Assembly: GCA_037200005.1 (NCBI GenBank)
Contig: JBBCGY010000001.1
Coordinates: 42,416-106,415, forward strand
Direction: 5' to 3'
Source: Alphaproteobacteria bacterium
Lineage (GTDB): Bacteria; Pseudomonadota; Alphaproteobacteria; UBA9219; RFNS01
Length of the DNA: 64,000 nt
The position numbers were made by a program, and so were the translations under genes. Shown piece after piece: positions 1 through 64,000 of this stretch; position 1 is the stretch's first letter, and the number at the start of each line of letters is the position of its first letter. The notes beneath the pieces were generated by a model. The model was not told the DNA's origin and searched no databases. It was given only the letters and a program-made list of their open reading frames with translations.

Positions 1-59
1 TCACTTAACCGCGCACCGGCCTCCGATGCGCGGTTTTTCTATGCCGACTGATCGCCAAT

Positions 60-545
60 TTACGTTTTGAATGGATTATCGAAAACGAGACCGACCTTGC
101 CTGAGAGCGGCCAAATACCATGCTCAGAACCGAATCCTAATTCGAGGGAGAGTTCGCGCAAGGATTTAAAGATTAGAGAAAAGATGCTCCATATCTTACA
201 TGCGATAGAGACGACGTATTCTTTGACCCGCTCGATGAATTCGATAAGCGCATCTCTGGTTCGTCGTGCATAAGTTCTAAGAGAGGCCAACACGCTAGAG
301 GCCAAAGATTTTACATGCAGGAGAAATCGCTCGGCATGCCCTTTGGTCAATTCAACTCCTCTCGCTATTCTATCTGGCATGATGTCGCAATATTCTAGAA
401 AAGCAGAAAAAAGTTCACCTTCTTCCTTTGGAAATTCTCTAGTCGCATCGGTATCTTTGGCGATCCTTATGTCCTGTTTTAGACTCACGAGGATGGCATT
501 GACGGCTGCATCGTCAGCTTTTTCAGATAGTTCTAGAATAAGCAT
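60..545 (-). CDS. hypothetical protein (lower-GC, accessory)
   Basis: 161-aa ORF with no recognisable motifs; AT-richer than the core genome. Confidence 0.3.
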   Translation of the reverse strand: MLILELSEKADDAAVNAILVSLKQDIRIAKDTDATREFPKEEGELFSAFLEYCDIMPDRIARGVELTKGHAERFLLHVKSLASSVLASLRTYARRTRDALIEFIERVKEYVVSIACKIWSIFSLIFKSLRELSLELGFGSEHGIWPLSGKVGLVFDNPFKT

Positions 546-745
546 GGGCTTGATCCTCCCCTATAGATTGCAAAGACTAAATTAAACACATCCATTCCTT
601 AGAATCCAAGCTTCTTCATACCGAACAACTGAAACATACACCGTTATGTGTCTGACCGATAAACCGTCAGCTACTGCTGCGCAGCATTTAAACGCACCCA
701 TCTCTTCAAAACAATTTCCCCCTCACCTCATAGAAAGGAAAGCAT

Positions 746-1006
746 ATGAAAACATCCATGTCCGAAATCATTGATCTTACCCTCACGCAAGCTATTGAGC
801 GTTACATGGAGATGGAGCCGGAGGCGGTTCACGATGCCATTGTCGCCGAATGGCCGGAACAACTGGCCGTCATTCTGGTGGAGTTCTTTTTCAAAACCAC
901 ATGCGGCAATTGCGACGGCTTGCCGGATTTTATCCAAATCCCAAGAGAGCAGAGCGACATTTATTACATCGTCCCGCTATGCGGCTGCGAATGGGGCGGC
1001 GAATAG
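746..1006 (+). CDS. small hypothetical protein with CxxC...CxC cysteines
   Basis: 86-aa ORF preceded by RBS-like 'aggaaagca'; contains CGNC and CGC motifs. Confidence 0.3.
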   Translation: MKTSMSEIIDLTLTQAIERYMEMEPEAVHDAIVAEWPEQLAVILVEFFFKTTCGNCDGLPDFIQIPREQSDIYYIVPLCGCEWGGE

Positions 1007-1091
1007 CGTCTTAACCATACTGAGGGCGTGCGCACGACTTCGCCAAAGATTTTAAGCCCCGATTATTCCAACCATAGAAAGGAACCCTATT

Positions 1092-1772
1092 ATGAAAGCC
1101 GGAAACACCCATACCACGCGCGAAAGCTGGCTGCGGTCGGCGACGAATGAATTACGCCCGTATTTCAGCAAGCTCGGCTACGAATTGCCGGAGAAGATTC
1201 GTTTTGCCATCGCGTTCACATCAACCGGCAAGCGCGGACACATGGCCGGAGAATGCTGGCATCCGGCGTCATCGGCAGACGGGCATTATGAAATCATCAT
1301 CCGCGCGGATATTGCCGATCCCGCAGAAGTCCTTGGCATTCTTGTGCACGAACTTGTGCATACGTTGTTGCCGCCCGAAGTGAAACACGGGAAAGAATTC
1401 AGAGCCATTGCGCTGCGCATCGGCCTTGAAGGCAAAATGCGCGAAACAACGCCCACGCCGATCTTGGCGGAGCGTTTAAACGCTATCGCCATCAATCTCG
1501 GCGCATTGCCTCACGCCAAACTTAATTTTTCCGAGAACGCCGATGCTCCCAAAAAACAAAAAACCCGCTGGCTGAAAGCTGAATGCGGCGCGGCTTGCGG
1601 TTATAGCGTTCAAATCACCGCTAAATGGGCGCGCGCCGGGCTTCCCATTTGTCCAATCGATACCGATCATGGCGCATTGATTTGCAATTTGCCGGATGAT
1701 GGCAAGGACGAAGAAATAACCATGGACAACAAATCGGACATGCAAACAAGCAAAGCAATTTTGCGTTCCTAA
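1092..1772 (+). CDS. SprT-like zinc metallopeptidase domain protein
   Basis: HELVH...HGKEF...IGL matches the SprT pattern HExxH...HGxEW...VG; C-terminal Cys cluster (CGAACGY...CPID...LIC) resembles the SprT zinc ribbon; RBS 'aaggaacc' upstream. Confidence 0.55.
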   Translation: MKAGNTHTTRESWLRSATNELRPYFSKLGYELPEKIRFAIAFTSTGKRGHMAGECWHPASSADGHYEIIIRADIADPAEVLGILVHELVHTLLPPEVKHGKEFRAIALRIGLEGKMRETTPTPILAERLNAIAINLGALPHAKLNFSENADAPKKQKTRWLKAECGAACGYSVQITAKWARAGLPICPIDTDHGALICNLPDDGKDEEITMDNKSDMQTSKAILRS

Positions 1773-1824
1773 ATAACCGACATTGAGAAATTGATTTCGT
1801 CGCAGGCTCCGCAAGGTGTGGGTC

Positions 1825-1871
1825 GTGTGACGTTGTCACACGCCACCCCCTCTGTGTGACGCGTCACACAG
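1825..1871. promoter_or_regulatory. two adjacent palindromic operator-like sites (GTGTGAC-n3-GTCACAC and CTGTGTGAC-gc-GTCACACAG)
   Basis: 7-3-7 inverted repeat at 1825-1841 and perfect 9-2-9 palindrome at 1852-1871, immediately upstream of / overlapping the start of ORF 1856-2200. Confidence 0.4.
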
Positions 1872-2200
1872 AGATAGCAGGGGCTTCGCCCCATGCACCC
1901 CCATATTCATTTCAGCGAGGATATTCACATGACTATTTCGCAAAAATCACGGTTATCAACCAAGTCCTTTCTCAGCATCCGCGAGAGAAAGACGGAATGC
2001 AGTATCATTCCGTCAATATTGAGTCTCCAGTGTTGCCGACGCCGATCAATGCCGCGCTATTCCAGGACAAGGAGGATGACAGCAAGTTCAACCTCATATG
2101 GAACAGGCCGGAGCAGCAGGGACTCAAGGCCGAAGCCACCCTAAGCGTCGCGGGTCAGCCCCAATCCCGCCGCTTCTCCGGCCCGCGCGCAACGCCGTAG
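1856..2200 (+). CDS. hypothetical protein (start uncertain; alternative ATG at 1893)
   Basis: 114-aa ORF downstream of the palindromic sites; no motifs. Confidence 0.25.
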   Translation: MTRHTEIAGASPHAPPYSFQRGYSHDYFAKITVINQVLSQHPREKDGMQYHSVNIESPVLPTPINAALFQDKEDDSKFNLIWNRPEQQGLKAEATLSVAGQPQSRRFSGPRATP

Positions 2201-2331
2201 GTAGTAACGGAGAGGACGACATCCCCGCAGGACGCTCGTCCTGCGGGGATTAATCGGAAAATATCGAACGAATGCCCTATGGCGCAATCCAGAGGCCGCC
2301 ATTATAATGCGCGGAAACTAAGGGATAGCAT

Positions 2332-3892
2332 ATGGCGCAAGCGAAAAAGGCAAAGAAACAGGGCGGCAATGGGGCTAATTTGGGGTTTGAAGCCCAGATG
2401 TTCCAAGCCGCCGACAAAATGCGCGGCAGCATGGATGCCAGCGAATATAAGCATGTCGCCCTGGGACTGATTTTCTTGAAATATATCTCCGACGCTTTTG
2501 AAGCCAGACATGCGACTGTCAAAGCGGACGGCGAGGACCCGGAAGACCGCGATTTTTATATCGCGGAAAATGTCTTCTGGGTTCCCAAAGAGGCCCGATG
2601 GAACCATCTACAAGCGAATGCCAAGCAACCGACCATCGGTAAATTGATTGATAATGCCATGCTGGCGATTGAGTCGGCGAATGCCTCTTTGAAGGGGGTT
2701 TTGCCAAAGGATTATGCCCGCCCAGCCCCTCAACAAACAAATGCTTGGCGAGCTGATCGACCTTATCAGCGGCATCGGGATGCATGAGGGCGCAGGCAAG
2801 AGCAAAGATATTCTTGGGCGCGTTTACGAATATTTCCTCGGTGGCTTTGCCGGAGCCGAAGGCAAGCGCGGCGGTGAATTTTATACGCCGCGTTCCGTAG
2901 TCATGCTGCTGGTTGAAATGCTGGAGCCTTATAAAGGCCGCATCTATGACCCTTGCTGCGGTTCGGGCGGCATGTTCGTTCAATCGGAGAAATTCGTGCT
3001 GGCGCATGGCGGGCGCATCGGCGACATCGCCATCTATGGCCAGGAAATGAATAACACCACATGGCGCTTGGCCAAAATGAATATGGCGGTGCGCGGCATT
3101 GACACGGATATTCGCTGGAACAATGAAGGCAGCTTCCATAAAGATGAATTCAAAGACTTGAAGGCCGATTATATCCTCGCCAATCCACCGTTCAACGTAT
3201 CGGATTGGGGAGCGGATCGCCTGCGCGAAGATGTGCGGTGGAAATACGGCTTGCCGCCTGCTGGCAATGCCAACTACGGCTGGCTACAGCATATCATCCA
3301 CCATTTAGCGCCGAATGGCGTTGCCGGCGTTGTGCTGGCCAATGGCAGCATGTCTTCCAATCAGTCCGGTGAAGGCGAAATCCGCAAGGCTATGATTGAA
3401 AAGGATTTGGTCGATTGCATGGTGGCCTTGCCAGGGCAGCTATTCTATTCAACCCAGATTCCGGCCTGCCTGTGGTTCTTGGCGCGGAACAAAAAAACAT
3501 CGCATCCGCGCAATCGCAGCGGCGAAGTCTTGTTCATTGATGCCCGGAAAATGGGTGTCATGATTGACCGCACCCGCCGTGAGTTAACGGAAGATGACGT
3601 TAAGAAGATCGGCGCTCTCTATCATGCCTGGCGCGGTGAAAAAGACGCCGGGAAATATGCCGACATTCCTGGTCTTTGCAAGGCGGCAAAGTTGGATGAA
3701 GTCTCCGGTCATGGCTTTGTCCTCACCCCTGGCCGCTATGTCGGCAGCGAAGCGGTGGAAGATGACGATGAACCGTTTGAGGTGAAATTTCCCCGACTGG
3801 TTGTTGAGTTGGAAAACCAGTTTGAAGAAAGCGATAAACTCACTGCCCAAATTCGGCGGAATCTGACTTTGTTGGGAGGGTCGCAAAAATGA
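2332..3892 (+). pseudogene. hsdM: type I restriction-modification DNA methyltransferase subunit M, frameshifted (+1 in a C-tract near 2725-2735)
   Basis: N-terminal '[31 protein letters not shown]' in frame 1 continues in frame 2 as '[17 protein letters not shown]...[11 protein letters not shown]...[10 protein letters not shown]...LANPPFN' (SAM-MTase motifs I and IV). Removing one C from 'gcccct' restores ...[19 protein letters not shown]. Confidence 0.8.
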
Positions 3893-4380
3893 CGCTCAAC
3901 CACAAATACATCAAACAGATATTGATTTCCTTGCGGGACAATCCAGCTCCCAGCATGGACAGTTATGATCTGGCAAAAATTTGTGGCGTTGATATGAACC
4001 ATATTGATGAATTGGCGTTTGGTAAGTTTGTGACCCAACTGCGCCTGCTAAAGGATATGGCATGCATAGACTGTCCCGTGGACAATCTCGGCTTTAGCCA
4101 GAACATCAATCGCCACTGGATAATTTGTCGCACCACCTATCGGCTCTCCAGCCAGGGGCACAGTTTTCTGGACACAGAAAACAAAAATACCCTGTTCAAT
4201 AAGGGAAAGGCGTTCTTCTTTTCAGCCTTTACGGAAGCTGGAAAGCGTTTTCTGATTCAGGCAATAACGGCAATTTTTATTGTTGTGCTGGCTACCGTTG
4301 CCGCAAACGCTGGTCTTTTCAAAATTTCGAGTTCGCATGGCCTAGCTAATCTCAAAAATCCAAAAGAGCGAGGGCTATGA
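3889..4380 (+). CDS. hypothetical protein with C-terminal transmembrane helix, inserted between hsdM and hsdS
   Basis: 163 aa; ATGA overlap with the hsdM stop; AT-rich codon usage; C-terminal hydrophobic segment [23 protein letters not shown]; its stop overlaps the hsdS start. Confidence 0.45.
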
Positions 4381-5696
4381 TGTCTCTTTCGGAATGGCAA
4401 ATATTATCATTTAAAGAAGCTGGTGTTCAGTTGATTGATTGCGATCACAAAACACCCCCGGCATCTTCTTATGGGTATCCATATGTTACGATCCCTCAAA
4501 TCAAAAATGGGCGCATAGATGTGTCTGAAGCAAGGCGGATTACCGCAGAACATTTCAAAGAGTGGACAAGGAAGGCCAATCCAAAGCCCTTTGACGTTGT
4601 CTTATCTCGTAGATGCAACCCAGGAGAAACTGCCCATGTCCCTGCGGGGCTAGAGTTCGCTCTTGGACAAAATCTCGTTTTGTTGCGTGCAAATGGTGAA
4701 AAGGTATTTCCGCGATATTTACGATGGCTTACGCGGGGAGTGTTATGGTGGGAACAGATATCAAAGTTTATTAATGTGGGCGCCGTTTTCGATAGTTTGA
4801 GATGTGCGGACGTTCCAAATTTTCAATTTCCAATACCAGCACTGCATGAACAAAAAGCAATTGCTTCAATATTGACCGCACTGGACGATAAGATCGAACT
4901 GAACCGCCGGATGAATGCGAACCTGGAGGCGATGGCGCGGGCGGTGTTCAAAAGTTGGTTTGTCGATTTCGACCCCGTCCGCGCCAAAATGGCAGGCCGC
5001 CAACCCTTCGGTATGAGCGCGGCTACCGCTGCCTTGTTCCCCTCGCGCCTCGCCCCCTCCGAACTCGGCGATATTCCGGAGGGGTGGTCGGTCGATCAAA
5101 TCGGGAACGCGGTCACCGCCGTTGGCGGCAGCACCCCCAGCACCGAAAATCTAGAATATTGGACTGATGGGCAGTATGCCTGGGTAACGCCAAAAGACCT
5201 CTCTGCACTGAAATCGCCTGTTTTGTTCACAACGGAACGCAGGATAACAGATGCAGGAATCCGTGTTATCAGTTCCGGACTTCTGCCGTCGGGTACTGTT
5301 TTGATGTCTTCCCGTGCGCCAATCGGCTATATCGCAATCGCCGAAACGTCCGTTGCCATCAATCAAGGCTTCATAGCCATCGTTTGTGACAAAGAGCTTC
5401 CCAATTTATACGTCTGGCAATGGCTGCACGCCAATCTTGACATGATCAAAAGCCATGCAAACGGCTCAACCTTTCAGGAAATCAGCAAAGGCAGTTTCCG
5501 GCCTCTCCCCTGCATCATTCCATCAGCAAAGGTTCTCGAAAAATTTCAGGCAATCGTTTTGCCTATCTGGCAAAAACTCGTTGCGAATGAAAAAGAGTGT
5601 CTGGGGCTAGAAAAAACGCGCGACTACCTTCTTCCCAAACTAATCTCCGGCGACATCCGCATCCGCGACGCCGAGAAATTTATGGAGGCTGCATAA
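4377..5696 (+). CDS. hsdS: type I restriction-modification specificity subunit S (two target-recognition domains)
   Basis: Central conserved 'LHEQKAIASILTALDDKIELNRRMNANLEAMARAVFKSWFVDFDPV' and C-terminal 'LPKLISGDIRI' repeats typical of HsdS; intact 439-aa ORF. Confidence 0.9.
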   Translation: MMSLSEWQILSFKEAGVQLIDCDHKTPPASSYGYPYVTIPQIKNGRIDVSEARRITAEHFKEWTRKANPKPFDVVLSRRCNPGETAHVPAGLEFALGQNLVLLRANGEKVFPRYLRWLTRGVLWWEQISKFINVGAVFDSLRCADVPNFQFPIPALHEQKAIASILTALDDKIELNRRMNANLEAMARAVFKSWFVDFDPVRAKMAGRQPFGMSAATAALFPSRLAPSELGDIPEGWSVDQIGNAVTAVGGSTPSTENLEYWTDGQYAWVTPKDLSALKSPVLFTTERRITDAGIRVISSGLLPSGTVLMSSRAPIGYIAIAETSVAINQGFIAIVCDKELPNLYVWQWLHANLDMIKSHANGSTFQEISKGSFRPLPCIIPSAKVLEKFQAIVLPIWQKLVANEKECLGLEKTRDYLLPKLISGDIRIRDAEKFMEAA

Positions 5697-7150
5697 TGAA
5701 TCGCTGGGTAAATTCGTTCCAGAACCATCCTTTCCAAAAGCCATGGAAAGATATTGTGGAGCTTTCAGAAAAGATTGCTCTTCAAGATGAGACTGTCGCA
5801 ACTGACGTCCAAGAGCTTGCGCGTCTAAAAAAGGTTATAACCTATGTTGGCCAGTTAATAGGTGCAGCTGATCCGGAATTGATTCCATTAAGCATATGGA
5901 GTTCTTTTCAGGACCAGGCCACGCAGTGTGCAGATCAAATCAATCAGTACAACAGCAATAAGAACATTACTCACCTCAGCAACGCTAATAGCAATCTAGA
6001 TAATTTATTGACATATGTTCGCCCTTATGTGGTTTCTGCAGAGGGGGCGGCTCAGGCGGCAATGTCTGCGTTCATAGTGTATTCCGACACCATCAATACA
6101 CAGACCGATCTGATACAATCAAAAACCCAAGCCTCTGTTAACGGTACGCAGGCGAACAAAGAAAAGTCTGATGAAATATACAAAGAAATAGAGCAGTCAA
6201 AGCACAACATTCAACAATTGGAACAAAAATTTTTGATCGGCGATAGCAATGAGAAGAGCCTCCAGGAAAGAATGCAGATTCTTCTTGGGGAAGCCCAGGA
6301 GTGGAATAAAATAATTGGTGAGTTTCACAAACGGCTGACAAGCGGCAATGAACAAGAAAGCGCAATTTCGCTACAAATCGAAGAAGCAAAAAATAAAGCT
6401 ACTAAGGATAAGGAGGCTATAGAAAGTGCCCTTCAATTATCTGAAAATTTAATCAAAGACCTCAAAGAGTTTTATGAGCGAGTTTTTGGCAAAGAAGGCA
6501 GTGACGGAAACGTCATGGTCGGTCTAAAGCAAGAATTGGATAACCGCATTAAAGAGCTTGATAATTTTAAAATTAATCAAGGAACAGCCTACAATACCTT
6601 ATTTCAAAAAATTGAATCTCTACTGCCCGGAGCAACAAGCACTGGTCTTGCCAGTGCGTATAGAGAATTAAGAGACTCTTTTGCTGCGCCCATCAATATC
6701 TATACGCTAGTGTTTTGCTTCACCCTAGCAGTGATGTTTTTTGTTGGCTTGTGGGGTGTTGACTTCGGTGATGATGTGGGATTGAACAAGATGCTCGGCA
6801 GTCTCTATCACAAACTCCCACTTTTACTGCCCATCCTGTGGCTGGCAATTTTTGCTTCCAGACGAAGAAGCGAAAGTCAAAGGTTGCAACAAGAATATGC
6901 CCATAAAGAGGCGCTCGCAAAATCATTTCAAAGCTTCAAAAAACAAATTGATGCATTGCAGGAGAAGGACGAGGTCCTTACCAAGAAACTCCTGGATGCT
7001 ATGATCGGTGCCGTGTCCCATAATGCATCACAAACACTGGATGGAAAACATGGAGATAAAATTCCAACGCAAGAACTTCTAGAGGGAGTTATCAAGAAAT
7101 TTCCTGCGCAAAGCTTTTTTGAAAAATTAGTCGATAAAATCCTTAAATAG
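5696..7150 (+). CDS. coiled-coil protein with two C-terminal-proximal transmembrane helices, unknown function (candidate defence/abortive-infection effector)
   Basis: 484 aa from an ATG overlapping the hsdS stop (TAATG). N-terminal half is long Q/E/K-rich heptad-like stretches; TM helices 'INIYTLVFCFTLAVMFFVGLWGV' and 'LPLLLPILWLAIFAS'; AT-rich relative to flanks. Confidence 0.6.
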   Translation: MNRWVNSFQNHPFQKPWKDIVELSEKIALQDETVATDVQELARLKKVITYVGQLIGAADPELIPLSIWSSFQDQATQCADQINQYNSNKNITHLSNANSNLDNLLTYVRPYVVSAEGAAQAAMSAFIVYSDTINTQTDLIQSKTQASVNGTQANKEKSDEIYKEIEQSKHNIQQLEQKFLIGDSNEKSLQERMQILLGEAQEWNKIIGEFHKRLTSGNEQESAISLQIEEAKNKATKDKEAIESALQLSENLIKDLKEFYERVFGKEGSDGNVMVGLKQELDNRIKELDNFKINQGTAYNTLFQKIESLLPGATSTGLASAYRELRDSFAAPINIYTLVFCFTLAVMFFVGLWGVDFGDDVGLNKMLGSLYHKLPLLLPILWLAIFASRRRSESQRLQQEYAHKEALAKSFQSFKKQIDALQEKDEVLTKKLLDAMIGAVSHNASQTLDGKHGDKIPTQELLEGVIKKFPAQSFFEKLVDKILK

Positions 7151-7233
7151 GGAACAATGTGAATGGTCTGTTAGGGGCAAAAAACTCGTCACATCCAACT
7201 TATCAAGTACGTTCCTCGGAAAGAGCTACTCAC

Positions 7234-8319
7234 ATGACCTTTGACCGCAACACACCCTACAACGATCTTCCGCTTTTGCCACCGGCGCAGATCGACCTGG
7301 AAACAAAGCCTATTCTCAAAAAGGCGATCACGGCGAATATCGCGCTTGCCAAGCTGTTCGACGCGGGAAAGTTGATTCCCAATCAGGCGCTTCTGGTTCA
7401 GGCGATTGGGTTGCAGGAAGCCAAGCTGTCCAGTGAAATCGAGAATATCGTCACGACCAATGACGATCTTTACCGCGCTTTCGCGGATGAGGGCGTGCAT
7501 TCCAGCCCCGCAGCCAAAGAGGTTCTGTTTTACAAGGACGCGCTCTGGAAAGGCTATAACGCGATCAAACTGGAAAAGCGCCCGCTCTCCACGCGCCTTT
7601 TTGAAGATACGTTCCGCATTATCAAGCAATCCTCTGACGGCATCCGGCGTTTGCCGGGCACGAAATTATCGAACCCGGCAGGCGAGATTATCTACACGCC
7701 GCCCGAAGGCGAAAATCTTTTGCGTGACAAGCTCTCCAATCTCGAAAAATTTCTTTACGCCGAAGACGGGCTTGATCCTTTGATCAAAATGGCCGTCATG
7801 CACTATCAATTCGAGGCTATTCATCCCTTCACCGACGGCAATGGGCGCACGGGGCGCATTCTCAATCTTTTATATTTGATCGAGTGCGGGTTGCTGGAGA
7901 TTCCGGTTTTGTATCTATCCCGCTACATCATCGAACACAAAACGGATTATTATCTGGGACTGCGCGGCGTAACCGAGGGGCAAAATTGGGAATCGTGGAT
8001 TCTCTATATTCTCGATGCGATTGAAGTGACGGCGCAGATGACCAGAGATCGGATTCTTCGCATTCATTCTTTAATGGACAAGACGGCGGAGGCGGTCAAA
8101 GCCCAGGCTCCCAAAATCTATTCCAAAGACCTTATTGAGGTGATTTTCCGCCAACCCTACTGTAAAATTCGCTTTTTGGAGGAGGCAGGGATTGCCCAAA
8201 GGCAGACCGCCTCCACTTATCTCTCCAAATTAGAGGCTTTGGGTATTTTGGAGTCCGTAAAGGCTGGACGCGAGAAATATTATATTAATCCGGCATTCTT
8301 TAACCTTTTGGCAGAATGA
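7234..8319 (+). CDS. Fic family protein (AMPylase-type Fic, class II with N-terminal inhibitory motif, C-terminal wHTH)
   Basis: Canonical Fic motif HPFTDGNGRTGR; N-terminal 'MTFDRNTPYNDLPLLPP' typical of the Fic N-terminal domain; 'SSEIEN' fits the (S/T)xxxE(G/N) inhibitory motif; start taken at an internal Met of ORF 7159-8319. Confidence 0.85.
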   Translation: MTFDRNTPYNDLPLLPPAQIDLETKPILKKAITANIALAKLFDAGKLIPNQALLVQAIGLQEAKLSSEIENIVTTNDDLYRAFADEGVHSSPAAKEVLFYKDALWKGYNAIKLEKRPLSTRLFEDTFRIIKQSSDGIRRLPGTKLSNPAGEIIYTPPEGENLLRDKLSNLEKFLYAEDGLDPLIKMAVMHYQFEAIHPFTDGNGRTGRILNLLYLIECGLLEIPVLYLSRYIIEHKTDYYLGLRGVTEGQNWESWILYILDAIEVTAQMTRDRILRIHSLMDKTAEAVKAQAPKIYSKDLIEVIFRQPYCKIRFLEEAGIAQRQTASTYLSKLEALGILESVKAGREKYYINPAFFNLLAE

Positions 8320-8386
8320 CATGGTTATTTTCTGCATGTTTATGAAGTGCTTAGGTGATATGTTGTTTTGATCGACACATCGTTCC

Positions 8387-8421
8387 AACATGTCGAAAAA
8401 ATCAGAAAATTTCGACATGTT
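8387..8421. promoter_or_regulatory. inverted repeat AACATGTCGAAA-n11-TTTCGACATGTT upstream of hsdR
   Basis: perfect 12-nt arms at 8387-8398 and 8410-8421, ~85 nt upstream of the hsdR ATG. Confidence 0.3.
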
Positions 8422-8503
8422 GAGGCTTGTGCCCTTGTTGGTTCTAAAATGCGCTTAACCGAGGCCAAACAGGCAACGGCATCGCAGTCCAAAGAGAAAA
8501 TCG

Positions 8504-11500
8504 ATGGTCGCTGACATTCAATACACCCAGCCGGAACCGAATTATGACGGATTCCGCGAAGCGCATGTTGAAGAAGCAACTTTCGATTGGCTCTCTGGGC
8601 TTGGCTGGACACTCGCGCATGGGCCGGATTTGGCACCGGAAGGCAAAGCCCCGGAGCGGGCCAGTTATGGCGACGTGCTGTTGTTGGGGCGGTTGAGGAC
8701 AGCCTTGGCCGCGATCAACCCGCAACTCCCCGCCGATGCGATTGACGACGTGGTGCGTAAGATTATCGCAGTCGAAATGCCGTCTTTGGTCGAAGAAAAC
8801 CGGCGCTTGCATAAACTGATGGTCGATGGCGTGGCTGTGCAATACATGCAGGCCGACGGCACGATCAAAAACGACATCGCGTGGCTGATCGACTGGGAAA
8901 ACAAAAAGAACGATTGGCTGGCCGTCAATCAATTCACGGTCATCGAAGAACGCAACAATCGCCGCCCCGACGTGGTGATGTTTATCAACGGTTTGCCCCT
9001 TGCCGTTATTGAATTGAAGAACGCGGGAGACGAAAACGCGACAATCGAAGGCGCGTTCCGCCAGACGCAAGCTTACAAGCAATTGATCCCTTCTCTGTTT
9101 CGCACGAACGGCATACTGATTATTTCCGACGGACTGAAAGCCCGCATCGGCAGCCTGACCGCAGATTATGAGCGTTTCATGCCATGGCGCACGGTGGATG
9201 GGGCCGGTGTCGCGGCCAAAGGAACGCCCGAATTACACACAATGATTCACGGCGTTTTTGAGCAAGGGCGTTTTCTGGAGTTATTGCGCCGGTTCACCGT
9301 GTTTCAAAGCAACGGCAAAGATATTTTCAAAATCGTAGCAGGATATCACCAGTTCCACGCCGTAAAGCTCGCCGTTGCCAGCACCATCGACGCAACGGCC
9401 AGTGAAGGAAATCGCAAAGTCGGCGTCATCTGGCATACGCAAGGATCGGGCAAAAGCCTGTTGATGGCATTTTATGCGGGCAGCGTGATTGCCAATCCTG
9501 CGATGGCCAATCCGACTCTGGTTGTGCTGACCGACCGGAATGATCTGGACGACCAGCTTTTTTAACACTTTCAGCCTATCTCGTGATCTTATCCGCCAGA
9601 CGCCCGCGCAAGCGGGAGATCGCGATGAATTGCGGAAGCTTCTGGCGGTATCATCTGGCGGCGTTATCTTTACGACCATTCAAAAATTTCTGCCCGCTGA
9701 TAGTGAAAAAACTTTCCCGCTGTTGACTGACCGCAAGAATGTCATCGTCATCGCCGATGAAGCGCACCGCAGCCAATATGGCTTCAAGGCCAAGTTGGAT
9801 AAAAAGTCGGGCGAATTAGCTTATGGTTTTGCGAAACACCTGCGCGATGCGCTGCCGAATGCGTCCTTCATTGGCTTTACAGGAACGCCTATTGAGAAAG
9901 CAGATGTCAATACGCCCGCCGTATTCGGCGATTATATTGATGTCTATGATATTCAACGCGCGGTCGAAGACGGCGCGACGGTGCCAATCTATTACGAAAG
10001 CCGCCTAGCCAAACTCCAGCTTGACGAAGAGGAAGTCAAAAATCTTGATGCTGAGGTCGAAGAACTGACCGAAGACGAAGAATCCAGCGAGCGCGAGCGT
10101 AAGAAAAGCAAATGGTCGCGCGTTGAAGCCCTGTGGGAGCCGAAACACGCTTGGCTCAAGTAGCCGCCGATATTGTTCAGCATTTTGAGAACCGTATCAG
10201 CGCCTTAGACGGCAAAGGCATGACCGTATGCATGAGTCGCCGTATTTGCGTGGCGCTCTATAACGAGATTATTAAATTACGGCCCGCATGGCATTCAGAC
10301 GATGACGCGCAAGGCGCTATCAAGATTGTGATGACGGGCAATATCGCCAACGATCCGCCTGAATGGTTGAAACATACGGGCAGCAAGGCGCGCCGTGATT
10401 TCCTGGCAAAGCGGGCGCGCGACGCTAAAGACCCGCTAAAACTTGTTATCGTTCGTGATATGTGGCTTACGGGCTTTGATGCGCCCTGCATGCACACGAT
10501 GTATGTCGATAAGCCGATGCATGGTCATGGCTTGATGCAGGCCATTGCCCGTGTAAATCGCGTATTCCGCGACAAGCCAGGCGGCTTGATCGTTGATTAT
10601 ATCGGGATTGCCCATAATCTGAAACAAGCTCTCTCTATTTATTCCCCCGGCGACCGCGAAGAAGTCGGCATTGACGAGCAGCAAGCCGTCGCAGAGATGA
10701 TGCGCCGCTATGAAATCGTCCGGGATATGTTTTATGGATTCGATTATATGCGCGCGCTGCACGGCACACCGGCTGAACGCTTAGTGCTGATGGCCGAGGC
10801 TCTGGAGTGGATTCTCGATTTGCAGCAACGTGAAGCTGCAAAAGAACAGACCGAACAAGCCAGGAAAGAGGTGCGCCGCAAATTCTCAGACGCCGTTGTT
10901 GGCTTATCGCGCGCCTATGCGCTGGCCGCAACCTCGCCAGAAGCGGGGAAAATTCGTGATGAAGTCGGTTTCTTCCAGGCTATTCGTGCAGCCCTGGCAA
11001 AAAATGAGCCGGGCAAAGGTAGCACACAGGCGGAAATCGATGTGGCCGTCCAACAAATGGTCAGTCGTGCCGTGGTGTCAACGGAGATTGTCGATATTCT
11101 GGCGGCGGCAGGCATTAGAACCCCGGATATATCCATCCTCTCAGATGAATTTCTGGCAGAAATTCAAGGCATGAAGAAGCGTAACCTTGCATTGGAAGCC
11201 TTACAGAAACTCATCAATGGAGAAATAAAATCCCGCATCAAATCGAACGTGGTGCAATCTAAGAAATTCAGCGAACGACTGGAAGCCGCCGTCCGGCGCT
11301 ATCATAACAACGCTATAACTGCCGCGCAGCTTTTGGAGGAGCTGATTGCCATCGCAAAGGATATTAAAGCTGACCGCGAACGAGGAGAAGAACAAGGACT
11401 TAGCGAAGAGGAAATCGCTTTTTATGATGCTCTGGCTGAAAATGAAAGCGCATTGCAGTTGTTGGGCGATGAGAAATTACGAGTGATTGCTACTGAACTG

Positions 11501-11680
11501 GTTGTCTCCGTTCGCAATAATGTGTCTGTTGACTGGATGCACCGCGATAGCGCCCGCGCCAAGTTGCGCATCGAAGTCAAAAAGATTCTCAAGAAATATG
11601 GCTATCCGCCAGATTTACAGGATGCAGCGGTGCAACTGGTGTTGCAGCAGGCCGAAGTTTTGGCCCCACTCTGGGCATAA
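8504..11680 (+). pseudogene. hsdR: type I restriction enzyme R subunit (HsdR), disrupted by two frameshifts (~9555 and ~10140)
   Basis: Three consecutive ORFs (frames 2/3/2) cover an HsdR: N-terminal domain, DEAD-box helicase motifs 'HTQGSGKS', '[12 protein letters not shown]', 'FTGTP', C-terminal domain. First break is in a T6 run (ctttttt; dropping one T reads DDQLFNTF). Second is a 1-nt loss at 'ctgtggga' (restoring g gives [17 protein letters not shown]). Confidence 0.85.
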
Positions 11681-11772
11681 CAATCGCTGACGGCGATCTT
11701 TGGAATTCTATGTAAGAGGCTGCAACAGGTAAGGCCAGATTATGACCGAGAGGAACGAAGATTCTTAAACAA

Positions 11773-12903
11773 TCAAAGCGCCAGCCGGGGCCGGATTAGC
11801 GACAAAGGCCGGGCAGTGGAAAGCTGGAGGCCAACAGCTTCGTTTGGAACATTGGAAAAATCGGTAATAAGCGGCAGCATGGCGTTAGGGCCAAGGGCGC
11901 GTGGTGAGGCACCTAGTTCTTTAAGAGCGGAAACAATTTCCGGTTCATTTAGCGCATGAATGCGCATAAGGGGTTGCGTAGTGTCAGGAATCCATTTCCT
12001 GCGCGAGACTTCATCGCGGCCCGTCGAGATAAGTGCCGCGACCACGTCCTTGAGTTTGTCGCCTTTCGGCAGATTGCCGTTGCTGGTGATTTGAGCGCGG
12101 ACAATCGGCTCGCCCAGGAAGGTCGAAATGGCTTCCGTAAAACTGGCGGCGATTTTCTGATTGCCGTCCTCACTTTGCCAATTCGCCAGGAACACATTTG
12201 GCAAGCTGGAGTCTTTGCCGGGTTTCGCGGCGAAGTCCGCGAGCTGGATTGCAACTCGTGAGCGGCCCGTTTCAATGGGCGCATCGCCGATAAATTCCAG
12301 AACGGCGCTATCGTCCGGCGCTCCCATCGTCGCACCGAGTTTCTTGAAGATGCCGGTCATGGCCGCATTGCCGCCCGCATATTCGCCGACGCGGCCGCGC
12401 GAGACGAGGCCATAGGGCGAATAGCCTTGTTCGCGGCTGACGGATCGCCGGATTTTCTCGTAGATAAAATGCGAGCCAAGTCCAATGCCATTCGGGTATT
12501 CCGCGCTTTTTGTGCGATTACGGAATTCCTGGGATAGTTCCGGCGACACATAGGTATCTTCGCCATAGATAGCAGGATAATGGCGGAAATCCCGGCCATT
12601 GCGTTCCGTGAGAACGGTCGGAAACTCGATTGAGCCACCGGCGAGTTTGGGGCTGCAATTTTCCCACTCCACGATGGCGAAATAAGCCTGAATTTTATTT
12701 TTCTTGATGGCCTCGATAACTTTGCCGAATTTGGCGTTATCAGCGGACGCTCCATGCGTCACGGCTTCACTTTCGACGATTCTATAAAGAATCTCATCAA
12801 GCGCCATATGATGAACGACGTCCGTACCGTTCATGCGCACGATGCTGGCTTTGGCGTTTCCCGGCAGCAGACCGGGCATATTATCGAGCGCAACGGAAGA
12901 CAT
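11773..12903 (-). CDS. hypothetical protein, family A (paralog of 24000-25298)
   Basis: 376 aa; shares blocks with the 432-aa protein at 24000 (KLAGGSIEFPTV/KLAGAAIELPTV, HYPAIYGEDT, YPNGIGLGS/YPNGLGLGT, KIAASFTEAISTF, PIVR.Q.TSNGNLP.GD, MRIHAL.EPEIV.ALK.LGA.PR.LGP); immediately downstream of the HTH regulator gene (2-nt gap). Confidence 0.6.
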   Translation of the reverse strand: MSSVALDNMPGLLPGNAKASIVRMNGTDVVHHMALDEILYRIVESEAVTHGASADNAKFGKVIEAIKKNKIQAYFAIVEWENCSPKLAGGSIEFPTVLTERNGRDFRHYPAIYGEDTYVSPELSQEFRNRTKSAEYPNGIGLGSHFIYEKIRRSVSREQGYSPYGLVSRGRVGEYAGGNAAMTGIFKKLGATMGAPDDSAVLEFIGDAPIETGRSRVAIQLADFAAKPGKDSSLPNVFLANWQSEDGNQKIAASFTEAISTFLGEPIVRAQITSNGNLPKGDKLKDVVAALISTGRDEVSRRKWIPDTTQPLMRIHALNEPEIVSALKELGASPRALGPNAMLPLITDFSNVPNEAVGLQLSTARPLSLIRPRLAL

Positions 12904-12905
12904 GA

Positions 12906-13556
12906 TTATATTTTCCCCTTGTCGTCGGGGATCGAAGCATTTTCCCAGAATGATTCAAATTGCTCGACATATCTTTCGGCCAAGGGCTTGGAGTGTATCG
13001 AAACGACTTCGACATTATGATCGCTGCGATGCACCGCCTGGGCGATATAGTCATTATAGACGTAATAGGGAATGAGGATTTTCGTCGTCTTATCCAGCCA
13101 GCGATATTCGCAATAGCTGGCGGAGAAATTATAGTCGCCATCCAGGATAAGAACGCGGGCGTCAAGATTCGGAAGCTTGCTCATTCTTTCCATATGCTCG
13201 GTCGCATAATCTTGCGCATAGGAAAGGGTCTTGCCGTCGCTGGAATTAAACTGGCGAATGCGTCCACCGTCTTTCAGCGTTTCGTATATATGATCGAGGA
13301 ATTGTCGGTATCCGGCTTTGCCCGAAAAAACCCTGACTTGGTTTCTCCGCATCCGAACGCCCTCGTCATCCAGGAATTCGACGCCGTGCCGGTCGAAAGC
13401 ATTGGTTATGCTGGCGATGGTCTTCTCATGCGGTTGTACCGTATCGGCCTCGATTTTGCTCACGGTCACGCGGGTAAGCCCGGCCTCCCTAGCCAAGTCT
13501 TCCGCTTTCCATTCCAGTAAGCTGCGCGCTGCGCGAATTTGACGCCCGGTAATCAT
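12906..13556 (-). CDS. XRE-family HTH transcriptional regulator with C-terminal domain of unknown function
   Basis: N-terminal 'RQIRAARSLLEWKAEDLAREAGLTRVTVSKIE' is a typical Cro/C1 HTH; ~150-aa C-terminal domain unassigned. Confidence 0.7.
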   Translation of the reverse strand: MITGRQIRAARSLLEWKAEDLAREAGLTRVTVSKIEADTVQPHEKTIASITNAFDRHGVEFLDDEGVRMRRNQVRVFSGKAGYRQFLDHIYETLKDGGRIRQFNSSDGKTLSYAQDYATEHMERMSKLPNLDARVLILDGDYNFSASYCEYRWLDKTTKILIPYYVYNDYIAQAVHRSDHNVEVVSIHSKPLAERYVEQFESFWENASIPDDKGKI

Positions 13557-13817
13557 AAAGTTAGCACTAGCATATGGTTTAGTTAAAAATAGATAACAAT
13601 CGAGATAACTAAAATTGGCAATAACATATTAATATTTGTAAAAACATGCCCTGTCAATTCAGAAACATTAGTTTCATGTAAAATTTACTGATACCATAAG
13701 TATATTCTTCTTGATTCCCAGTCGGCTTTGCATTTATGTTCCCAAATATTGGTAATGCCTAATGGTTGAAATTAGCTCGATTAAGCCATTTAAAGCGATT
13801 TTCAAGGGGAATTTCAG

Positions 13818-13990
13818 ATGACCAATTCATTTAACGCTTATGTCATGCGCCAGGGCGAACCGGCCATTACCGCCATCATCGAAAATTGGGAAAGGCTTGT
13901 CGGCTTGCGGGCCGAGGCCGAAACGCCGCTTGAGCAGCGCTGGGCGGCGATGATGCATGGTTATGAGCCACAGGCAATGGCAGTCGCATG
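13818..13990 (+). CDS. small hypothetical ORF (57 aa), first gene of a small-gene operon
   Basis: ATG after 'aggggaatttcag' RBS-like sequence; stop overlaps the next ORF start (ATGA); not in the supplied ORF track (<60 aa). Confidence 0.3.
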
Positions 13991-14278
13991 AGCCGGAAAG
14001 CCGAAAAACCTTTCAGCCCGGTTGACGAGATGCAGCTTTCTCAGCCGATGGGCAATCGAACCGCCGAACATTTCCGCGATGCCCTGGATGATTTGGAGCA
14101 TGAGGCGACCGCGCAGGACGCAAAAATAAAGCAATTGCGCCAAGCTATTCTGCAACGCGCACAAGAACTCGACACTACCGTTTGCCAATCCTGGCTGGAT
14201 TCAGAAATCGAAAAAGCGGACCACCTCGCGTTGGAAGCGCGGCTGGAAAAACTCATCAAGTTCCTATCGGAAAAATGA
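13988..14278 (+). CDS. hypothetical protein (96 aa, predicted helical)
   Basis: ORF translationally coupled to flanking small ORFs. Confidence 0.4.
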   Translation: MSRKAEKPFSPVDEMQLSQPMGNRTAEHFRDALDDLEHEATAQDAKIKQLRQAILQRAQELDTTVCQSWLDSEIEKADHLALEARLEKLIKFLSEK

Positions 14279-14493
14279 TGATGGCGAATTTTCATGAACG
14301 CCCCATGACATATAAAAAGCTCGTCGCTCGTTACGGCCATGACATGGCTTTCGATTTACTCGTCACTATCGAGAGCCTTGCGAAGATTAAGCACGACATC
14401 ATCGAGATCAACGAAGAAATTCGTCTGCAACGCGCGCTGGAAGTTTTGGACGAGGCGGAATTCGGACAGGCAGATAAAGGCGGGGTCAAATGA
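14275..14493 (+). CDS. hypothetical protein (72 aa)
   Basis: ATG cluster 'atgatgatgg' overlapping the previous stop; stop overlaps the LuxR-type gene start. Confidence 0.35.
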   Translation: MMMANFHERPMTYKKLVARYGHDMAFDLLVTIESLAKIKHDIIEINEEIRLQRALEVLDEAEFGQADKGGVK

Positions 14494-14738
14494 TTTCCGG
14501 TAATAACATACCCAATAAAAAGCTTGCGCCGCGTGAAATCGAAGTCATGACCTTAACGGCGCGTGGCAAGACGACCACCGAAATTGCAATGCTTCTCTCG
14601 ATTGCCGAGGATACAGTTAAGACTCACATCAAACGATCCTGCCAGAAATTGAACGCGGCCAATAAAACACACGCCGTTGCTCTCGTTATGGCTCGCGGCA
14701 TAATAGAATGTTCCTGTTGTCACCCGAAAGGGGGATAG
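14490..14738 (+). CDS. LuxR/GerE-type HTH DNA-binding protein (stand-alone)
   Basis: 'LAPREIEVMTLTARGKTTTEIAMLLSIAEDTVKTHIKRSCQKLNAANKTHAV' matches the GerE/LuxR C-terminal HTH consensus. Confidence 0.6.
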   Translation: MISGNNIPNKKLAPREIEVMTLTARGKTTTEIAMLLSIAEDTVKTHIKRSCQKLNAANKTHAVALVMARGIIECSCCHPKGG

Positions 14739-14820
14739 AACTGCATTTTTATTTGCGCTACATAGTTGCGGCGCATTGGCGATGAAGTTAGAGTAAATTT
14801 TCGCGAAGGGGAGAACGGCG

Positions 14821-17800
14821 ATGGTGGCACCTGCGAAGAAATTTCACGAAGCGAACGGCGAACTCACCAATGAGGCAGGGGCAACGCGACCGCCGCTCTC
14901 GAGGAACAGCCTCTGGCGGACACTGCGCCCCGGGATCTCGGTGGGAGTAAGCCTCGCGGCAGTCGTCGCTTGCGAAAGCGGCGAACCCAACGCTTCAAAT
15001 GACAACATCGTTTCGATTTCCCAAGCGATAGGCTCTGCGACAATCTATAGCTTGCCTACCAATGTTTTGATGCCCAATGCCATCAATAATCAAAATCTCA
15101 TTGTGGGCCAGGGTCTGCCTTCGATCTATGATGCCAACACGGGAACATTTAGTAGCCTTGAAGTAAACCAGCCTTCGGGGGCGGTCACTTCCTATGCAAT
15201 TAGCAATGCCGGTCACGTTGTCGGCAATTCATTCAATGTTGGGCCGGTTTCCAATTCGGCGTTCATTTCACAGGGCGGACATTTGTCCGATCTATACGCC
15301 GGCAACAACAACGGGGTGACCAGCGTCGCTTACGGCGTCAACAATTATGGCCAAGTCGTCGGCACGATGCCGGTGACGGTCAACGATGCGAACAATAGTC
15401 CACATCCTTTCACGCATGCGTTCTCGTGGCAGGGCAGCGTTACAGACCTTACACCGAACTACTATGGAAATTCAGCCGCCTATGGCATCAACGATGCTGG
15501 GCAGATCGTGGGAACGATAGGAACTGCGGGGGTCAAGTGGCAGGGCGGATCGTCAAGCACGCTGCCGAGCGGCACCAGCACGCCCGCCATGATCAACAAT
15601 GTCGGTCAGATCGTCGGGACATATAGTTCAGGCGGTTCGTCGCACGCTTTCCTTGTGCAGAGCGGCACCCTGACCGATCTCGGAGCCATACAGGGAAGCA
15701 CACCTGTGAGGATCAACAACAAAGGACAAGTTACGGGCGGCTTCTACAACACGGGTGCCGGACAATATTACCCGAGCGTCTGGCAGAATGGCGTCGTGGT
15801 TACGATTCCCACTCTGTCGGGCATTCCCGCAGGCTGGTCTATCACGTCGATAAACGGCATCAATGACAGCGGAACCGTCGTAGGGCAAGGCACGCTTTCG
15901 GGTTCTTCACGGGGTTTTTACCTAACTTCGCCGCAGCTTCTGAACTACGCCATTGCCGGAAAGCCCTACGATCCGAAAGCGAATGGTGGTGAGGATTCGG
16001 CGTCAACCCCGACAGACGATCTATGTGGAACTCATGGCATGTGTGTGCCCAACGCGCAATTGCTGTCGGCCAGCTTGAATTTGAACGATACGCCGATTGG
16101 GTATCAGCCGCCCAAAGGGCCACCAGCCTATATCCGGCTTACATATAATCATCGTGACAGTGTCGCGCCCAGCAGCACTTCCTCGCATGTTGGGCCAAAC
16201 TGGACTCTGAATGTCATTTCTTACATTCAGGATGATCCGGCCAGCCCGGGCCAGAGCGTCACGCGCAACGTGGCGGGCGGCGGTATCGTCGACTACACTT
16301 TTGAGGCAGGGCAGTTCAATACCACCACGGGTGCATTCGGGCCGGAGAAGCAAACCGGGGCGATCTTGAAACGGACTCCCGCGACAGGGTTCAGCGCCAG
16401 TGCTTCCTATGAGCTTTCCTTTCCCGATGGGGCCAAGCAAATATTCTCCTACCCGGATGGAAGCTTCAATTATCCGCGCCGCGCATTCCTGACGGATATC
16501 GTTGATGCCTCAGGCCAGGGCCTGCATTTTGGCTACAATTATCTTCAAGGAACTTTCGGCGCGATCAATTGCACGCCGGGATGTCCGCAACTGCAATCAG
16601 TTTCTGATGCTAATTTCCGTGCAACAAACTTCGTCTACGGTGACGCATCTAATGTCTTGCGCGTGACGCGGATTAATGACCCGTTCGGGCGTCACGCCGA
16701 TTTAGCTTATGATGGCAGCGGACGGCTTTCGTCAATCACGGATGTGATCGGCATTCAATCGTCTTTCACCTATGACACCACCGACCCTACTTTCATCAAA
16801 AAGCTAACGACACCCTATGGCGATAGCAATTTCGTCTTTGGGCAAGATACGGCGACGGATCGTCGTTGGCTCACACTCTCCGATGCCGTGGGCAATACGG
16901 AAAAAGTGGAATACCGGGGCAGCAGCGCCAGCGGCATAGCGGCGTGCGACAAAAACACGAGCGATGCGTCGTGCAGTGTCTCGACCTCCGTGCCGACAGG
17001 CATGCCTAACGGCATCAATAACGCCGATCTCGACAAGCGCAACACCTTTGTCTGGAACAAATGGATGTATGCGAATGGCTATGGCAGCGATTACACGCAG
17101 GCGAATGTTACCCATTGGCTCAAGGACGGTGCGGGCAATCCCGTGGGGATTCCGGAAAGCGTCAAGCCGCTGTACGAATCCCGCATTTGGTATAATTATC
17201 CCGGCCAGAACGATCCTAGCACCCCAGGAACCCTGTCTGTGCCGAGGGCGACGGGCCGCGTGATCACCGATCCGCTTTACGGGCAAGCGCCGCAGAATCA
17301 GGTTTACCAAAGTCAATATAACAGCCTCGGCAAGCCCACCTTGACCGTCGATCCCTACAAGGTTTCAGGCAACAACAATGAAGGCCGAACTACACGCATG
17401 ACCTATGATGCCTCCGGCGTCGATCTTTTGACGGTGGAACAGAAAACCGGCAGCGGAACGCCGGGGACATGGGCGACGATTGCTTCCTACGTCTATACCG
17501 ATCCGACAGAACAGCCCACATCGATCCACAAACCGATCCGCTATACCGACGCGGCGGGGCAAACTTATAAATTCAAATACAATGGCGACGGCCAATTGAT
17601 CTATGCCGCCAATCCCTACAACGATACGACGTATAATGAATATCATCCGTCCGGCAAGCTCCTGCGGACGACCATGCCTGTGCCGAGCGTAAACTGGAAT
17701 ACCATCGATTATGGAACCGATATTAACGGCGCGCCGACGGGGGCGAGCAACAGCAGCGCCCTAAGGGACACCGCCATTACCTACGACTCCGCCGATCGTC

Positions 17801-20202
17801 CGTATGACGTGACCGACCGGATGGGTCTGGTGAAGCGTTTCGGCTACGACAATCTCGACCGGGTAACGCGGGTGGATTACGCCCCCGGCACGGCGGGCAC
17901 GACCTATGAGACGAACACCTATACCAACCTCGACCTGACATCGCACCGCGACCGGCTTGGCCGGGTTAGCACCGATGTTTACACGGCGAACCGGCAGCTG
18001 TGGCTGAGCTTCAATGCTTCGGGAACGCGGCGGGGCTTCACCTATTACCCGAACGGCGCGCTACAAGGCTACTACGACGAGAACGACCATCCTACAATCT
18101 ACGGCATCGACGGCCAGGGACGCGCCAACGCCGTCGTCTATCCCAATGGCAACCAGACGAATTACTACTACGATGATGGCGGGCGGATGCGCACCATTGT
18201 CGATCTCGACGGCTCGAACCAGCGCTGGCGGAACATTAAATATAACGTCGATAATAGCGTCCATATCCGCGACTATACCAACCCGGCAAATCCGTCCGAT
18301 CCCGTGGTTCTGGCGACGACAACCGCGACCTTCACCTACGATCCATGGTTCCCCGGACAAATGACTTCAATGGCCGATGCCAGCGGAACGACCAACTATA
18401 CATACAAAACCGTAGGCACCGTCGGCGCCTTACAACTCGCGACCGAAAATCCGCCGACGGTAAGCGGCGACGCGGATAAAATCACCTACACCTATGACCA
18501 GAAGGGACGGCTCGCCTCGCGCCAGATCGGTATCGGCACGGCGAGCGTGCTGCCGCAGGAAAGCTGGGTGCGCGACACCTATGGCCGCATTAACAGGCAC
18601 ATCATTCCCGACGGCAACCTGTTCTATTACGACTTCAACGGCGCGAGCAATCAGGTGACAATGCGCGCGTTTCGCAATCAGGCGCTGACGGAGATCGACC
18701 CGCTGAATACGCGCACGATGATGAGCTACGACACGGCGGCGAACGACTCGCGGCTGCTGACGATCAACAACCCGCCCTACGACAACAGCGCGCCCGGCGC
18801 GCGGGACTTCACCCTCAATTGGGGATCGTCGCCCGCCAATCCGTACGTTCCGGCGACGATCACCGACTCCGCTGGAGGCCCCGGCGGGGCGTGGGGACAG
18901 CGGGTGTGGACGATGGGCTATGACGCGCGCGACCGGCTGACCTCGGCGGTCGCCGCCGACCGCAGCTATTCGTTTACCCTGGACGCGCCGGGCAACGCGA
19001 CGAGCTTCACCAGCACGCACTATCCGAGCGGCGGGCTGTATAGCTTTAACTCGACCTACAACACGTCGAACCAGATGACGGTGGCGAACGGCAACGCGCT
19101 GATCTACGACCCCTACGGCAACCTCGTCACCCACACGAACTACCGCAGCTTCAAGTACGACGCCGAGAACCGCCTGATCGAGGTCGACTTCCCCGCCGCG
19201 CCCGCCGACAAGGTTGAGATGCAATATGACGGTCTTGGTCGCCGCACGCAGATCAAATCCACCATCGGCGGCGTCGTCACGACGCGGAACCTGCAATGGT
19301 GCGCCCAGACGACCTCGCCGCCGTTCCAGGGCGCGGCGGAAGAGATATGCGTCGAGCGCGACGCATCGGGCGGCATGCAGCGCATGGTCTATCCCGAGGG
19401 CGAATATCGCGCCAACGGCGGCCGGTACTTTTATGAACGCGACCAGACCGGCAACATCCGCGACGTGATGAAGATGGCGGCGGGATTGACGACCGCCGCG
19501 CGCGATAGCTCCTTCAACTACACGCCTTATGGCGGCGTCGACGGCAAAGACGGCACTGCCGAGCCGCTGCAGCAGTTCGCGGGACTGCTGTATGAGAAGA
19601 ACAGCAACCTGTTCCTCTCCCGCACCCGCGCCTATGCCCCATGGATCGGCAGATGGCTCCAGCGCGATCCGATTGGGCAGAATGGGGGGAGTAATGTTTA
19701 TGAGTATGCGGGGGCGAGTCCGATTAACAAGATTGATCCGAGCGGGTTGCAGGGGGTGCGACCTGGGTTAATAGAAACGATGCGACCTACAATAGGAGTG
19801 CCACCAGCAGCGGGGATCAACGAGGGGGCAGGAAATTACGCCGATTATCTTCAAGAAAATGGAGAAATGATGGGTGATCTAGCCACCCTTTATAGGGCCA
19901 CTAGCGCGGCGGTTGCCGGTGCGAGCAACCAATCAATGCGAGAGGATATTGAAAAAGCAAAAGTATGCACATCGTTTGGAAACAGCATGTCGGCGGATCA
20001 GCCGTTATGGTGCGGGCCTGGCGGATGCGCGGATAGCGTCAGGCAGCAGTGGCTGGATGCGACCGGCGGCTTAGTGTATCCACAAATCATCGAGTCTTTC
20101 AAAAAGAGGTTTGAACCGGCTCCCTCGCGGCTTGTGTCGACGCCGATGCGTGGCAATGACTTCGGTAATTCGGTTTTATTCCCTAATGTGGGCCCAGGTT
20201 AG
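14821..20202 (+). CDS. RHS/YD-repeat toxin with N-terminal HAF-type extracellular repeats and a C-terminal variable toxin domain
   Basis: 1793 aa. N-terminal repeated 'GINDAGQIVG' and 'HAFLVQSGTLTDLG' motifs (HAF-repeat-like); many YD-type repeats (YDxxGRL, YTYD, YDALGR). RHS core end motif 'YEYAGASPINKIDPSGL' is followed by a ~150-aa Cys-containing CT domain. Confidence 0.9.
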   Translation: MVAPAKKFHEANGELTNEAGATRPPLSRNSLWRTLRPGISVGVSLAAVVACESGEPNASNDNIVSISQAIGSATIYSLPTNVLMPNAINNQNLIVGQGLPSIYDANTGTFSSLEVNQPSGAVTSYAISNAGHVVGNSFNVGPVSNSAFISQGGHLSDLYAGNNNGVTSVAYGVNNYGQVVGTMPVTVNDANNSPHPFTHAFSWQGSVTDLTPNYYGNSAAYGINDAGQIVGTIGTAGVKWQGGSSSTLPSGTSTPAMINNVGQIVGTYSSGGSSHAFLVQSGTLTDLGAIQGSTPVRINNKGQVTGGFYNTGAGQYYPSVWQNGVVVTIPTLSGIPAGWSITSINGINDSGTVVGQGTLSGSSRGFYLTSPQLLNYAIAGKPYDPKANGGEDSASTPTDDLCGTHGMCVPNAQLLSASLNLNDTPIGYQPPKGPPAYIRLTYNHRDSVAPSSTSSHVGPNWTLNVISYIQDDPASPGQSVTRNVAGGGIVDYTFEAGQFNTTTGAFGPEKQTGAILKRTPATGFSASASYELSFPDGAKQIFSYPDGSFNYPRRAFLTDIVDASGQGLHFGYNYLQGTFGAINCTPGCPQLQSVSDANFRATNFVYGDASNVLRVTRINDPFGRHADLAYDGSGRLSSITDVIGIQSSFTYDTTDPTFIKKLTTPYGDSNFVFGQDTATDRRWLTLSDAVGNTEKVEYRGSSASGIAACDKNTSDASCSVSTSVPTGMPNGINNADLDKRNTFVWNKWMYANGYGSDYTQANVTHWLKDGAGNPVGIPESVKPLYESRIWYNYPGQNDPSTPGTLSVPRATGRVITDPLYGQAPQNQVYQSQYNSLGKPTLTVDPYKVSGNNNEGRTTRMTYDASGVDLLTVEQKTGSGTPGTWATIASYVYTDPTEQPTSIHKPIRYTDAAGQTYKFKYNGDGQLIYAANPYNDTTYNEYHPSGKLLRTTMPVPSVNWNTIDYGTDINGAPTGASNSSALRDTAITYDSADRPYDVTDRMGLVKRFGYDNLDRVTRVDYAPGTAGTTYETNTYTNLDLTSHRDRLGRVSTDVYTANRQLWLSFNASGTRRGFTYYPNGALQGYYDENDHPTIYGIDGQGRANAVVYPNGNQTNYYYDDGGRMRTIVDLDGSNQRWRNIKYNVDNSVHIRDYTNPANPSDPVVLATTTATFTYDPWFPGQMTSMADASGTTNYTYKTVGTVGALQLATENPPTVSGDADKITYTYDQKGRLASRQIGIGTASVLPQESWVRDTYGRINRHIIPDGNLFYYDFNGASNQVTMRAFRNQALTEIDPLNTRTMMSYDTAANDSRLLTINNPPYDNSAPGARDFTLNWGSSPANPYVPATITDSAGGPGGAWGQRVWTMGYDARDRLTSAVAADRSYSFTLDAPGNATSFTSTHYPSGGLYSFNSTYNTSNQMTVANGNALIYDPYGNLVTHTNYRSFKYDAENRLIEVDFPAAPADKVEMQYDGLGRRTQIKSTIGGVVTTRNLQWCAQTTSPPFQGAAEEICVERDASGGMQRMVYPEGEYRANGGRYFYERDQTGNIRDVMKMAAGLTTAARDSSFNYTPYGGVDGKDGTAEPLQQFAGLLYEKNSNLFLSRTRAYAPWIGRWLQRDPIGQNGGSNVYEYAGASPINKIDPSGLQGVRPGLIETMRPTIGVPPAAGINEGAGNYADYLQENGEMMGDLATLYRATSAAVAGASNQSMREDIEKAKVCTSFGNSMSADQPLWCGPGGCADSVRQQWLDATGGLVYPQIIESFKKRFEPAPSRLVSTPMRGNDFGNSVLFPNVGPG
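18992..19752. repeat. direct repeat copy 1 (3' part of RHS core), ~99% identical to 21503-22263
   Basis: identical antisense ORFs 19140-19385 and 21651-21896 in the track; aligned offset 2511 nt; the few mismatches give G->D and K->R differences. Confidence 0.85.
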
Positions 20203-20206
20203 TCCT

Positions 20207-21478
20207 ATGAAAAAGTTTACTCTATTGCTTGTCGCGCTTTGTAGTCTGACAATGTTACCGGCTCATGCCGCTGACCAAGACTCCAAACCACCCGTCATTG
20301 ATATTCCTGCCACGCGAAAAGAGGCGGAGTCTGGAGATGCTCGGGCTCAATATAATCTGGGCATAGCTTATCTCAACGGTTACGGGGTGAAGAAAAATAA
20401 AGATGAAGCTATTGAATGGATTTACAAAGCAGGGAAGAACAATGATGCCCTCGCAATATATTTCTTGGGCAGCGCATATCATGATGGCGACCTTTTGCCA
20501 CAAGACTACGCCAAGGCTATGAAGTGGTATCACAGGTCCGATGAATTATACGGCAGTCCCCTTGCGCAGAATATGCTTGGCGTGATGCACGAAAACGGTC
20601 AGGGGGCTCCACAGAATTATGAAGAAGCGGCTAGGTGGTATCGCAAAGCTGCCGAGAATATTTACGCACCGGCTCAATCCCATCTTGGATTCCTATACTA
20701 CGCTGGACGCGGCGTTCCTAAGGACGATCAAAAGGCTCTATATTGGCTTAAGAAAGCAGCCATACAAAACGATGCGCCAGCAAAGCTTATGCTAGGCATT
20801 ATGCACTATAAAGGCGAAGGAGTGGAAAAGAATTACGTTAAAGCTGTCAGCTATTTTCGCGAAGCCGCAGACGTCGGAATATCGATAGCTGAACGATATT
20901 TGGGAAATATGTATTACCACGGCGAAGGCGTTTCCAAGGATGAAGCCCAGGCTGTGTCTTGGTGGCGCAAAGCCGCCGAACAAGGGGATAGGGAGTCGGA
21001 AAAGATCATAGGTGGTATGTACTATTATGGCACAGGAGTGTCGAAGGATTTTTCCCAAGCCGTTTTATGGTGGCAAAAAGCTGCGGAAAAGGGTGATGTC
21101 GATGCTCAATGCAACTTGGCGAAAGCTTACTATCATGGAGAAGGTATAGGAAAAGATGAAACTCAAGCTGTGTTATGGTGGCGGAGGGCCGCGGCACAAG
21201 GACATGGAGAATCCCTCCTTTATTTAGGACAAGCGTATTTTAGTAGCATAGGCGTATCGCAAGATGATGTGCAGGCTTATATATGGCTAAGCTTGGCGGC
21301 TACAAGAAATCAGTCGTCAGCGGTTGCAACACTCACGGAACTCGAAAAGTCCATGACGCCGGAACAAATCGCTGAAGCCAGAAAACGCGTGGCAGAATGG
21401 AAACCCAAGCCTGAGCCAAAGCCTGCCCCAATAGGGCCAATACCCGAAATTCTAAAAGAAGTCCGTGAAGATTTATGA
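20207..21478 (+). CDS. Sel1-repeat (SLR/TPR-like) periplasmic protein, probable cognate immunity protein for the RHS CT toxin
   Basis: Starts 5 nt after the RHS stop; signal peptide MKKFTLLLVALCSLTMLPAHA; ~9 Sel1 repeats (AQYNLGIAYLNGYGVKKN..., AxxWYRKAAE...); start taken at an internal Met of ORF 20111-21478. Confidence 0.75.
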   Translation: MKKFTLLLVALCSLTMLPAHAADQDSKPPVIDIPATRKEAESGDARAQYNLGIAYLNGYGVKKNKDEAIEWIYKAGKNNDALAIYFLGSAYHDGDLLPQDYAKAMKWYHRSDELYGSPLAQNMLGVMHENGQGAPQNYEEAARWYRKAAENIYAPAQSHLGFLYYAGRGVPKDDQKALYWLKKAAIQNDAPAKLMLGIMHYKGEGVEKNYVKAVSYFREAADVGISIAERYLGNMYYHGEGVSKDEAQAVSWWRKAAEQGDRESEKIIGGMYYYGTGVSKDFSQAVLWWQKAAEKGDVDAQCNLAKAYYHGEGIGKDETQAVLWWRRAAAQGHGESLLYLGQAYFSSIGVSQDDVQAYIWLSLAATRNQSSAVATLTELEKSMTPEQIAEARKRVAEWKPKPEPKPAPIGPIPEILKEVREDL

Positions 21479-22668
21479 TCTCGACTTCGAGGATGCATTT
21501 GGGCAATGCGACGAGCTTCACCAGCACGCACTATCCGAGCGGCGGGCTGTATAGCTTTAACTCGACCTACAACACGTCGAACCAGATGACGGTGGCGAAC
21601 GGCAACGCGCTGATCTACGACCCCTACGGCAACCTCGTCACCCACACGAACTACCGCAGCTTCAAGTACGACGCCGAGAATCGCCTGATCGAGGTCGACT
21701 TCCCCGCCGCGCCCGCCGACAAGGTTGAGATGCAATATGACGGTCTTGGCCGCCGCACGCAGATCAAATCCACCATCGGGGGCGTCGTCACGACGCGGAA
21801 TCTGCAATGGTGCGCCCAGACGACCTCGCCGCCGTTCCAGGGCGCGGCGGAAGAGATATGCGTCGAGCGCGACGCATCGGGCGGCATGCAGCGCATGGTC
21901 TATCCCGAGGGCGAATATCGCGCCAACGGCGACCGGTACTTTTATGAACGCGACCAGACCGGCAACATCCGCGACGTGATGAAGATGGCGGCGGGATTGA
22001 CGACCGCCGCGCGCGACAGCTCCTTCAACTACACGCCTTATGGCGGCGTCGACGGCAGAGACGGCACCGCCGAGCCGCTGCAGCAGTTCGCGGGACTGCT
22101 GTATGAGAAGAACAGCAACCTGTTCCTCTCCCGCACCCGCGCCTACGCCCCATGGATCGGCAGATGGCTCCAGCGCGATCCGATTGGGCAGAATGGCGGC
22201 GCGAATGTTTATGAATATGCGGGGGCGAGTCCGATTAACAAGATTGATCCGAGCGGGCTTCAAAGCATCCAGAATGCGGATGACTGGATAAAACAGAGAA
22301 ATGCCCCTGCTCAGCCGTCAAATAGTATTTGGAGTGAGATCCTAGATAAAATCAGAGAACCTGTGTCTAGAAATGAAGCCATTAGTGAGATTACAAATTT
22401 CCGTCAATCTGGAGAGGCCCAAACTGAAGCACAGATAGCTAGAATGCTCATGGGTTTACCCGTCGAACCTGATTTTTCTGTTGCTATAGGAGGGGCTGAA
22501 GGTGAGCAAGATCTTGGCAGAGCGATTATGTCGGTAGCGCGCGAGATTTTGCGCCGCCCTGCGGAGCAGTCGTGCCCAATAGTTCAGAGAAAAGTCTTCG
22601 GTCAATCCTTGCCACCAAGTGATTTTGGTGACAAGAATCTCCCACTGCCATCTATATTAACCCTTTAA
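21475..22668 (+). CDS. orphan RHS C-terminal module (core tail + alternative CT toxin domain)
   Basis: ATGA overlap with the preceding Sel1 gene. After a 9-aa unique leader, residues match RHS 1391-1644 nearly identically through 'DPSGLQ', then diverge into a different ~135-aa C-terminal domain. Confidence 0.8.
   Translation: MISTSRMHLGNATSFTSTHYPSGGLYSFNSTYNTSNQMTVANGNALIYDPYGNLVTHTNYRSFKYDAENRLIEVDFPAAPADKVEMQYDGLGRRTQIKSTIGGVVTTRNLQWCAQTTSPPFQGAAEEICVERDASGGMQRMVYPEGEYRANGDRYFYERDQTGNIRDVMKMAAGLTTAARDSSFNYTPYGGVDGRDGTAEPLQQFAGLLYEKNSNLFLSRTRAYAPWIGRWLQRDPIGQNGGANVYEYAGASPINKIDPSGLQSIQNADDWIKQRNAPAQPSNSIWSEILDKIREPVSRNEAISEITNFRQSGEAQTEAQIARMLMGLPVEPDFSVAIGGAEGEQDLGRAIMSVAREILRRPAEQSCPIVQRKVFGQSLPPSDFGDKNLPLPSILTL
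21503..22263. repeat. direct repeat copy 2 (orphan RHS core tail)
   Basis: see copy 1. Confidence 0.85.
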
Positions 22669-22700
22669 AGAATATGAGTGGAATTGAGGGAGTTAATGCA

Positions 22701-23489
22701 ATGAAGAAGATAATTATTATTACGGCATTTGCTTTGATGGTCGCATCAGTTCAAGCTTATGCTGCCGTCCAGGATGAAAAAGCCGACAGTTTGTTAGGGC
22801 ATCGCCTGTCCGAACAATTACGGAAAACAGAAGCGCAGACAACTCTTGCTGCGGGAAAAGAGCTATTTAAAACAGGCGAAGGTCTTTCTAAGGATAATGT
22901 CGATGCAGTAAAGCTATTTCGCGTAGCTGCCAATCTTGGCTCGATGGAGGCACAAACAATTCTCGGCGCTGCATACCTTAGTGGCGATGGAGTGCAAAAA
23001 GATATTCCTGAAGCTTTAAAATGGATACAAAAATCTGCCGCCCAAGGAGACGCCAAGGCTCAACATTTATTGGGTGTATTGTATCATGAAGGATCAGACG
23101 TAAAAAAAGACAATGTGAAATCGTTAAAATGGATACGGAAAGCAGCGGAGCAAGGTTTGCCATCGGCACAATTTAGTCTTGGCACTATGCTTTCTAAAGG
23201 ATATGGAACACACCGAGATGAAACTTCAGCGATGGAATGGTTTCATAAATCCGCAAACCAAGGCTATGCTAAGGCCCAAATTATGCTCGGAATTGCATAT
23301 CACCTAGGTAAAGATATATCTAAAGACGATATTCTAGCTGATCAATGGCTGATATTGGCCGGGGAAAAAGAGGCACGTGATGATTTGGAAAAATCCATGA
23401 CCCCCGAACAAATCGCCGAAGCTATAAACCGCGCGGCGGAATGGAAGCCGAAACCACCAACCAAGCCCGATCCTGAATCCAAACCGTAG
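22701..23489 (+). CDS. Sel1-repeat periplasmic protein, probable immunity protein for the orphan CT toxin
   Basis: RBS 'gaggga' 9 nt upstream; signal peptide MKKIIIITAFALMVASVQAYA; Sel1 repeats; C-terminal tail 'EKSMTPEQIAEAINRAAEWKPKPPTKP' resembles the first Sel1 protein ('EKSMTPEQIAEARKRVAEWKPKPEPKP'). Confidence 0.7.
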   Translation: MKKIIIITAFALMVASVQAYAAVQDEKADSLLGHRLSEQLRKTEAQTTLAAGKELFKTGEGLSKDNVDAVKLFRVAANLGSMEAQTILGAAYLSGDGVQKDIPEALKWIQKSAAQGDAKAQHLLGVLYHEGSDVKKDNVKSLKWIRKAAEQGLPSAQFSLGTMLSKGYGTHRDETSAMEWFHKSANQGYAKAQIMLGIAYHLGKDISKDDILADQWLILAGEKEARDDLEKSMTPEQIAEAINRAAEWKPKPPTKPDPESKP

Positions 23490-23513
23490 CGTCTAATTTC
23501 AAGGCAAGAAGCG

Positions 23514-23882
23514 ATGAAATTTATCCGATTTTATGTCGTTGCATCTCTTGTTCTTGGAGTTTTGCAGATTGCTGACGGCATCGTTCTTGTTTCGTATGGC
23601 ACAATAGCAATTAGTAATATTTTCTCTTTGCTCGAAGCTATATGGGTTGTTGTCTCGATGATAGCGCTTTGGTTTTTCATAAAAAGCAAATTTCCAATAT
23701 TCATTCCGACGACATATATTTTATACAATGTTGCTGGCTGGGGATACGGGGCCTATTTGTTTTCACAATTGCAAAATTCTGACCAAATAATCGACGTTCC
23801 TCTTTGGTTTAAAATTGCGGGTATTTGTTTTGGCATCTATTTTGCCTGCGTAAATTTCATATTGTATAAACGAAAACTGTGA
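23514..23882 (+). CDS. small 4-TM membrane protein (AT-rich), unknown; possible orphan immunity-like gene
   Basis: 122 aa with four hydrophobic segments; very low GC compared with surroundings. Confidence 0.45.
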   Translation: MKFIRFYVVASLVLGVLQIADGIVLVSYGTIAISNIFSLLEAIWVVVSMIALWFFIKSKFPIFIPTTYILYNVAGWGYGAYLFSQLQNSDQIIDVPLWFKIAGICFGIYFACVNFILYKRKL

Positions 23883-23999
23883 ATCATCTTCCAGCAAGCT
23901 GGGTAGCGCACTGACTTTGGCGATGAAACTAAATTGATTGATTGCCCCATGCTGGCATTAAATTGTATATTCTGAGGTACATTTTAGGGCGGCATATTT

Positions 24000-25298
24000 A
24001 TGAATCAGGCATTTAACTCCGATCCCTATAAGCGCCTGCCCGGCGGCATCCGGGCGGCGGTTTTGCCGATGCAGGGGGCCGACCTTGTGCATCAAGCCAC
24101 GCTCGGCGCGGCGCTTGAGCATATCATCGGTCATGAGGCTGCGGTTCATGAAGCGGCTTTCCAAAGCCAGCATTTTCACAAGATTTTGAAGGCAAGCGAG
24201 AAAGGCGAAATCAACGTCCTTTTTCTTATGGCCGCGATGCATACATGTTTGCCGAAATTGGCGGGCGCGGCGATTGAACTTCCGACCGTCATTACGAAAT
24301 GGCAAGGCAACGAGTTTAAGCACTATCCCGCCATCTATGGCGAAGATACATGCGTTCTGCCGGAATTCTCCAAAACCTTCCGCGAAAAGACGGCGGGCGC
24401 GCTTTATCCTAATGGCCTGGGCCTTGGCACATGGTTCGCCAAAGAACGGATCGAAGGATCGGTATCGGGCCGCTCTGGGTTCGCGCCTCTCGGCATGGTG
24501 TCCCAAGGCCGTGTTTGTGAATATTCCGGGCATAACGGGCCGATGATTGGACTCTTGAACAAATTCGGTGCAACGACTGCGCCGGACGCGAGCGCAGTCC
24601 TCGAACTCGACGGCCTCACTCCCACGATGAAAAGCCGCTGGCAAGTGCCGGTCGATACTGAAGCCTTGGCCGATCAGAACGGCAAGCCCCTCGACAATAT
24701 TTTCGTAACGAGATGGTCAGGCGAAAGCGGCAAGCAACAAATCGCCGCAAGCTTTACGAAAACCATCTCCACCTTTACCGGCGATCCTATTGTGCGCGTT
24801 CAGCTAACGAGCAACGGCAATCTTCCGAATGGCGATATGCTGCAAAATGTACTATCTTCACTGCTGGCTGCCGGTCACGACGAAATCCGCGAGCGGAAAT
24901 GGGCCATAGCAGGCGAATTAAAAAGTGTTGCTAGCAACCGAAGCCCGATCATCCCGCTCCTTGCTTCCCGGCAGCAGCAAATGGCTGCGCTTCTGTCCGC
25001 AGGGCGAGATGAAATTCTATCCCGGCGTATCGGCATGGATGATTTAAGCCATATTTTCGGCGGCGCGGTTCCGACAATGCGGATTCATGCGCTCAGGAAG
25101 CCGGAAATAGTCGCGGCCTTGAAAGACTTAGGTGCACAACCCCGTATTCTCGGCCCCCACGTCATGCTGCCCGCGATTATGGACTTCGCCAATATGCCGC
25201 AGGAGGCGCTTAATTTCGATCTGCCCCCGGCGAGGCCGCTGAATACGGTCAATCATAGAGGCGCAACCAGCACGCCGCTTTTCTCTCTGGCGGCATAA
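24000..25298 (+). CDS. hypothetical protein, family A paralog
   Basis: 432 aa; conserved blocks shared with 11773-12903 (see that feature). Confidence 0.6.
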   Translation: MNQAFNSDPYKRLPGGIRAAVLPMQGADLVHQATLGAALEHIIGHEAAVHEAAFQSQHFHKILKASEKGEINVLFLMAAMHTCLPKLAGAAIELPTVITKWQGNEFKHYPAIYGEDTCVLPEFSKTFREKTAGALYPNGLGLGTWFAKERIEGSVSGRSGFAPLGMVSQGRVCEYSGHNGPMIGLLNKFGATTAPDASAVLELDGLTPTMKSRWQVPVDTEALADQNGKPLDNIFVTRWSGESGKQQIAASFTKTISTFTGDPIVRVQLTSNGNLPNGDMLQNVLSSLLAAGHDEIRERKWAIAGELKSVASNRSPIIPLLASRQQQMAALLSAGRDEILSRRIGMDDLSHIFGGAVPTMRIHALRKPEIVAALKDLGAQPRILGPHVMLPAIMDFANMPQEALNFDLPPARPLNTVNHRGATSTPLFSLAA

Positions 25299-25524
25299 CC
25301 ACCTCTTGATCTAAATTCCAACAATAGATCGACTTTCCGCGAGGGCGCGGAAAGCGGTTCCCGCCGCCGTTCTGCCGCGTAAAGAACGCGGCGCGGTGGC
25401 TCGCTACGCGCTGCGCCGACAAGAGCGGCTTACGCTTTCGCGCCCCCAAGCGGGCGCATTTGCTTACCGGCATGAGTGAGCGCGGCCAGCACCACTCTCT
25501 ATTTCCAACCGCCTTTTTCTAACC

Positions 25525-25552
25525 CCCTCTTTCGCCGAAAGAGGGTTTTTTC
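25525..25552 (+). terminator. putative rho-independent terminator
   Basis: 'cccctctttcgccgaaagagggtttttt': GC stem with T-run, downstream of 24000-25298. Confidence 0.4.
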
Positions 25553-25584
25553 ATTTCAACCACAGCATAACAAGGGAGGAAGAT

Positions 25585-25776
25585 ATGAGCCAGGAAGCAT
25601 ATCGCGTGAAAGAATTCTGCAACCGCTACGCCATTTCAAAAGCCAGCTTCTACCGGGAAACAGCGGCGAAGCGGCTGCATATCCTAAAACGTGGCCGTAC
25701 AACGCTCGTTGCCCGCACCGAAGCCGAACGCTGGTTTGAAAGCCTTGGCCAAGGCCAGCCGCAGCAATCAGCCTGA
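25585..25776 (+). CDS. AlpA/Xis-like DNA-binding protein (prophage CP4-57 regulatory family)
   Basis: 63 aa, 'KEFCNRYAISKASFYRETAAKRLHILKRGRTTLV' fits the AlpA HTH; strong RBS 'gggaggaag'; sits directly upstream of the integrase. Confidence 0.65.
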   Translation: MSQEAYRVKEFCNRYAISKASFYRETAAKRLHILKRGRTTLVARTEAERWFESLGQGQPQQSA

Positions 25777-25843
25777 TCGCATTCAATATCCCGAATATTT
25801 CCAAAGCCATTTTTCGTCAATCTTATTCTCATGGAGGCATGTC

Positions 25844-27031
25844 ATGCGCCATACGGGACATATTCGCCAGCGTTCAGAAGGGAGTTTCGAGCTTCGCTAT
25901 AGCATCGGCACCGATCCGGTCACGGGAAAATGGAAAGTCAAAACCGTCACCGTTAAGGGAACGCGCAAAGCTGCCGAGAAAGAATTGCGCCGCATACTCG
26001 ATGCAATCGATGACAATGATTATGTCGAACCCAATAAAATCACTACCCGTGATTTTTTGACACAATGGCTTGAAACAATGCGTTCCCAGATAACCCCCAA
26101 ATCCTATGAAAGCTACGCTGAAATAGTCGATAACTTCCTTATCCCAACTCTTGGCGGTCATATTCTGGCGAAACTTGCTCCGGCTGTTATCCAAAAAGCC
26201 TACAATGGATGGGAAGCTGGTGGCCGCAGGGATAAAAAGGCGGGCGGGCTGGCGGCGCGTTCCCGTCTCTATATCCACCGCATCCTTAAATCGGCACTCA
26301 AACATGCCGTGCAAATACAGCTAATCGCCCGCAATCCCGCCGACGCGGTTAAAGCGCCGCGCGTCAAGAAAGCCGCCATAACTACATTGACCGTGGATCA
26401 ATCGGCGGCGCTGCTCGATGCCCTGTCCGGCAAGCCGCTTTATTGGCCTGTGTTGCTTGCCCTAACAACGGGCATGCGCCGGGGTGAAATTCTGGCGCTT
26501 CGCTGGAAGAATATCGACTTTGAAAAGAAAACTGTTCGCGTCGTCGAAAGTCTAGAGCAAACCAACACAGGCATTCGCTTCAAGGCTCCGAAAACGGAAC
26601 GGAGTCGTGCCGTCATGTTGCCGGATTATGCCGTTGAAGAACTGCGGAGACTGAAAAAAGAACAGGAGAAAAAATTGTCGGAATCAGGAATCGGCCAAAC
26701 CACTGAAACGCTGGTTTGCGGTCGCTATGACGGCGAACCGCTATGGCCTACCTCACTTACGCATGAATTCGTGAAGGCCATGAAGAAACTGCCGAAACTG
26801 CCGCGCGCCAGATTCCATGATTTGCGCCATTCCCATGCCACGCAACTCCTGACAGCAGGAATCCATCCCAAAATCGCGCAAGAACGGCTGGGACATACCA
26901 CGATTACGACAACCCTAGACCTCTATTCCCATGCGACGGACACCATGCAAGACGAGGCTGCATCAAAGCTCGACAATGCCTTCCGTTCTGCTATAAAGGC
27001 CCGTTCCGACCAAGCGCCACGACTAGGATAA
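25844..27031 (+). CDS. int: tyrosine-type site-specific recombinase / phage integrase
   Basis: C-terminal catalytic signature 'RFHDLRHSHAT...LGHTTITTTLDLYSH' (R..HxxR..Y); N-terminal SAM-like domain; start taken at the internal ATG with 'ggaggc' RBS. Confidence 0.9.
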   Translation: MRHTGHIRQRSEGSFELRYSIGTDPVTGKWKVKTVTVKGTRKAAEKELRRILDAIDDNDYVEPNKITTRDFLTQWLETMRSQITPKSYESYAEIVDNFLIPTLGGHILAKLAPAVIQKAYNGWEAGGRRDKKAGGLAARSRLYIHRILKSALKHAVQIQLIARNPADAVKAPRVKKAAITTLTVDQSAALLDALSGKPLYWPVLLALTTGMRRGEILALRWKNIDFEKKTVRVVESLEQTNTGIRFKAPKTERSRAVMLPDYAVEELRRLKKEQEKKLSESGIGQTTETLVCGRYDGEPLWPTSLTHEFVKAMKKLPKLPRARFHDLRHSHATQLLTAGIHPKIAQERLGHTTITTTLDLYSHATDTMQDEAASKLDNAFRSAIKARSDQAPRLG

Positions 27032-27111
27032 ATTGGTTCTGTAGCAATTTCTGTAGCAAAATCGATTTTGCTTCCGGTAGGAATACTCTAAGTGTATGTT
27101 TTTGCTGATGT

Positions 27112-27187
27112 GACCTTGTAGCTCAGCCGGTAGAGCATCTGACTTTTAATCAGGGGGTCGCGGGTTCGAACCCCGCCGAGGTCACCA
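27112..27187 (+). tRNA. tRNA-Lys (anticodon UUU)
   Basis: 76-nt cloverleaf folded by hand: acceptor GACCTTG/CGAGGTC, D-stem GCTC/GAGC, anticodon loop CTTTTAA, T-arm GCGGG-TTCGAAC-CCCGC, encoded CCA. Confidence 0.9.
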
Positions 27188-27220
27188 GCTATAAACGGAC
27201 TTTTAAGTCCGTTTATAGCT
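27187..27220 (+). terminator. perfect 14-bp hairpin immediately after the tRNA
   Basis: agctataaacggac-ttttaa-gtccgtttatagct. Confidence 0.4.
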
Positions 27221-27228
27221 GGTTATGA

Positions 27229-27250
27229 AGTTGGGTTCGAACCCGCGACA
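27229..27250. repeat. tRNA 3'-end-like fragment (GGGTTCGAACCCGCGAC), possible att-site remnant
   Basis: 12/12 match to the tRNA T-arm 'GGGTTCGAACCC', located 45 nt downstream of the tRNA. Confidence 0.3.
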
Positions 27251-27268
27251 AAATAACAGTCGGGTTCA

Positions 27269-27291
27269 CTTCCTGCCCAAGAGGCAGGAAG
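27269..27291 (-). terminator. hairpin downstream of the EAL regulator gene (possible terminator)
   Basis: cttcctgcc-caaga-ggcaggaag, ~70 nt beyond the stop of 27361-28557. Confidence 0.3.
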
Positions 27292-27360
27292 CCACGCGGC
27301 AAAAAATCCAATAAAACACTTCGCGTACAACCCCGCCACAGCGCCGCCATACACGAGGCT

Positions 27361-28557
27361 CTAACCCCGCCCATAACCCGCGCAGAATTCGACGAGCGAT
27401 TCCAAATTCATCGGCCTGGCGATAAAATATCCCTGAGCGAGATCGCATCCCATGCCCTTCACGGTCTCCCAGTCTTTCTCAGTTTCGATTCCTTCCGCGA
27501 CGCATTGGATCTCCAGCTGATGCGCCATCTCAATGCTGGATTTTACGATGATGCCCAATGCGTTGTTGTCGGCGCAGTCTCTGATGAAGGACTGGTCGAT
27601 TTTCAGTTCTCTGAAATCGATGCGCATCATCTGCTGGATATTGGAAAATCCCGTGCCGTAATCGTCGATGGAAAGCGGAAAGCCGTGCATCCTCAGCCTG
27701 GCCAGATTTTCCAGGGAATGCGCGACATTCAGCATGGCCGCGGACTCGGTGATCTCGAACATGACGAGATTCGGATTGATGCCCGCATCGCGCACGACCC
27801 GCAGGATTTTATCCGCGAGATCGGGATTGTCCAGGAGACTGGGGGATAGATTGACGGAGACGGAAAGCGGATGGCCGTTGTCGTGCAGAAGCCGGCAAGC
27901 GGCGATGGATTTTTCCATAATGAGGTAGGTCAGCTTCTCGATATTATCGCTTTTCTCGAGCGGCTCGATGAAGGCGTAGGGGGAGATGACGCCATGTTCG
28001 GGGTGAATCCACCGGGCGAGCGCCTCCGCGCCATGCACGATGCCGGTCTTAAACCCGACCTTGGGCTGATAGAAAGGCTCGAACTGCTTCTGCTCTATGC
28101 CGTTCAGAATATCCTCGATGGTAAAATCAGGCGTCGCCGCCTGCCTGGACGTCCTGGACTGGAGGGCGCGATGCCGTGAAATAAAGGCTTCGATATGCAA
28201 CGGCGAAAGAGGCTTCTGTATCGCTCCCAGCAGCCTGACATTATAGGCGGCGGCCATTTTCTTCACCGTCCCGATGAGGGCGCCGTCGTGCGAGCTTATG
28301 ATGACGACGGAAACGTCCGGATGATTCTTCCCCAAATGGCGGAGAAATTCCATGCCGTCCATTCCGGGCATATTGAGATCGCAAAGAACGATATCGATCG
28401 AATTTCCGTCCTGGCGCCGGAGTATCTCCAGCGCCATTTTGCCGTCGGATGCTTCCAATACCGGCTTGGAGCTATGCGGGCGCAGCATATTCGCCGTCGT
28501 CAGCCGCAAGAAATCGTCATCGTCCAGCACCAGGAAATTCAACTCATCTTTGCTCAT
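27361..28557 (-). CDS. response regulator with REC and EAL (c-di-GMP phosphodiesterase) domains, RocR/PvrR-like
   Basis: N-terminal REC (LVLDDDDF...DIVLCDLNMPGMDG); EAL motifs 'EALARW', 'DDYGTG', 'EGIET', 'QGYFIARP'. Confidence 0.9.
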   Translation of the reverse strand: MSKDELNFLVLDDDDFLRLTTANMLRPHSSKPVLEASDGKMALEILRRQDGNSIDIVLCDLNMPGMDGMEFLRHLGKNHPDVSVVIISSHDGALIGTVKKMAAAYNVRLLGAIQKPLSPLHIEAFISRHRALQSRTSRQAATPDFTIEDILNGIEQKQFEPFYQPKVGFKTGIVHGAEALARWIHPEHGVISPYAFIEPLEKSDNIEKLTYLIMEKSIAACRLLHDNGHPLSVSVNLSPSLLDNPDLADKILRVVRDAGINPNLVMFEITESAAMLNVAHSLENLARLRMHGFPLSIDDYGTGFSNIQQMMRIDFRELKIDQSFIRDCADNNALGIIVKSSIEMAHQLEIQCVAEGIETEKDWETVKGMGCDLAQGYFIARPMNLESLVEFCAGYGRG

Positions 28558-29338
28558 GGGCCGCCTTCCTATGCATCACGGTCGGACAGTTGGTATAGTA
28601 ATATTCGAGCTTCTCGGGAGAAAAATTCTTGGCGACGAAGCCCTTGGCGCCGAGATTCTTAGCGGTCAGGACATTATCCTTCACGCTGTCGCTGCTGATA
28701 ATAATAACATAAGCGCTGGGGTCGAAGCTAAGAATCTCGGATAACGCTTCCATGCCCGAGCCTCCAGGCAGATGAATATCGAGAAAAAGTATGTCGGGGA
28801 GCATACTTAAGTATGTTTCCACGAGGCCGTCGATGCCGCCCACTTCGACGACATGTATTTTGGGATGGAAAACCCTGGCGATCAGCGACCTGACGAACAT
28901 ATCGTCCTCGACCACCATGACGATGTCGCGCGCCCTTTCCATTCTCGCCGTGAGCAAAGGAGGCGTGTCCGATTTTTCCTTCATGGCGTCCTGAAGCCGA
29001 AGCTGGAGCCTGGGCAGCCCTCCCATGGCGGCGGGCATCGCCTCGACGGAACAGCTATATTGCGGCATTGTCTTTTCAATATCCGAGCACAGGCCGTCAG
29101 GATCCGTTTGCGGCCCCATATTGACGAGCGCCAGAATCTCCCGGCCGGCGCATACGAAAATAACCCCATCGATGCCGCGAAAGTACTCGCGCAACTTCCA
29201 TGCTATATGGGGCGCGTTATGCGTGGTCTTCCCTGTCAGGGAGACGGCGACGAATTGCCACGCGTTTATATCTTTTTTGACTTTGGCGGCGAATTGTAAG
29301 AGCTTCGCATGATCATAGGAAGGCAGAAACTCCATCAT
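28544..29338 (-). CDS. response regulator: C-terminal REC domain with N-terminal domain of unknown function
   Basis: 'VMVVEDDMFVRSLIARVF...ILFLDIHLPGGSGMEALSEI...AKGFVAK' is a CheY-like receiver; 14-nt overlap with the downstream EAL gene. Confidence 0.75.
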   Translation of the reverse strand: MMEFLPSYDHAKLLQFAAKVKKDINAWQFVAVSLTGKTTHNAPHIAWKLREYFRGIDGVIFVCAGREILALVNMGPQTDPDGLCSDIEKTMPQYSCSVEAMPAAMGGLPRLQLRLQDAMKEKSDTPPLLTARMERARDIVMVVEDDMFVRSLIARVFHPKIHVVEVGGIDGLVETYLSMLPDILFLDIHLPGGSGMEALSEILSFDPSAYVIIISSDSVKDNVLTAKNLGAKGFVAKNFSPEKLEYYYTNCPTVMHRKAAHEQR

Positions 29339-29346
29339 CTTCTCCC

Positions 29347-31860
29347 ATGCCGCATAAGGTGGCCTTATGCATAAGGAATGAAACCGTGGCCGAGCCGTAT
29401 AATGAACAATTTTTGACTAAACTCCACCTGTTTGTCAAAGCCGCAAGCGTAGCCATTATTCTGGGCGGCTGCGCCTCTATTGCCGGGTGGCAATTCGATA
29501 TTGCCGCGCTGCGGAGCCTCGGGCCGGGCTTCACGGCGATGAATCCCGGCTCGACGGCGATCGGCTTTTTGCTGACGGGCTGGGCGCTATGGGGCCGGCA
29601 GGCGGGAGTGCCTCACCGTCTAAAATATCAGGCTCATATATGCGCTTTCGGCATTCTGGCGATCGCTATCTGCTGGATCGTCGTCCGATGGCTCGGCTGC
29701 GATTGCGGCATGGACCAGATGCTGTATCGGGATAAGCTTCACATGGAAGCTCTGCTCACCGGCCGTCCCAACCGCATGGCGCCGAACACGGCGGCGACGT
29801 TTCTTCTTGCCGGGCTTGCGCTGCTGTTTCTCGACGTCAAATACCGCCGCATACGCATATGGCCGGCGCAGTTTCTCGCCGTAGGCGTCATATTAAGCTC
29901 CCTGCTGACACTTATCGGCTATTTATACAACTCGATCTCCTTGATCGGCTTCAAGAATTTTACGCCCATGGCGCCCAATACGGCCACCTTGTTCCTGCTG
30001 ACGGGCGGCGCGATTCTATGCCTGCGTCCCAAACGCGGCCTGATGGCCATTATAAGCGGCGCAGGCGCGGGCGGCATGCAAGCGCGCCGCCTGCTGCCTT
30101 TGATCGTCGCGATCCCCGCCAGCGTCGGCTTGATAGAAGAACACGCCCAGTCGGCGGGCCTGCTGGATCAAGCCCTCCTGCTGCCGGTTTTCGCGCTGAC
30201 CAATATCGTCGCCCTTGCGGCATTGATCTGGTGGGGCTCGGCTTCCGTAGGAAAATTGGATCGCCAGAGGCGGCACGCCGAGGAGGATCTGCAAAAAGAA
30301 AAAGCCGCTTCCGACAAAGCCAATCAGGCCAAATCCGAATTCCTGGCCAATATGTCGCATGAGCTGAGAACGCCGCTCAACAGCATCATCGGCCTGAACC
30401 GGATGCTTTACGAAGATAAAACCCTCGATGCCGAGCATAAGGAAATGGTCGGCATTTCCTTCCGGGCGGCCACCAATCTGCTGAACATCGTCAATGATAT
30501 TCTCGATTTATCGAAGATCGAGGCCGGAGCCCTGGAACTCGAAAAGATCATCTTCTCGCCGGAAGAAGTGGCCAACAACATCATGGAGGTATTCCTTCCT
30601 CTATGCAGTCAGAAGGGCCTGGCGCTGACGTGCGATTTCGCCACCGGCACCGCGCCTTATCTCGTCGGCGATCCGCTCCGGCTGGGGCGCATCATGCTCA
30701 ACCTGGTCAGCAATGCCGTCAAATACACCGAGAAGGGATCGATCAAGATCGATATCTCGTTTTCTCCCGCCGGTCCGGATTACCTGACGATGGATTGCGG
30801 CGTCACGGACACGGGTATCGGGATACCGGCGGACAGGCTGGACCGCATCTTCGACAAATTCATGCAGGCGGATTCTTCCATCACGCGCAAATATGGCGGC
30901 ACCGGGCTTGGCCTGAATATCGCCCAGCATTTGACCGCGCAGATGGGAGGGCAGATGGGCGTGGAGAGCGCCGAAGGCGTAGGGTCGCGTTTTTGGTTCA
31001 GAATTCCGTTCCCGACTTCGGAAATCAGGCCCATGCTCGATAAAAGAATCTTCCAGGGCCAGCATCCGGACAGGCTGCCCGAAGAACGGCGGAAAAGAAT
31101 GGAGGATATCAGCATTCTGGTCGGGGAGGACCATCTGCTGAATCAGGAATATGTGACAAGGCTTCTGGCCAGAATGGGCCTCGGCAACCATCATATCGTG
31201 GACAGCGGGAAAATGATCCTGGAGGCCCTGGACCGGAAATCATACGATCTCATCCTGATGGATTGCCACATGCCCCTCCTGAGCGGATATGAGGCGACGA
31301 AGGCGATCCGGCTCAAGGAAAAAGAAACCGAGAACCATGTTCCCATCATCGCCATGACGGCGGACGCCATGCCCGGAACGCGGGAACGGTGCCTGATCTC
31401 GGGCATGGATGATTATATCAGCAAGCCGATCAATCCCGACGAACTGCGTCATATCATGAGCCGGTGGGTGACGTTCGCGGACGATGATAGCGCGGACGGC
31501 CCCCATGAAGCCGCGGCGGCGCTCGGCGGCGCATTCGGTCTTCCCACCTTGATGGCTTTCGCGAAAAGCGACGACGATCTGCGGCGGCTGCAGGAAGTGT
31601 TCGTGCGGCAGTCGGAGCACACCCTCGAAGGCTTGCGCAATAATCGCAGCGACGGAGAGAATGCGGCATGGGTCGAAGCGGCGCATAAATTAATGGGAAG
31701 CGCGACGGCGGCAAAGGCGGAAAAACTAAGGGCCGCGTGCGAACGGGCGCAAGAAATGGCAAACGCCGCCGCCATTCAGCGCCAGGCGATCTTCGATGAG
31801 ATTTGCGCGGCCTATGACGAAGTCAAGAAAATCCTTCTGGAAGAAAAATGGCATGGCTGA
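29347..31860 (+). CDS. hybrid sensor histidine kinase (membrane sensor - HisKA - HATPase_c - REC - Hpt), RocS1/unorthodox-type
   Basis: Multiple N-terminal TM segments; H-box 'ANMSHELRTPLNSIIGL'; ATPase G-boxes 'DTGIGIP', 'GGTGLGL'; REC 'LILMDCHMPLLSGYEATKAIR'; C-terminal Hpt-like 'AHKLMGSATAAKAEKL'. Confidence 0.9.
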   Translation: MPHKVALCIRNETVAEPYNEQFLTKLHLFVKAASVAIILGGCASIAGWQFDIAALRSLGPGFTAMNPGSTAIGFLLTGWALWGRQAGVPHRLKYQAHICAFGILAIAICWIVVRWLGCDCGMDQMLYRDKLHMEALLTGRPNRMAPNTAATFLLAGLALLFLDVKYRRIRIWPAQFLAVGVILSSLLTLIGYLYNSISLIGFKNFTPMAPNTATLFLLTGGAILCLRPKRGLMAIISGAGAGGMQARRLLPLIVAIPASVGLIEEHAQSAGLLDQALLLPVFALTNIVALAALIWWGSASVGKLDRQRRHAEEDLQKEKAASDKANQAKSEFLANMSHELRTPLNSIIGLNRMLYEDKTLDAEHKEMVGISFRAATNLLNIVNDILDLSKIEAGALELEKIIFSPEEVANNIMEVFLPLCSQKGLALTCDFATGTAPYLVGDPLRLGRIMLNLVSNAVKYTEKGSIKIDISFSPAGPDYLTMDCGVTDTGIGIPADRLDRIFDKFMQADSSITRKYGGTGLGLNIAQHLTAQMGGQMGVESAEGVGSRFWFRIPFPTSEIRPMLDKRIFQGQHPDRLPEERRKRMEDISILVGEDHLLNQEYVTRLLARMGLGNHHIVDSGKMILEALDRKSYDLILMDCHMPLLSGYEATKAIRLKEKETENHVPIIAMTADAMPGTRERCLISGMDDYISKPINPDELRHIMSRWVTFADDDSADGPHEAAAALGGAFGLPTLMAFAKSDDDLRRLQEVFVRQSEHTLEGLRNNRSDGENAAWVEAAHKLMGSATAAKAEKLRAACERAQEMANAAAIQRQAIFDEICAAYDEVKKILLEEKWHG

Positions 31861-31961
31861 TGACGGCCCGCGGAAAGTCGCGGCCGGGCGCATCGCCGTC
31901 TTGAATTCTTCACAATTCCATGCGTCAATGATGGCATCATTTTTTTCAGACGGGGTGCGTC

Positions 31962-32405
31962 ATGATGCGTCATTTATTCTTGGGACTTGGCCTTATGCTG
32001 CTCTCGGACTGCGCGGCGGCCGATACGATGGCTGAGGGGATGGCCAATGGGATGGAAAGCCCATCCTGGCAGGGAGCGATAGCGGCGCATGCGGATGTGT
32101 CCGATTTCGCCGTCGCCATAGACGAAAATTCATGGCGGGAATTATGGCAGCGGATCGGACAGCCCGCCCCTTCTCCCTTGCCGGAAGGCCAAATGGCGGT
32201 CGCGGTTTTCCTGGGACAGAAGCGAAGCGGGGGCTATAAAGCCGAAATCGTCGGGGTGCAGGAGCATGAGAGCAACCTGACCGTTTCTTACCGCGAGCAT
32301 CGCCCCCGCCTCGGCGCCATGGTGACGCAGGTGATCACGTCGCCCTATGCGGTGACGCTTCTGCCGCTCACGACACTGCCGGTCAAATTCGAAAAGGCCG
32401 ATTAG
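31962..32405 (+). CDS. exported hypothetical protein (possible PrcB_C-like domain)
   Basis: signal peptide MMRHLFLGLGLMLLSDCAAA; 'GQKRSGGYKAEIVGV' resembles the PrcB C-terminal TGGY motif. Confidence 0.4.
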   Translation: MMRHLFLGLGLMLLSDCAAADTMAEGMANGMESPSWQGAIAAHADVSDFAVAIDENSWRELWQRIGQPAPSPLPEGQMAVAVFLGQKRSGGYKAEIVGVQEHESNLTVSYREHRPRLGAMVTQVITSPYAVTLLPLTTLPVKFEKAD

Positions 32406-33733
32406 CCGGCAGCGGCAGGGGCCTCAGGGGCTTCTTTCCGCGCCATGATCGCCGTGAAGAATCCGTCCGTGCCGTGCTGGGCCGGGGTCAGACGCATGAC
32501 ATCCCCTTCGCACGGCGGCGGCGCCGAGGCGACTTCGCGCCAGACCTCGCTATAGGGCATAAGCGTGAAATCCTCATGCGCGGCGAGAAATGTTTCCACC
32601 TGCTGCTGATTTTCTTCCGCGAGTAATGAGCATGTCGCATAAATCAGCCGCCCGCCCGGCTTGACCAGCCGCGCGGCGCTGGCGAGAATCCGCGCCTGAA
32701 GCGGCAGAAGCTCGGCAAGTCCTGGGCCTAGCTTTTTCCAGCGCGCGTCGGGATTGCGCCGCCAGGTGCCCGTGCCGGAACAGGGCGCGTCGGCCAGCAC
32801 GCGGTCGAACGCGCCTTTCTGCCGCTTGACCCAAGGATCGGATTCCGCCGCCAGAGTCCGGGTTTCGATATTATGCAGCCCGGCGCGGCGGAACCGTTCT
32901 GTCGCCCGTTCCAGGCGCTTGCCGAGAACGTCGCAGGCCGAGACGCGCCCCTTATTCGCCATCGCCGCCGCCATGGCCAGGGTTTTGCCGCCCGCTCCGG
33001 CGCAGAAATCGGCGACGCGCATGCCCGGACGGGCGTCGGCCAGCAGCGCGGCGAGCTGCGAGCCTTCATCCTGAATCTCCACCCTGCCTTCCTTGAAGGC
33101 CGCGAGCGTCGGCAGCGCGGCGCGCGCGCCGAGCCGCAGCCCGTAAGGCGCATAGCGGCTTGGCTTGGCCGAAAGCCCGGCTTCCGCAAGCTCGCGGATA
33201 ACGTCGTCGCGGTTTGCCTTGACCTGATTGACCCGCAGGTCGAACGGCGCGGGCGCGCATAGCGCCTCGAGCTCTTCTTCGCATCGCGCGCCGAACTGCG
33301 CCTCGAACAGCGGCCATAAATCTTCGGGACATTCCACGCGGACATGGACGGGCATGCGGGGATGCAGAAGGTCATGCCCCTTGAGCTTGCCGAGAAATTT
33401 TTCCTCCTCCATGCCGAGCATGTCGGGCGCGAATCGCGCGCCGGAAAAATAGGCGGCGGTCGGCGCTTCCTTCTCGTCCAGCACCAATCGCAGATACGCA
33501 ATCGTCAGCAGGCGCGGCGACGGCGAAGCCCCGTAATGCCCGCACCACCAGGAAAGCCGCGCCCTGTGGCGCAGGATGCCGTAAGCGGTCTCCGCGACCG
33601 AGGTGCGGTCTTTCGCGCCGATATAGCGATGGCCGCGGAAATACGCGGATATCAGCGCGTCGGCGGGCCGCGCCTCCTGCTCGATCATGCCGAGAATATC
33701 GATGACGGCTTGCAGCCGCGCGGCGGGGCTCAT
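32402..33733 (-). CDS. rsmB: 16S rRNA (cytosine967-C5)-methyltransferase RsmB/Sun
   Basis: N-terminal NusB-like domain; SAM motif 'DFCAGAGGKT'; catalytic 'DAPCSGTG' and 'LIYATCS'; C-terminal 'GTDGFF'. Confidence 0.85.
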   Translation of the reverse strand: MSPAARLQAVIDILGMIEQEARPADALISAYFRGHRYIGAKDRTSVAETAYGILRHRARLSWWCGHYGASPSPRLLTIAYLRLVLDEKEAPTAAYFSGARFAPDMLGMEEEKFLGKLKGHDLLHPRMPVHVRVECPEDLWPLFEAQFGARCEEELEALCAPAPFDLRVNQVKANRDDVIRELAEAGLSAKPSRYAPYGLRLGARAALPTLAAFKEGRVEIQDEGSQLAALLADARPGMRVADFCAGAGGKTLAMAAAMANKGRVSACDVLGKRLERATERFRRAGLHNIETRTLAAESDPWVKRQKGAFDRVLADAPCSGTGTWRRNPDARWKKLGPGLAELLPLQARILASAARLVKPGGRLIYATCSLLAEENQQQVETFLAAHEDFTLMPYSEVWREVASAPPPCEGDVMRLTPAQHGTDGFFTAIMARKEAPEAPAAAG

Positions 33734-34959
33734 GGCTCACCTATAAGACGCCGCGCCTCGGCCAGGCAAGCATCGCGCTCCGCCTTGAAACCGCCCGCGA
33801 TCCACCAATCCTCGATCTCGCGCATCATGACGCCGAGGCGCGGCGACGACGCAAGACCAAGCTTCAAGAAATCCTCGCCGGTCAGAGGAAAGCGCGGCGC
33901 GTTCCACGCAGCGGCAGCCGCCAGCAATTCCGGCAATAGGGGCGGCAGGCCGTCCGCTGCCGCCTGCAGCAGCAGCCGCGCCTTGCCGTAAGGTGCGCCG
34001 TAACGGTACAGCGCCTTGTTAAACGCCTTGCGGTCGGGCGCGGCGGCGCGCGCCGGATCGAGCAGATCGAGAATATCGCGCATCTCGCGGTTCGGCAGGC
34101 GCAGCGCGGCATGCAGCACCGGCTCGAGCTGCCTGTCCTCGCGCAGCAGCGCCGCGAAACGCAGTGCGAAACCGGCATCGGGCGCAAGGGACAGCAAGCG
34201 CCCCAGCCGCTCAAGATCGAGATCGAGCGGCAGGACTTCCGCCAGCACGCCGTGTTTTTTCATCAAGGCGAGCGCGGACGCGGGATCGGGCGCGAGCAAC
34301 AATTTCCGCCATTCCTGCGTGATCCGTTCGCGCGAAAGCTGGACCATGCCGCCCGCAGCTTCGGCGCAGGCGGCAAGCGCCGCCTCATCGGCTTTGGCGC
34401 GCCCGTACCAGGCATGAAAGCGGAAGAACCTTAAAATCCGCAGATAATCCTCGGCGATTCTTTCCTCGGCACGGCCGATGAACCGCACGCGCCCGGCGCG
34501 CAAATCCTCCAGCCCGCAATGATAGTCATAAACGCGGCCCTCGGAATCGGCATAAAGCGCGTTCATCGTAAAATCGCGCCGCGCCGCGTCTTCGGCCCAT
34601 TCGTCGGTATAGGCGACTTCGGCATGGCGGCCGTCGGTTTCCACGTCGCGGCGCAGGCTGGTGATCTCGTAGCCCCTGCCCTTGACCACCGCCGTGACGG
34701 TGCCGTGCGCGAAGCCGGTGCGGACCACCTTGATCCCCGCCTGCAGCAAAAGCGCCTCGGCGATTTCGGGCGGACGGTTTACGGCGAGATCGACCTCCCC
34801 CACCAGCCTGCCCAGAAACATATCCCGCACCGCGCCGCCGACGGCCCGCGCCTCGGCTCCCGCCGCCGCGAAGATGGTGAAAATCGCGCGCAGGCTTTTA
34901 TCGCGCAGCCATGGTTGCTGCGCGGCGTCGATGGCCGTCGCGGGTTGTCCTGTATTCAT
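33730..34959 (-). CDS. cca: CCA-adding tRNA nucleotidyltransferase / poly(A) polymerase family protein
   Basis: head motif 'GGAVRDMFLG...DLAV' (GGxVRD...DxD) of class II nucleotidyltransferases; 4-nt overlap with rsmB. Confidence 0.8.
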   Translation of the reverse strand: MNTGQPATAIDAAQQPWLRDKSLRAIFTIFAAAGAEARAVGGAVRDMFLGRLVGEVDLAVNRPPEIAEALLLQAGIKVVRTGFAHGTVTAVVKGRGYEITSLRRDVETDGRHAEVAYTDEWAEDAARRDFTMNALYADSEGRVYDYHCGLEDLRAGRVRFIGRAEERIAEDYLRILRFFRFHAWYGRAKADEAALAACAEAAGGMVQLSRERITQEWRKLLLAPDPASALALMKKHGVLAEVLPLDLDLERLGRLLSLAPDAGFALRFAALLREDRQLEPVLHAALRLPNREMRDILDLLDPARAAAPDRKAFNKALYRYGAPYGKARLLLQAAADGLPPLLPELLAAAAAWNAPRFPLTGEDFLKLGLASSPRLGVMMREIEDWWIAGGFKAERDACLAEARRLIGEP

Positions 34960-35007
34960 GTGACGAGGGTTATAGAACAGATTGCGCGGCGGGGGAACTT
35001 CCGAAAA

Positions 35008-35658
35008 TTACATGGTTCCGAACATGCGGTCCCCGGCATCGCCGATGCCGGGAACGATATAGGCGTTCTCGTTGAGCCGGTCGTCGAGGGCGGCGCAATA
35101 GACCCTGATCGCGGGATGCTTGGCGAAAAAGGCGCGCAGGCCTTCCGGCGCGGCGATCAAGGCCATGACGCGGATTTTTTCCGGCGCGATGCCCTGCTTG
35201 AGGACGAGATCGCAGGCATGAATCAGCGAGTTGCCGGTCGCCAGCATCGGGTCGACGACGAAAAACATCTGCCCCCTGTCCTTGGGCAGACGCACCAGAT
35301 ATTCGACGGGCATTTTGGTGTCGTGGTCGCGATACACGCCGATATGCCCCACCTGAGCGGTCGGCATCAGGTCGAGCAGGCTTTCCGCCATGACGAGGCC
35401 GGCGCGCAGCACCGGCACGATGCAGGGTGGCGGCCCGGCCAGCGCCGGCGCCATCATCTCGGCGAGCGGCGTTTTGATGGGACGCTTGGTGGTCTCGAGG
35501 CCGCGCGTCACTTCATAGCCGACCAAAAGCGAGATTTCGCGCAATAAGGTGCGGAAGCCGTAAGCCTCGCGCGACACTTCGCGCATCTGCGTCAGTTTAT
35601 GCTGGATAAGGGGATGATCGACGATGAAGAAATTGGGGTACTCGCTGACCTTTTGCAT
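35008..35658 (-). CDS. upp: uracil phosphoribosyltransferase
   Basis: 'VVDPMLATGNS' PRPP-binding motif and C-terminal 'YIVPGIGDAGDRMFGT'; start taken at MQKVSEYPN. Confidence 0.9.
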   Translation of the reverse strand: MQKVSEYPNFFIVDHPLIQHKLTQMREVSREAYGFRTLLREISLLVGYEVTRGLETTKRPIKTPLAEMMAPALAGPPPCIVPVLRAGLVMAESLLDLMPTAQVGHIGVYRDHDTKMPVEYLVRLPKDRGQMFFVVDPMLATGNSLIHACDLVLKQGIAPEKIRVMALIAAPEGLRAFFAKHPAIRVYCAALDDRLNENAYIVPGIGDAGDRMFGTM

Positions 35659-35663
35659 CGCTT

Positions 35664-36284
35664 CTATTCCCCAAAGACCCAATCGACCGGTATATAGACA
35701 TTCGCGGATAGAATCTCGGTGCCTGGATTAAGATAGGTCAGCCCGGCATTCGATATATGCCCGAAGGAAGCGGCGATCCGCATATCGTTATCGAAGCGCC
35801 AGCCCACCTCCATGGTGGAGCGGAACTCGACGAAAGAGCCAAGCCTCTTGCCGTTGCCGCGGTAATAAACGCCGACGACCTCGTTGGGAGCTATGAAGAA
35901 ATTCCTGCCGAAAGGAAAAATATCGAACATGAAGCCGCCATAGCCGTACAGCGCCCCCGAACTGGTGCCCTCGATTCCGGTCATGGGACGAATCTGAAAA
36001 TATTTATCCCAGCTCTTGAAACTATCCGACACGATCGGCAGCAGCGACGTGCCCCAGCGATATTCGGCGCGGAAATCCACCGCCTGATGGCGGGGATTAT
36101 TCTGGTCGACGTCATAATAGCCAACGCTGAAGCCCAGAAGATCGGGCTGCTTCCACCACAGCAAATTCCTGTCCTCGGCGGACGCGTCCTGCGACCGCAC
36201 ATAGGTCAAGGGCGGCTCGGCAGCGTGGGCCAGGCCGGCGATCAGGCATGAAAGAACGAGCGCGGCGCAGAACTTCATGGGCAT
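35664..36284 (-). CDS. outer-membrane acyloxyacyl hydrolase / lipid A 3-O-deacylase (PagL-like)
   Basis: signal peptide MKFCAALVLSCLIAGLAHA; 'FGHISNAG' matches the PagL catalytic His-Ser motif; beta-barrel-like alternating pattern. Confidence 0.55.
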   Translation of the reverse strand: MPMKFCAALVLSCLIAGLAHAAEPPLTYVRSQDASAEDRNLLWWKQPDLLGFSVGYYDVDQNNPRHQAVDFRAEYRWGTSLLPIVSDSFKSWDKYFQIRPMTGIEGTSSGALYGYGGFMFDIFPFGRNFFIAPNEVVGVYYRGNGKRLGSFVEFRSTMEVGWRFDNDMRIAASFGHISNAGLTYLNPGTEILSANVYIPVDWVFGE

Positions 36285-36351
36285 GGGAGAACCTTCGGAA
36301 AGAGCGATCTTCGGAGACGGAGCCGGATTCTGCGCAGAGGCGGGAATTTTA

Positions 36352-39054
36352 TCAAGGACGTTTTGCTTGCCGCCCCGGCGAGGCGAGGGATTTCGTGACG
36401 ATTTCATAGCTATTGGTCGAAAGGCCCCTGACCGCCTGCAATTCCTTAAGCGCCGCCTGCATCAATTTCTGCCGCGCGGGATCGAAGCTCCGCCAGCGGT
36501 CGAACGCCCCGGCAAGCCGGGCGGCCATCTGCGGATTGAGCTTATCGACCTTGCTGATTTCCTCCACCAGCAAACGATAGCCCGCGCCCGACGCCGCGTG
36601 AAAGGCGAACAGATTGCCGGCAAAGCCGCCGATCAGCGAACGCAGCTTGTTGGGATTGGCGCGGTCGAAGTCCGGATGTTTCAATAGTTCCCTAACCCGC
36701 CGCACCGTATCGCCGCGCCCTGCCGACGCTTGCACCGCGAACCATTTATTAATGACGAGCTCGTCCTCGCGCCAGCGGGCATAGAAATCCATCAGCGCGC
36801 GGATTCTGAGCTTGTCGCCGCTTTGCACGAGCACGCCGAGCGCGGCGGCCTGATCGGTCATGTTGGGCGACTGCCGCACTTGCGCCGCCGCCGCGGCCAA
36901 AGCCTTCCCATCGCCGCTCAGTCCCAGATAGCCAAGGCACAGGTTTTTCAAGGCGCGCGCGCCCATCGCCTTGCCGTCCACCCCATAGGGATCGGGCGCG
37001 AGATCGCGCCAGCGCGCCCAGAACAAATCGCGATGCTCGCGGGCGATCGCGCGGCGCAAGGCATCGCGCGCCTTCTGCACGGCGGCCGGATCGACGGTCT
37101 TGCCCGCCGCCGCGAGCAACAGCGCGATTTCATGCTCGCCGGGTATTTGCAAAAGCAGCGCGGCGAAGGCCGGATCGAGCGTCTTGTCGGCCAGAACCGC
37201 GCCCAGCGCCGCGATGAATTTTTCCGGCATCGCCGGTTTGCGCCCGGCCTTGAAAGCGGCGACGAGGCGCAGCAATATGCGGTTGAACAATGTCTGTCCG
37301 GCATCGAAACGGCTGAAGGAATCTGTATCGTGCGCCAGCAGAAAAAGCAGTTCCGATTCCCGCCAGGCGTAATCAACCCGCACCGGCGCCGAGAAATTCC
37401 GCAACAGAGAGGGGATCGGCTCGGATTCGATATTCTTGAACGTGAAATTCTCGACCGGCTTGCGCAGCTGCAAAATCTCGGTGCCGATAAGATCGCGCCC
37501 GCTTTTATCCAGAAGGCCGATAGCGAAAGGAATATGCAGCGGGCGCTTCTTCGGCTGCCCCGGCGTCGGCGGGCAGGATTGCCTGACCTGCAGGGCATAA
37601 GTCTGTTTCTTCTTGTTATAGCGCGACGTCACCTTGAGCAGCGGCGTGCCCGCCTGGCTGTACCACAGCTTGAATTGATCGAGATCGACGCGGTTGGCAT
37701 CGCTCATCGCGGCGACGAAATCGTCGCAGGTCGCGGCGCTGCCGTCATGCCGCTTGACATAGAGCTTCATCCCGCGCTGCCAGCCGGTTTCGCCGAGCAT
37801 GAGATGGAGCATATGGCATAATTCCGCGCCCTTCTGGTAAATCGTCGACGTATAGAAATTGTCGATGGTGAGATAGCTTTCGGGACGGACGGGGTGCGCG
37901 TTCGGCCCGGAATCTTCGGCGAATTGCTGAATTCGCAGCCCGCGCACTTCACGTACCCGCTCGACGGCGGGCGAATTCATCGCCTCGACGAATTGCCGCT
38001 CGCGGAATACCGTCAGCCCTTCTTTCAAACTCAGCTGAAACCAGTCGCGGCAGGTGATGCGGTTGCCGGTCCAGTTATGGAAATATTCATGGCCGACGAC
38101 GCGCTCGACGAAGGAAATATCGCCGTCGGTCGCGGTTTCCGGGCGCGCCAGCACGCAATCGGAATTAAAGATATTGAGTCCCTTATTCTCCATCGCGCCC
38201 ATATTGAAGAAGCGCGTGGCGACGATCATGAACCGGTCGAGATCGTATTCGAGGCCGTAGGCCTCTTCGTCCCAGCGCATCGAATTCTTGAGCGCGCGCA
38301 GCGCGATGGCCGTCTGGCTTCCGTTGCCCGGCTCGACATAGATTTCGAGCAGCACCTTGCGCCCGGATTGGGTGACGAATTTGTCCGGCACGCGGTCAAG
38401 CTTGCCCGCGACCATGGCGAACAGATAACAGGGTTTCGGAAACGGGTCTTCCCACGACACCCAATGCCTTCCACGGAGCCGTCCGCCGGCAATCCTGCCC
38501 TTGCCGATGAGATTGCCGTTCGAGAGCAGCACCGGATATCGCGCCGCGTCCGCTTCGATCCGCACGCGAAACCGCGCCAGCACGTCGGGCCGGTCGGGAT
38601 AATAGGTGATGCGGCGAAATCCTTCGGCCTCGCATTGGGTGCAAAGCATGTCGCCGGACTGATAAAAACCGGACAGCGCGGTATTTTTATGCGGCTCGTG
38701 CGTGCTGACGATCTCGAGCGTAAAGGGCTTGCCGCCATCCGGCACGAGCTTTTTCAGGACGATAAGATGCTCCGGCGTGACCTCATATTCCGCCGCCGCG
38801 AGCTTGCGGCCATCGAGGCGGACTTCCTTCAAATCCTGCGCTTCGCCGTTCAGGGTCAGCGCGCCGCCCGCGGACGCGGCGGGATTGCGCTTCATGCGCA
38901 GCGTCGCGTGGACCCGCGTATGATCGTCATGAATTTGCACATCGAGCGCCGTATCCGTAACCAGAAACGGCGGGGGCGAATAATCGGCCCGCAGCACGGG
39001 CATGGGCTTGGGCGGCGTGGGCGCGTCATAGGGGAATTTAGAAAATTTAGACAC
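36352..39054 (-). CDS. pepN: aminopeptidase N
   Basis: 'GAMEN' exopeptidase motif and 'HEYFHNWTGNRIT...E' (HExxH-x18-E) zincin motif; 900 aa. Confidence 0.9.
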   Translation of the reverse strand: MSKFSKFPYDAPTPPKPMPVLRADYSPPPFLVTDTALDVQIHDDHTRVHATLRMKRNPAASAGGALTLNGEAQDLKEVRLDGRKLAAAEYEVTPEHLIVLKKLVPDGGKPFTLEIVSTHEPHKNTALSGFYQSGDMLCTQCEAEGFRRITYYPDRPDVLARFRVRIEADAARYPVLLSNGNLIGKGRIAGGRLRGRHWVSWEDPFPKPCYLFAMVAGKLDRVPDKFVTQSGRKVLLEIYVEPGNGSQTAIALRALKNSMRWDEEAYGLEYDLDRFMIVATRFFNMGAMENKGLNIFNSDCVLARPETATDGDISFVERVVGHEYFHNWTGNRITCRDWFQLSLKEGLTVFRERQFVEAMNSPAVERVREVRGLRIQQFAEDSGPNAHPVRPESYLTIDNFYTSTIYQKGAELCHMLHLMLGETGWQRGMKLYVKRHDGSAATCDDFVAAMSDANRVDLDQFKLWYSQAGTPLLKVTSRYNKKKQTYALQVRQSCPPTPGQPKKRPLHIPFAIGLLDKSGRDLIGTEILQLRKPVENFTFKNIESEPIPSLLRNFSAPVRVDYAWRESELLFLLAHDTDSFSRFDAGQTLFNRILLRLVAAFKAGRKPAMPEKFIAALGAVLADKTLDPAFAALLLQIPGEHEIALLLAAAGKTVDPAAVQKARDALRRAIAREHRDLFWARWRDLAPDPYGVDGKAMGARALKNLCLGYLGLSGDGKALAAAAAQVRQSPNMTDQAAALGVLVQSGDKLRIRALMDFYARWREDELVINKWFAVQASAGRGDTVRRVRELLKHPDFDRANPNKLRSLIGGFAGNLFAFHAASGAGYRLLVEEISKVDKLNPQMAARLAGAFDRWRSFDPARQKLMQAALKELQAVRGLSTNSYEIVTKSLASPGRQAKRP

Positions 39055-39133
39055 GGGCTGATCTCCGACGGAACCATATAGACATCAGAGAAGCTTGCGG
39101 CAAAAGTCAATCGGACTCAAGCGCCGTCCGGCA

Positions 39134-39805
39134 TTAGGCCTCCAGCGCGGTCTTCTGGAACGTACGGCGCAGCATCGTCTGGTCTATATTATAGCGCTGT
39201 TCCGCATCATAGCCGAGCACGGGCATATTGCCCGGCGTCGCCCCTTCGCGCGGCTTCAGCGCGCCGAGATAAAGGAAACCGACCTGCCCAAGAATCATGT
39301 TCCGCATCACGAAAGGCAGATAGCCCGGACGGGGCCAGCCGTCGGCGATGCCGCGCGGCTTGTCGTAATCGGGATAGCCGAAAATCTCCGCGCCGCGCAT
39401 GGTGCGAAAACCGCCCGCGCCGCCGCCCGTCTTGCCGCCGGTCTCTCCGCCGCTTTTTTCGCCGGAATTTTTCTTTTCACCGTCGTCATTGGCGGCAAAG
39501 CCGCCGCGCCAGTCGTCATGCAGCAAATCCTGCAGCGTTTTCGAAGTATCCGGCAATTCGCGCAGGAACCGCCTGTAGACCATCGCGTAATTATGCCGGT
39601 AAAGATCGCCATGCTCCCGGTCGCGCTGCGTTTTCAGCCAAAGCGCTTTCAGCTCTGACCGGTAGTACCGGAAAAAGTCGGCCTCTTTTTCCCTGTCATG
39701 CTCGGCGAGGGTATATTGGATGACGCCCATCTGGTCATAGACGATGTCGCTCCATTCCCACCAGAAACGCATGGGGATCTTTTTTTGCGGTACGAGTAGA
39801 GTCAT
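39134..39805 (-). CDS. hypothetical protein with Gly/Lys-rich low-complexity segment
   Basis: 223-aa ORF; no recognisable catalytic motif. Confidence 0.4.
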   Translation of the reverse strand: MTLLVPQKKIPMRFWWEWSDIVYDQMGVIQYTLAEHDREKEADFFRYYRSELKALWLKTQRDREHGDLYRHNYAMVYRRFLRELPDTSKTLQDLLHDDWRGGFAANDDGEKKNSGEKSGGETGGKTGGGAGGFRTMRGAEIFGYPDYDKPRGIADGWPRPGYLPFVMRNMILGQVGFLYLGALKPREGATPGNMPVLGYDAEQRYNIDQTMLRRTFQKTALEA

Positions 39806-39915
39806 GGCCGGATTATTGCTCCTTCCCGTTGCAAAAGTAAATTCCTGTTTTTAGGCAAGTCATGAGTATATATCTTGTATGAACCGGTCTTGCGTTAACT
39901 ATAATAAACTCCGCC

Positions 39916-41109
39916 ATGAATGATCCTGCCGCCGATTCTCGCCCCTTGCTCCTTTATCTCGTCACCGAGGATTGGGCCTTTATGTCCCATCGGCTTCCGG
40001 TGGCGCGGGGGGCCGAAGAAGCCGGGATGCGCGTCGGCGTCATGACGCGCGTCGGACGGCATGGCGGGGACATTCAGGCGCTCGGCTATGATTTATATCC
40101 CCTTCAATGGGTCAGGCGCAGCCTTAACCCGCTCAGGATTCTGCGCGATCTTACGCAGATTATCGCGCTATATCGCCGCCTTCGCCCGCGCATCGCGCAG
40201 CATGTGGCCCTCAAGGCCGTTCTCATAGGAGGCCTCGCGGCGCGGTTCGCCGATATCCCGGCGCAAATCGCCGCGATCAACGGCGTGGGTTTCGTCTTTA
40301 CCGATCCGGGGCTGAAGGCGCGCCTCATGCGCCTCGCTTTCGTGCCCATGCTGCGTTTTGTCCTGCGCCGCGAGCATGTCATGGCATGGTTCCAGAATGC
40401 GGACGACCGCGATTTATTCATCAGGCTCGGCATCGTCGTGCCGGAACAAACCGTCATCCTGCGCGGCGCGGGCGTCGATACCGATATATTGCAGCCGGCG
40501 CCGGAAGCGGCCGGCCCCATCACATGCGCTTATGCCGGACGGATGCTGCGCTCGAAAGGCGTGGACGCGCTGGTCGAGGCCGTGCGGCGATGCAGGGCCG
40601 AAGGCATGGATCTTCGCCTTCTTCTGGCCGGATCGGCCGACGACAATCCGACCAGTTTCTCGCAGCAACAGCTCGAAGCCTGGAATCGCATGGAAGGGAT
40701 CGAGCATCTTGGCCACATTTCGGACATCGGCGATCTGTGGAGACGGGCGCATATCGCCGTCCTGCCCTGCCGCGTGCGCGAGGGAATGCCGAAAACCCTG
40801 CTCGACGCGGCGGCATGCGGGCGGCCCATCGTGGCCAGCGACCTCGAAGGCGTGCGGGAAGTCGCGCGGCACGGGCATAACGCCATCCTCGTTCCGCCTG
40901 GCGATACGAATGCGCTCGCGGCGGCGCTCGCGGCGCTGACGAAAGACGCGGCGCGGCGGCAAAATATGGGGCGCGAAAGCCGCGCCATGGTCATGGGAGA
41001 AATGTCGGCAGCCGCCATTCAGGCAGGCGCGGCGGCGATTTACCGCCGGATCATAGCGTCTTCCCGATCAGCGCCGGATTCCCTTCGGCGTCGCGGGCCC
41101 GCATCGTGA
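39916..41109 (+). CDS. glycosyltransferase family 1 (GT4-like)
   Basis: C-terminal 'LLLAGSADD...EGMPKTLLDAAACGRPIVASDLEGVREVARHGHNAILVPPGD' matches the GT1 EX7E region. Confidence 0.8.
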   Translation: MNDPAADSRPLLLYLVTEDWAFMSHRLPVARGAEEAGMRVGVMTRVGRHGGDIQALGYDLYPLQWVRRSLNPLRILRDLTQIIALYRRLRPRIAQHVALKAVLIGGLAARFADIPAQIAAINGVGFVFTDPGLKARLMRLAFVPMLRFVLRREHVMAWFQNADDRDLFIRLGIVVPEQTVILRGAGVDTDILQPAPEAAGPITCAYAGRMLRSKGVDALVEAVRRCRAEGMDLRLLLAGSADDNPTSFSQQQLEAWNRMEGIEHLGHISDIGDLWRRAHIAVLPCRVREGMPKTLLDAAACGRPIVASDLEGVREVARHGHNAILVPPGDTNALAAALAALTKDAARRQNMGRESRAMVMGEMSAAAIQAGAAAIYRRIIASSRSAPDSLRRRGPAS

Positions 41110-41803
41110 ACGTGCCGCGCGCGCAAAGCCGCCGCGCGCCGGTCAGAAAATTTTCGGCGGTCATGGCGACCGAAACCGTGACGTCGCTTCCGGAAACGGC
41201 CGTGGGATGAGCGACCAGATCGATCAATTCGCCCTGATAAGAGGGCAAATGGAAGTCGATCTCCCCTGACGCGATCATGATCATGGACTGACGGCAAAAG
41301 CGCGACGCCGCCACGAAGGCGGCCTTGCCCATCAACCCGAGCGCCGCGCCATGATCGAGTTCGCCATGATGATCGGTGGAGTCGGGAAAGATCATTTCCA
41401 TCATATGCGCCGCGTGAGGCGGCAAGGGCCGGTCGTCGCCGGGCGCCGCGCGGATCGGCTCCTTGCCGTCCACCGCCACGAGAACGAAGCTGCCGCGCGC
41501 GCAAAGCTTGCGCGTTCCCGCGATCAGGTCTTCGGCATAGAGTTCGACTCCGGCGGCGAGCGATGTGTTGCCGACTCGCTCGATGCTGCCGGCAAGTTCG
41601 ACAAGCTGACCCTGGCGCGCCGGAGCGAGGAAATCGATCTGAGCCGCGGAGGCCGTGACGAAATTGCGCCGCGCATAGCGGCTCCCGGTCAGGAAGGCCG
41701 TCTTATCCATCAGTGCCAGCGCCGTGCCGCCGTAAAGCGTGCCGTGATGATTGGCCTGCTTCGGCACGACGAGTTCGACGATCTTGGTGACGGCGAGAGG
41801 CAT
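41051..41803 (-). CDS. tandem hotdog-fold acyl-CoA thioesterase
   Basis: two repeats of 'HHG.L.GG.AL.LMDKAAF' (4HBT/YciA-like) in one 250-aa protein. Confidence 0.7.
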   Translation of the reverse strand: MPLAVTKIVELVVPKQANHHGTLYGGTALALMDKTAFLTGSRYARRNFVTASAAQIDFLAPARQGQLVELAGSIERVGNTSLAAGVELYAEDLIAGTRKLCARGSFVLVAVDGKEPIRAAPGDDRPLPPHAAHMMEMIFPDSTDHHGELDHGAALGLMGKAAFVAASRFCRQSMIMIASGEIDFHLPSYQGELIDLVAHPTAVSGSDVTVSVAMTAENFLTGARRLCARGTFTMRARDAEGNPALIGKTL

Positions 41804-41806
41804 GCT

Positions 41807-42673
41807 TTATCCTGCGCGGGATTTCGGGAACATGAAAGCGAGCGGCAGCGCCAAAGTCTGCATGATGAGAATCAGCACCCGGAAGCTCAGAGCGTAAAGC
41901 GCCGCCACGCCCTTAGCGTCGCCCCACAGCATCAGCGAGAAAACCCAGCCCCATTCGGCGAGGCCGAGATTGCCCGGCGTCAGCGGGACCAGCACCGTCA
42001 AAGTGGCGAACGGCAGGGCGTAGGCGATATGGGCGGGCGCAAGCGCCAGATTGAACGCCATCGCTCCCAAGAGCAGACGCAGCGTCATGAACAGGATGCG
42101 CAGGAACGACCACATCAAGGCTTCGGGAAAGACCAGGCGCGGAAAAATTTTAACGCCTGCCGCGCCGCCCAGCACAGCGACCCCAAGCCCGCATATCAGC
42201 CAGGCCGGGAAGCTGATATCCATCCATAGCTGCAGCAGGCTGCCGGGCATGAACGCCATGACGATGAACAATTCCCCCAGCTGGTCGACCATCGCATTCT
42301 TGAAACCACGCTTCCAGTTGCGCTCTCCGCCGCCATGCGTCGCCAGCGCGCGTCCGGCGATCAACGCCACGGTCGAGGGCAGGATTTGCGCGAGCCAGCT
42401 TTGCCAGACGAAATGCCGCCAGTAATAACCGGTGGCGTGCGGCGCATGATGATCGAGGGCGCGGTCGAGAAACGCCCATTTGCGCGCGCCCGTCCACAGC
42501 ATCAGGAATGTCAGCGCGACGACCCCGATCAAGGCCTGAATATTGATATTCTCGAGAAGCTGCCGCCGGTCGTCGCCGGTCAACGCCGTCTGCCGCACGA
42601 GATAAATGCAAAGCCCCAGGCCGAGCGCGAGGCCCGCCGCGGCCTGAAGAGCCAGAGGAATACGTTTTTTCAT
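41807..42673 (-). CDS. integral membrane protein, lysylphosphatidylglycerol-synthase TM-region/flippase-like family
   Basis: 288 aa from internal Met (MKKRIPLALQ...) with 'aggag'-free ATGA overlap with the upstream GT gene; ~8 TM helices; the upstream part of the ORF is Arg-rich and implausible. Confidence 0.5.
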   Translation of the reverse strand: MKKRIPLALQAAAGLALGLGLCIYLVRQTALTGDDRRQLLENINIQALIGVVALTFLMLWTGARKWAFLDRALDHHAPHATGYYWRHFVWQSWLAQILPSTVALIAGRALATHGGGERNWKRGFKNAMVDQLGELFIVMAFMPGSLLQLWMDISFPAWLICGLGVAVLGGAAGVKIFPRLVFPEALMWSFLRILFMTLRLLLGAMAFNLALAPAHIAYALPFATLTVLVPLTPGNLGLAEWGWVFSLMLWGDAKGVAALYALSFRVLILIMQTLALPLAFMFPKSRAG

Positions 42674-43824
42674 GGGATCAGCCCGCGAAAAATCGCCGCG
42701 TAATTCTCGACGGCGTCCGGCCACGACCAGTTGGACAATGCGAAGGCTGCCAGCTCGGCGCGCCGCGTCTCCAGTTTTTCCGGATCGGCCAGAACAGCCT
42801 TGATTCTTTCCGCCCAGCGCGCCGCCGTCGCCTCGGGATCGGCGGAATCGACGGTTTCCGTAAACAATATCTCCGGCAGGCGCGCGTCGGCTCCCGCGAT
42901 CTCGGCGCCGCAAAGAATCGGAAGACCGCAGGCGGCGGCTTCCTGAACCACCAGCGGAAAGCCCTCGCCGCTGCTGGGCAAAACCAGAAGATCGGCGGCC
43001 TGATAAAGTTCGGCGACGCCCGCGCCATTGCGATCCCGCACCGCCATGCAATTGCGCAATCCCCACAGCGCGGGATCGAGCGGGCCGCGCCCGGCGAACA
43101 TCCAGTCATATTCCGGCAGCGAAGCCGCGAGGCGCTTCAGCGCCGGCAATCCCTTTTTCTCGACGAAGCGCCCCACGAACAGCATGGCGGGCTGTTCGTC
43201 CAGGCCGAATTTCTGCCGCAGCACATGGCGCCGGTCGGACGTGACCGGCTTGAAAACGCTGGTCAGCACGCCGTTGGGAATTAATTGCGGCGCGTGCTTC
43301 CATTTGCCGATCAGGCCGGAGAAATAATCCTGCACCTGCGCGGCGATGAACACCGTCTGGTCGGCATGCTGGAGCATCTTCGCGGCGATCCAGCGATTCC
43401 CGTGACGCATAAGGTCGCGCAGCAGGCGGTTTTGATAAGGCACCGCGCCGATATGCTGGGTAATCACCACCGGCCTTTTAAAGACTTTCGCGAACAGATA
43501 CGCGGCGATATTGCCGGAATAAAGCGTATCATGCAGCCACAGCGCGTCATGCTCGCGCACCGCTCTCGCCAGCTTCATCAGCGCCCGCGGCGACCAGACC
43601 GGCATCGGCACGCCGTATTTCCGCTCGATGATGTTGGTGCCTCCCATCGGCAGATAGGTCACGCCCGGCAGCTCGACCACCGGATCGCAGGCCGTTGCCG
43701 CCCAGGTGAAATCGATGCCCGGCGCGACCTGGCGCATCGTCAGCAGCAATTGCCGCGCGACCAGCTCAATCCCGCCGCCATGAGCGGGGTAATAATGCGT
43801 GACGACCAGAACCTTCATAACCAC
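42670..43824 (-). CDS. glycosyltransferase family 1 (GT4)
   Basis: 'VLPSSGEGFPLVVQEAAACGLPIL' EX7E motif; N-terminal 'KVLVVTHYYPAHGGGIE'. Confidence 0.8.
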   Translation of the reverse strand: MVMKVLVVTHYYPAHGGGIELVARQLLLTMRQVAPGIDFTWAATACDPVVELPGVTYLPMGGTNIIERKYGVPMPVWSPRALMKLARAVREHDALWLHDTLYSGNIAAYLFAKVFKRPVVITQHIGAVPYQNRLLRDLMRHGNRWIAAKMLQHADQTVFIAAQVQDYFSGLIGKWKHAPQLIPNGVLTSVFKPVTSDRRHVLRQKFGLDEQPAMLFVGRFVEKKGLPALKRLAASLPEYDWMFAGRGPLDPALWGLRNCMAVRDRNGAGVAELYQAADLLVLPSSGEGFPLVVQEAAACGLPILCGAEIAGADARLPEILFTETVDSADPEATAARWAERIKAVLADPEKLETRRAELAAFALSNWSWPDAVENYAAIFRGLIP

Positions 43825-44849
43825 CGCACCTGCCCGGCAGCCTGCTGCTGCAGATCCAGCACCGCCATCGCATCCGCCGCGTCGATGCCTTGCGGCTTGG
43901 CGCCGGACGTCATGGCATCGGAGAAACGGCGGAACACTTCGTCATTGCCGTAATCTAGGCGTCCGCGAAGATAGGCGATGCCGTTCGGAACATATTGCGC
44001 CATATGCCAGGCGCAGGCGCGCAGACTCGTCCCCACGATCTGCGGCAGTTCATGCGCGCCGTCCTGCGGCAGGCGGATATAGAAATCGCGGAAGATATCG
44101 ACGATGCCCAGCGCCTTCTCGCCGCCGACGGTGAGCGTCCATTCGCTCAGCGGGCTGACAAAGTTGCAGCCTATCGTCACCGGAATATCGCGCTCGCCCT
44201 GATAGACGAGGCGGATTTCGTCCGGAGTATTGTCCTTCCCCTTCCGCCACGCCACCGCGTCGCGCAGCCGCATGCCGCCCGCGAGCCGCCGCAGCAGATA
44301 GAAGAAATGCGGACTTTCGTCATAAAACAGTCCAAGCGGCAATTGCTGATACCATACCGGCAGGCGGCGGCGCGGATTGCCGAGTTGCTGCGCCGCGATC
44401 CATTTCACCGCGCCCAGCCGCCCAGCCGCGATATCGCGCTCCAGCCGGGCGAAAGCGCGGGAGAACTGAAAATTATGCACGACCGCCAGAATCTTTCCCG
44501 AATCCGCCGAGGCTTTAAGCATGGCCCTGCCTTCGTCCCCGCTCATGGCGAAAGGCTTTTCGGTCAGCACATGCTTGCCCATGCCGAGCGCCTCGCGCGC
44601 AAGCTCCGCATGCGCAAAGGGCGGCGCGGCGATCGTCATTGCTTCGATTTCATCGCGCCACGGCGCATCGGCCAGGCTCATGCCGGCCGCGTGATAGGGA
44701 ATGCCGAACCGCTCGGCGACCATTTTAGCTTTGTCGGCATGCCGGTCGATGACTCCGGCAAGCTCGAGGCCGCCGCAGCGCATGATCGAGGGAATGTGCC
44801 GCGCCTGCGCGACCCAGCCCAGGCCGATGACGGCAACCTTACGCGCCAT
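43815..44849 (-). CDS. Gfo/Idh/MocA family oxidoreductase
   Basis: N-terminal Rossmann 'KVAVIGLGWVAQARHIP' and 'HVLTEKPFA' motif. Confidence 0.8.
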   Translation of the reverse strand: MARKVAVIGLGWVAQARHIPSIMRCGGLELAGVIDRHADKAKMVAERFGIPYHAAGMSLADAPWRDEIEAMTIAAPPFAHAELAREALGMGKHVLTEKPFAMSGDEGRAMLKASADSGKILAVVHNFQFSRAFARLERDIAAGRLGAVKWIAAQQLGNPRRRLPVWYQQLPLGLFYDESPHFFYLLRRLAGGMRLRDAVAWRKGKDNTPDEIRLVYQGERDIPVTIGCNFVSPLSEWTLTVGGEKALGIVDIFRDFYIRLPQDGAHELPQIVGTSLRACAWHMAQYVPNGIAYLRGRLDYGNDEVFRRFSDAMTSGAKPQGIDAADAMAVLDLQQQAAGQVRWL

Positions 44850-45975
44850 GGCGGGACGATCGCTTGGAAGTCAGGAACAGCACCATGTAACCCATCACGG
44901 CGGCAAGGAACGATCCGGTCATAATGGCAAGCCGCGTCCTATCGATCAAGGCTCCATCCTGAAAGCTGAGGCTGCCGATGAACAGGGCCATAGTGAAGCC
45001 GACGCCGCCCAGAATGCTCATGCCATAGACCTGCGCCCAGCCGGCATGCGGCGGCAGGCGCGAGATTCCCGATTTCACCGCCACCGCGATCGCGGAGAAA
45101 ATGCCGATCTGCTTGCCGAGAAACATGCCCAGCACGATGCCCCAGAAGACCGGATGATCGAGGGATTCAATCGTCATGCCTTTCAGCGTCACCCCCGCAT
45201 TGGCGAAGGCGAACACCGGAAGAATGGCGAAAGCCACCCATGCATGCAGCGCCGACAATACCTTCTTGCCGCTGGCGCGCGGCAGCGCGAAAGCCAGAAT
45301 CACGCCCGCGATGGTGGCGTGGATGCCGCTGTGATGCACGCAGTACCATAGCGGCACGCTCAGCAGCAGATACGGCCAAGCCCTGTCGATTTTCAGGCGG
45401 CGCAGTCCCCACATGGCGCCGACGATGGCAAGCGCATTGCCGACATACAGCGCGTCGAGCTGCCCGGCGTAAAATAATCCGATGATGAGGATCGAGCCGA
45501 GATCGTCCACGATGGCGAGCGTCAGCATGAAGACGCGCAGGCTGGGGGGCAGGCGCTTGGCCAGCAGTGCCATGATTCCCACGGCGAAAGCGATATCGGT
45601 CGCCGCCGGGACCGCCCAGCCGCGATAAAACTCCGGATGGCCTGCTACACAGATGAAATAGACGATGGCGGGTGCCACCATGCCGCCGAGCGCAGCGATG
45701 ATCGGCAGGCTGGCGCGCCGCCAATCGGAAAGCGAGCCGTGGGAACCCATTTCGCGTTTGATTTCCAGCCCGACGACCAGATAAAAAACCGGGATCAGCG
45801 CGTCGTTGATCCAGCCGGCATAATGGATGCCGAGAAACTCGACGCGCCAGAAAGCGTGATAGAAATCGGCCAGCGGCGTATTGGCCAAAATCAGCCCCGC
45901 CGATCCCGCCAGCAGCAGCACGATCCCGGACGCGGCTTCGTCGCGCAGAATTTTATGCAGCCATGATTTGGGCAC
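44839..45975 (-). CDS. nhaA: Na+/H+ antiporter NhaA
   Basis: 'AVPAATDIAFAVG' and 'LAIVDDLGSI' NhaA signatures; start assigned to GTG (VPKSWLHKIL) preceded by 'aggag'; the long upstream extension in the track is Arg/Pro-rich and implausible. Confidence 0.85.
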   Translation of the reverse strand: MPKSWLHKILRDEAASGIVLLLAGSAGLILANTPLADFYHAFWRVEFLGIHYAGWINDALIPVFYLVVGLEIKREMGSHGSLSDWRRASLPIIAALGGMVAPAIVYFICVAGHPEFYRGWAVPAATDIAFAVGIMALLAKRLPPSLRVFMLTLAIVDDLGSILIIGLFYAGQLDALYVGNALAIVGAMWGLRRLKIDRAWPYLLLSVPLWYCVHHSGIHATIAGVILAFALPRASGKKVLSALHAWVAFAILPVFAFANAGVTLKGMTIESLDHPVFWGIVLGMFLGKQIGIFSAIAVAVKSGISRLPPHAGWAQVYGMSILGGVGFTMALFIGSLSFQDGALIDRTRLAIMTGSFLAAVMGYMVLFLTSKRSSRHGA

Positions 45976-46024
45976 GGAAACTCCTGGAAACAACGGATGG
46001 ATTCGCGAGGATGGAATTATAGAA

Positions 46025-46639
46025 TCAGTCAGCGCGCAAACGATAGCCGAAACGCACCTTCGCCGTCGCGTTTTCGGAACATTGCCCGGCGGCGGTGCCG
46101 ATGATCGCGGTCGGGTTGGGCGGCAAAGCGGTGATTGGGGCGTCATTGATCGAAGCCGCGGCAAGTCCGCGGGAAATTTCGCCCGGTGCTGTCGCTTTCA
46201 AGACCAGCGCGGCGCAGGCGGCAGGCGGCAGATTCAGGTAATCGACGGTGTATTGGAACGCTTCGGGCGCATCGCATCCCGCCGCGCCGGTTCCCGCCAC
46301 CGTTCCGCGCGTTACCGTCACCGCCGTGCCCCAGGGGCTGGAGATGTTATTCGCCTGCAGCATTTCGCGCGGGATGAGGGGCGGATTGATCGCCGTCAGC
46401 GTCGCCGTCAAATCGCCGGTCGCGGCGATGCAGGGCCGCTCCTGGTAATAAGTGCGGATATTCTTGTTGATAACGAGGAGTTGCTCGCCGGTCTGCTGAA
46501 GTTTTACCGAATCGCGCGTGCTGACGATCACCAGCCATACGCCGCCGAGAATTACGCCCGCGACCCCGAACACGATGGCAAGCTCGATGAGCGTCACCCC
46601 GGCGCAGAACTTTCTGGCTCTTAATCGATGCTGTTTCAT
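46025..46639 (-). CDS. type IVb prepilin-like protein (N-terminal methylation motif)
   Basis: leader MKQHRLRARKFCAG followed by 'VTLIELAIVFGVAGVILGG' hydrophobic alpha1 segment; C-terminal Cys pair. Confidence 0.7.
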   Translation of the reverse strand: MKQHRLRARKFCAGVTLIELAIVFGVAGVILGGVWLVIVSTRDSVKLQQTGEQLLVINKNIRTYYQERPCIAATGDLTATLTAINPPLIPREMLQANNISSPWGTAVTVTRGTVAGTGAAGCDAPEAFQYTVDYLNLPPAACAALVLKATAPGEISRGLAAASINDAPITALPPNPTAIIGTAAGQCSENATAKVRFGYRLRAD

Positions 46640-47304
46640 GACGGATTCAGCCTGAAGGCAAAATAAAGACGGTTGGCATTGGCGCTGGTGCAACTGGCGG
46701 CGAGCCAGGTAGGCGTAGGCGGCATAGGAGTGGCAATCGCGCCGGGAATGGCGGCGTCTCCCGTATCGACGCCGATACCGACCAAACCGACCTGATCCAT
46801 GACCCCCAACAATTTAGTGCCCAGATCGATGCATGCGGCTTGCGGCAGATTGCGCAGCATAATCGTAATGCCATAGCGGGGATTCACGTTGCCGAAGGCA
46901 TTGGCGACGGGGGAAGCGGACACGCAAATCGTACCGTCGCCGCAAATCGATCCCGCGCCGTCGGAACTCCAGGGATGGGCGAAATAGCAGGGCGCTCCCA
47001 GACCGCAAGTCTTCGGATCGGCATCGGGCGTCAATTTGGTTTCGGCGGGAAATACATCTTTCCTCGCGACCCTTTGCGTGAAAAGAATATAGTCCTCATC
47101 CGGCAAGATCGCCGCATTCGTATAAGCGTCGCGGACATTTTCCACGATCTGCTGCAATTGATCGACGGCGCGGTTGATGTTGTGATGATGGGCCACGGCG
47201 CGCGCGCCGAGCCATATGGCGCCCGCCAGCATGCCCGCCACGCCCAGCACGATCGCAAGCTCGATAAGGTTGAACCCGCGCTGTCGATGCGGCATGCGGC
47301 GCAT
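46636..47304 (-). CDS. type IVb prepilin-like protein
   Basis: leader MRRMPHRQRG then FNLIELAIVLGVAGML; paralogous architecture to neighbours ('NLPQAACIDLGTKL' vs 'NLPPAACAALVLK' vs 'NLPVDVCIALASR'). Confidence 0.7.
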   Translation of the reverse strand: MRRMPHRQRGFNLIELAIVLGVAGMLAGAIWLGARAVAHHHNINRAVDQLQQIVENVRDAYTNAAILPDEDYILFTQRVARKDVFPAETKLTPDADPKTCGLGAPCYFAHPWSSDGAGSICGDGTICVSASPVANAFGNVNPRYGITIMLRNLPQAACIDLGTKLLGVMDQVGLVGIGVDTGDAAIPGAIATPMPPTPTWLAASCTSANANRLYFAFRLNPS

Positions 47305-47325
47305 TGTCCGTTCTCCATTCCCTGA

Positions 47326-48003
47326 TTACCGCAGCATAAACGCCCATTCCAGCGTCACCAGACCGCCCGCCGCCGCATTCTGGCATTCCGTGACCGCCTG
47401 CGTCGGATTAACCGGCAGGCTGGTCCCATTCGCCCACACCGTTCCCGCCGCCGTATAGGCCGTCCCGGCAGGGCCGCCGAATAGAACCGCCCGCAGCATC
47501 ATTTTCTGATCCGGCGCGGAGATGCGCGACGCGAGCGCGATACAAACGTCAACCGGCAAATTGGCATAACGCACGCCAAAACTTGTTTCGCCCGGCGCGG
47601 CGGCGGCGGCCGTATTCAGATCCTTGTCCATCGGCTCGACGACAACCGCTCCCCAATCATTGGCGGGCGGAGTGCCGGGCACGCCGCCGATCATGTCGCT
47701 CGGAAAAGCGCCCTGGCAGCTCAATTTGGCCGTCAAATCCGCAGGATTGCAGCCGCCAATCGGGCTGTTGTCATGATAAATTCCCCGCTGGCTGGTATAA
47801 ATGCCGCGCACATTGGCGACAATTTCGAACAGCTGTTCGCCCGCCTTGTTGATGGAAGTGGAGCGGCTCACCCGGCCCGCCGCGAACATAATCCCGGCGA
47901 CGACCATTCCAGCGACGCCCAGCACGATGGCGGCCTCGACCAAAGAGAAGCCGGAGAATGAGCGGCCCCGCCTTCTGTTTTTTTCTCTCCGGCTAAAATC
48001 CAC
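47326..48003 (-). CDS. type IVb prepilin-like protein
   Basis: leader ...RSFSG then FSLVEAAIVLGVAGMV. Confidence 0.7.
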   Translation of the reverse strand: MDFSRREKNRRRGRSFSGFSLVEAAIVLGVAGMVVAGIMFAAGRVSRSTSINKAGEQLFEIVANVRGIYTSQRGIYHDNSPIGGCNPADLTAKLSCQGAFPSDMIGGVPGTPPANDWGAVVVEPMDKDLNTAAAAAPGETSFGVRYANLPVDVCIALASRISAPDQKMMLRAVLFGGPAGTAYTAAGTVWANGTSLPVNPTQAVTECQNAAAGGLVTLEWAFMLR

Positions 48004-49084
48004 TGCCGCCGCCCTTGCTCGAGTCGCTGATGACCACGGTGATATGCAGGATCGAGCTCATGGCGAAGGCGATGACGGTGCCGACCACGGCGAGGCCGAT
48101 ATTCCGCACCACCACCGACTGCGCCTTAAGCTCGTCGATCTGCTCCCTGATCCATTCCTGGGTCACTTCCTCGATCACCGAGCCGATATCGCCGCGCTCG
48201 GAGAGAATTTCCATGTCGAGCGCGACCTGCGGATCGGGGAAACCGTAATTGCCCTGGCGCAGCGCCTCGCCGAGATTCTTGCCCTGCAGCACCGCTTCGA
48301 CTGCCGACGCGATCCGCTCCTTGATCCAGGGATTGCCCTGCTGTTCCAGGATTTCCAGCGCGCGGCGCAGCGGCACCTGCGCGCCCATGAGCGCCGAAAG
48401 GCCGAGCATGAAGCCGCTGCCCTGCCAGATGCGGAACCACGACCAGGGCGGATATTTATCGAACTTCGCCCGCGTCTTGCCCCTCCAGAACGGCATCGTG
48501 ACCGAAGTGATGACGGCGAGCGTGCCGATCGACAAAAGAATGGCGATGCCCCATTTCATGATGAAATCCGACACGTCGGCGAGCGGCCCGATCGATTCCA
48601 GCACCGCTTTCGGCGCGTTCTTGCGCATATTCTGGATCAGGTTGACGCCGAACATCCACAAGACGCCAGAAATCAGGATGATCATGAAGGCGGGATAGGT
48701 GATCGCCTGCATGACGGCGGTGCGCATTTCCTTGGCGCTCTCGCCCATCATCATGATGGAACGCAGCGACTTCGCCACGGTGCCCGATTCTTCCCCGGCG
48801 CGGAGCATGTATAATTCCGCCGACGGCACCCATCCGGCCATCGCCTGCGAAAGCGAATCTCCCGCCCGGTCGCGCTGCAGCCATTCGCGCAGCGCCATCG
48901 CCGCGGGGCGATTCGGGTATTTGCCCATCTCGCTGGAATTGTACCAAAGCCGCTCCAAGGCGCGCGACAGCGCCTCGTTCATCGCCAGCATGCCCTGAAG
49001 CTTGCGATAGACGCGAAAGCGCATCTTCGTGTTGCTGCGGAATTTCCACATGGCGTAGGAGCGTGAGAACTCTGCGCTATTCAT
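47993..49084 (-). CDS. type IV pilus / T2SS inner-membrane platform protein (GspF/PilC family; R64 PilR-like)
   Basis: 363 aa, two GspF-type repeats with TM segments; start ATG forms ATGA overlap with the ATPase stop. Confidence 0.8.
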   Translation of the reverse strand: MNSAEFSRSYAMWKFRSNTKMRFRVYRKLQGMLAMNEALSRALERLWYNSSEMGKYPNRPAAMALREWLQRDRAGDSLSQAMAGWVPSAELYMLRAGEESGTVAKSLRSIMMMGESAKEMRTAVMQAITYPAFMIILISGVLWMFGVNLIQNMRKNAPKAVLESIGPLADVSDFIMKWGIAILLSIGTLAVITSVTMPFWRGKTRAKFDKYPPWSWFRIWQGSGFMLGLSALMGAQVPLRRALEILEQQGNPWIKERIASAVEAVLQGKNLGEALRQGNYGFPDPQVALDMEILSERGDIGSVIEEVTQEWIREQIDELKAQSVVVRNIGLAVVGTVIAFAMSSILHITVVISDSSKGGGSGF

Positions 49085-51009
49085 CGCCATACACCGAGGC
49101 GCTGCTCGACTTCGGCGATCTCGCGTTCGCGGGCGAGCGGCCCGACCTCGACTTCGGCGTCGGCGGGAGAAACTTCGCCGCGGCGGATTTTTTCGAGAGC
49201 GTGCCAGGCCATCGTGATGCCATTCAGCCCATGGGGCGAAAGCCAGTATTCCTCGGCCTCGATGATCTTGCCCTCCTGGAGCAGATTCATCAGCTTGATA
49301 TCGGTTTCCGCTACCTCGGCGCAAACTGTGCGCCCGCTGCGCCCCTTGAAGCATTTCGGGCAGCCGTCGGGATTGGCGACGTAAATCTGGCTCATGTCAG
49401 GCTCCTCGATCCGGTCGAGGGCGGGCTGTCCCGGATCGGCCTTCATGCGGCGCGCGATCATCAGCGCGAGGCCGGTCCGCACCCGGCGCGCGAGGTCTTC
49501 GTAATCCGGCCCGAACTGCTTGGGCGCTTCCTTGATCGGAACGCGGCAAGAGGGGCACAGGCCCTTGAGCAGCCTTTGGCAGAACATGCCGCACAGCAGA
49601 TGCGGATCATAAATCAGATAAGGCTCGATGCCGAGATCGAGCAGGCGGCGCGGCACGGCGATCGCCGAATAGACGTGCAGCGTCGTGTAAATCTGCCGCC
49701 CGGAAAGCGCCAGGCGGAAGGCGAATTTGGCGGTCTGGATGTCGCGGATTTCGCCGAGCATGACGATGTCGGGATCGAGGCGCAGGGCGCTGCGCATCAC
49801 TTCCGAAAAGCTTTTCTCGCGCTGCTCTTCCTTGACTGACGCGGACACGCCGATCTGGCTCGCGCCCATCACGCCGCCTTCCGGCGGGTCTTCGATCAGA
49901 TAGCATTTGCGGTCGAAATTGGTTTCCACCATGCGCCGGTTGAGCATCACGCGCAGCGTCGTGGTCTTGCCTTGGTTCACCGGGCCGGAAAATATCCGCA
50001 TGCCGCCGGGCAGGCTGCGCAGGAAGCGCACCGTCTTGAGCTGTTCCTGGGAAAAGCCGATCGAATCGACATCCGCCATGGCGAAATTCTCGCCGAACAG
50101 ATGCGCCGAGTCATATTGCAGGCGCATATTGAGATAGCGCCCCCCGTCCGACAGCGGCACCCACTGGCAGCGCATCGACGGCACGCCGATCGGAAGCTGG
50201 ACGGATTCCTGACCGCCGGTTCCGGCCAGCATCGCCGCCTGCGGCTCGAGCCAGTTGGCGGTCGCGCCCGACTGGCCGATCGAATGCGAATAGACGGCGG
50301 ACAGAACCTGCTCGCCTTCGCGCTGAGTCCAGGTTTCCCACAGGCGCAGCGCGCCATCGACGCGGAACTCCACCTTGGCGCGGCCGCCCGCCGCCTCGAT
50401 GTGAATGTCGTTGGCGCCCATGTCGGCGGCCTGCTGGATCATCTCGACGATCTTGCGCCTGACGGCATTGTCGTCGAGGCGAACCATCGCCGCCTGGCGC
50501 TCGGCATAGGCATAGGCCTGCTGCACGATATTCGGGGTGACGTAATGCGGCTCGTCGACTTTATAGCCTTGCCGCCGCGCCTGCAGCGCCACCGAAGTGA
50601 CGAGCGGCGAATTGCGGTGCGCGGCGCTGACCAGCCACATGCCGTTATCGAACAGCGCGCAGAAATTGCGCGACTCGGCAGTGATTTTGAGCGTGCTGCC
50701 CTCGACGGTCAGCACCAGGCCGGTGAATTTCAGCGCCCCGGACAGCGCCATCGAGCGCTCGTCAACGATCTTGATCTGCTGCTGCGCCGCAATGGCGGTT
50801 TTGGCCGCGTTATCCGCGCCCGAGGACGCCGCCTTGCCCTGCGCGGACGGCGCTTGATCGGGGGATGGCGGGGCTTCCGGCGGAGGGGACGGCGGCGCAA
50901 CGGCTCCCTTGGCCGGCGCGGTCAGCTCTCCGGACTTCGGCGCTGGTTTCGACGCCTCCGGTGCCTTATTGATAAGTTTGCGGGTGCGGTCGGCGAGATC
51001 GGACAGCAT
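49081..51009 (-). CDS. type IV pilus assembly ATPase (GspE/PilB family; R64 PilQ/TcpT/BfpD-like)
   Basis: Walker A 'GPVNQGKTTT', 'YLIEDPPE', Walker B 'DPDIVMLGEIRD', His box, tetracysteine 'CPSC...CPKC'; Pro/Ala-rich N-terminus. Confidence 0.9.
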   Translation of the reverse strand: MLSDLADRTRKLINKAPEASKPAPKSGELTAPAKGAVAPPSPPPEAPPSPDQAPSAQGKAASSGADNAAKTAIAAQQQIKIVDERSMALSGALKFTGLVLTVEGSTLKITAESRNFCALFDNGMWLVSAAHRNSPLVTSVALQARRQGYKVDEPHYVTPNIVQQAYAYAERQAAMVRLDDNAVRRKIVEMIQQAADMGANDIHIEAAGGRAKVEFRVDGALRLWETWTQREGEQVLSAVYSHSIGQSGATANWLEPQAAMLAGTGGQESVQLPIGVPSMRCQWVPLSDGGRYLNMRLQYDSAHLFGENFAMADVDSIGFSQEQLKTVRFLRSLPGGMRIFSGPVNQGKTTTLRVMLNRRMVETNFDRKCYLIEDPPEGGVMGASQIGVSASVKEEQREKSFSEVMRSALRLDPDIVMLGEIRDIQTAKFAFRLALSGRQIYTTLHVYSAIAVPRRLLDLGIEPYLIYDPHLLCGMFCQRLLKGLCPSCRVPIKEAPKQFGPDYEDLARRVRTGLALMIARRMKADPGQPALDRIEEPDMSQIYVANPDGCPKCFKGRSGRTVCAEVAETDIKLMNLLQEGKIIEAEEYWLSPHGLNGITMAWHALEKIRRGEVSPADAEVEVGPLAREREIAEVEQRLGVWR

Positions 51010-51015
51010 AATATC

Positions 51016-51855
51016 TCACGGCGCCCCGCGCCCATGGCTTAAAGCGCCGGCATTGTCGATGCGAAGGCTGTGCTCGTTTTTATCGCCCGGAGATTTAAGT
51101 TGAACCGTCGTGGCGTCGATGAGCTGGACTTCGGTGCCATCGGCGAGCTTGTCGCCGGCGCGCACATTGATCGTCTTGCCGTCCTGCGCAGAATCCAGAT
51201 CGGCGCTGTATCTTCCGCCGGCGCCGACGATCTTGTGCACTTCATAATCCGCGGGCGAAACGGCCGATGGCGTCCGGCGCGGCGCGGAAGCCGAGGCAAG
51301 CTCGGTCACCGGCACGGCCAGAGAGGCCTTTTGCATTCCCCTGGGCATTTTCGTGACGCCGGAGGGCAGCATGGCGCCGACTTCGCTCGCCATGTCGTCC
51401 CCGCCCTCGCGCTTGGCGCGAGCTTTTTCGAGATCATGCATTTTCTGCTCGAGTTCCAGCAGAAGATCGAGGCGCGCCAGCGCTGCGCGCGCCTGATTCA
51501 TGTCTTCGAGGCTGAGATCGATTTTTCCCGTCTCGAGCTTTTTCATCACGCTTTTAACCTGATCGGGAATTTCCTTGTCTTCGCCGGTCCCATCAGTCGC
51601 ACTAGCCGAAGCGGCTTTGGTTTCCTCGGTCGTCCCTACTCCCGGGCCGCCGGGAGGATGGGCGAGATTGATTCCGCCGCCGGGCTGTCCCGCCTGCGCG
51701 GGGATCGATGGCGCGGCCGATGATGCGGCGCCCGTCATGGCAGCGGTATGGGCGACGGCGAGATCGGTTACGGTCGTTTGGGCAAAAGCCATGGAAGACG
51801 CGGCGCCGAGGGCCAGCACAAAGGCCGGAAACCAAGATCTAAAGGCAATTCTCAT
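51016..51855 (-). CDS. periplasmic pilus-assembly accessory protein (PilP-like), signal peptide
   Basis: signal peptide MRIAFRSWFPAFVLALGAASSMAFA; operon position between the ATPase and PilO-like genes. Confidence 0.4.
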   Translation of the reverse strand: MRIAFRSWFPAFVLALGAASSMAFAQTTVTDLAVAHTAAMTGAASSAAPSIPAQAGQPGGGINLAHPPGGPGVGTTEETKAASASATDGTGEDKEIPDQVKSVMKKLETGKIDLSLEDMNQARAALARLDLLLELEQKMHDLEKARAKREGGDDMASEVGAMLPSGVTKMPRGMQKASLAVPVTELASASAPRRTPSAVSPADYEVHKIVGAGGRYSADLDSAQDGKTINVRAGDKLADGTEVQLIDATTVQLKSPGDKNEHSLRIDNAGALSHGRGAP

Positions 51856-52129
51856 CCTACACTCCTTCGACCAGCCAGGGATCGTCCGATCGGTCAAACT
51901 TCTGATAAAGCCCCCAGGATCGGAGGCCCCATACCTAATCTGGGAAGTCGGTTCATCATCGGCGAATAGGGTTAAGTTCCCGTAAACATAGGCTTTATGA
52001 ACCTCGTGCCATTAACGAATGGTTATCGCCCTGCGGCAAGGCGTCAGTTTTGAAATCGGGCATGGAGGGGGATTGGCCTTCATGTCGGCCTAGACGCGGC
52101 GCGGCGCGGCGGCAGGGCGACAAAAAGCG

Positions 52130-53386
52130 TTATTTTCTGTTTTCGTAGATCACGCCGCTGATCTGCCAGCTTCCGCTCTGCGAGACGATGCTGTTGATGA
52201 TAACGCCGGGAACGCCGCCGAAATATTGCGGCAATTCGCCTGGTAAATCGGTAACCTTCAGCGTGAATCCGCGCTTGATCCAGGGCGTAGGCGGCGGATT
52301 CCAGTCTTCCGGCCGCACATTTTCCGGTTTCGGCGGCGGCGGATCGTCAGGCAGGCGCGAAATCGTGCCGTTCCAGTTCTGCGCCAGATAGCGTTTGGTG
52401 ATTTCCGCCGGATCGATCAAATCCTGGGGGCCGCGATTTTTCAGGCCCTCGATCGGCACGCCGCGCGAAGCGTTCGACCCCGATGGATCGATGGAGGCAT
52501 CGGCAAGGGGCTGAGTGTAGCCGACGATGCGGGTCCATGACAGCGACAGGCCGCCCTTCGCGCAACTTAATGTGCTAAGATTCCATCCCAGCCTCGCCTG
52601 CGGCACCTTGTCCAGCGCGACGCGGCACGCCTCTATCAATTCCAGAGGATGAGGCTCATCCTCCCAGAACCGCTTCGGCGGCGGATACGCGATCTGAATC
52701 GGACCGCCGAGACCCGCCGCTTTCATTTCGATCGCACGCTTCTGGGCCTCGATCCTGATCAATTCCCTTTGCGCTTCCTGCGCTTTTTCTTCCTGGTATT
52801 GGTAATACCAGAATCCCGCGATACCCAATACGACGACGAGCGCCGTGACGGCCACGCCGATAAGGATCGCGCGCGGTATCTTGACCGGCTGCAAGGGGCA
52901 GTCGCCGCGATTTTGCAGCACGAAGGGAAGCGCGACCGTTTCCGAAGCGGGAATCGACCATGCTTCAGGAGCATAGATGCGCTGCAGGCCGCCAAGCGTG
53001 ACTTCCTGGATAAGACGGTCGCGGGCGCTGGCGTCATCGAGATATATCTGGTCACCGTCCGGCGCGATCAAATCGTCGCGCACCACGATGACCACGATGC
53101 CTTCGCTTAACTTGAAGGCGCCCGCCCATGAACCCGGCAGCCGGTTGGCAAGCGACGCGGCCAAGGTCGCCATGCCGAGCTTGTGGCCGGATTGCTGAAG
53201 CCCCAGACCGAACTGGGCGACGCGGCCGCCCTTGACGCCGGGACGCACCGCAAAAAAGTCGGCGTGCTGGCCCGGCTGGCGCGCCGCCTCTTTAGCCGCT
53301 TGCGCGACACGGCCGCTCGGCGAAGGCTGCCAATAGAGGCCGACCGCGTATTTGCGCCGTCCGACTGTCGCGACGCCAGATCCCAT
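52130..53386 (-). CDS. bitopic membrane pilus-assembly protein (R64 PilO-like)
   Basis: 418 aa with a single central TM 'AILIGVAVTALVVVLGIAGFWYY'; size and position match PilO of IncI thin-pilus operons. Confidence 0.45.
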   Translation of the reverse strand: MGSGVATVGRRKYAVGLYWQPSPSGRVAQAAKEAARQPGQHADFFAVRPGVKGGRVAQFGLGLQQSGHKLGMATLAASLANRLPGSWAGAFKLSEGIVVIVVRDDLIAPDGDQIYLDDASARDRLIQEVTLGGLQRIYAPEAWSIPASETVALPFVLQNRGDCPLQPVKIPRAILIGVAVTALVVVLGIAGFWYYQYQEEKAQEAQRELIRIEAQKRAIEMKAAGLGGPIQIAYPPPKRFWEDEPHPLELIEACRVALDKVPQARLGWNLSTLSCAKGGLSLSWTRIVGYTQPLADASIDPSGSNASRGVPIEGLKNRGPQDLIDPAEITKRYLAQNWNGTISRLPDDPPPPKPENVRPEDWNPPPTPWIKRGFTLKVTDLPGELPQYFGGVPGVIINSIVSQSGSWQISGVIYENRK

Positions 53387-53388
53387 TA

Positions 53389-53651
53389 GGGTCCAACCTT
53401 AATTAGAATGGGGTTTCGCGCAGGCGAAAAAGCCGCCCGGCTACGAAAAGACAGAAGCAGGTATCGGCGACTACCTGCGAGGTCTTTGAGAACGCCGGTC
53501 GGCTTTTTCGCCGCGCCCCTTGGGTATGCAAAAGAAGGCCGATCTGCGTTGTCGGCTTCGCTCGCCGTAGATTGACTACGGCTTCGCTCGCCTCCTAGCA
53601 TCTCAGCCTTCTTTTGCATACGAAACTCCCATTCTAATTAAGGTTGGACCC
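53389..53651. mobile_element. 263-bp MITE-like element with ~31-bp terminal inverted repeats and TA target-site duplication (Tc1/IS630-like)
   Basis: TIR-L GGGTCCAACCTTAATTAGAATGGGGTTTCG (53389-) vs TIR-R CGAAACTCCCATTCTAATTAAGGTTGGACCC (-53651), 30/31 complementary; flanked by TA on both sides; internal sub-palindromes; no ORF. Confidence 0.6.
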
Positions 53652-55207
53652 TAGGGCTGCTCCGCCGAGGGAACGTCCAGCTCCTGCGGCGTAATGGCGA
53701 TAAGGAGAAGCTGTTTCGTCTTGGAATTGCCGATGCCGCCGCCGAGGAGATAATTATAGGGATTGATGGTTCCCGAGGCCGCTTGGCTGGTTTGATCCTG
53801 GCCGTAACCGGCAAGCACGAGCGTGGAACCGCTGCGCAGCAGGGATTGCTGCACGAAAACCCGGCTCGTGGTTTCCGGCAGCTGCACGCTGCTGGTCCCG
53901 GAGGTGAAGGCGGTGATTCGGACCAGATCGATCAGGTTCAGCGAATATTGCATGAGCACGCGTCCGTCGGCCAGCAGGCGCGGCGTCAGCTGGATCGAAA
54001 AACCTTCGCGCAGCGTGCCGGGCGTCAGCGTCGTGGTCGTCGTGCCGCTGGTTCCGGTCGTCGTCGTGGAGGACGAAGCCAGATAGGCGATATCGCGTCC
54101 GACCCGGCGCGTAATGGTGCGCCCGTTCAGCGTCGTCATCGGGAATTGCGCGACCCGCACATTATGCGAGATCTTCGATATCGCCCGCAGAACCGAGTCC
54201 GCCGACACATTGGCGTTGTCGATGATGCCGATGGTCAGATTGCTGAAATCCGCCACGTTGGTCGCGAAAGCGGGCGCGGCGACGCCGGCGAAGGTGAAGG
54301 GCTTGATGGTCTTCAGCGCCGCCGTGAGCTGGTTGTTGAAATCGTCCTCGTTATCGATCTCGGCGGTGTAAATTTCGACATTGATGGCAAGCTGGCGGAC
54401 AAGCCGCTTGTTTTCCTCGGCGACATAATGCGCTATGCTCTTCATGATTTCAGGCGTCGTCGTCACGGTGATGGTGCCGACCGCGGGCGAAATCACCGCC
54501 GTGCCGGTGCCGCCGAGAATGGAATTCACGGTATTGCCGATCTCGGCCCACATATCGATATCGGCCTTCATTTCGATTTCTTGCTTCAGGCTGTTCGAGC
54601 CGGCTTCCGTGGGGATGGAATCCTCAAATTTGCCCTTGCCGGCCATGACCTCGACCAGAAATACGCGCGTCTCGTAACGGCTGAAAAGAATCGCGCTGCC
54701 GTCATAGCGCCAGTCGACGCCGAACCGCGAACTGGCGTGATCCAGAAGCCCGGAAAGCGGCCCCTCATAAGCGACGCTCATCGTATCGCCGGCATCGGCC
54801 ACGGGAGCGCCCGCGCCGCGGGCGACGACGGGCACTGCCGCGGAAGCGGAAGGGCCGGCCGGAACGCCGGGTCCCAGACGGACCGGAATGCCGGTTTGGC
54901 TGGAAAGCGTCGAGGCGATATCGCCCAGCGACTGCGGCGTGCGCGCGACGAACGTCACGCCCTTCGCCGTCTCATATTTTTCGGGAAGCGGCAGCCCTCT
55001 ATGCAAGCGCACCGCCTGGCTTCCCACCCAAAGCCGGTCGGTCACGACGAGCGGATTGCTTTTGAAGGGAGGCAGGGGCTGCTGGGCGCGGACGAGATTT
55101 TGTTCGACTTGCTGCGCCTTCTGTTCGATTTCCTCGCGTACCGCGCCCGTATCACAAGCGGCGACGGCACAAACAACCGCTACTAAGAACAGGTTCCGCA
55201 GTTTCAT
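53651..55207 (-). CDS. type IVb pilus secretin lipoprotein (R64 PilN / BfpB / TcpC-like)
   Basis: lipobox LFLVAVVCAVAAC; C-terminal secretin-like 'GSTLVLAGYGQD...KTKQLLLIAITPQ'; Thr/Gly-rich linker. Confidence 0.8.
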   Translation of the reverse strand: MKLRNLFLVAVVCAVAACDTGAVREEIEQKAQQVEQNLVRAQQPLPPFKSNPLVVTDRLWVGSQAVRLHRGLPLPEKYETAKGVTFVARTPQSLGDIASTLSSQTGIPVRLGPGVPAGPSASAAVPVVARGAGAPVADAGDTMSVAYEGPLSGLLDHASSRFGVDWRYDGSAILFSRYETRVFLVEVMAGKGKFEDSIPTEAGSNSLKQEIEMKADIDMWAEIGNTVNSILGGTGTAVISPAVGTITVTTTPEIMKSIAHYVAEENKRLVRQLAINVEIYTAEIDNEDDFNNQLTAALKTIKPFTFAGVAAPAFATNVADFSNLTIGIIDNANVSADSVLRAISKISHNVRVAQFPMTTLNGRTITRRVGRDIAYLASSSTTTTGTSGTTTTTLTPGTLREGFSIQLTPRLLADGRVLMQYSLNLIDLVRITAFTSGTSSVQLPETTSRVFVQQSLLRSGSTLVLAGYGQDQTSQAASGTINPYNYLLGGGIGNSKTKQLLLIAITPQELDVPSAEQP

Positions 55208-55270
55208 CATTCTTTCCATCCAAGGCTAATTGAGGCGCGAACCTTATGACTTAATTGTTAACATTGGCTT

Positions 55271-56713
55271 TCATTCTCCGCCGCTGTTGCCGCGCGTTTC
55301 GATCACCAGAATTCTCTGCCCCGCGGTCGGATTATCATGCAAGCGCCCGAAAGGCTGCGGCTTGGCGTCGACAAAACCGCTAAGCAGATTGCGCACGGCG
55401 TCTTCGAACGAGCCGGAGAAATTCACGCTGGCCTGAATCGGATAGTCATATTCGGTCGCCCATACCAGTTCGACATTGGCGCGCTCGCTCCACTTTTTGA
55501 TGACGGCGCGCAGCTGATCACCCGGTTCGGCTTTCCACGCTTCCGCCGGAGCGGCTTGCGTCGCAGGCGTGAGGGGACTCGGTGTCACGACGGAGCCCGT
55601 TACCGGCGGCGCATCGGACGGCGGCGCGGCGGTAATAGGCTGAACCGCATCCACCGCATCTTTCGCGGGAGGCACGGAAGCCGGCGCGGGCTCAACCGGC
55701 GGCAAGGGTGGCGGGGCATCGGCGGCAAGCGCGGGCGCGGCGGCCGCGGCAATCATCGAATCATCCACGACCGGCGGCAGCGCGGCAGCCGTAGCCGGCG
55801 TTTCCAGCGGCGGCAGAGGCACCATCATGGCCTCGGGGGGAGCACCCGCCACAGGCGCGGGCATATCGGAGCCGGCCGGCGTTGCGGCAGCGGCCGCCGA
55901 AGGAACAGGCGGCGCCTCGGTGGGCAACTCGGCTACCGGCAAAGGCGCGGGAACTTCCAGCGGAGCGGCGGACGCTGCATGCACCCCTGTTTTACCGCCC
56001 AGACCCGCGCGGGCAATTTTGACGATTTTACCCTCTTCCTGGGCCGACAGCCCCGCGCCCGTCAGAGCATCATTCAGCACCGTCCGCCAAGGCTTGCCGC
56101 CCTGCCAGTCGACCGACGTGGAATTGTCTATTCCCTGCTCCAGCGCAAAACCGTAATCCGGCGGCAAAATCTGTTTGAGCGCGACCGTAAGCGGAATCTT
56201 CTTGCCAAATCCCACAATGGCCGGCCCTTGGTCAACCGGAAGAGGAGGCGGGACATCGGCGGCAAGCGTGGGCGCCAATTCCGGCGGCGGGACGGATAGC
56301 GGCGCAGACGGCTCTATCGGCGACGGCTCTATCGGCGGCAAGGGCACCGGAGAAGCAACGGCAGCCATAGGCTCAAGCGGCAATGGCTCCATCGGCGCCA
56401 AGGCTTGCGGCGACGATGCCACAGGAGAGGCGGCCGCCGGGGGGCTTACTTCCGGCAATTGCATGGGAGCGGGCAAAGCGGCCTGATCGGCAGGCGCTGG
56501 CGCAAGCGGAACTGCCGGCACATCCTCGACAGGAGCGGGAACGGGCGCGGGTGCAAGCGGAACCGCGGCAGGAGCCTCTTCAAGCGGCGTGACCCACTGA
56601 AACCCGGCCTGGGCGGTGCCGCACATAAGCGTAACGCCGATGATGCCTAATGCGAGACTGAGCAAGAGACGATGTTGTCGGGCAAACCAGGCCATGAGCG
56701 AACACTTCCGCAT
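55271..56713 (-). CDS. Pro/Ala-rich periplasmic protein with C-terminal TcpQ-like domain (pilus secretin-associated)
   Basis: signal peptide; >300 aa of PAPV-type low-complexity with short tandem DNA repeats (e.g. gacggctctatcggc x2 at 56309-56338); conserved C-terminal ~110 aa 'LRAVIKKWSERANVELVW...NFSGSFEDAVRNLL'. Confidence 0.45.
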   Translation of the reverse strand: MRKCSLMAWFARQHRLLLSLALGIIGVTLMCGTAQAGFQWVTPLEEAPAAVPLAPAPVPAPVEDVPAVPLAPAPADQAALPAPMQLPEVSPPAAASPVASSPQALAPMEPLPLEPMAAVASPVPLPPIEPSPIEPSAPLSVPPPELAPTLAADVPPPLPVDQGPAIVGFGKKIPLTVALKQILPPDYGFALEQGIDNSTSVDWQGGKPWRTVLNDALTGAGLSAQEEGKIVKIARAGLGGKTGVHAASAAPLEVPAPLPVAELPTEAPPVPSAAAAATPAGSDMPAPVAGAPPEAMMVPLPPLETPATAAALPPVVDDSMIAAAAAPALAADAPPPLPPVEPAPASVPPAKDAVDAVQPITAAPPSDAPPVTGSVVTPSPLTPATQAAPAEAWKAEPGDQLRAVIKKWSERANVELVWATEYDYPIQASVNFSGSFEDAVRNLLSGFVDAKPQPFGRLHDNPTAGQRILVIETRGNSGGE

Positions 56714-56762
56714 AGGAGGGATAAAACCGATTCGTGATTCATACTACGTTATAGTCAGTCCG

Positions 56763-56962
56763 CTTGAAAACCCGAAAAAACTCCGTCGCGCCTACCCCGT
56801 CATTAAGGAGGAAACCCATCGCGAGCGCGACATAGATTTTTCGGATTTTTAGGCGGACGTCATCCACATCACTTGAAAACCCAAAAAATATTCTGTCGCA
56901 TCCGCATGGCTTTACTGCTTGGGGGAGAACGATGGCGACGGAATATTTTTTGGGTTTTCAAG
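56763..56962. promoter_or_regulatory. three copies of a ~28-nt motif CTTGAAAACCC(A/G)AAAAA...TC(C/T)GTCGC (two direct, one inverted) in the 400-bp gap upstream of the pil genes
   Basis: 56763-56790 and 56872-56900 are direct copies; 56936-56962 is the reverse complement of copy 2 (1 mismatch). Confidence 0.4.
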
Positions 56963-57115
56963 CCAAGTAACTATAGGAAATAGCCGGAAAAGCGCCATGA
57001 GAAAACAACAATTTTCGACTTTTCCCCAGAAGCAGGCGTGACATGGGTGCAACGGACGGTGAACAACAAAGATTAACGGATAGATAAGCGGGAAACAAAC
57101 CGCTCGATAGCGGCT

Positions 57116-57427
57116 TTATGAAGCGGTTTCGTCGCTCTCTTCCTGCGCCCGGGCATCTGCGGCGCCATAATCGGTCATGCGCCGCCGCAAAAGACGGATT
57201 GTTGCCGGACGCTCTTGGCCAAGAACCCAGCAGCGCAGGGCGCGCAGCGCCGACTCGAAGCTCAAGCCGCGCTGCTCGACGGCCCAGAAGATCAAAATCG
57301 TGATGACGGTCAGCGTCAAGGTCCAAAGCTGGATATACATCAAGCAGGCCAGAACCACGAAAAAAAGCCGCGCGTCAAAGATAAAGAAGCGGGCGATTTT
57401 CTGACTATTGCGCCAATGATCATCCAT
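57116..57427 (-). CDS. IcmT/TraK-like small inner-membrane protein (type IVB secretion/conjugation)
   Basis: 103 aa; N-terminal 'DDHWRNSQKIARFFIFDARLFFVVLACLMYIQLWT' resembles the IcmT HWR...RFF...D.R...F pattern; RBS 'ggag' upstream. Confidence 0.45.
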   Translation of the reverse strand: MDDHWRNSQKIARFFIFDARLFFVVLACLMYIQLWTLTLTVITILIFWAVEQRGLSFESALRALRCWVLGQERPATIRLLRRRMTDYGAADARAQEESDETAS

Positions 57428-57513
57428 AATTCAGACTCCAGATGTCGGTGATCGGAAAGGGCAACGCGCGCCCTATCCGCCGGTTTCGGATAACTGGCAA
57501 CCGGTATTCGACT

Positions 57514-58743
57514 TTATACGTCCGTCGTTACGGTATCGTTAACGGCTTGCGTCGCCAAAGGCTCGAAATTCTGGTCTTCCCGTTCGTCGCCGGAGAAGCC
57601 CTTGGTAAGCAGCAGATACCAGCGGCGATCGATCAGCCCCGCCTTGAACGCCGATGTCGCCGATTGTTCCATGGTCTTGCCGTAGCGCACGAGCAAACGC
57701 TGGGCCTCGCTGGTCCAGCGCTCGATCGGCATATCAAGCAGAATTTCGCGGACATTCTCGTCAAAGATCATGAATTCGCGCAATCCCATGCGGCCGCCGC
57801 CGACTTTAGGCACGAGCGCCTGCGTGACGATCATGCGCAGCGTTTCCATCAGGGCGAAAGCGCGCTCGGAACGCTCGGAGGGCTCAAACACGCTGACCAT
57901 GCGTCGAATGGTGGCCGCCACCCCGGTCGTATGGGCCGTGGAATAGACCGCGTGGCCGGTTTGCCCTGCCTCAATGGAGGCCGAGACCGTTTCGCGATCG
58001 CGCGATTCGCCGACCAGGATAATGTTGGGCTTGCGGCGCAGCGCGTTGCGCACCCCGGCCGCGAAATTAGGCAAATGCTTTGGGATTTCCGATTGCGAAA
58101 CCAGCGACCGCTCGCCGACGATCGAATCGTACACATATTCGATCGGGGCTTCATAGGTCAGCATCTTGCCGCAGCCCTGAGCCCGCTCGATCAGCATCCG
58201 GTTGCCCGCGGCAAGCAATGTCGATTTGCCGCTGCCGGTCGGTCCCGTCACCAGGATCAGCCCCTGGCGCGGCGCCCAATTATCGATGATTTTTTCCTCG
58301 ATCCCCAGTTCGTGCATCGTCGGGGGAAGATTGGGCAGCGACCGCATGGTGATCTGCACCCCGTCCCGCCCTCTGCTCAGCATGGCCGTGATGTTGACGC
58401 GAAAACGGTAACGCGTGTTGCGATCGGGCCTAACCTCGTAGGACAAATCGAGATCGACGCCCGACGCAAGCTTGGCGATAGCGTCCTGGCCGTAAATTTT
58501 GGCCAGGACATTGGCCATATCCGCCGAATCGATCGATCGCCTGGTTATCGGAAACAGGACGCCGTCGACTTCGATATAAACCGGGCGGTCGGTTTGAATG
58601 CTGACGTCGGTGGTGCGCCGCTCGACGCACCACATCAGCAGGCCGTCGACATGCTCTTCGCGAATGCGCAAAGGCTCATCGGTCCAGGTTCCAAGCTCTT
58701 CGCTTTTGCGCCTGGCATCCGCTAGCGTAGCGTCGACTGCCAC
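57514..58743 (-). CDS. DotB/TraJ-family secretion ATPase (PilT-like hexameric ATPase of T4BSS)
   Basis: Walker A 'GPTGSGKST', Asp box 'YEAPIEY', Walker B 'PNIILVGESRD', His box 'GHAVYSTAHT'; GTG start. Confidence 0.85.
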   Translation of the reverse strand: MAVDATLADARRKSEELGTWTDEPLRIREEHVDGLLMWCVERRTTDVSIQTDRPVYIEVDGVLFPITRRSIDSADMANVLAKIYGQDAIAKLASGVDLDLSYEVRPDRNTRYRFRVNITAMLSRGRDGVQITMRSLPNLPPTMHELGIEEKIIDNWAPRQGLILVTGPTGSGKSTLLAAGNRMLIERAQGCGKMLTYEAPIEYVYDSIVGERSLVSQSEIPKHLPNFAAGVRNALRRKPNIILVGESRDRETVSASIEAGQTGHAVYSTAHTTGVAATIRRMVSVFEPSERSERAFALMETLRMIVTQALVPKVGGGRMGLREFMIFDENVREILLDMPIERWTSEAQRLLVRYGKTMEQSATSAFKAGLIDRRWYLLLTKGFSGDEREDQNFEPLATQAVNDTVTTDV

Positions 58744-59549
58744 TGTTCGCTCCGCGGAATAAGCGTGGATTGGCCGGTGATGGTAACGCCCCGGTCGCCG
58801 ATGCGCATTTCGGCGCCTCCGCCCGTGATGCCGCGATCCTCGTGAATCGCGAAGGGCGGAGAAATCATCCCCTGCGCCAGCAATTCACGGTAATGCACCA
58901 TGCCGACGAAATCGCTCGTCATGCGATCGAGATCGGCCTCGAAAGTATCGTCCGCCTGAATCACGCCGGCGTCCCACCCTTCCTTGACCCATTTGCGCCA
59001 ATCGGCGCGCTCTTCCTTGGTCTTGGGCACCAGGAGGCCCGGCGGCGGCTCCACTTTGCCCCAATCGCGCTCCAGATACAGGCGCCAGTCGCGCGAGGCC
59101 GTGACGATGCGGGCGATGCGATTGATGCGGATAATCCGGTCGGCAACGGCAGCCTTTTGACCGCCGCCGGTCACGATCACGGCGCGCTGGGCGTCCGAGA
59201 CGATCGGCGGCTCGATCAAAAGCCCCGAAGGAGCGTTAATGAGCAGCCTTTTGAAATCGAAAGTTTTGCTGAGGGTCGCTTCCTGTTCGGCAAGACGGCG
59301 CTGGATTTCAAAAGTGCGGTGGGCAAGGCCGCCGCGAGCGCCGTATGAAAGGGCCGCTTCGCGCAGCGCGTCATGACGGATTTGAAGCCCCATATTCTCG
59401 CTGGGCTTGGCGTTGACGCCTTCCGTCTGTTCCTGCAGCTGCCACAGATCGGGAGGCGGTTCGAGCGGCCCGACTGGCGTGCTGTCGGCCCACGCCGGCA
59501 TTGCCGCCAACAACAGCAGTCCGATCACGATAGCGGAAAGCCTGCGCAT
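58722..59549 (-). CDS. DotC/TraI-like lipoprotein (assignment by synteny and size)
   Basis: signal/lipoprotein-like N-terminus MRRLSAIVIGLLLLAAMPAWA; lies between DotD-like and DotB genes, as in Legionella dotDCB and R64 traHIJ. Confidence 0.45.
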   Translation of the reverse strand: MRRLSAIVIGLLLLAAMPAWADSTPVGPLEPPPDLWQLQEQTEGVNAKPSENMGLQIRHDALREAALSYGARGGLAHRTFEIQRRLAEQEATLSKTFDFKRLLINAPSGLLIEPPIVSDAQRAVIVTGGGQKAAVADRIIRINRIARIVTASRDWRLYLERDWGKVEPPPGLLVPKTKEERADWRKWVKEGWDAGVIQADDTFEADLDRMTSDFVGMVHYRELLAQGMISPPFAIHEDRGITGGGAEMRIGDRGVTITGQSTLIPRSEQWQSTLR

Positions 59550-59550
59550 T

Positions 59551-60072
59551 TCAGATTTTACCGTCGGTTGGAGCATAACGCAATTGCACCGCGCCGGCCT
59601 TGGCATCGACCGCGACATCGGCCCGGTTGCCCAGCTGCAGCCCGATATCGCGCAAGATATCGATCAGCGGCCGCTCGTAAACATCGACCGCGACCGTAAG
59701 GGGGACGGGCGTAGGCATACCCGCCGTCCGATAGGCGTAACCGGCCTTGGCCGCCAGAGTCTGCACCAACTGCTCCGCCGGTCCGTTCCAGGTTATGGTC
59801 ACGGGCTGCGAGAGGGCGTGCGGCGCGCCCATGAAATCTTCCATCGGCGGCAGCGGATTGCGATATTGCTCGATCCCAGCGACGGTATTGAGCGCTTTAG
59901 CCGCCTTTTCCGAAGCCTGGGCAATACGAAAAGCAACCGGATCGTTTTCAGCGACGAGAGGAGACACCGTTGGATTCGGCTCCTGACATGCCGCGAGCGG
60001 CATCAGCAGGATGAGAAATAAAGCGCCCGTGAAAGCGCCGGCGCAAGTAAGTGTAAATTTGGGCATGAACAT
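59551..60072 (-). CDS. DotD/TraH-like outer-membrane lipoprotein
   Basis: lipobox LMPLAAC; C-terminal 'VTITWNGPAEQLVQTLAAKAGYAYRTAG.PTPVPLTVAVDVYERPLIDILRDIGLQLGNRADVAVDAKAGAVQLRY' resembles the DotD N0-like domain. Confidence 0.55.
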   Translation of the reverse strand: MFMPKFTLTCAGAFTGALFLILLMPLAACQEPNPTVSPLVAENDPVAFRIAQASEKAAKALNTVAGIEQYRNPLPPMEDFMGAPHALSQPVTITWNGPAEQLVQTLAAKAGYAYRTAGMPTPVPLTVAVDVYERPLIDILRDIGLQLGNRADVAVDAKAGAVQLRYAPTDGKI

Positions 60073-60217
60073 CGATCCCTGTCGATATCGGAAGTCAAGG
60101 GGCGATTCTGTTTTAAGCACAAGCACAGCCAAAAACCAAGCCCTAAACCGACATAGAGCGCGATCATTCCTCAGTGAAGTGTGTCTGCGCGTCCATGGGG
60201 ATGATCGCGCTCTAGCT

Positions 60218-60517
60218 CTAAGTCCTGAAGCGCATGAAGAACATCGCGTAGCCGAACAGCGCTCCGGCAAGAAGCAGAAGCAGAAGGCCGTTGAGCCACA
60301 CGCCGTTAATAAGAAAATAAAGCCCGAGCGCCGCGATCACGGCGGACGCTATGCCGTAAATCACCGTCGCATTCGGCATGGCGCCCTGCTTGGGCGGCGG
60401 GCTGGCCGGCCCCGACGGCACATAGGGAGAAACCGTCTGCCCGTTTCCCGGGGCCTGCAACGATTTGCCGCCGCCTATGGCGGGAACGGCGGGCGGCTTC
60501 TCTGAATCACGGGCCAT
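60218..60517 (-). CDS. small membrane protein (Pro-rich N-terminus, 2 TM)
   Basis: 99-aa ORF in the tra-like operon. Confidence 0.4.
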   Translation of the reverse strand: MARDSEKPPAVPAIGGGKSLQAPGNGQTVSPYVPSGPASPPPKQGAMPNATVIYGIASAVIAALGLYFLINGVWLNGLLLLLLAGALFGYAMFFMRFRT

Positions 60518-60549
60518 GGATCACCTCTTCCCCGCATTGCCGATGATCG

Positions 60550-61536
60550 TCATGGCGACAGATCCGACAGGATGGTGGCGACCTTGTCAGGCTTCCCGAG
60601 CACGACTTTGATCTTGCCGTCCTTGCCGCGATAAACAATGTAGGGCGTCGCGGAAATTTTCCATTCCTTGGTCATCTCCATGGTCGCCCGCACCGCCGTA
60701 ATATCGGCGGTGGGCGGCACGCCGGCAAGAGCGTTGGCATCGCCATCCACGAACTGGCTCCAAGCCTTGAAAGGCTCGGCCACGCGCAGGAATATTGCAG
60801 ACTGGCGCTCGTCTTCGCTGTCAGGCGCGCCGATGGGCAGTAATTTGACGCGCAGCTCTCCCTTGTCGACATGATCCTTGAGTTCTTTCCATGTCGCCTT
60901 GCAGAAGGGGCAATGGGGCTCGACCAGCATTACCACGAGCGGCTTGTCGCCTTGGCCCATGGTCACGCCCACCGCTCCCTGGAAATCCTGATAGAGTCGC
61001 TCGCCGGGCGACAGGGACACGAGTTCCGGCGGTCCACTTTTCGACGCAGGCTGCGGGTCACTGCCGCCACCGCCGCCCACCTTTTGAATTTCTTCCTGTT
61101 TTTCTGCCGCCGAAGTCAGCAGCGCCTTGATCTGGGGTATCTGCATGCCGACCGTATTCATTTGCTCGGCGGTAATATTGGTGCCCTCGGCCGAGAACAT
61201 CGCGCCGAAAAGCAATGACTGGCGATCGGGAGCGATATAGAAAAACTGAAGCTGCCCGTCTTTCTGCAGCATGAAGCCGGGCATGCCGGAACGCTCGCCC
61301 ATATAATAAAGCTCGGCGCCTTGCTGCAGCATCGTACGCAACACCGGTATCCTCTTGATATCCACATCGGTCGCAGGCATCTGCTGCGCCTTGGCGATCT
61401 CCGCCGGATCGGCCTTGAGCAGGGCGCCCACCGGTATTTGCGAGGATTTCTGGGCCGCCGCTGGAAACGCAAAAAGCGCAACCGCCAGAGTCAAAGGAAA
61501 AAGCCGCTTTGTCAGGGATTTCATCGTCATGGTCAT
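60550..61536 (-). CDS. periplasmic thiol:disulfide interchange protein, DsbC/TrbB-like
   Basis: signal peptide; thioredoxin active site 'CPFC'; N-terminal dimerisation-like domain. Confidence 0.75.
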   Translation of the reverse strand: MTMTMKSLTKRLFPLTLAVALFAFPAAAQKSSQIPVGALLKADPAEIAKAQQMPATDVDIKRIPVLRTMLQQGAELYYMGERSGMPGFMLQKDGQLQFFYIAPDRQSLLFGAMFSAEGTNITAEQMNTVGMQIPQIKALLTSAAEKQEEIQKVGGGGGSDPQPASKSGPPELVSLSPGERLYQDFQGAVGVTMGQGDKPLVVMLVEPHCPFCKATWKELKDHVDKGELRVKLLPIGAPDSEDERQSAIFLRVAEPFKAWSQFVDGDANALAGVPPTADITAVRATMEMTKEWKISATPYIVYRGKDGKIKVVLGKPDKVATILSDLSP

Positions 61537-62021
61537 TCGTCCACCTTGGCTATTTTAACGTTCCGATTCTCGGCTCCCGCCGCTGATTTCGGCGGCGGAT
61601 TTGCGGCGTATAACTCGTGCGCCACCAGCCCCTTATGCTCCATCACATCGATGACTTTGCCAGCATATCGCCCGCCGCGCCAGGGGGTAGCGGAATGATA
61701 ACGCGCGATACCGCCGCGCAAATAACCCGCTTCATCGATTTTCTGCCGCAGAATCCAGGCGGAAACATAAACATTGACGCAGCCGTTATCGCGCACCCAT
61801 TGCCGCGCGGTGCCGCCATCCACGCCCCACAGCCGCGCCAATTGCGGCATCCATACCGTGTTGACTTGCATCGGGCCTAAATCGTAGCTGCCATTGGTAT
61901 TATGGACTTCCTGGCCCACGCGGCCGCCCTCGACATGCATCATGGCAATCATCACCGCCGGCGGTACATGATAGGTTTGAGCGGCGAGCAGCAGGCATGC
62001 TGCGATCATTTGCGAAGTCAT
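61533..62021 (-). CDS. lytic transglycosylase (SLT domain; VirB1/PilT(R64)/IagB-like)
   Basis: 'MHVEGG' catalytic Glu region, 'DLGPMQVN', 'ARYHS' motifs; signal peptide. Confidence 0.8.
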   Translation of the reverse strand: MTSQMIAACLLLAAQTYHVPPAVMIAMMHVEGGRVGQEVHNTNGSYDLGPMQVNTVWMPQLARLWGVDGGTARQWVRDNGCVNVYVSAWILRQKIDEAGYLRGGIARYHSATPWRGGRYAGKVIDVMEHKGLVAHELYAANPPPKSAAGAENRNVKIAKVDE

Positions 62022-62025
62022 GGCG

Positions 62026-62907
62026 TTAGCTCCATCCTTCTTCTTCCAGCTTGGCGGCAGACGGCACCTCTAGATAAGTGCCCAGCGTCGCAAGCAGCGC
62101 CATGCGCTGGTTGAATTCTTGCCATACTTGGGCCATCGGCACAACATTGCCGTGCTTGGCGAAATAGGCCGCGCGATCATCAGGATTCATGTAAAGCAGC
62201 CGGTCCGCCTCGGCATAATGGCTATCGGCATAAATCTGCCCCGCGGATTTCAGAACCGCCCAGCACAGCAGCCGCCATTGCTCCGGGCTGGCCCCGGCCG
62301 GCGCCAGCGAACGCGTAATCTGATCGGCGGTTTTGACGAGCCGCTCCGCCACCTCGGCAAGCAAACCGTGCTCGCCGCGCCCGAAAGAATATTGCGAGAT
62401 GGCGCCAACCACGGGCACCAGCGTCTCCAGCATTTTGGCGCGAAAAGTCGCCACTTGATTGGGGACAGGCTCGATGCCGCCGGTCACAAGGTTCTTGAAT
62501 TTTTCCGGCAGCGCGCCAATGACCGCGAGAATCGGCTCGGCCGCGCCCGCATCAAGCATATGTCCCGTTGCCCGGTAATTGGCCGCGACCAATTGACAGG
62601 CGGCGCCGATAGCGCCCCAGCGCAGAGCGGCGGGGGCGGCCGCGCCCTCCATTTTATCCGCCATCTGGCGCGCTAAATTGGCGGCATTTTCGATCAGAAG
62701 CGGAAATGCCTCAAAATTCGCTTTACGGGTTGCGCCGGCGCCGGCCGCGTTGCGGTCTTGCTGGCCGGCTTCCAGCAACGCCGTCAATAAGGGCGTTCCG
62801 ACAAGACGCAGCGCCGCCGCCAGCGTTTGCATGCGCTGACCGGCGTCAATTTCGCTCTGTGCTCCCGCACTATCCATGAATAAAATCCAACCGGCATCGC
62901 CAGCCAT
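62026..62907 (-). CDS. hypothetical cytoplasmic protein in tra-like operon
   Basis: 293-aa Ala/Leu-rich ORF, no motifs. Confidence 0.4.
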   Translation of the reverse strand: MAGDAGWILFMDSAGAQSEIDAGQRMQTLAAALRLVGTPLLTALLEAGQQDRNAAGAGATRKANFEAFPLLIENAANLARQMADKMEGAAAPAALRWGAIGAACQLVAANYRATGHMLDAGAAEPILAVIGALPEKFKNLVTGGIEPVPNQVATFRAKMLETLVPVVGAISQYSFGRGEHGLLAEVAERLVKTADQITRSLAPAGASPEQWRLLCWAVLKSAGQIYADSHYAEADRLLYMNPDDRAAYFAKHGNVVPMAQVWQEFNQRMALLATLGTYLEVPSAAKLEEEGWS

Positions 62908-62996
62908 CCTGGGATGAACACGCCATAGCTTTCACGAAAACGGTTAACACTTGCCTTATGCCATGACAAGAAGTCATTAAGAAAACTAAAAGCGCC

Positions 62997-63971
62997 TTAC
63001 ATGCCCTTGGATTTCGACGCGGGGCCGGGGACGGTATATTTCACCCGCCGCGGGCCGGACTCGTTTTCGACCTTGATCGGACTGGCGACGCCCTCCGTAA
63101 AGTCCTTGCTGATACTGTCAACGCCGATGACAAACTGATTGAAAGTCGCCCGATAGGTTTCGTCCCGCTGTTCGGCTATGCTTTTAAGCTGGTTGCATTG
63201 CGCCAAAACGGCGGTTTTGACTGAGTCGGGACCGGTATCGGCCTCGAAGCTGTGATTGTTTTTGCAAAAAACAATATCGCGGTAATGCTGCAAGAGGGCT
63301 TGGCTCACATATGTTCTCGGATCGGGAGTGCCATCGCCGTCGATATCTTCACCCACCACCGCGTTACCGTTGCTGTCATAAGCCTGGAATATCTTCTGGT
63401 CATAGCCCGACTTGACCATATTATAGCCGATACGGATGCCATTCTCGCCGATGGAATTGGCTTTCATCAGCGGGTCGCCGACGGCGAGCTTCGTGCCGTC
63501 GGCAAGCTTGCCGTCGGGATCGGGAGCGGTGCGCCGCGCAATTTCATCGTAACAGGTGCGAATAAGCGTGCTGACCTTATCGAGCGTGCTGAAATTCTTC
63601 ATGATCACATGCACATTTTTCGGATCCATCGCCCTATCGCCGGTGATCGTATTCGGCTGGATCGCTTGAAGCTCGATATTTTGGCAAAAACGCACGGCCG
63701 ACACATACAGTTTCTGCTTGTCCGTCATGGAGTCCCACGCGCCCTTGGCCGAACCGGTCCACTTCGTGCAGGGAGAGTTGGGAATGGTGCTATCATAAGC
63801 ATCGGGACTATCGAGGCAGGTCATCTGCTCCGCGCTCGGCTGAACCATAACCAAATTGGCGAGAATGGTCGAAGGCTTGACGAAAGCGTGGGCAAAAGCA
63901 GGGTCCTCGAAGCAGGGATTGGCGGCGCTTCCCATGGCATTCCACCACTTCATGCCGAAATCGCCCTTCAA
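62997..63971 (-). CDS. hypothetical protein (324 aa)
   Basis: ORF with several Cys residues; no recognisable domain. Confidence 0.4.
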   Translation of the reverse strand: MKGDFGMKWWNAMGSAANPCFEDPAFAHAFVKPSTILANLVMVQPSAEQMTCLDSPDAYDSTIPNSPCTKWTGSAKGAWDSMTDKQKLYVSAVRFCQNIELQAIQPNTITGDRAMDPKNVHVIMKNFSTLDKVSTLIRTCYDEIARRTAPDPDGKLADGTKLAVGDPLMKANSIGENGIRIGYNMVKSGYDQKIFQAYDSNGNAVVGEDIDGDGTPDPRTYVSQALLQHYRDIVFCKNNHSFEADTGPDSVKTAVLAQCNQLKSIAEQRDETYRATFNQFVIGVDSISKDFTEGVASPIKVENESGPRRVKYTVPGPASKSKGM

Positions 63972-64000
63972 AAACTGTCCGTTCTTGCATAGCCTCTGCA

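What the first reader, a model, noticed from the sequence alone, without database searches (positions are those of the whole stretch)
53384..53653. 263-bp MITE inserted exactly into the TAATG stop/start junction between the secretin gene and the next pilus gene
The element has ~31-bp terminal inverted repeats (GGGTCCAACCTTAATTAGAATGGGG.../...CCCCATTCTAATTAAGGTTGGACCC) and is flanked by TA on both sides. Removing it and one TA reconstructs '...CAGCCC TAATG GGA...', a TAATG overlap between the secretin stop and the PilO-like start codon. The insertion split a translationally coupled junction. It created a new TAG stop for the secretin from 'TA' plus the first G of the TIR, and moved the downstream start 265 nt away behind a heavily structured RNA segment with several nested palindromes. 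A TA duplication and these TIRs suggest an IS630/Tc1-mariner-type MITE. The element may attenuate or re-promote expression of the downstream pil genes.
Basis: seen in the sequence. Interest (0 to 1): 0.7.

Follow-up and report, generated by a model that had tools for sequence, protein, structure and literature searches.

The report
Structured mobile element splitting pilus genes
A 263-bp transposon-like DNA element with perfect inverted ends has inserted exactly into the overlapping stop/start signal between two conjugative-pilus genes of an uncultured deadwood bacterium. It belongs to a small, undescribed family whose folded shape is better conserved than its end sequences.

Summary
Window 53389-53651 is a 263-bp element with perfect 24-nt terminal inverted repeats (31 nt with one indel). 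It is flanked by TA on both sides and lies between the secretin (pilN-type) and pilO2 genes, which are on the minus strand.

Eight distinct orthologous operons (11 loci), with PilO2 58-71% identical to the window's protein, all lack the element. Three of them carry exactly the predicted empty site, CC[C/T]-TAATG-G. So this is a lineage-specific insertion into the TA of a TAATG stop/start overlap, leaving TA on both sides. The secretin stop changed from TAA to TAG, and both ORFs stay intact.

No second copy was found in the window, PLSDB, INPHARED, IMG/VR, species-representative genomes or JGI metagenomes. A protein search using a spurious ORF inside the element found two homologous elements (264 and 268 bp) in other metagenomes. 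Both have the same TA|GGGT…ACCC|TA ends and the same three-way-junction fold.

Within this family the inner TIR sequence is nearly randomised but stays complementary. 40 of 102 base pairs show compensatory double changes. A roughly 60-nt hairpin apex is 75% invariant, which is the reverse of a classical MITE.

Best reading: a non-autonomous TA-targeting mobile element of a new family. An IS630/Tc1-mariner-type mobiliser is inferred only. The element probably uncouples pilO2 translation from the secretin.

The parts
53389..53651 (-). The 263-bp mobile element. Its 'sense' orientation, as aligned with relatives L019 and L020, is the window's minus strand, the same sense as the pil mRNA.
   Evidence: Boundaries come from the TIRs and TA flanks. 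It is absent from orthologous sites. It is homologous at 64-67% nt identity to L019:11-274 and L020:257-524.
53387..53388 (.). TA flank on the pilO2 side. Read on the minus strand as TA+ATG, it keeps the original TAATG context.
53652..53653 (.). TA flank on the secretin side. With the first G of the TIR (53651) it forms the new TAG stop codon of the secretin on the minus strand.
   Evidence: The C-terminal ...EQP* is conserved with orthologs.
53389..53419 (.). Terminal inverted repeat, arm proximal to pilO2 (the 3' arm in the pil mRNA). On the minus strand its outer end reads TAAGGTTGGACCC, directly upstream of TA-ATG.
   Evidence: It forms a helix of about 35 bp with the other arm.
53621..53651 (.). 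Terminal inverted repeat, arm proximal to the secretin (the 5' arm in the pil mRNA).
53418..53516 (.). Hairpin A, a palindrome of about 99 nt. It has an A-run/T-run lower stem and an apical GCAGGTA...TACCTGC stem. On the minus strand there is a weak terminator-like site at 53478-53457 followed by TTCTGTCTTT.
   Evidence: Helices 7 and 8 are kept in the family with 10 compensatory pairs.
53524..53621 (.). Hairpin B, a palindrome of about 98 nt. The lower stem covaries between family members. The apex (GGCGAGCGAAGCC-GTAGTCAATCTAC-GGCGAGCGAAGCC on the minus strand) is the most conserved block of the family.
   Evidence: The apex has 45/60 invariant columns against 4/37 in the inner TIR.
53651..55219 (-). 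Secretin gene (PilN-type, PF00263 plus Secretin_N_2). It is the upstream gene of the disrupted junction and is intact.
52130..53386 (-). Type IVb pilus pilO2 gene (PF06864; NCBI name 'type 4b pilus protein PilO2'). It is the downstream gene, is intact, and aligns full length with orthologs.

Best explanation
The 263 bp are a non-autonomous mobile DNA element bounded by terminal inverted repeats (MITE-like). It inserted into the TA of the TAATG stop/start overlap between the secretin gene and pilO2. These genes belong to an R64/PAPI-1-type type IVb pilus operon, next to ICE-type conjugation genes, in an uncultured alphaproteobacterium from deadwood.

**Shown.**
- The insertion is lineage-specific and left TA on both sides.
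- Because every family member begins with G, the secretin stop became TAG instead of TAA. The pilO2 ATG kept its TA-ATG context, and both ORFs remained intact.
- The element belongs to a previously undescribed family, with three members known so far. Members share invariant TAGGGT/ACCCTA termini, an AT-rich patch in the TIR, and a three-way-junction fold made of a terminal helix and two long hairpins. The fold is maintained by compensatory changes, and the apex of hairpin B is nearly invariant.

**Inferred.**
- Mobilisation is in trans by a DDE transposase that makes a 2-bp staggered cut at TA. IS630/Tc1-mariner type is the most likely.
- In the pil polycistronic mRNA the element folds into a very stable structure. 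This places the pilO2 AUG and the SD-like AAGG at the base of, or inside, a helix of about 35 bp. The GGAG that served as the SD in orthologs is moved 265 nt upstream.
- Expected consequences are loss of direct termination-reinitiation coupling, reduced or ribosome-dependent initiation at pilO2, and possible RNase III processing of the long perfect duplex, as described for Neisseria Correia elements.
For: - **TIRs and TA flanks:**
- **Empty orthologous sites identical to the reconstructed site:**
- **Gene identities:**
- **Family members:** L019 and L020 have the same size (264 and 268 bp), the same TA|GGGT...ACCC|TA ends and 27-28-nt TIRs.
- **TSD length:** the L020 flanks are TTA and CTA, which rules out a 3-bp duplication.
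- **Fold:** z = -15.5 as RNA and -14.8 as DNA.
- **Covariation:** 95.7% of cells are paired. 40 of 102 pairs have double changes, against 14.4 +/- 2.9 in shuffles (0/500) and 3-10 with slid partners.
- **No coding signal** in the internal ORF.
- **TA scarcity:** the operon has 19.2 TA per kb against 35 expected, so stop codons are favoured targets.
- **Published background:** the Tc1/mariner/IS630 family inserts exclusively at TA with TA duplication (PMC2170065). Bacterial MITEs typically have TIRs, terminal 5'-TA-3' and strongly base-paired transcripts, and Correia transcripts have been proposed as RNase III substrates (PMC2229807).
- **Sequencing:** PacBio HiFi source, plus a separate Logan assembly of one of the same four read sets.
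Against: - **Copy number.** There is only one copy in the 64-kb window. No copy or IS with matching TIR was found in PLSDB, INPHARED, IMG/VR, 185,579 species-representative genomes or JGI metagenome contigs. Multi-copy status and a transposase partner are therefore undemonstrated. The collection scans were exact-match only, so diverged copies would be missed.
- **Atypical conservation.** The inner TIR, which a transposase should bind sequence-specifically, is the least conserved part (4/37 invariant columns). An internal hairpin apex is the most conserved (45/60).
- **TA ambiguity.** TA duplication cannot be told apart from insertion at T^A of an element with A...T ends, or from crossover at a shared TA core dinucleotide.
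- **No expression data.** All effects on pil expression are inferred from the fold.
Confidence: 0.75

Rival explanations
1. The functional unit is a mobile structured nucleic acid, not a passive MITE. On this reading the three-way-junction fold and the invariant hairpin-B apex and junction are what selection acts on, as RNA or as folded single-stranded DNA. The fold could be a regulatory or processing RNA module, a protein-binding platform, or a structure-recognised recombination substrate. The terminal helix would then be only a closing stem, and only its last six bases (TAGGGT) would matter for integration at TA.
For: - Inner TIR columns are essentially randomised (4/37 invariant) yet fully complementary in each member.
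- The hairpin-B apex has 45/60 invariant columns and the junction 16/21.
- Internal stems that no transposase model requires also covary: 10, 4 and 6 compensatory pairs in helices 2, 7 and 8.
- All three members are 263-268 bp despite about 35% sequence divergence.
Against: - No Rfam family matches any member.
- There is no clear strand asymmetry. G.U cells number 7 against 3 A.C, and pairs are almost all Watson-Crick, so a DNA-level palindrome explains the data as well as RNA does.
- Only three sequences are available.
- TIRs of different IS species also co-evolve at both ends.
- The AT-rich patch conserved in composition within the TIR fits DNA binding by a Tc3/IS630-type bipartite domain better than an RNA stem does (PMC2170065).
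Confidence: 0.2
2. The element is a native, conserved intergenic regulatory RNA or leader of the pilN-pilO2 junction and is not mobile.
For: It is extremely stable and sits inside an operon in the same sense as the mRNA.
Against: - All eight distinct orthologous operons examined (11 loci; PilO2 58-71% identical) have the two genes 0-1 nt apart or overlapping by 1 nt, with no insert.
- Homologous elements occur in unrelated contexts. L020 lies near atpH, OsmC and DnaB genes.
Confidence: 0.01
3. It is a MITE-like element moved by a different enzyme family. Candidates are an IS5-family element of the IS427 group, which I recall from memory as making 2-bp duplications, or a recombinase that exchanges strands at a shared TA core dinucleotide (serine recombinase or IS110 type). 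Either would also leave TA on both sides.
For: TA on both sides is the only mechanistic clue, and it is ambiguous. No IS630-type partner was found.
Against: - Long perfect TIRs ending exactly at TA in three independent members are the classical IS630/Tc1-mariner signature (PMC2170065).
- From established knowledge, IS110 and IS607 elements lack long TIRs.
Confidence: 0.12
4. It is an assembly or sequencing artefact, such as a palindromic chimera.
For: Palindromes can arise in long-read library artefacts.
Against: - HiFi reads average 18 kb and span the site (PMC11613949).
- A separate Logan assembly of SRR28211700, one of the four read sets behind the co-assembly, contains the identical 263 bp.
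- Homologous elements exist in other projects.
- The junctions are exact at a TA.
Confidence: 0.01

Closest known systems
Correia / NEMIS (CREE) elements of Neisseria
   Same: Both are non-autonomous, have TIRs of about 24-26 bp, have TA at both termini and a TA target duplication, and have no known dedicated transposase. Both are often co-transcribed with neighbouring genes. Their transcripts form long duplexes proposed to be RNase III substrates that modulate neighbouring gene expression (PMC2229807).
   Different: There is no sequence similarity. Correia elements are 107-155 bp simple hairpins present in hundreds of copies. This element is 263 bp, folds as a three-way junction, has one copy in 64 kb, and its family keeps the internal apex rather than the TIR sequence.
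RUP of Streptococcus pneumoniae and other IS630-derived MITEs
   Same: TA target and TIR-bounded structure. The model is mobilisation in trans by an IS630-family transposase (PMC2229807; PMC2170065).
   Different: RUP TIRs match IS630-Spn1. No IS with matching ends could be found for this element. RUP is 107 bp and multi-copy.
CIR repeats of Caulobacter and Brucella (alphaproteobacterial intergenic repeats)
   Same: The host class is Alphaproteobacteria. Both have TA at the termini, and both have branched RNA structures with arms rather than a single hairpin (PMC2229807).
   Different: CIR elements lack TIRs and are defined by GANTC (CcrM) sites. GANTC is absent from the window element and is not conserved in the family (sequence inspection).
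REPIN / REP elements mobilised by RAYT transposases
   Same: Both are palindromic, hairpin-forming, non-coding, and found at gene ends.
   Different: From established knowledge, REPINs leave no TA duplication, are about 100 bp, and occur at high density. No further copy or sub-module copy occurs in this 64-kb window.

Membership tests
Bacterial MITE (non-autonomous TIR transposable element) | Terminal inverted repeats at both ends | tested here: met
   24 nt perfect, or 31 nt with one indel. Relatives have 27-28 nt at 96%.
Bacterial MITE (non-autonomous TIR transposable element) | Target-site duplication shown by comparing filled and empty sites | tested here: met
   TA lies on both sides. Orthologous empty sites in L015, L017 and L018 read CC[C/T]TAATGG with a single TA.
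Bacterial MITE (non-autonomous TIR transposable element) | Small size and no transposase gene | tested here: met
   The element is 263 bp. The internal 77-aa ORF has no Pfam hit and no codon-position signal.
Bacterial MITE (non-autonomous TIR transposable element) | Repeated in the genome (multiple dispersed copies) | tested here: inconclusive
   There is one copy in the 64-kb window. Two homologous elements exist in other metagenomes.
Bacterial MITE (non-autonomous TIR transposable element) | TIRs are the conserved part of the family and match a parent IS | tested here: not met
   The inner TIR has 4/37 invariant columns against 45/60 in the hairpin-B apex. No IS with matching ends was found in PLSDB, GTDB representative genomes, JGI metagenomes or IMG/VR.
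IS630 / Tc1-mariner-derived element | Insertion at TA with TA duplication | tested here: met
   All three family members are flanked TA...TA, and the empty site has one TA. A 3-bp TSD is excluded by L020, where the flanks are TTA and CTA.
IS630 / Tc1-mariner-derived element | Cognate DDE (DDE_3 plus HTH) transposase with matching TIRs in the same genome | not testable with these tools
ISfinder was not available.
Correia/NEMIS family | Sequence homology to the Correia consensus and a Neisseria host | tested here: not met
   This was not compared directly with a Correia consensus. The evidence is that the host is an alphaproteobacterial MAG and that the TIR and the whole element have no match in any public collection searched. 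The resemblance is functional only.
Known structured RNA families (Rfam 15) | Covariance-model match | tested here: not met
   The only hit was a chance sub-threshold mir-3926 match on both strands (26 bits against a gathering score of 82). L019 and L020 gave nothing.
Retron msr-msd ncRNA | Adjacent reverse transcriptase gene | tested here: not met
   The neighbours are the secretin and pilO2 genes. In L020 the neighbours are unrelated ORFs.
Integron attC site | 57-141 bp hairpin with RYYYAAC/GTTRRRY core sites | tested here: not met
   The element is 263-268 bp and its termini are TAGGGT/ACCCTA.
REPIN/REP | High-density dispersed copies and no TSD | tested here: not met
   No other copy of the element or of either hairpin module occurs in the window. 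TA flanks are present.

The most novel reading that the evidence does not exclude
These elements may be a new class of mobile, TA-integrating structured nucleic acid of about 265 nt. It would be a three-way junction with a sequence-free closing helix and an invariant apical module. The fold itself would be the selected function, for example a transferable RNA processing or regulatory module, or a structure-recognised recombination substrate. The element would not be a decayed IS. Its closing helix brings the interrupted stop and start codons back together in space, so insertions into operon junctions would be tolerated.
Probability: 0.2. Interest if true: 0.75.

Novelty: new member of a known kind. 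Interest (0 to 1): 0.5.

Why it matters
This is a clean natural example of a TA-targeting element landing inside a stop codon. Exact empty sites from relatives prove the position. In a GC-rich operon TA is depleted (19 per kb against 35 expected), so stop codons are among the few targets available. Because the element starts with G, it regenerates a stop (TAG) and leaves both genes intact. This shows how such elements can colonise tightly packed, translationally coupled operons.

The operon lies next to ICE-type conjugation genes and probably encodes the mating pilus. If so, any polar effect would change the transfer efficiency of the ICE that carries the element.

The family-level pattern is the more interesting part. 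Structure and an internal apex are conserved while the TIR sequence is free. This is unusual for MITEs and makes a concrete question testable: is the fold selected for transposition, for RNA function, or for host tolerance?

Tried and rejected
1. **Second copies by exact TIR core.**
   - The 20-mer in 185,579 species genomes gave one hit, inside an acetyl-CoA-synthetase-like coding sequence of a Berkelbacteria MAG. This is chance.
   - The 19-mer in JGI metagenomes gave three isolated hits. The 17-mer in IMG/VR gave one. None has a second TIR or internal similarity. All are chance.
2. **BLASTN.** The element, the TIR alone (E up to 10), and the L019 and L020 elements were searched against PLSDB, and the window element against INPHARED. 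Nothing was found. The pil region itself has no near match in PLSDB.
3. **Family-core patterns in IMG/VR** found nothing.
4. **Word-indexed protein search** with the element's ORF found nothing. With the three-ORF alignment it found only the two known members.
5. **P0123** from the representative search looked like a repeated relative. Its DNA (L021) is an unrelated 96-bp tandem repeat. P0121 and P0122 are 2,239- and 2,282-aa proteins that matched in 6-7 separate stretches. They were not followed up.
6. **Rfam** gave only sub-threshold chance hits.
7. **Literature search** for the TIR string found nothing.
8. **Coding hypothesis** for the 66-77-aa ORF that is open in all three members. It was rejected because long open frames occur on both strands, variable columns by codon position are 20/63, 26/63 and 29/62, and amino-acid identity (36-44% between the three ORFs in alignment A2; 49-50% in the local phmmer matches) is below the 64-67% nucleotide identity.
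9. **Sense-strand promoter** inside the element that could re-promote pilO2: none was found. The only promoter-like site is antisense (53572-53601, + strand) and is only partly conserved in relatives. I judged its conservation by eye from the alignment.
10. **Alternative TSD readings** (CTA or CCCTA) were rejected using the L020 flanks.
11. **Shine-Dalgarno supplied by the TIR.** AAGG lies 10 nt upstream of the ATG in the window, but this is not conserved in the L019 or L020 TIRs, so it is coincidental.
Full report
**1. The observation**

Window 53389-53651 is a 263-bp segment. Its ends are perfect 24-nt inverted repeats (GGGTCCAACCTTAATTAGAATGGG). Counting the flanking TA gives 26 nt, and allowing one indel gives 31 nt at 96.8%. 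The 24-mer occurs only at these two positions in the window, and none is expected in 100 dinucleotide-preserving shuffles. TA flanks both ends (53387-88 and 53652-53).

The genes lie on the minus strand. They are a TcpQ/PilM-like gene (55271-56713), a secretin (53651-55219; PF00263 and Secretin_N_2), and a PilO2 gene (52130-53386; PF06864, 4e-25). A PilP-like gene, a T2SSE ATPase, a T2SSF platform protein and three pilin-like genes follow. This is an R64/PAPI-1-type type IVb pilus operon.

The secretin stop TAG is made of the flanking TA and the first G of the element. The pilO2 ATG directly follows the other TA.

The interior consists of two long palindromes of about 99 nt each. Hairpin A is 53418-53516 and hairpin B is 53524-53621. 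With the terminal repeat they fold into a three-way junction. The RNA MFE is -184 kcal/mol against -105 +/- 5 for shuffles (z = -15.5). As DNA it is -93.8 against -41 (z = -14.8).

**2. It is an insertion, and the reconstructed empty site is real**

The PilO2 protein has close relatives only in metagenomes, and the nearest are 63-71% identical. I fetched eleven loci representing eight distinct orthologous operons, whose PilO2 proteins are 58-71% identical to the window's.
- None has any spacer between the secretin and pilO2 genes.
- L004-L010 read ...GAGCAACCA-TAA-C/T-ATGGG.
- L016 reads CCC-TAA-ATG.
- L015, L017 and L018 read CC[T/C]-TAATG-G.

The last form is exactly what results from deleting the element and one TA from the window (GAGCAGCCC-TAATG-GGA). 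The secretin C-terminus (...EQP*) and the PilO2 N-terminus (MG.GVATVGRR) are conserved.

So the element entered the TA of a TAATG stop/start overlap, and TA now lies on both sides. The secretin stop changed from TAA to TAG, and both ORFs stayed full length.

The window comes from contig JBBCBH010010965.1 (1.83 Mb) of a PacBio HiFi co-assembly of deadwood metagenomes (PMC11613949). A separate Logan assembly of one of the four read sets behind that co-assembly (SRR28211700) carries the identical 263 bp. An artefact is excluded for practical purposes.

**3. Other copies**

The window has no second copy by BLASTN or by a family profile. Exact-core scans gave only isolated chance matches, each without a second repeat or internal similarity. 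These scans covered 185,579 species-representative genomes, JGI metagenome contigs and IMG/VR. PLSDB and INPHARED gave nothing, even for the TIR alone at E up to 10. The remaining 1.77 Mb of the host contig could not be searched.

The breakthrough came from treating the spurious 77-aa ORF inside the element as a probe. A phmmer search against 1.84 billion cluster representatives returned two small ORFs, P0124 and P0125. Their DNA is clearly homologous to the element.
- L019 is a 282-bp metagenome contig.
- L020 is a 25-kb Logan contig in which the element lies near atpH, OsmC and DnaB genes.
- The elements are 264 and 268 bp, have 27-28-nt TIRs, and begin and end TA|GGGT...ACCC|TA.
- They have the same two-hairpin layout and are 64-67% identical to the window element.
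- In L020 the flanks are T-TA and C-TA, so the repeated flank is TA and not 3 bp.

Three independent members in three contexts, together with filled and empty sites, establish a mobile family that targets TA.

**4. The family's conservation pattern is unusual**

In alignment A1 the invariant columns are distributed as follows.

| Region | Invariant columns |
|---|---|
| Terminal hexamers (TAGGGT / ACCCTA) | 12/12 |
| Inner TIR | 4/37 |
| Lower stem of hairpin B | 10/35 |
| Apex of hairpin B (...ATGCWAGGARRCGAGCGMAGSCGTAGYCAHTCTACGGCRAGCGAAG...) | 45/60 |
| Junction (ACCCA..GGGCGCGGCG) | 16/21 |

The fold is nevertheless kept.
- 95.7% of pair cells are standard pairs.
- 40 of 102 pairs show changes on both sides. 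Shuffles give 14.4 +/- 2.9 (0 of 500 reach the observed value), and slid partners give 3-10.
- Compensatory changes occur in the terminal helix (18 pairs) and also in the internal helices (10, 2, 4 and 6 pairs), which no transposase model requires.

Pairs are almost all Watson-Crick. There are 7 G.U cells against 3 A.C, so the data do not say whether selection acts on RNA or on folded DNA, or on which strand.

The TIRs of all three members keep an AT-rich patch (TTAATTAG, TATTAAAT, GTTAATTT) in an otherwise GC-rich stem. This would suit the minor-groove linker of a bipartite Tc3/IS630-type DNA-binding domain (inference; PMC2170065).

The internal ORF is not coding. Long open frames occur on both strands. 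Variable columns by codon position are 20/63, 26/63 and 29/62. Amino-acid identity between the three ORFs is 36-44% in alignment A2 (49-50% in the local phmmer matches), below the 64-67% nucleotide identity.

**5. Most likely mechanism**

*Shown.* The element is a non-autonomous TIR element that inserted at a TA and is now flanked by TA on both sides.

*Inferred.* It is mobilised in trans by a DDE transposase that makes 2-bp staggered cuts at TA. IS630/Tc1-mariner is the only family known to insert exclusively at TA with TA duplication (PMC2170065). No partner was found, so I put about 0.5 on that specific family. Alternatives are an IS5-family element of the IS427 group, which I recall from memory as making 2-bp duplications, or a recombinase acting at a shared TA core.

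*Why this site.* TA is depleted in the operon, at 19.2 per kb against 35 expected from base composition. Stop codons and junctions are therefore a large share of the targets where an insertion is also tolerated. Every member begins with G, so an insertion into TAA or TAG always regenerates TAG.

*Consequences for the operon (inferred from sequence and fold).*
- In orthologs the pilO2 SD is GGAG, 8-10 nt upstream of the ATG, inside the last secretin codons. In the window that GGAG is now about 265 nt further upstream.
- The ATG now lies 2 nt from the base of a helix of about 35 bp. The G of the AUG and the following GG pair with the CCC that precedes the UAG.
- The SD-like AAGG supplied by the TIR lies inside the helix and is not conserved in relatives.
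- Independent initiation at pilO2 should therefore be poor, and direct termination-reinitiation coupling is lost.
- A ribosome terminating at the UAG, which is at the 5' base of the same helix, would open its first few base pairs. This might partly re-expose the AUG, so some structure-mediated coupling may persist. This step is speculative.
- The long perfect duplex is a plausible RNase III substrate, as proposed for Correia/NEMIS transcripts (PMC2229807).
- A weak terminator-like site lies in hairpin A on the sense strand.
- No sense promoter was found. The one promoter-like site is antisense (53572-53601).
- All downstream pil genes are intact and full length relative to orthologs. The insertion is therefore either tolerated or recent.

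**6. Comparison with known elements**

The closest kind is the bacterial MITE as reviewed by Delihas: TIRs, terminal 5'-TA-3', a TSD, and highly paired transcripts (PMC2229807). In behaviour the element is most like Correia/NEMIS and IS630-derived MITEs such as RUP.

It differs in several ways.
- It is 263-268 bp, whereas the review describes bacterial repeat elements as under 200 bp.
- It folds as a branched three-way junction.
- It appears to be low copy.
- It is conserved in the apex and the structure rather than in the TIR sequence.

It is not a member of any Rfam family. It is not a retron, because no RT gene is adjacent. It is not an attC site, because the size and core sites are wrong. 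It is not a REPIN, because it has TA flanks and no dense copies.

I classify it as a new member (a new family) of a known kind. I give a 0.2 chance that the structure-first conservation marks something mechanistically different.

**7. Verdict**

The IS630 partner and the expression effects remain inferred.

Interest is moderate at 0.5. It rests on an unusually clean case of a mobile element inside a stop/start overlap of a conjugative pilus operon, and on a newly recognised, structurally constrained element family.

Noticed in passing
window 51856-52129 (minus strand; between the pilO2 stop at 52130-52132 and the pilP-like ATG at 51855): A second disrupted junction lies in the same operon. In orthologs the pilO2 3' end overlaps the pilP start by 17-35 nt (...TGGTCGAAGGAGTGATCTATGAAAATCGC...). 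In the window the two genes are 274 nt apart. A relic copy of the old pilO2 3' end (CTGGCTGGTCGAAGGAGTGTAGGATGAGA) still sits just upstream of the pilP ATG. So the junction was duplicated and about 250 nt of unrelated sequence lies between the copies. The spacer is not unusually structured (z = -1.06) and has no Rfam or PLSDB match.
   Followed up: partly
window 56750-56975 (upstream of the first pil gene, 55271-56713 on the minus strand): There are three copies of a motif of about 28 nt, CTTGAAAACCC[G/A]AAAAA...GTCGC. Two are direct (about 56764 and 56872-56899) and one is inverted (56935-56962; 96% complementary to the second). Outer 30-nt arms at 56750-56779 and 56946-56975 are 83% complementary. 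These may be regulator-binding sites, or another small inverted-repeat element in the pil promoter region.
   Followed up: no
window 58722-59618 and 60550-61536 (minus strand): A T4SS_TraI (PF16932, 3e-72) gene and a DsbC/thioredoxin-like gene lie next to the pil operon. This indicates an integrative conjugative element of the PAPI-1/ICEclc (MPF-G) type, with the type IVb pilus probably serving as its mating pilus.
   Followed up: partly
window 1-31000 versus 32000-64000; tRNA-Lys at 27112-27187: There is a sharp compositional split: about 45-55% GC in the first 31 kb and about 58-66% GC afterwards. The high-GC half contains housekeeping genes (RsmB, CCA-adding enzyme, PepN, NhaA), so the low-GC half may be the foreign part. 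A perfect 19-bp hairpin (27184-27223) overlaps the 3' end of tRNA-Lys.
   Followed up: no
window 53572-53601 (+ strand, antisense to the pil genes, inside hairpin B): A promoter-like site, TTGACT-18 nt-TAGCAT, points toward the 3' end of the secretin gene. By my reading of the alignment, its -10-like box lies in the family-conserved ATGCTAGGA block and its -35 lies in the apical loop. It is only partly conserved in L019 and L020.
   Followed up: partly
L020 255-263: In this relative the element also sits at the 3' end of an annotated ORF (3-263). That ORF now ends at a TGA inside the TIR. Without the element it would run 7 codons further before its stop. The ORF has no Pfam family and may be spurious.
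   Followed up: partly
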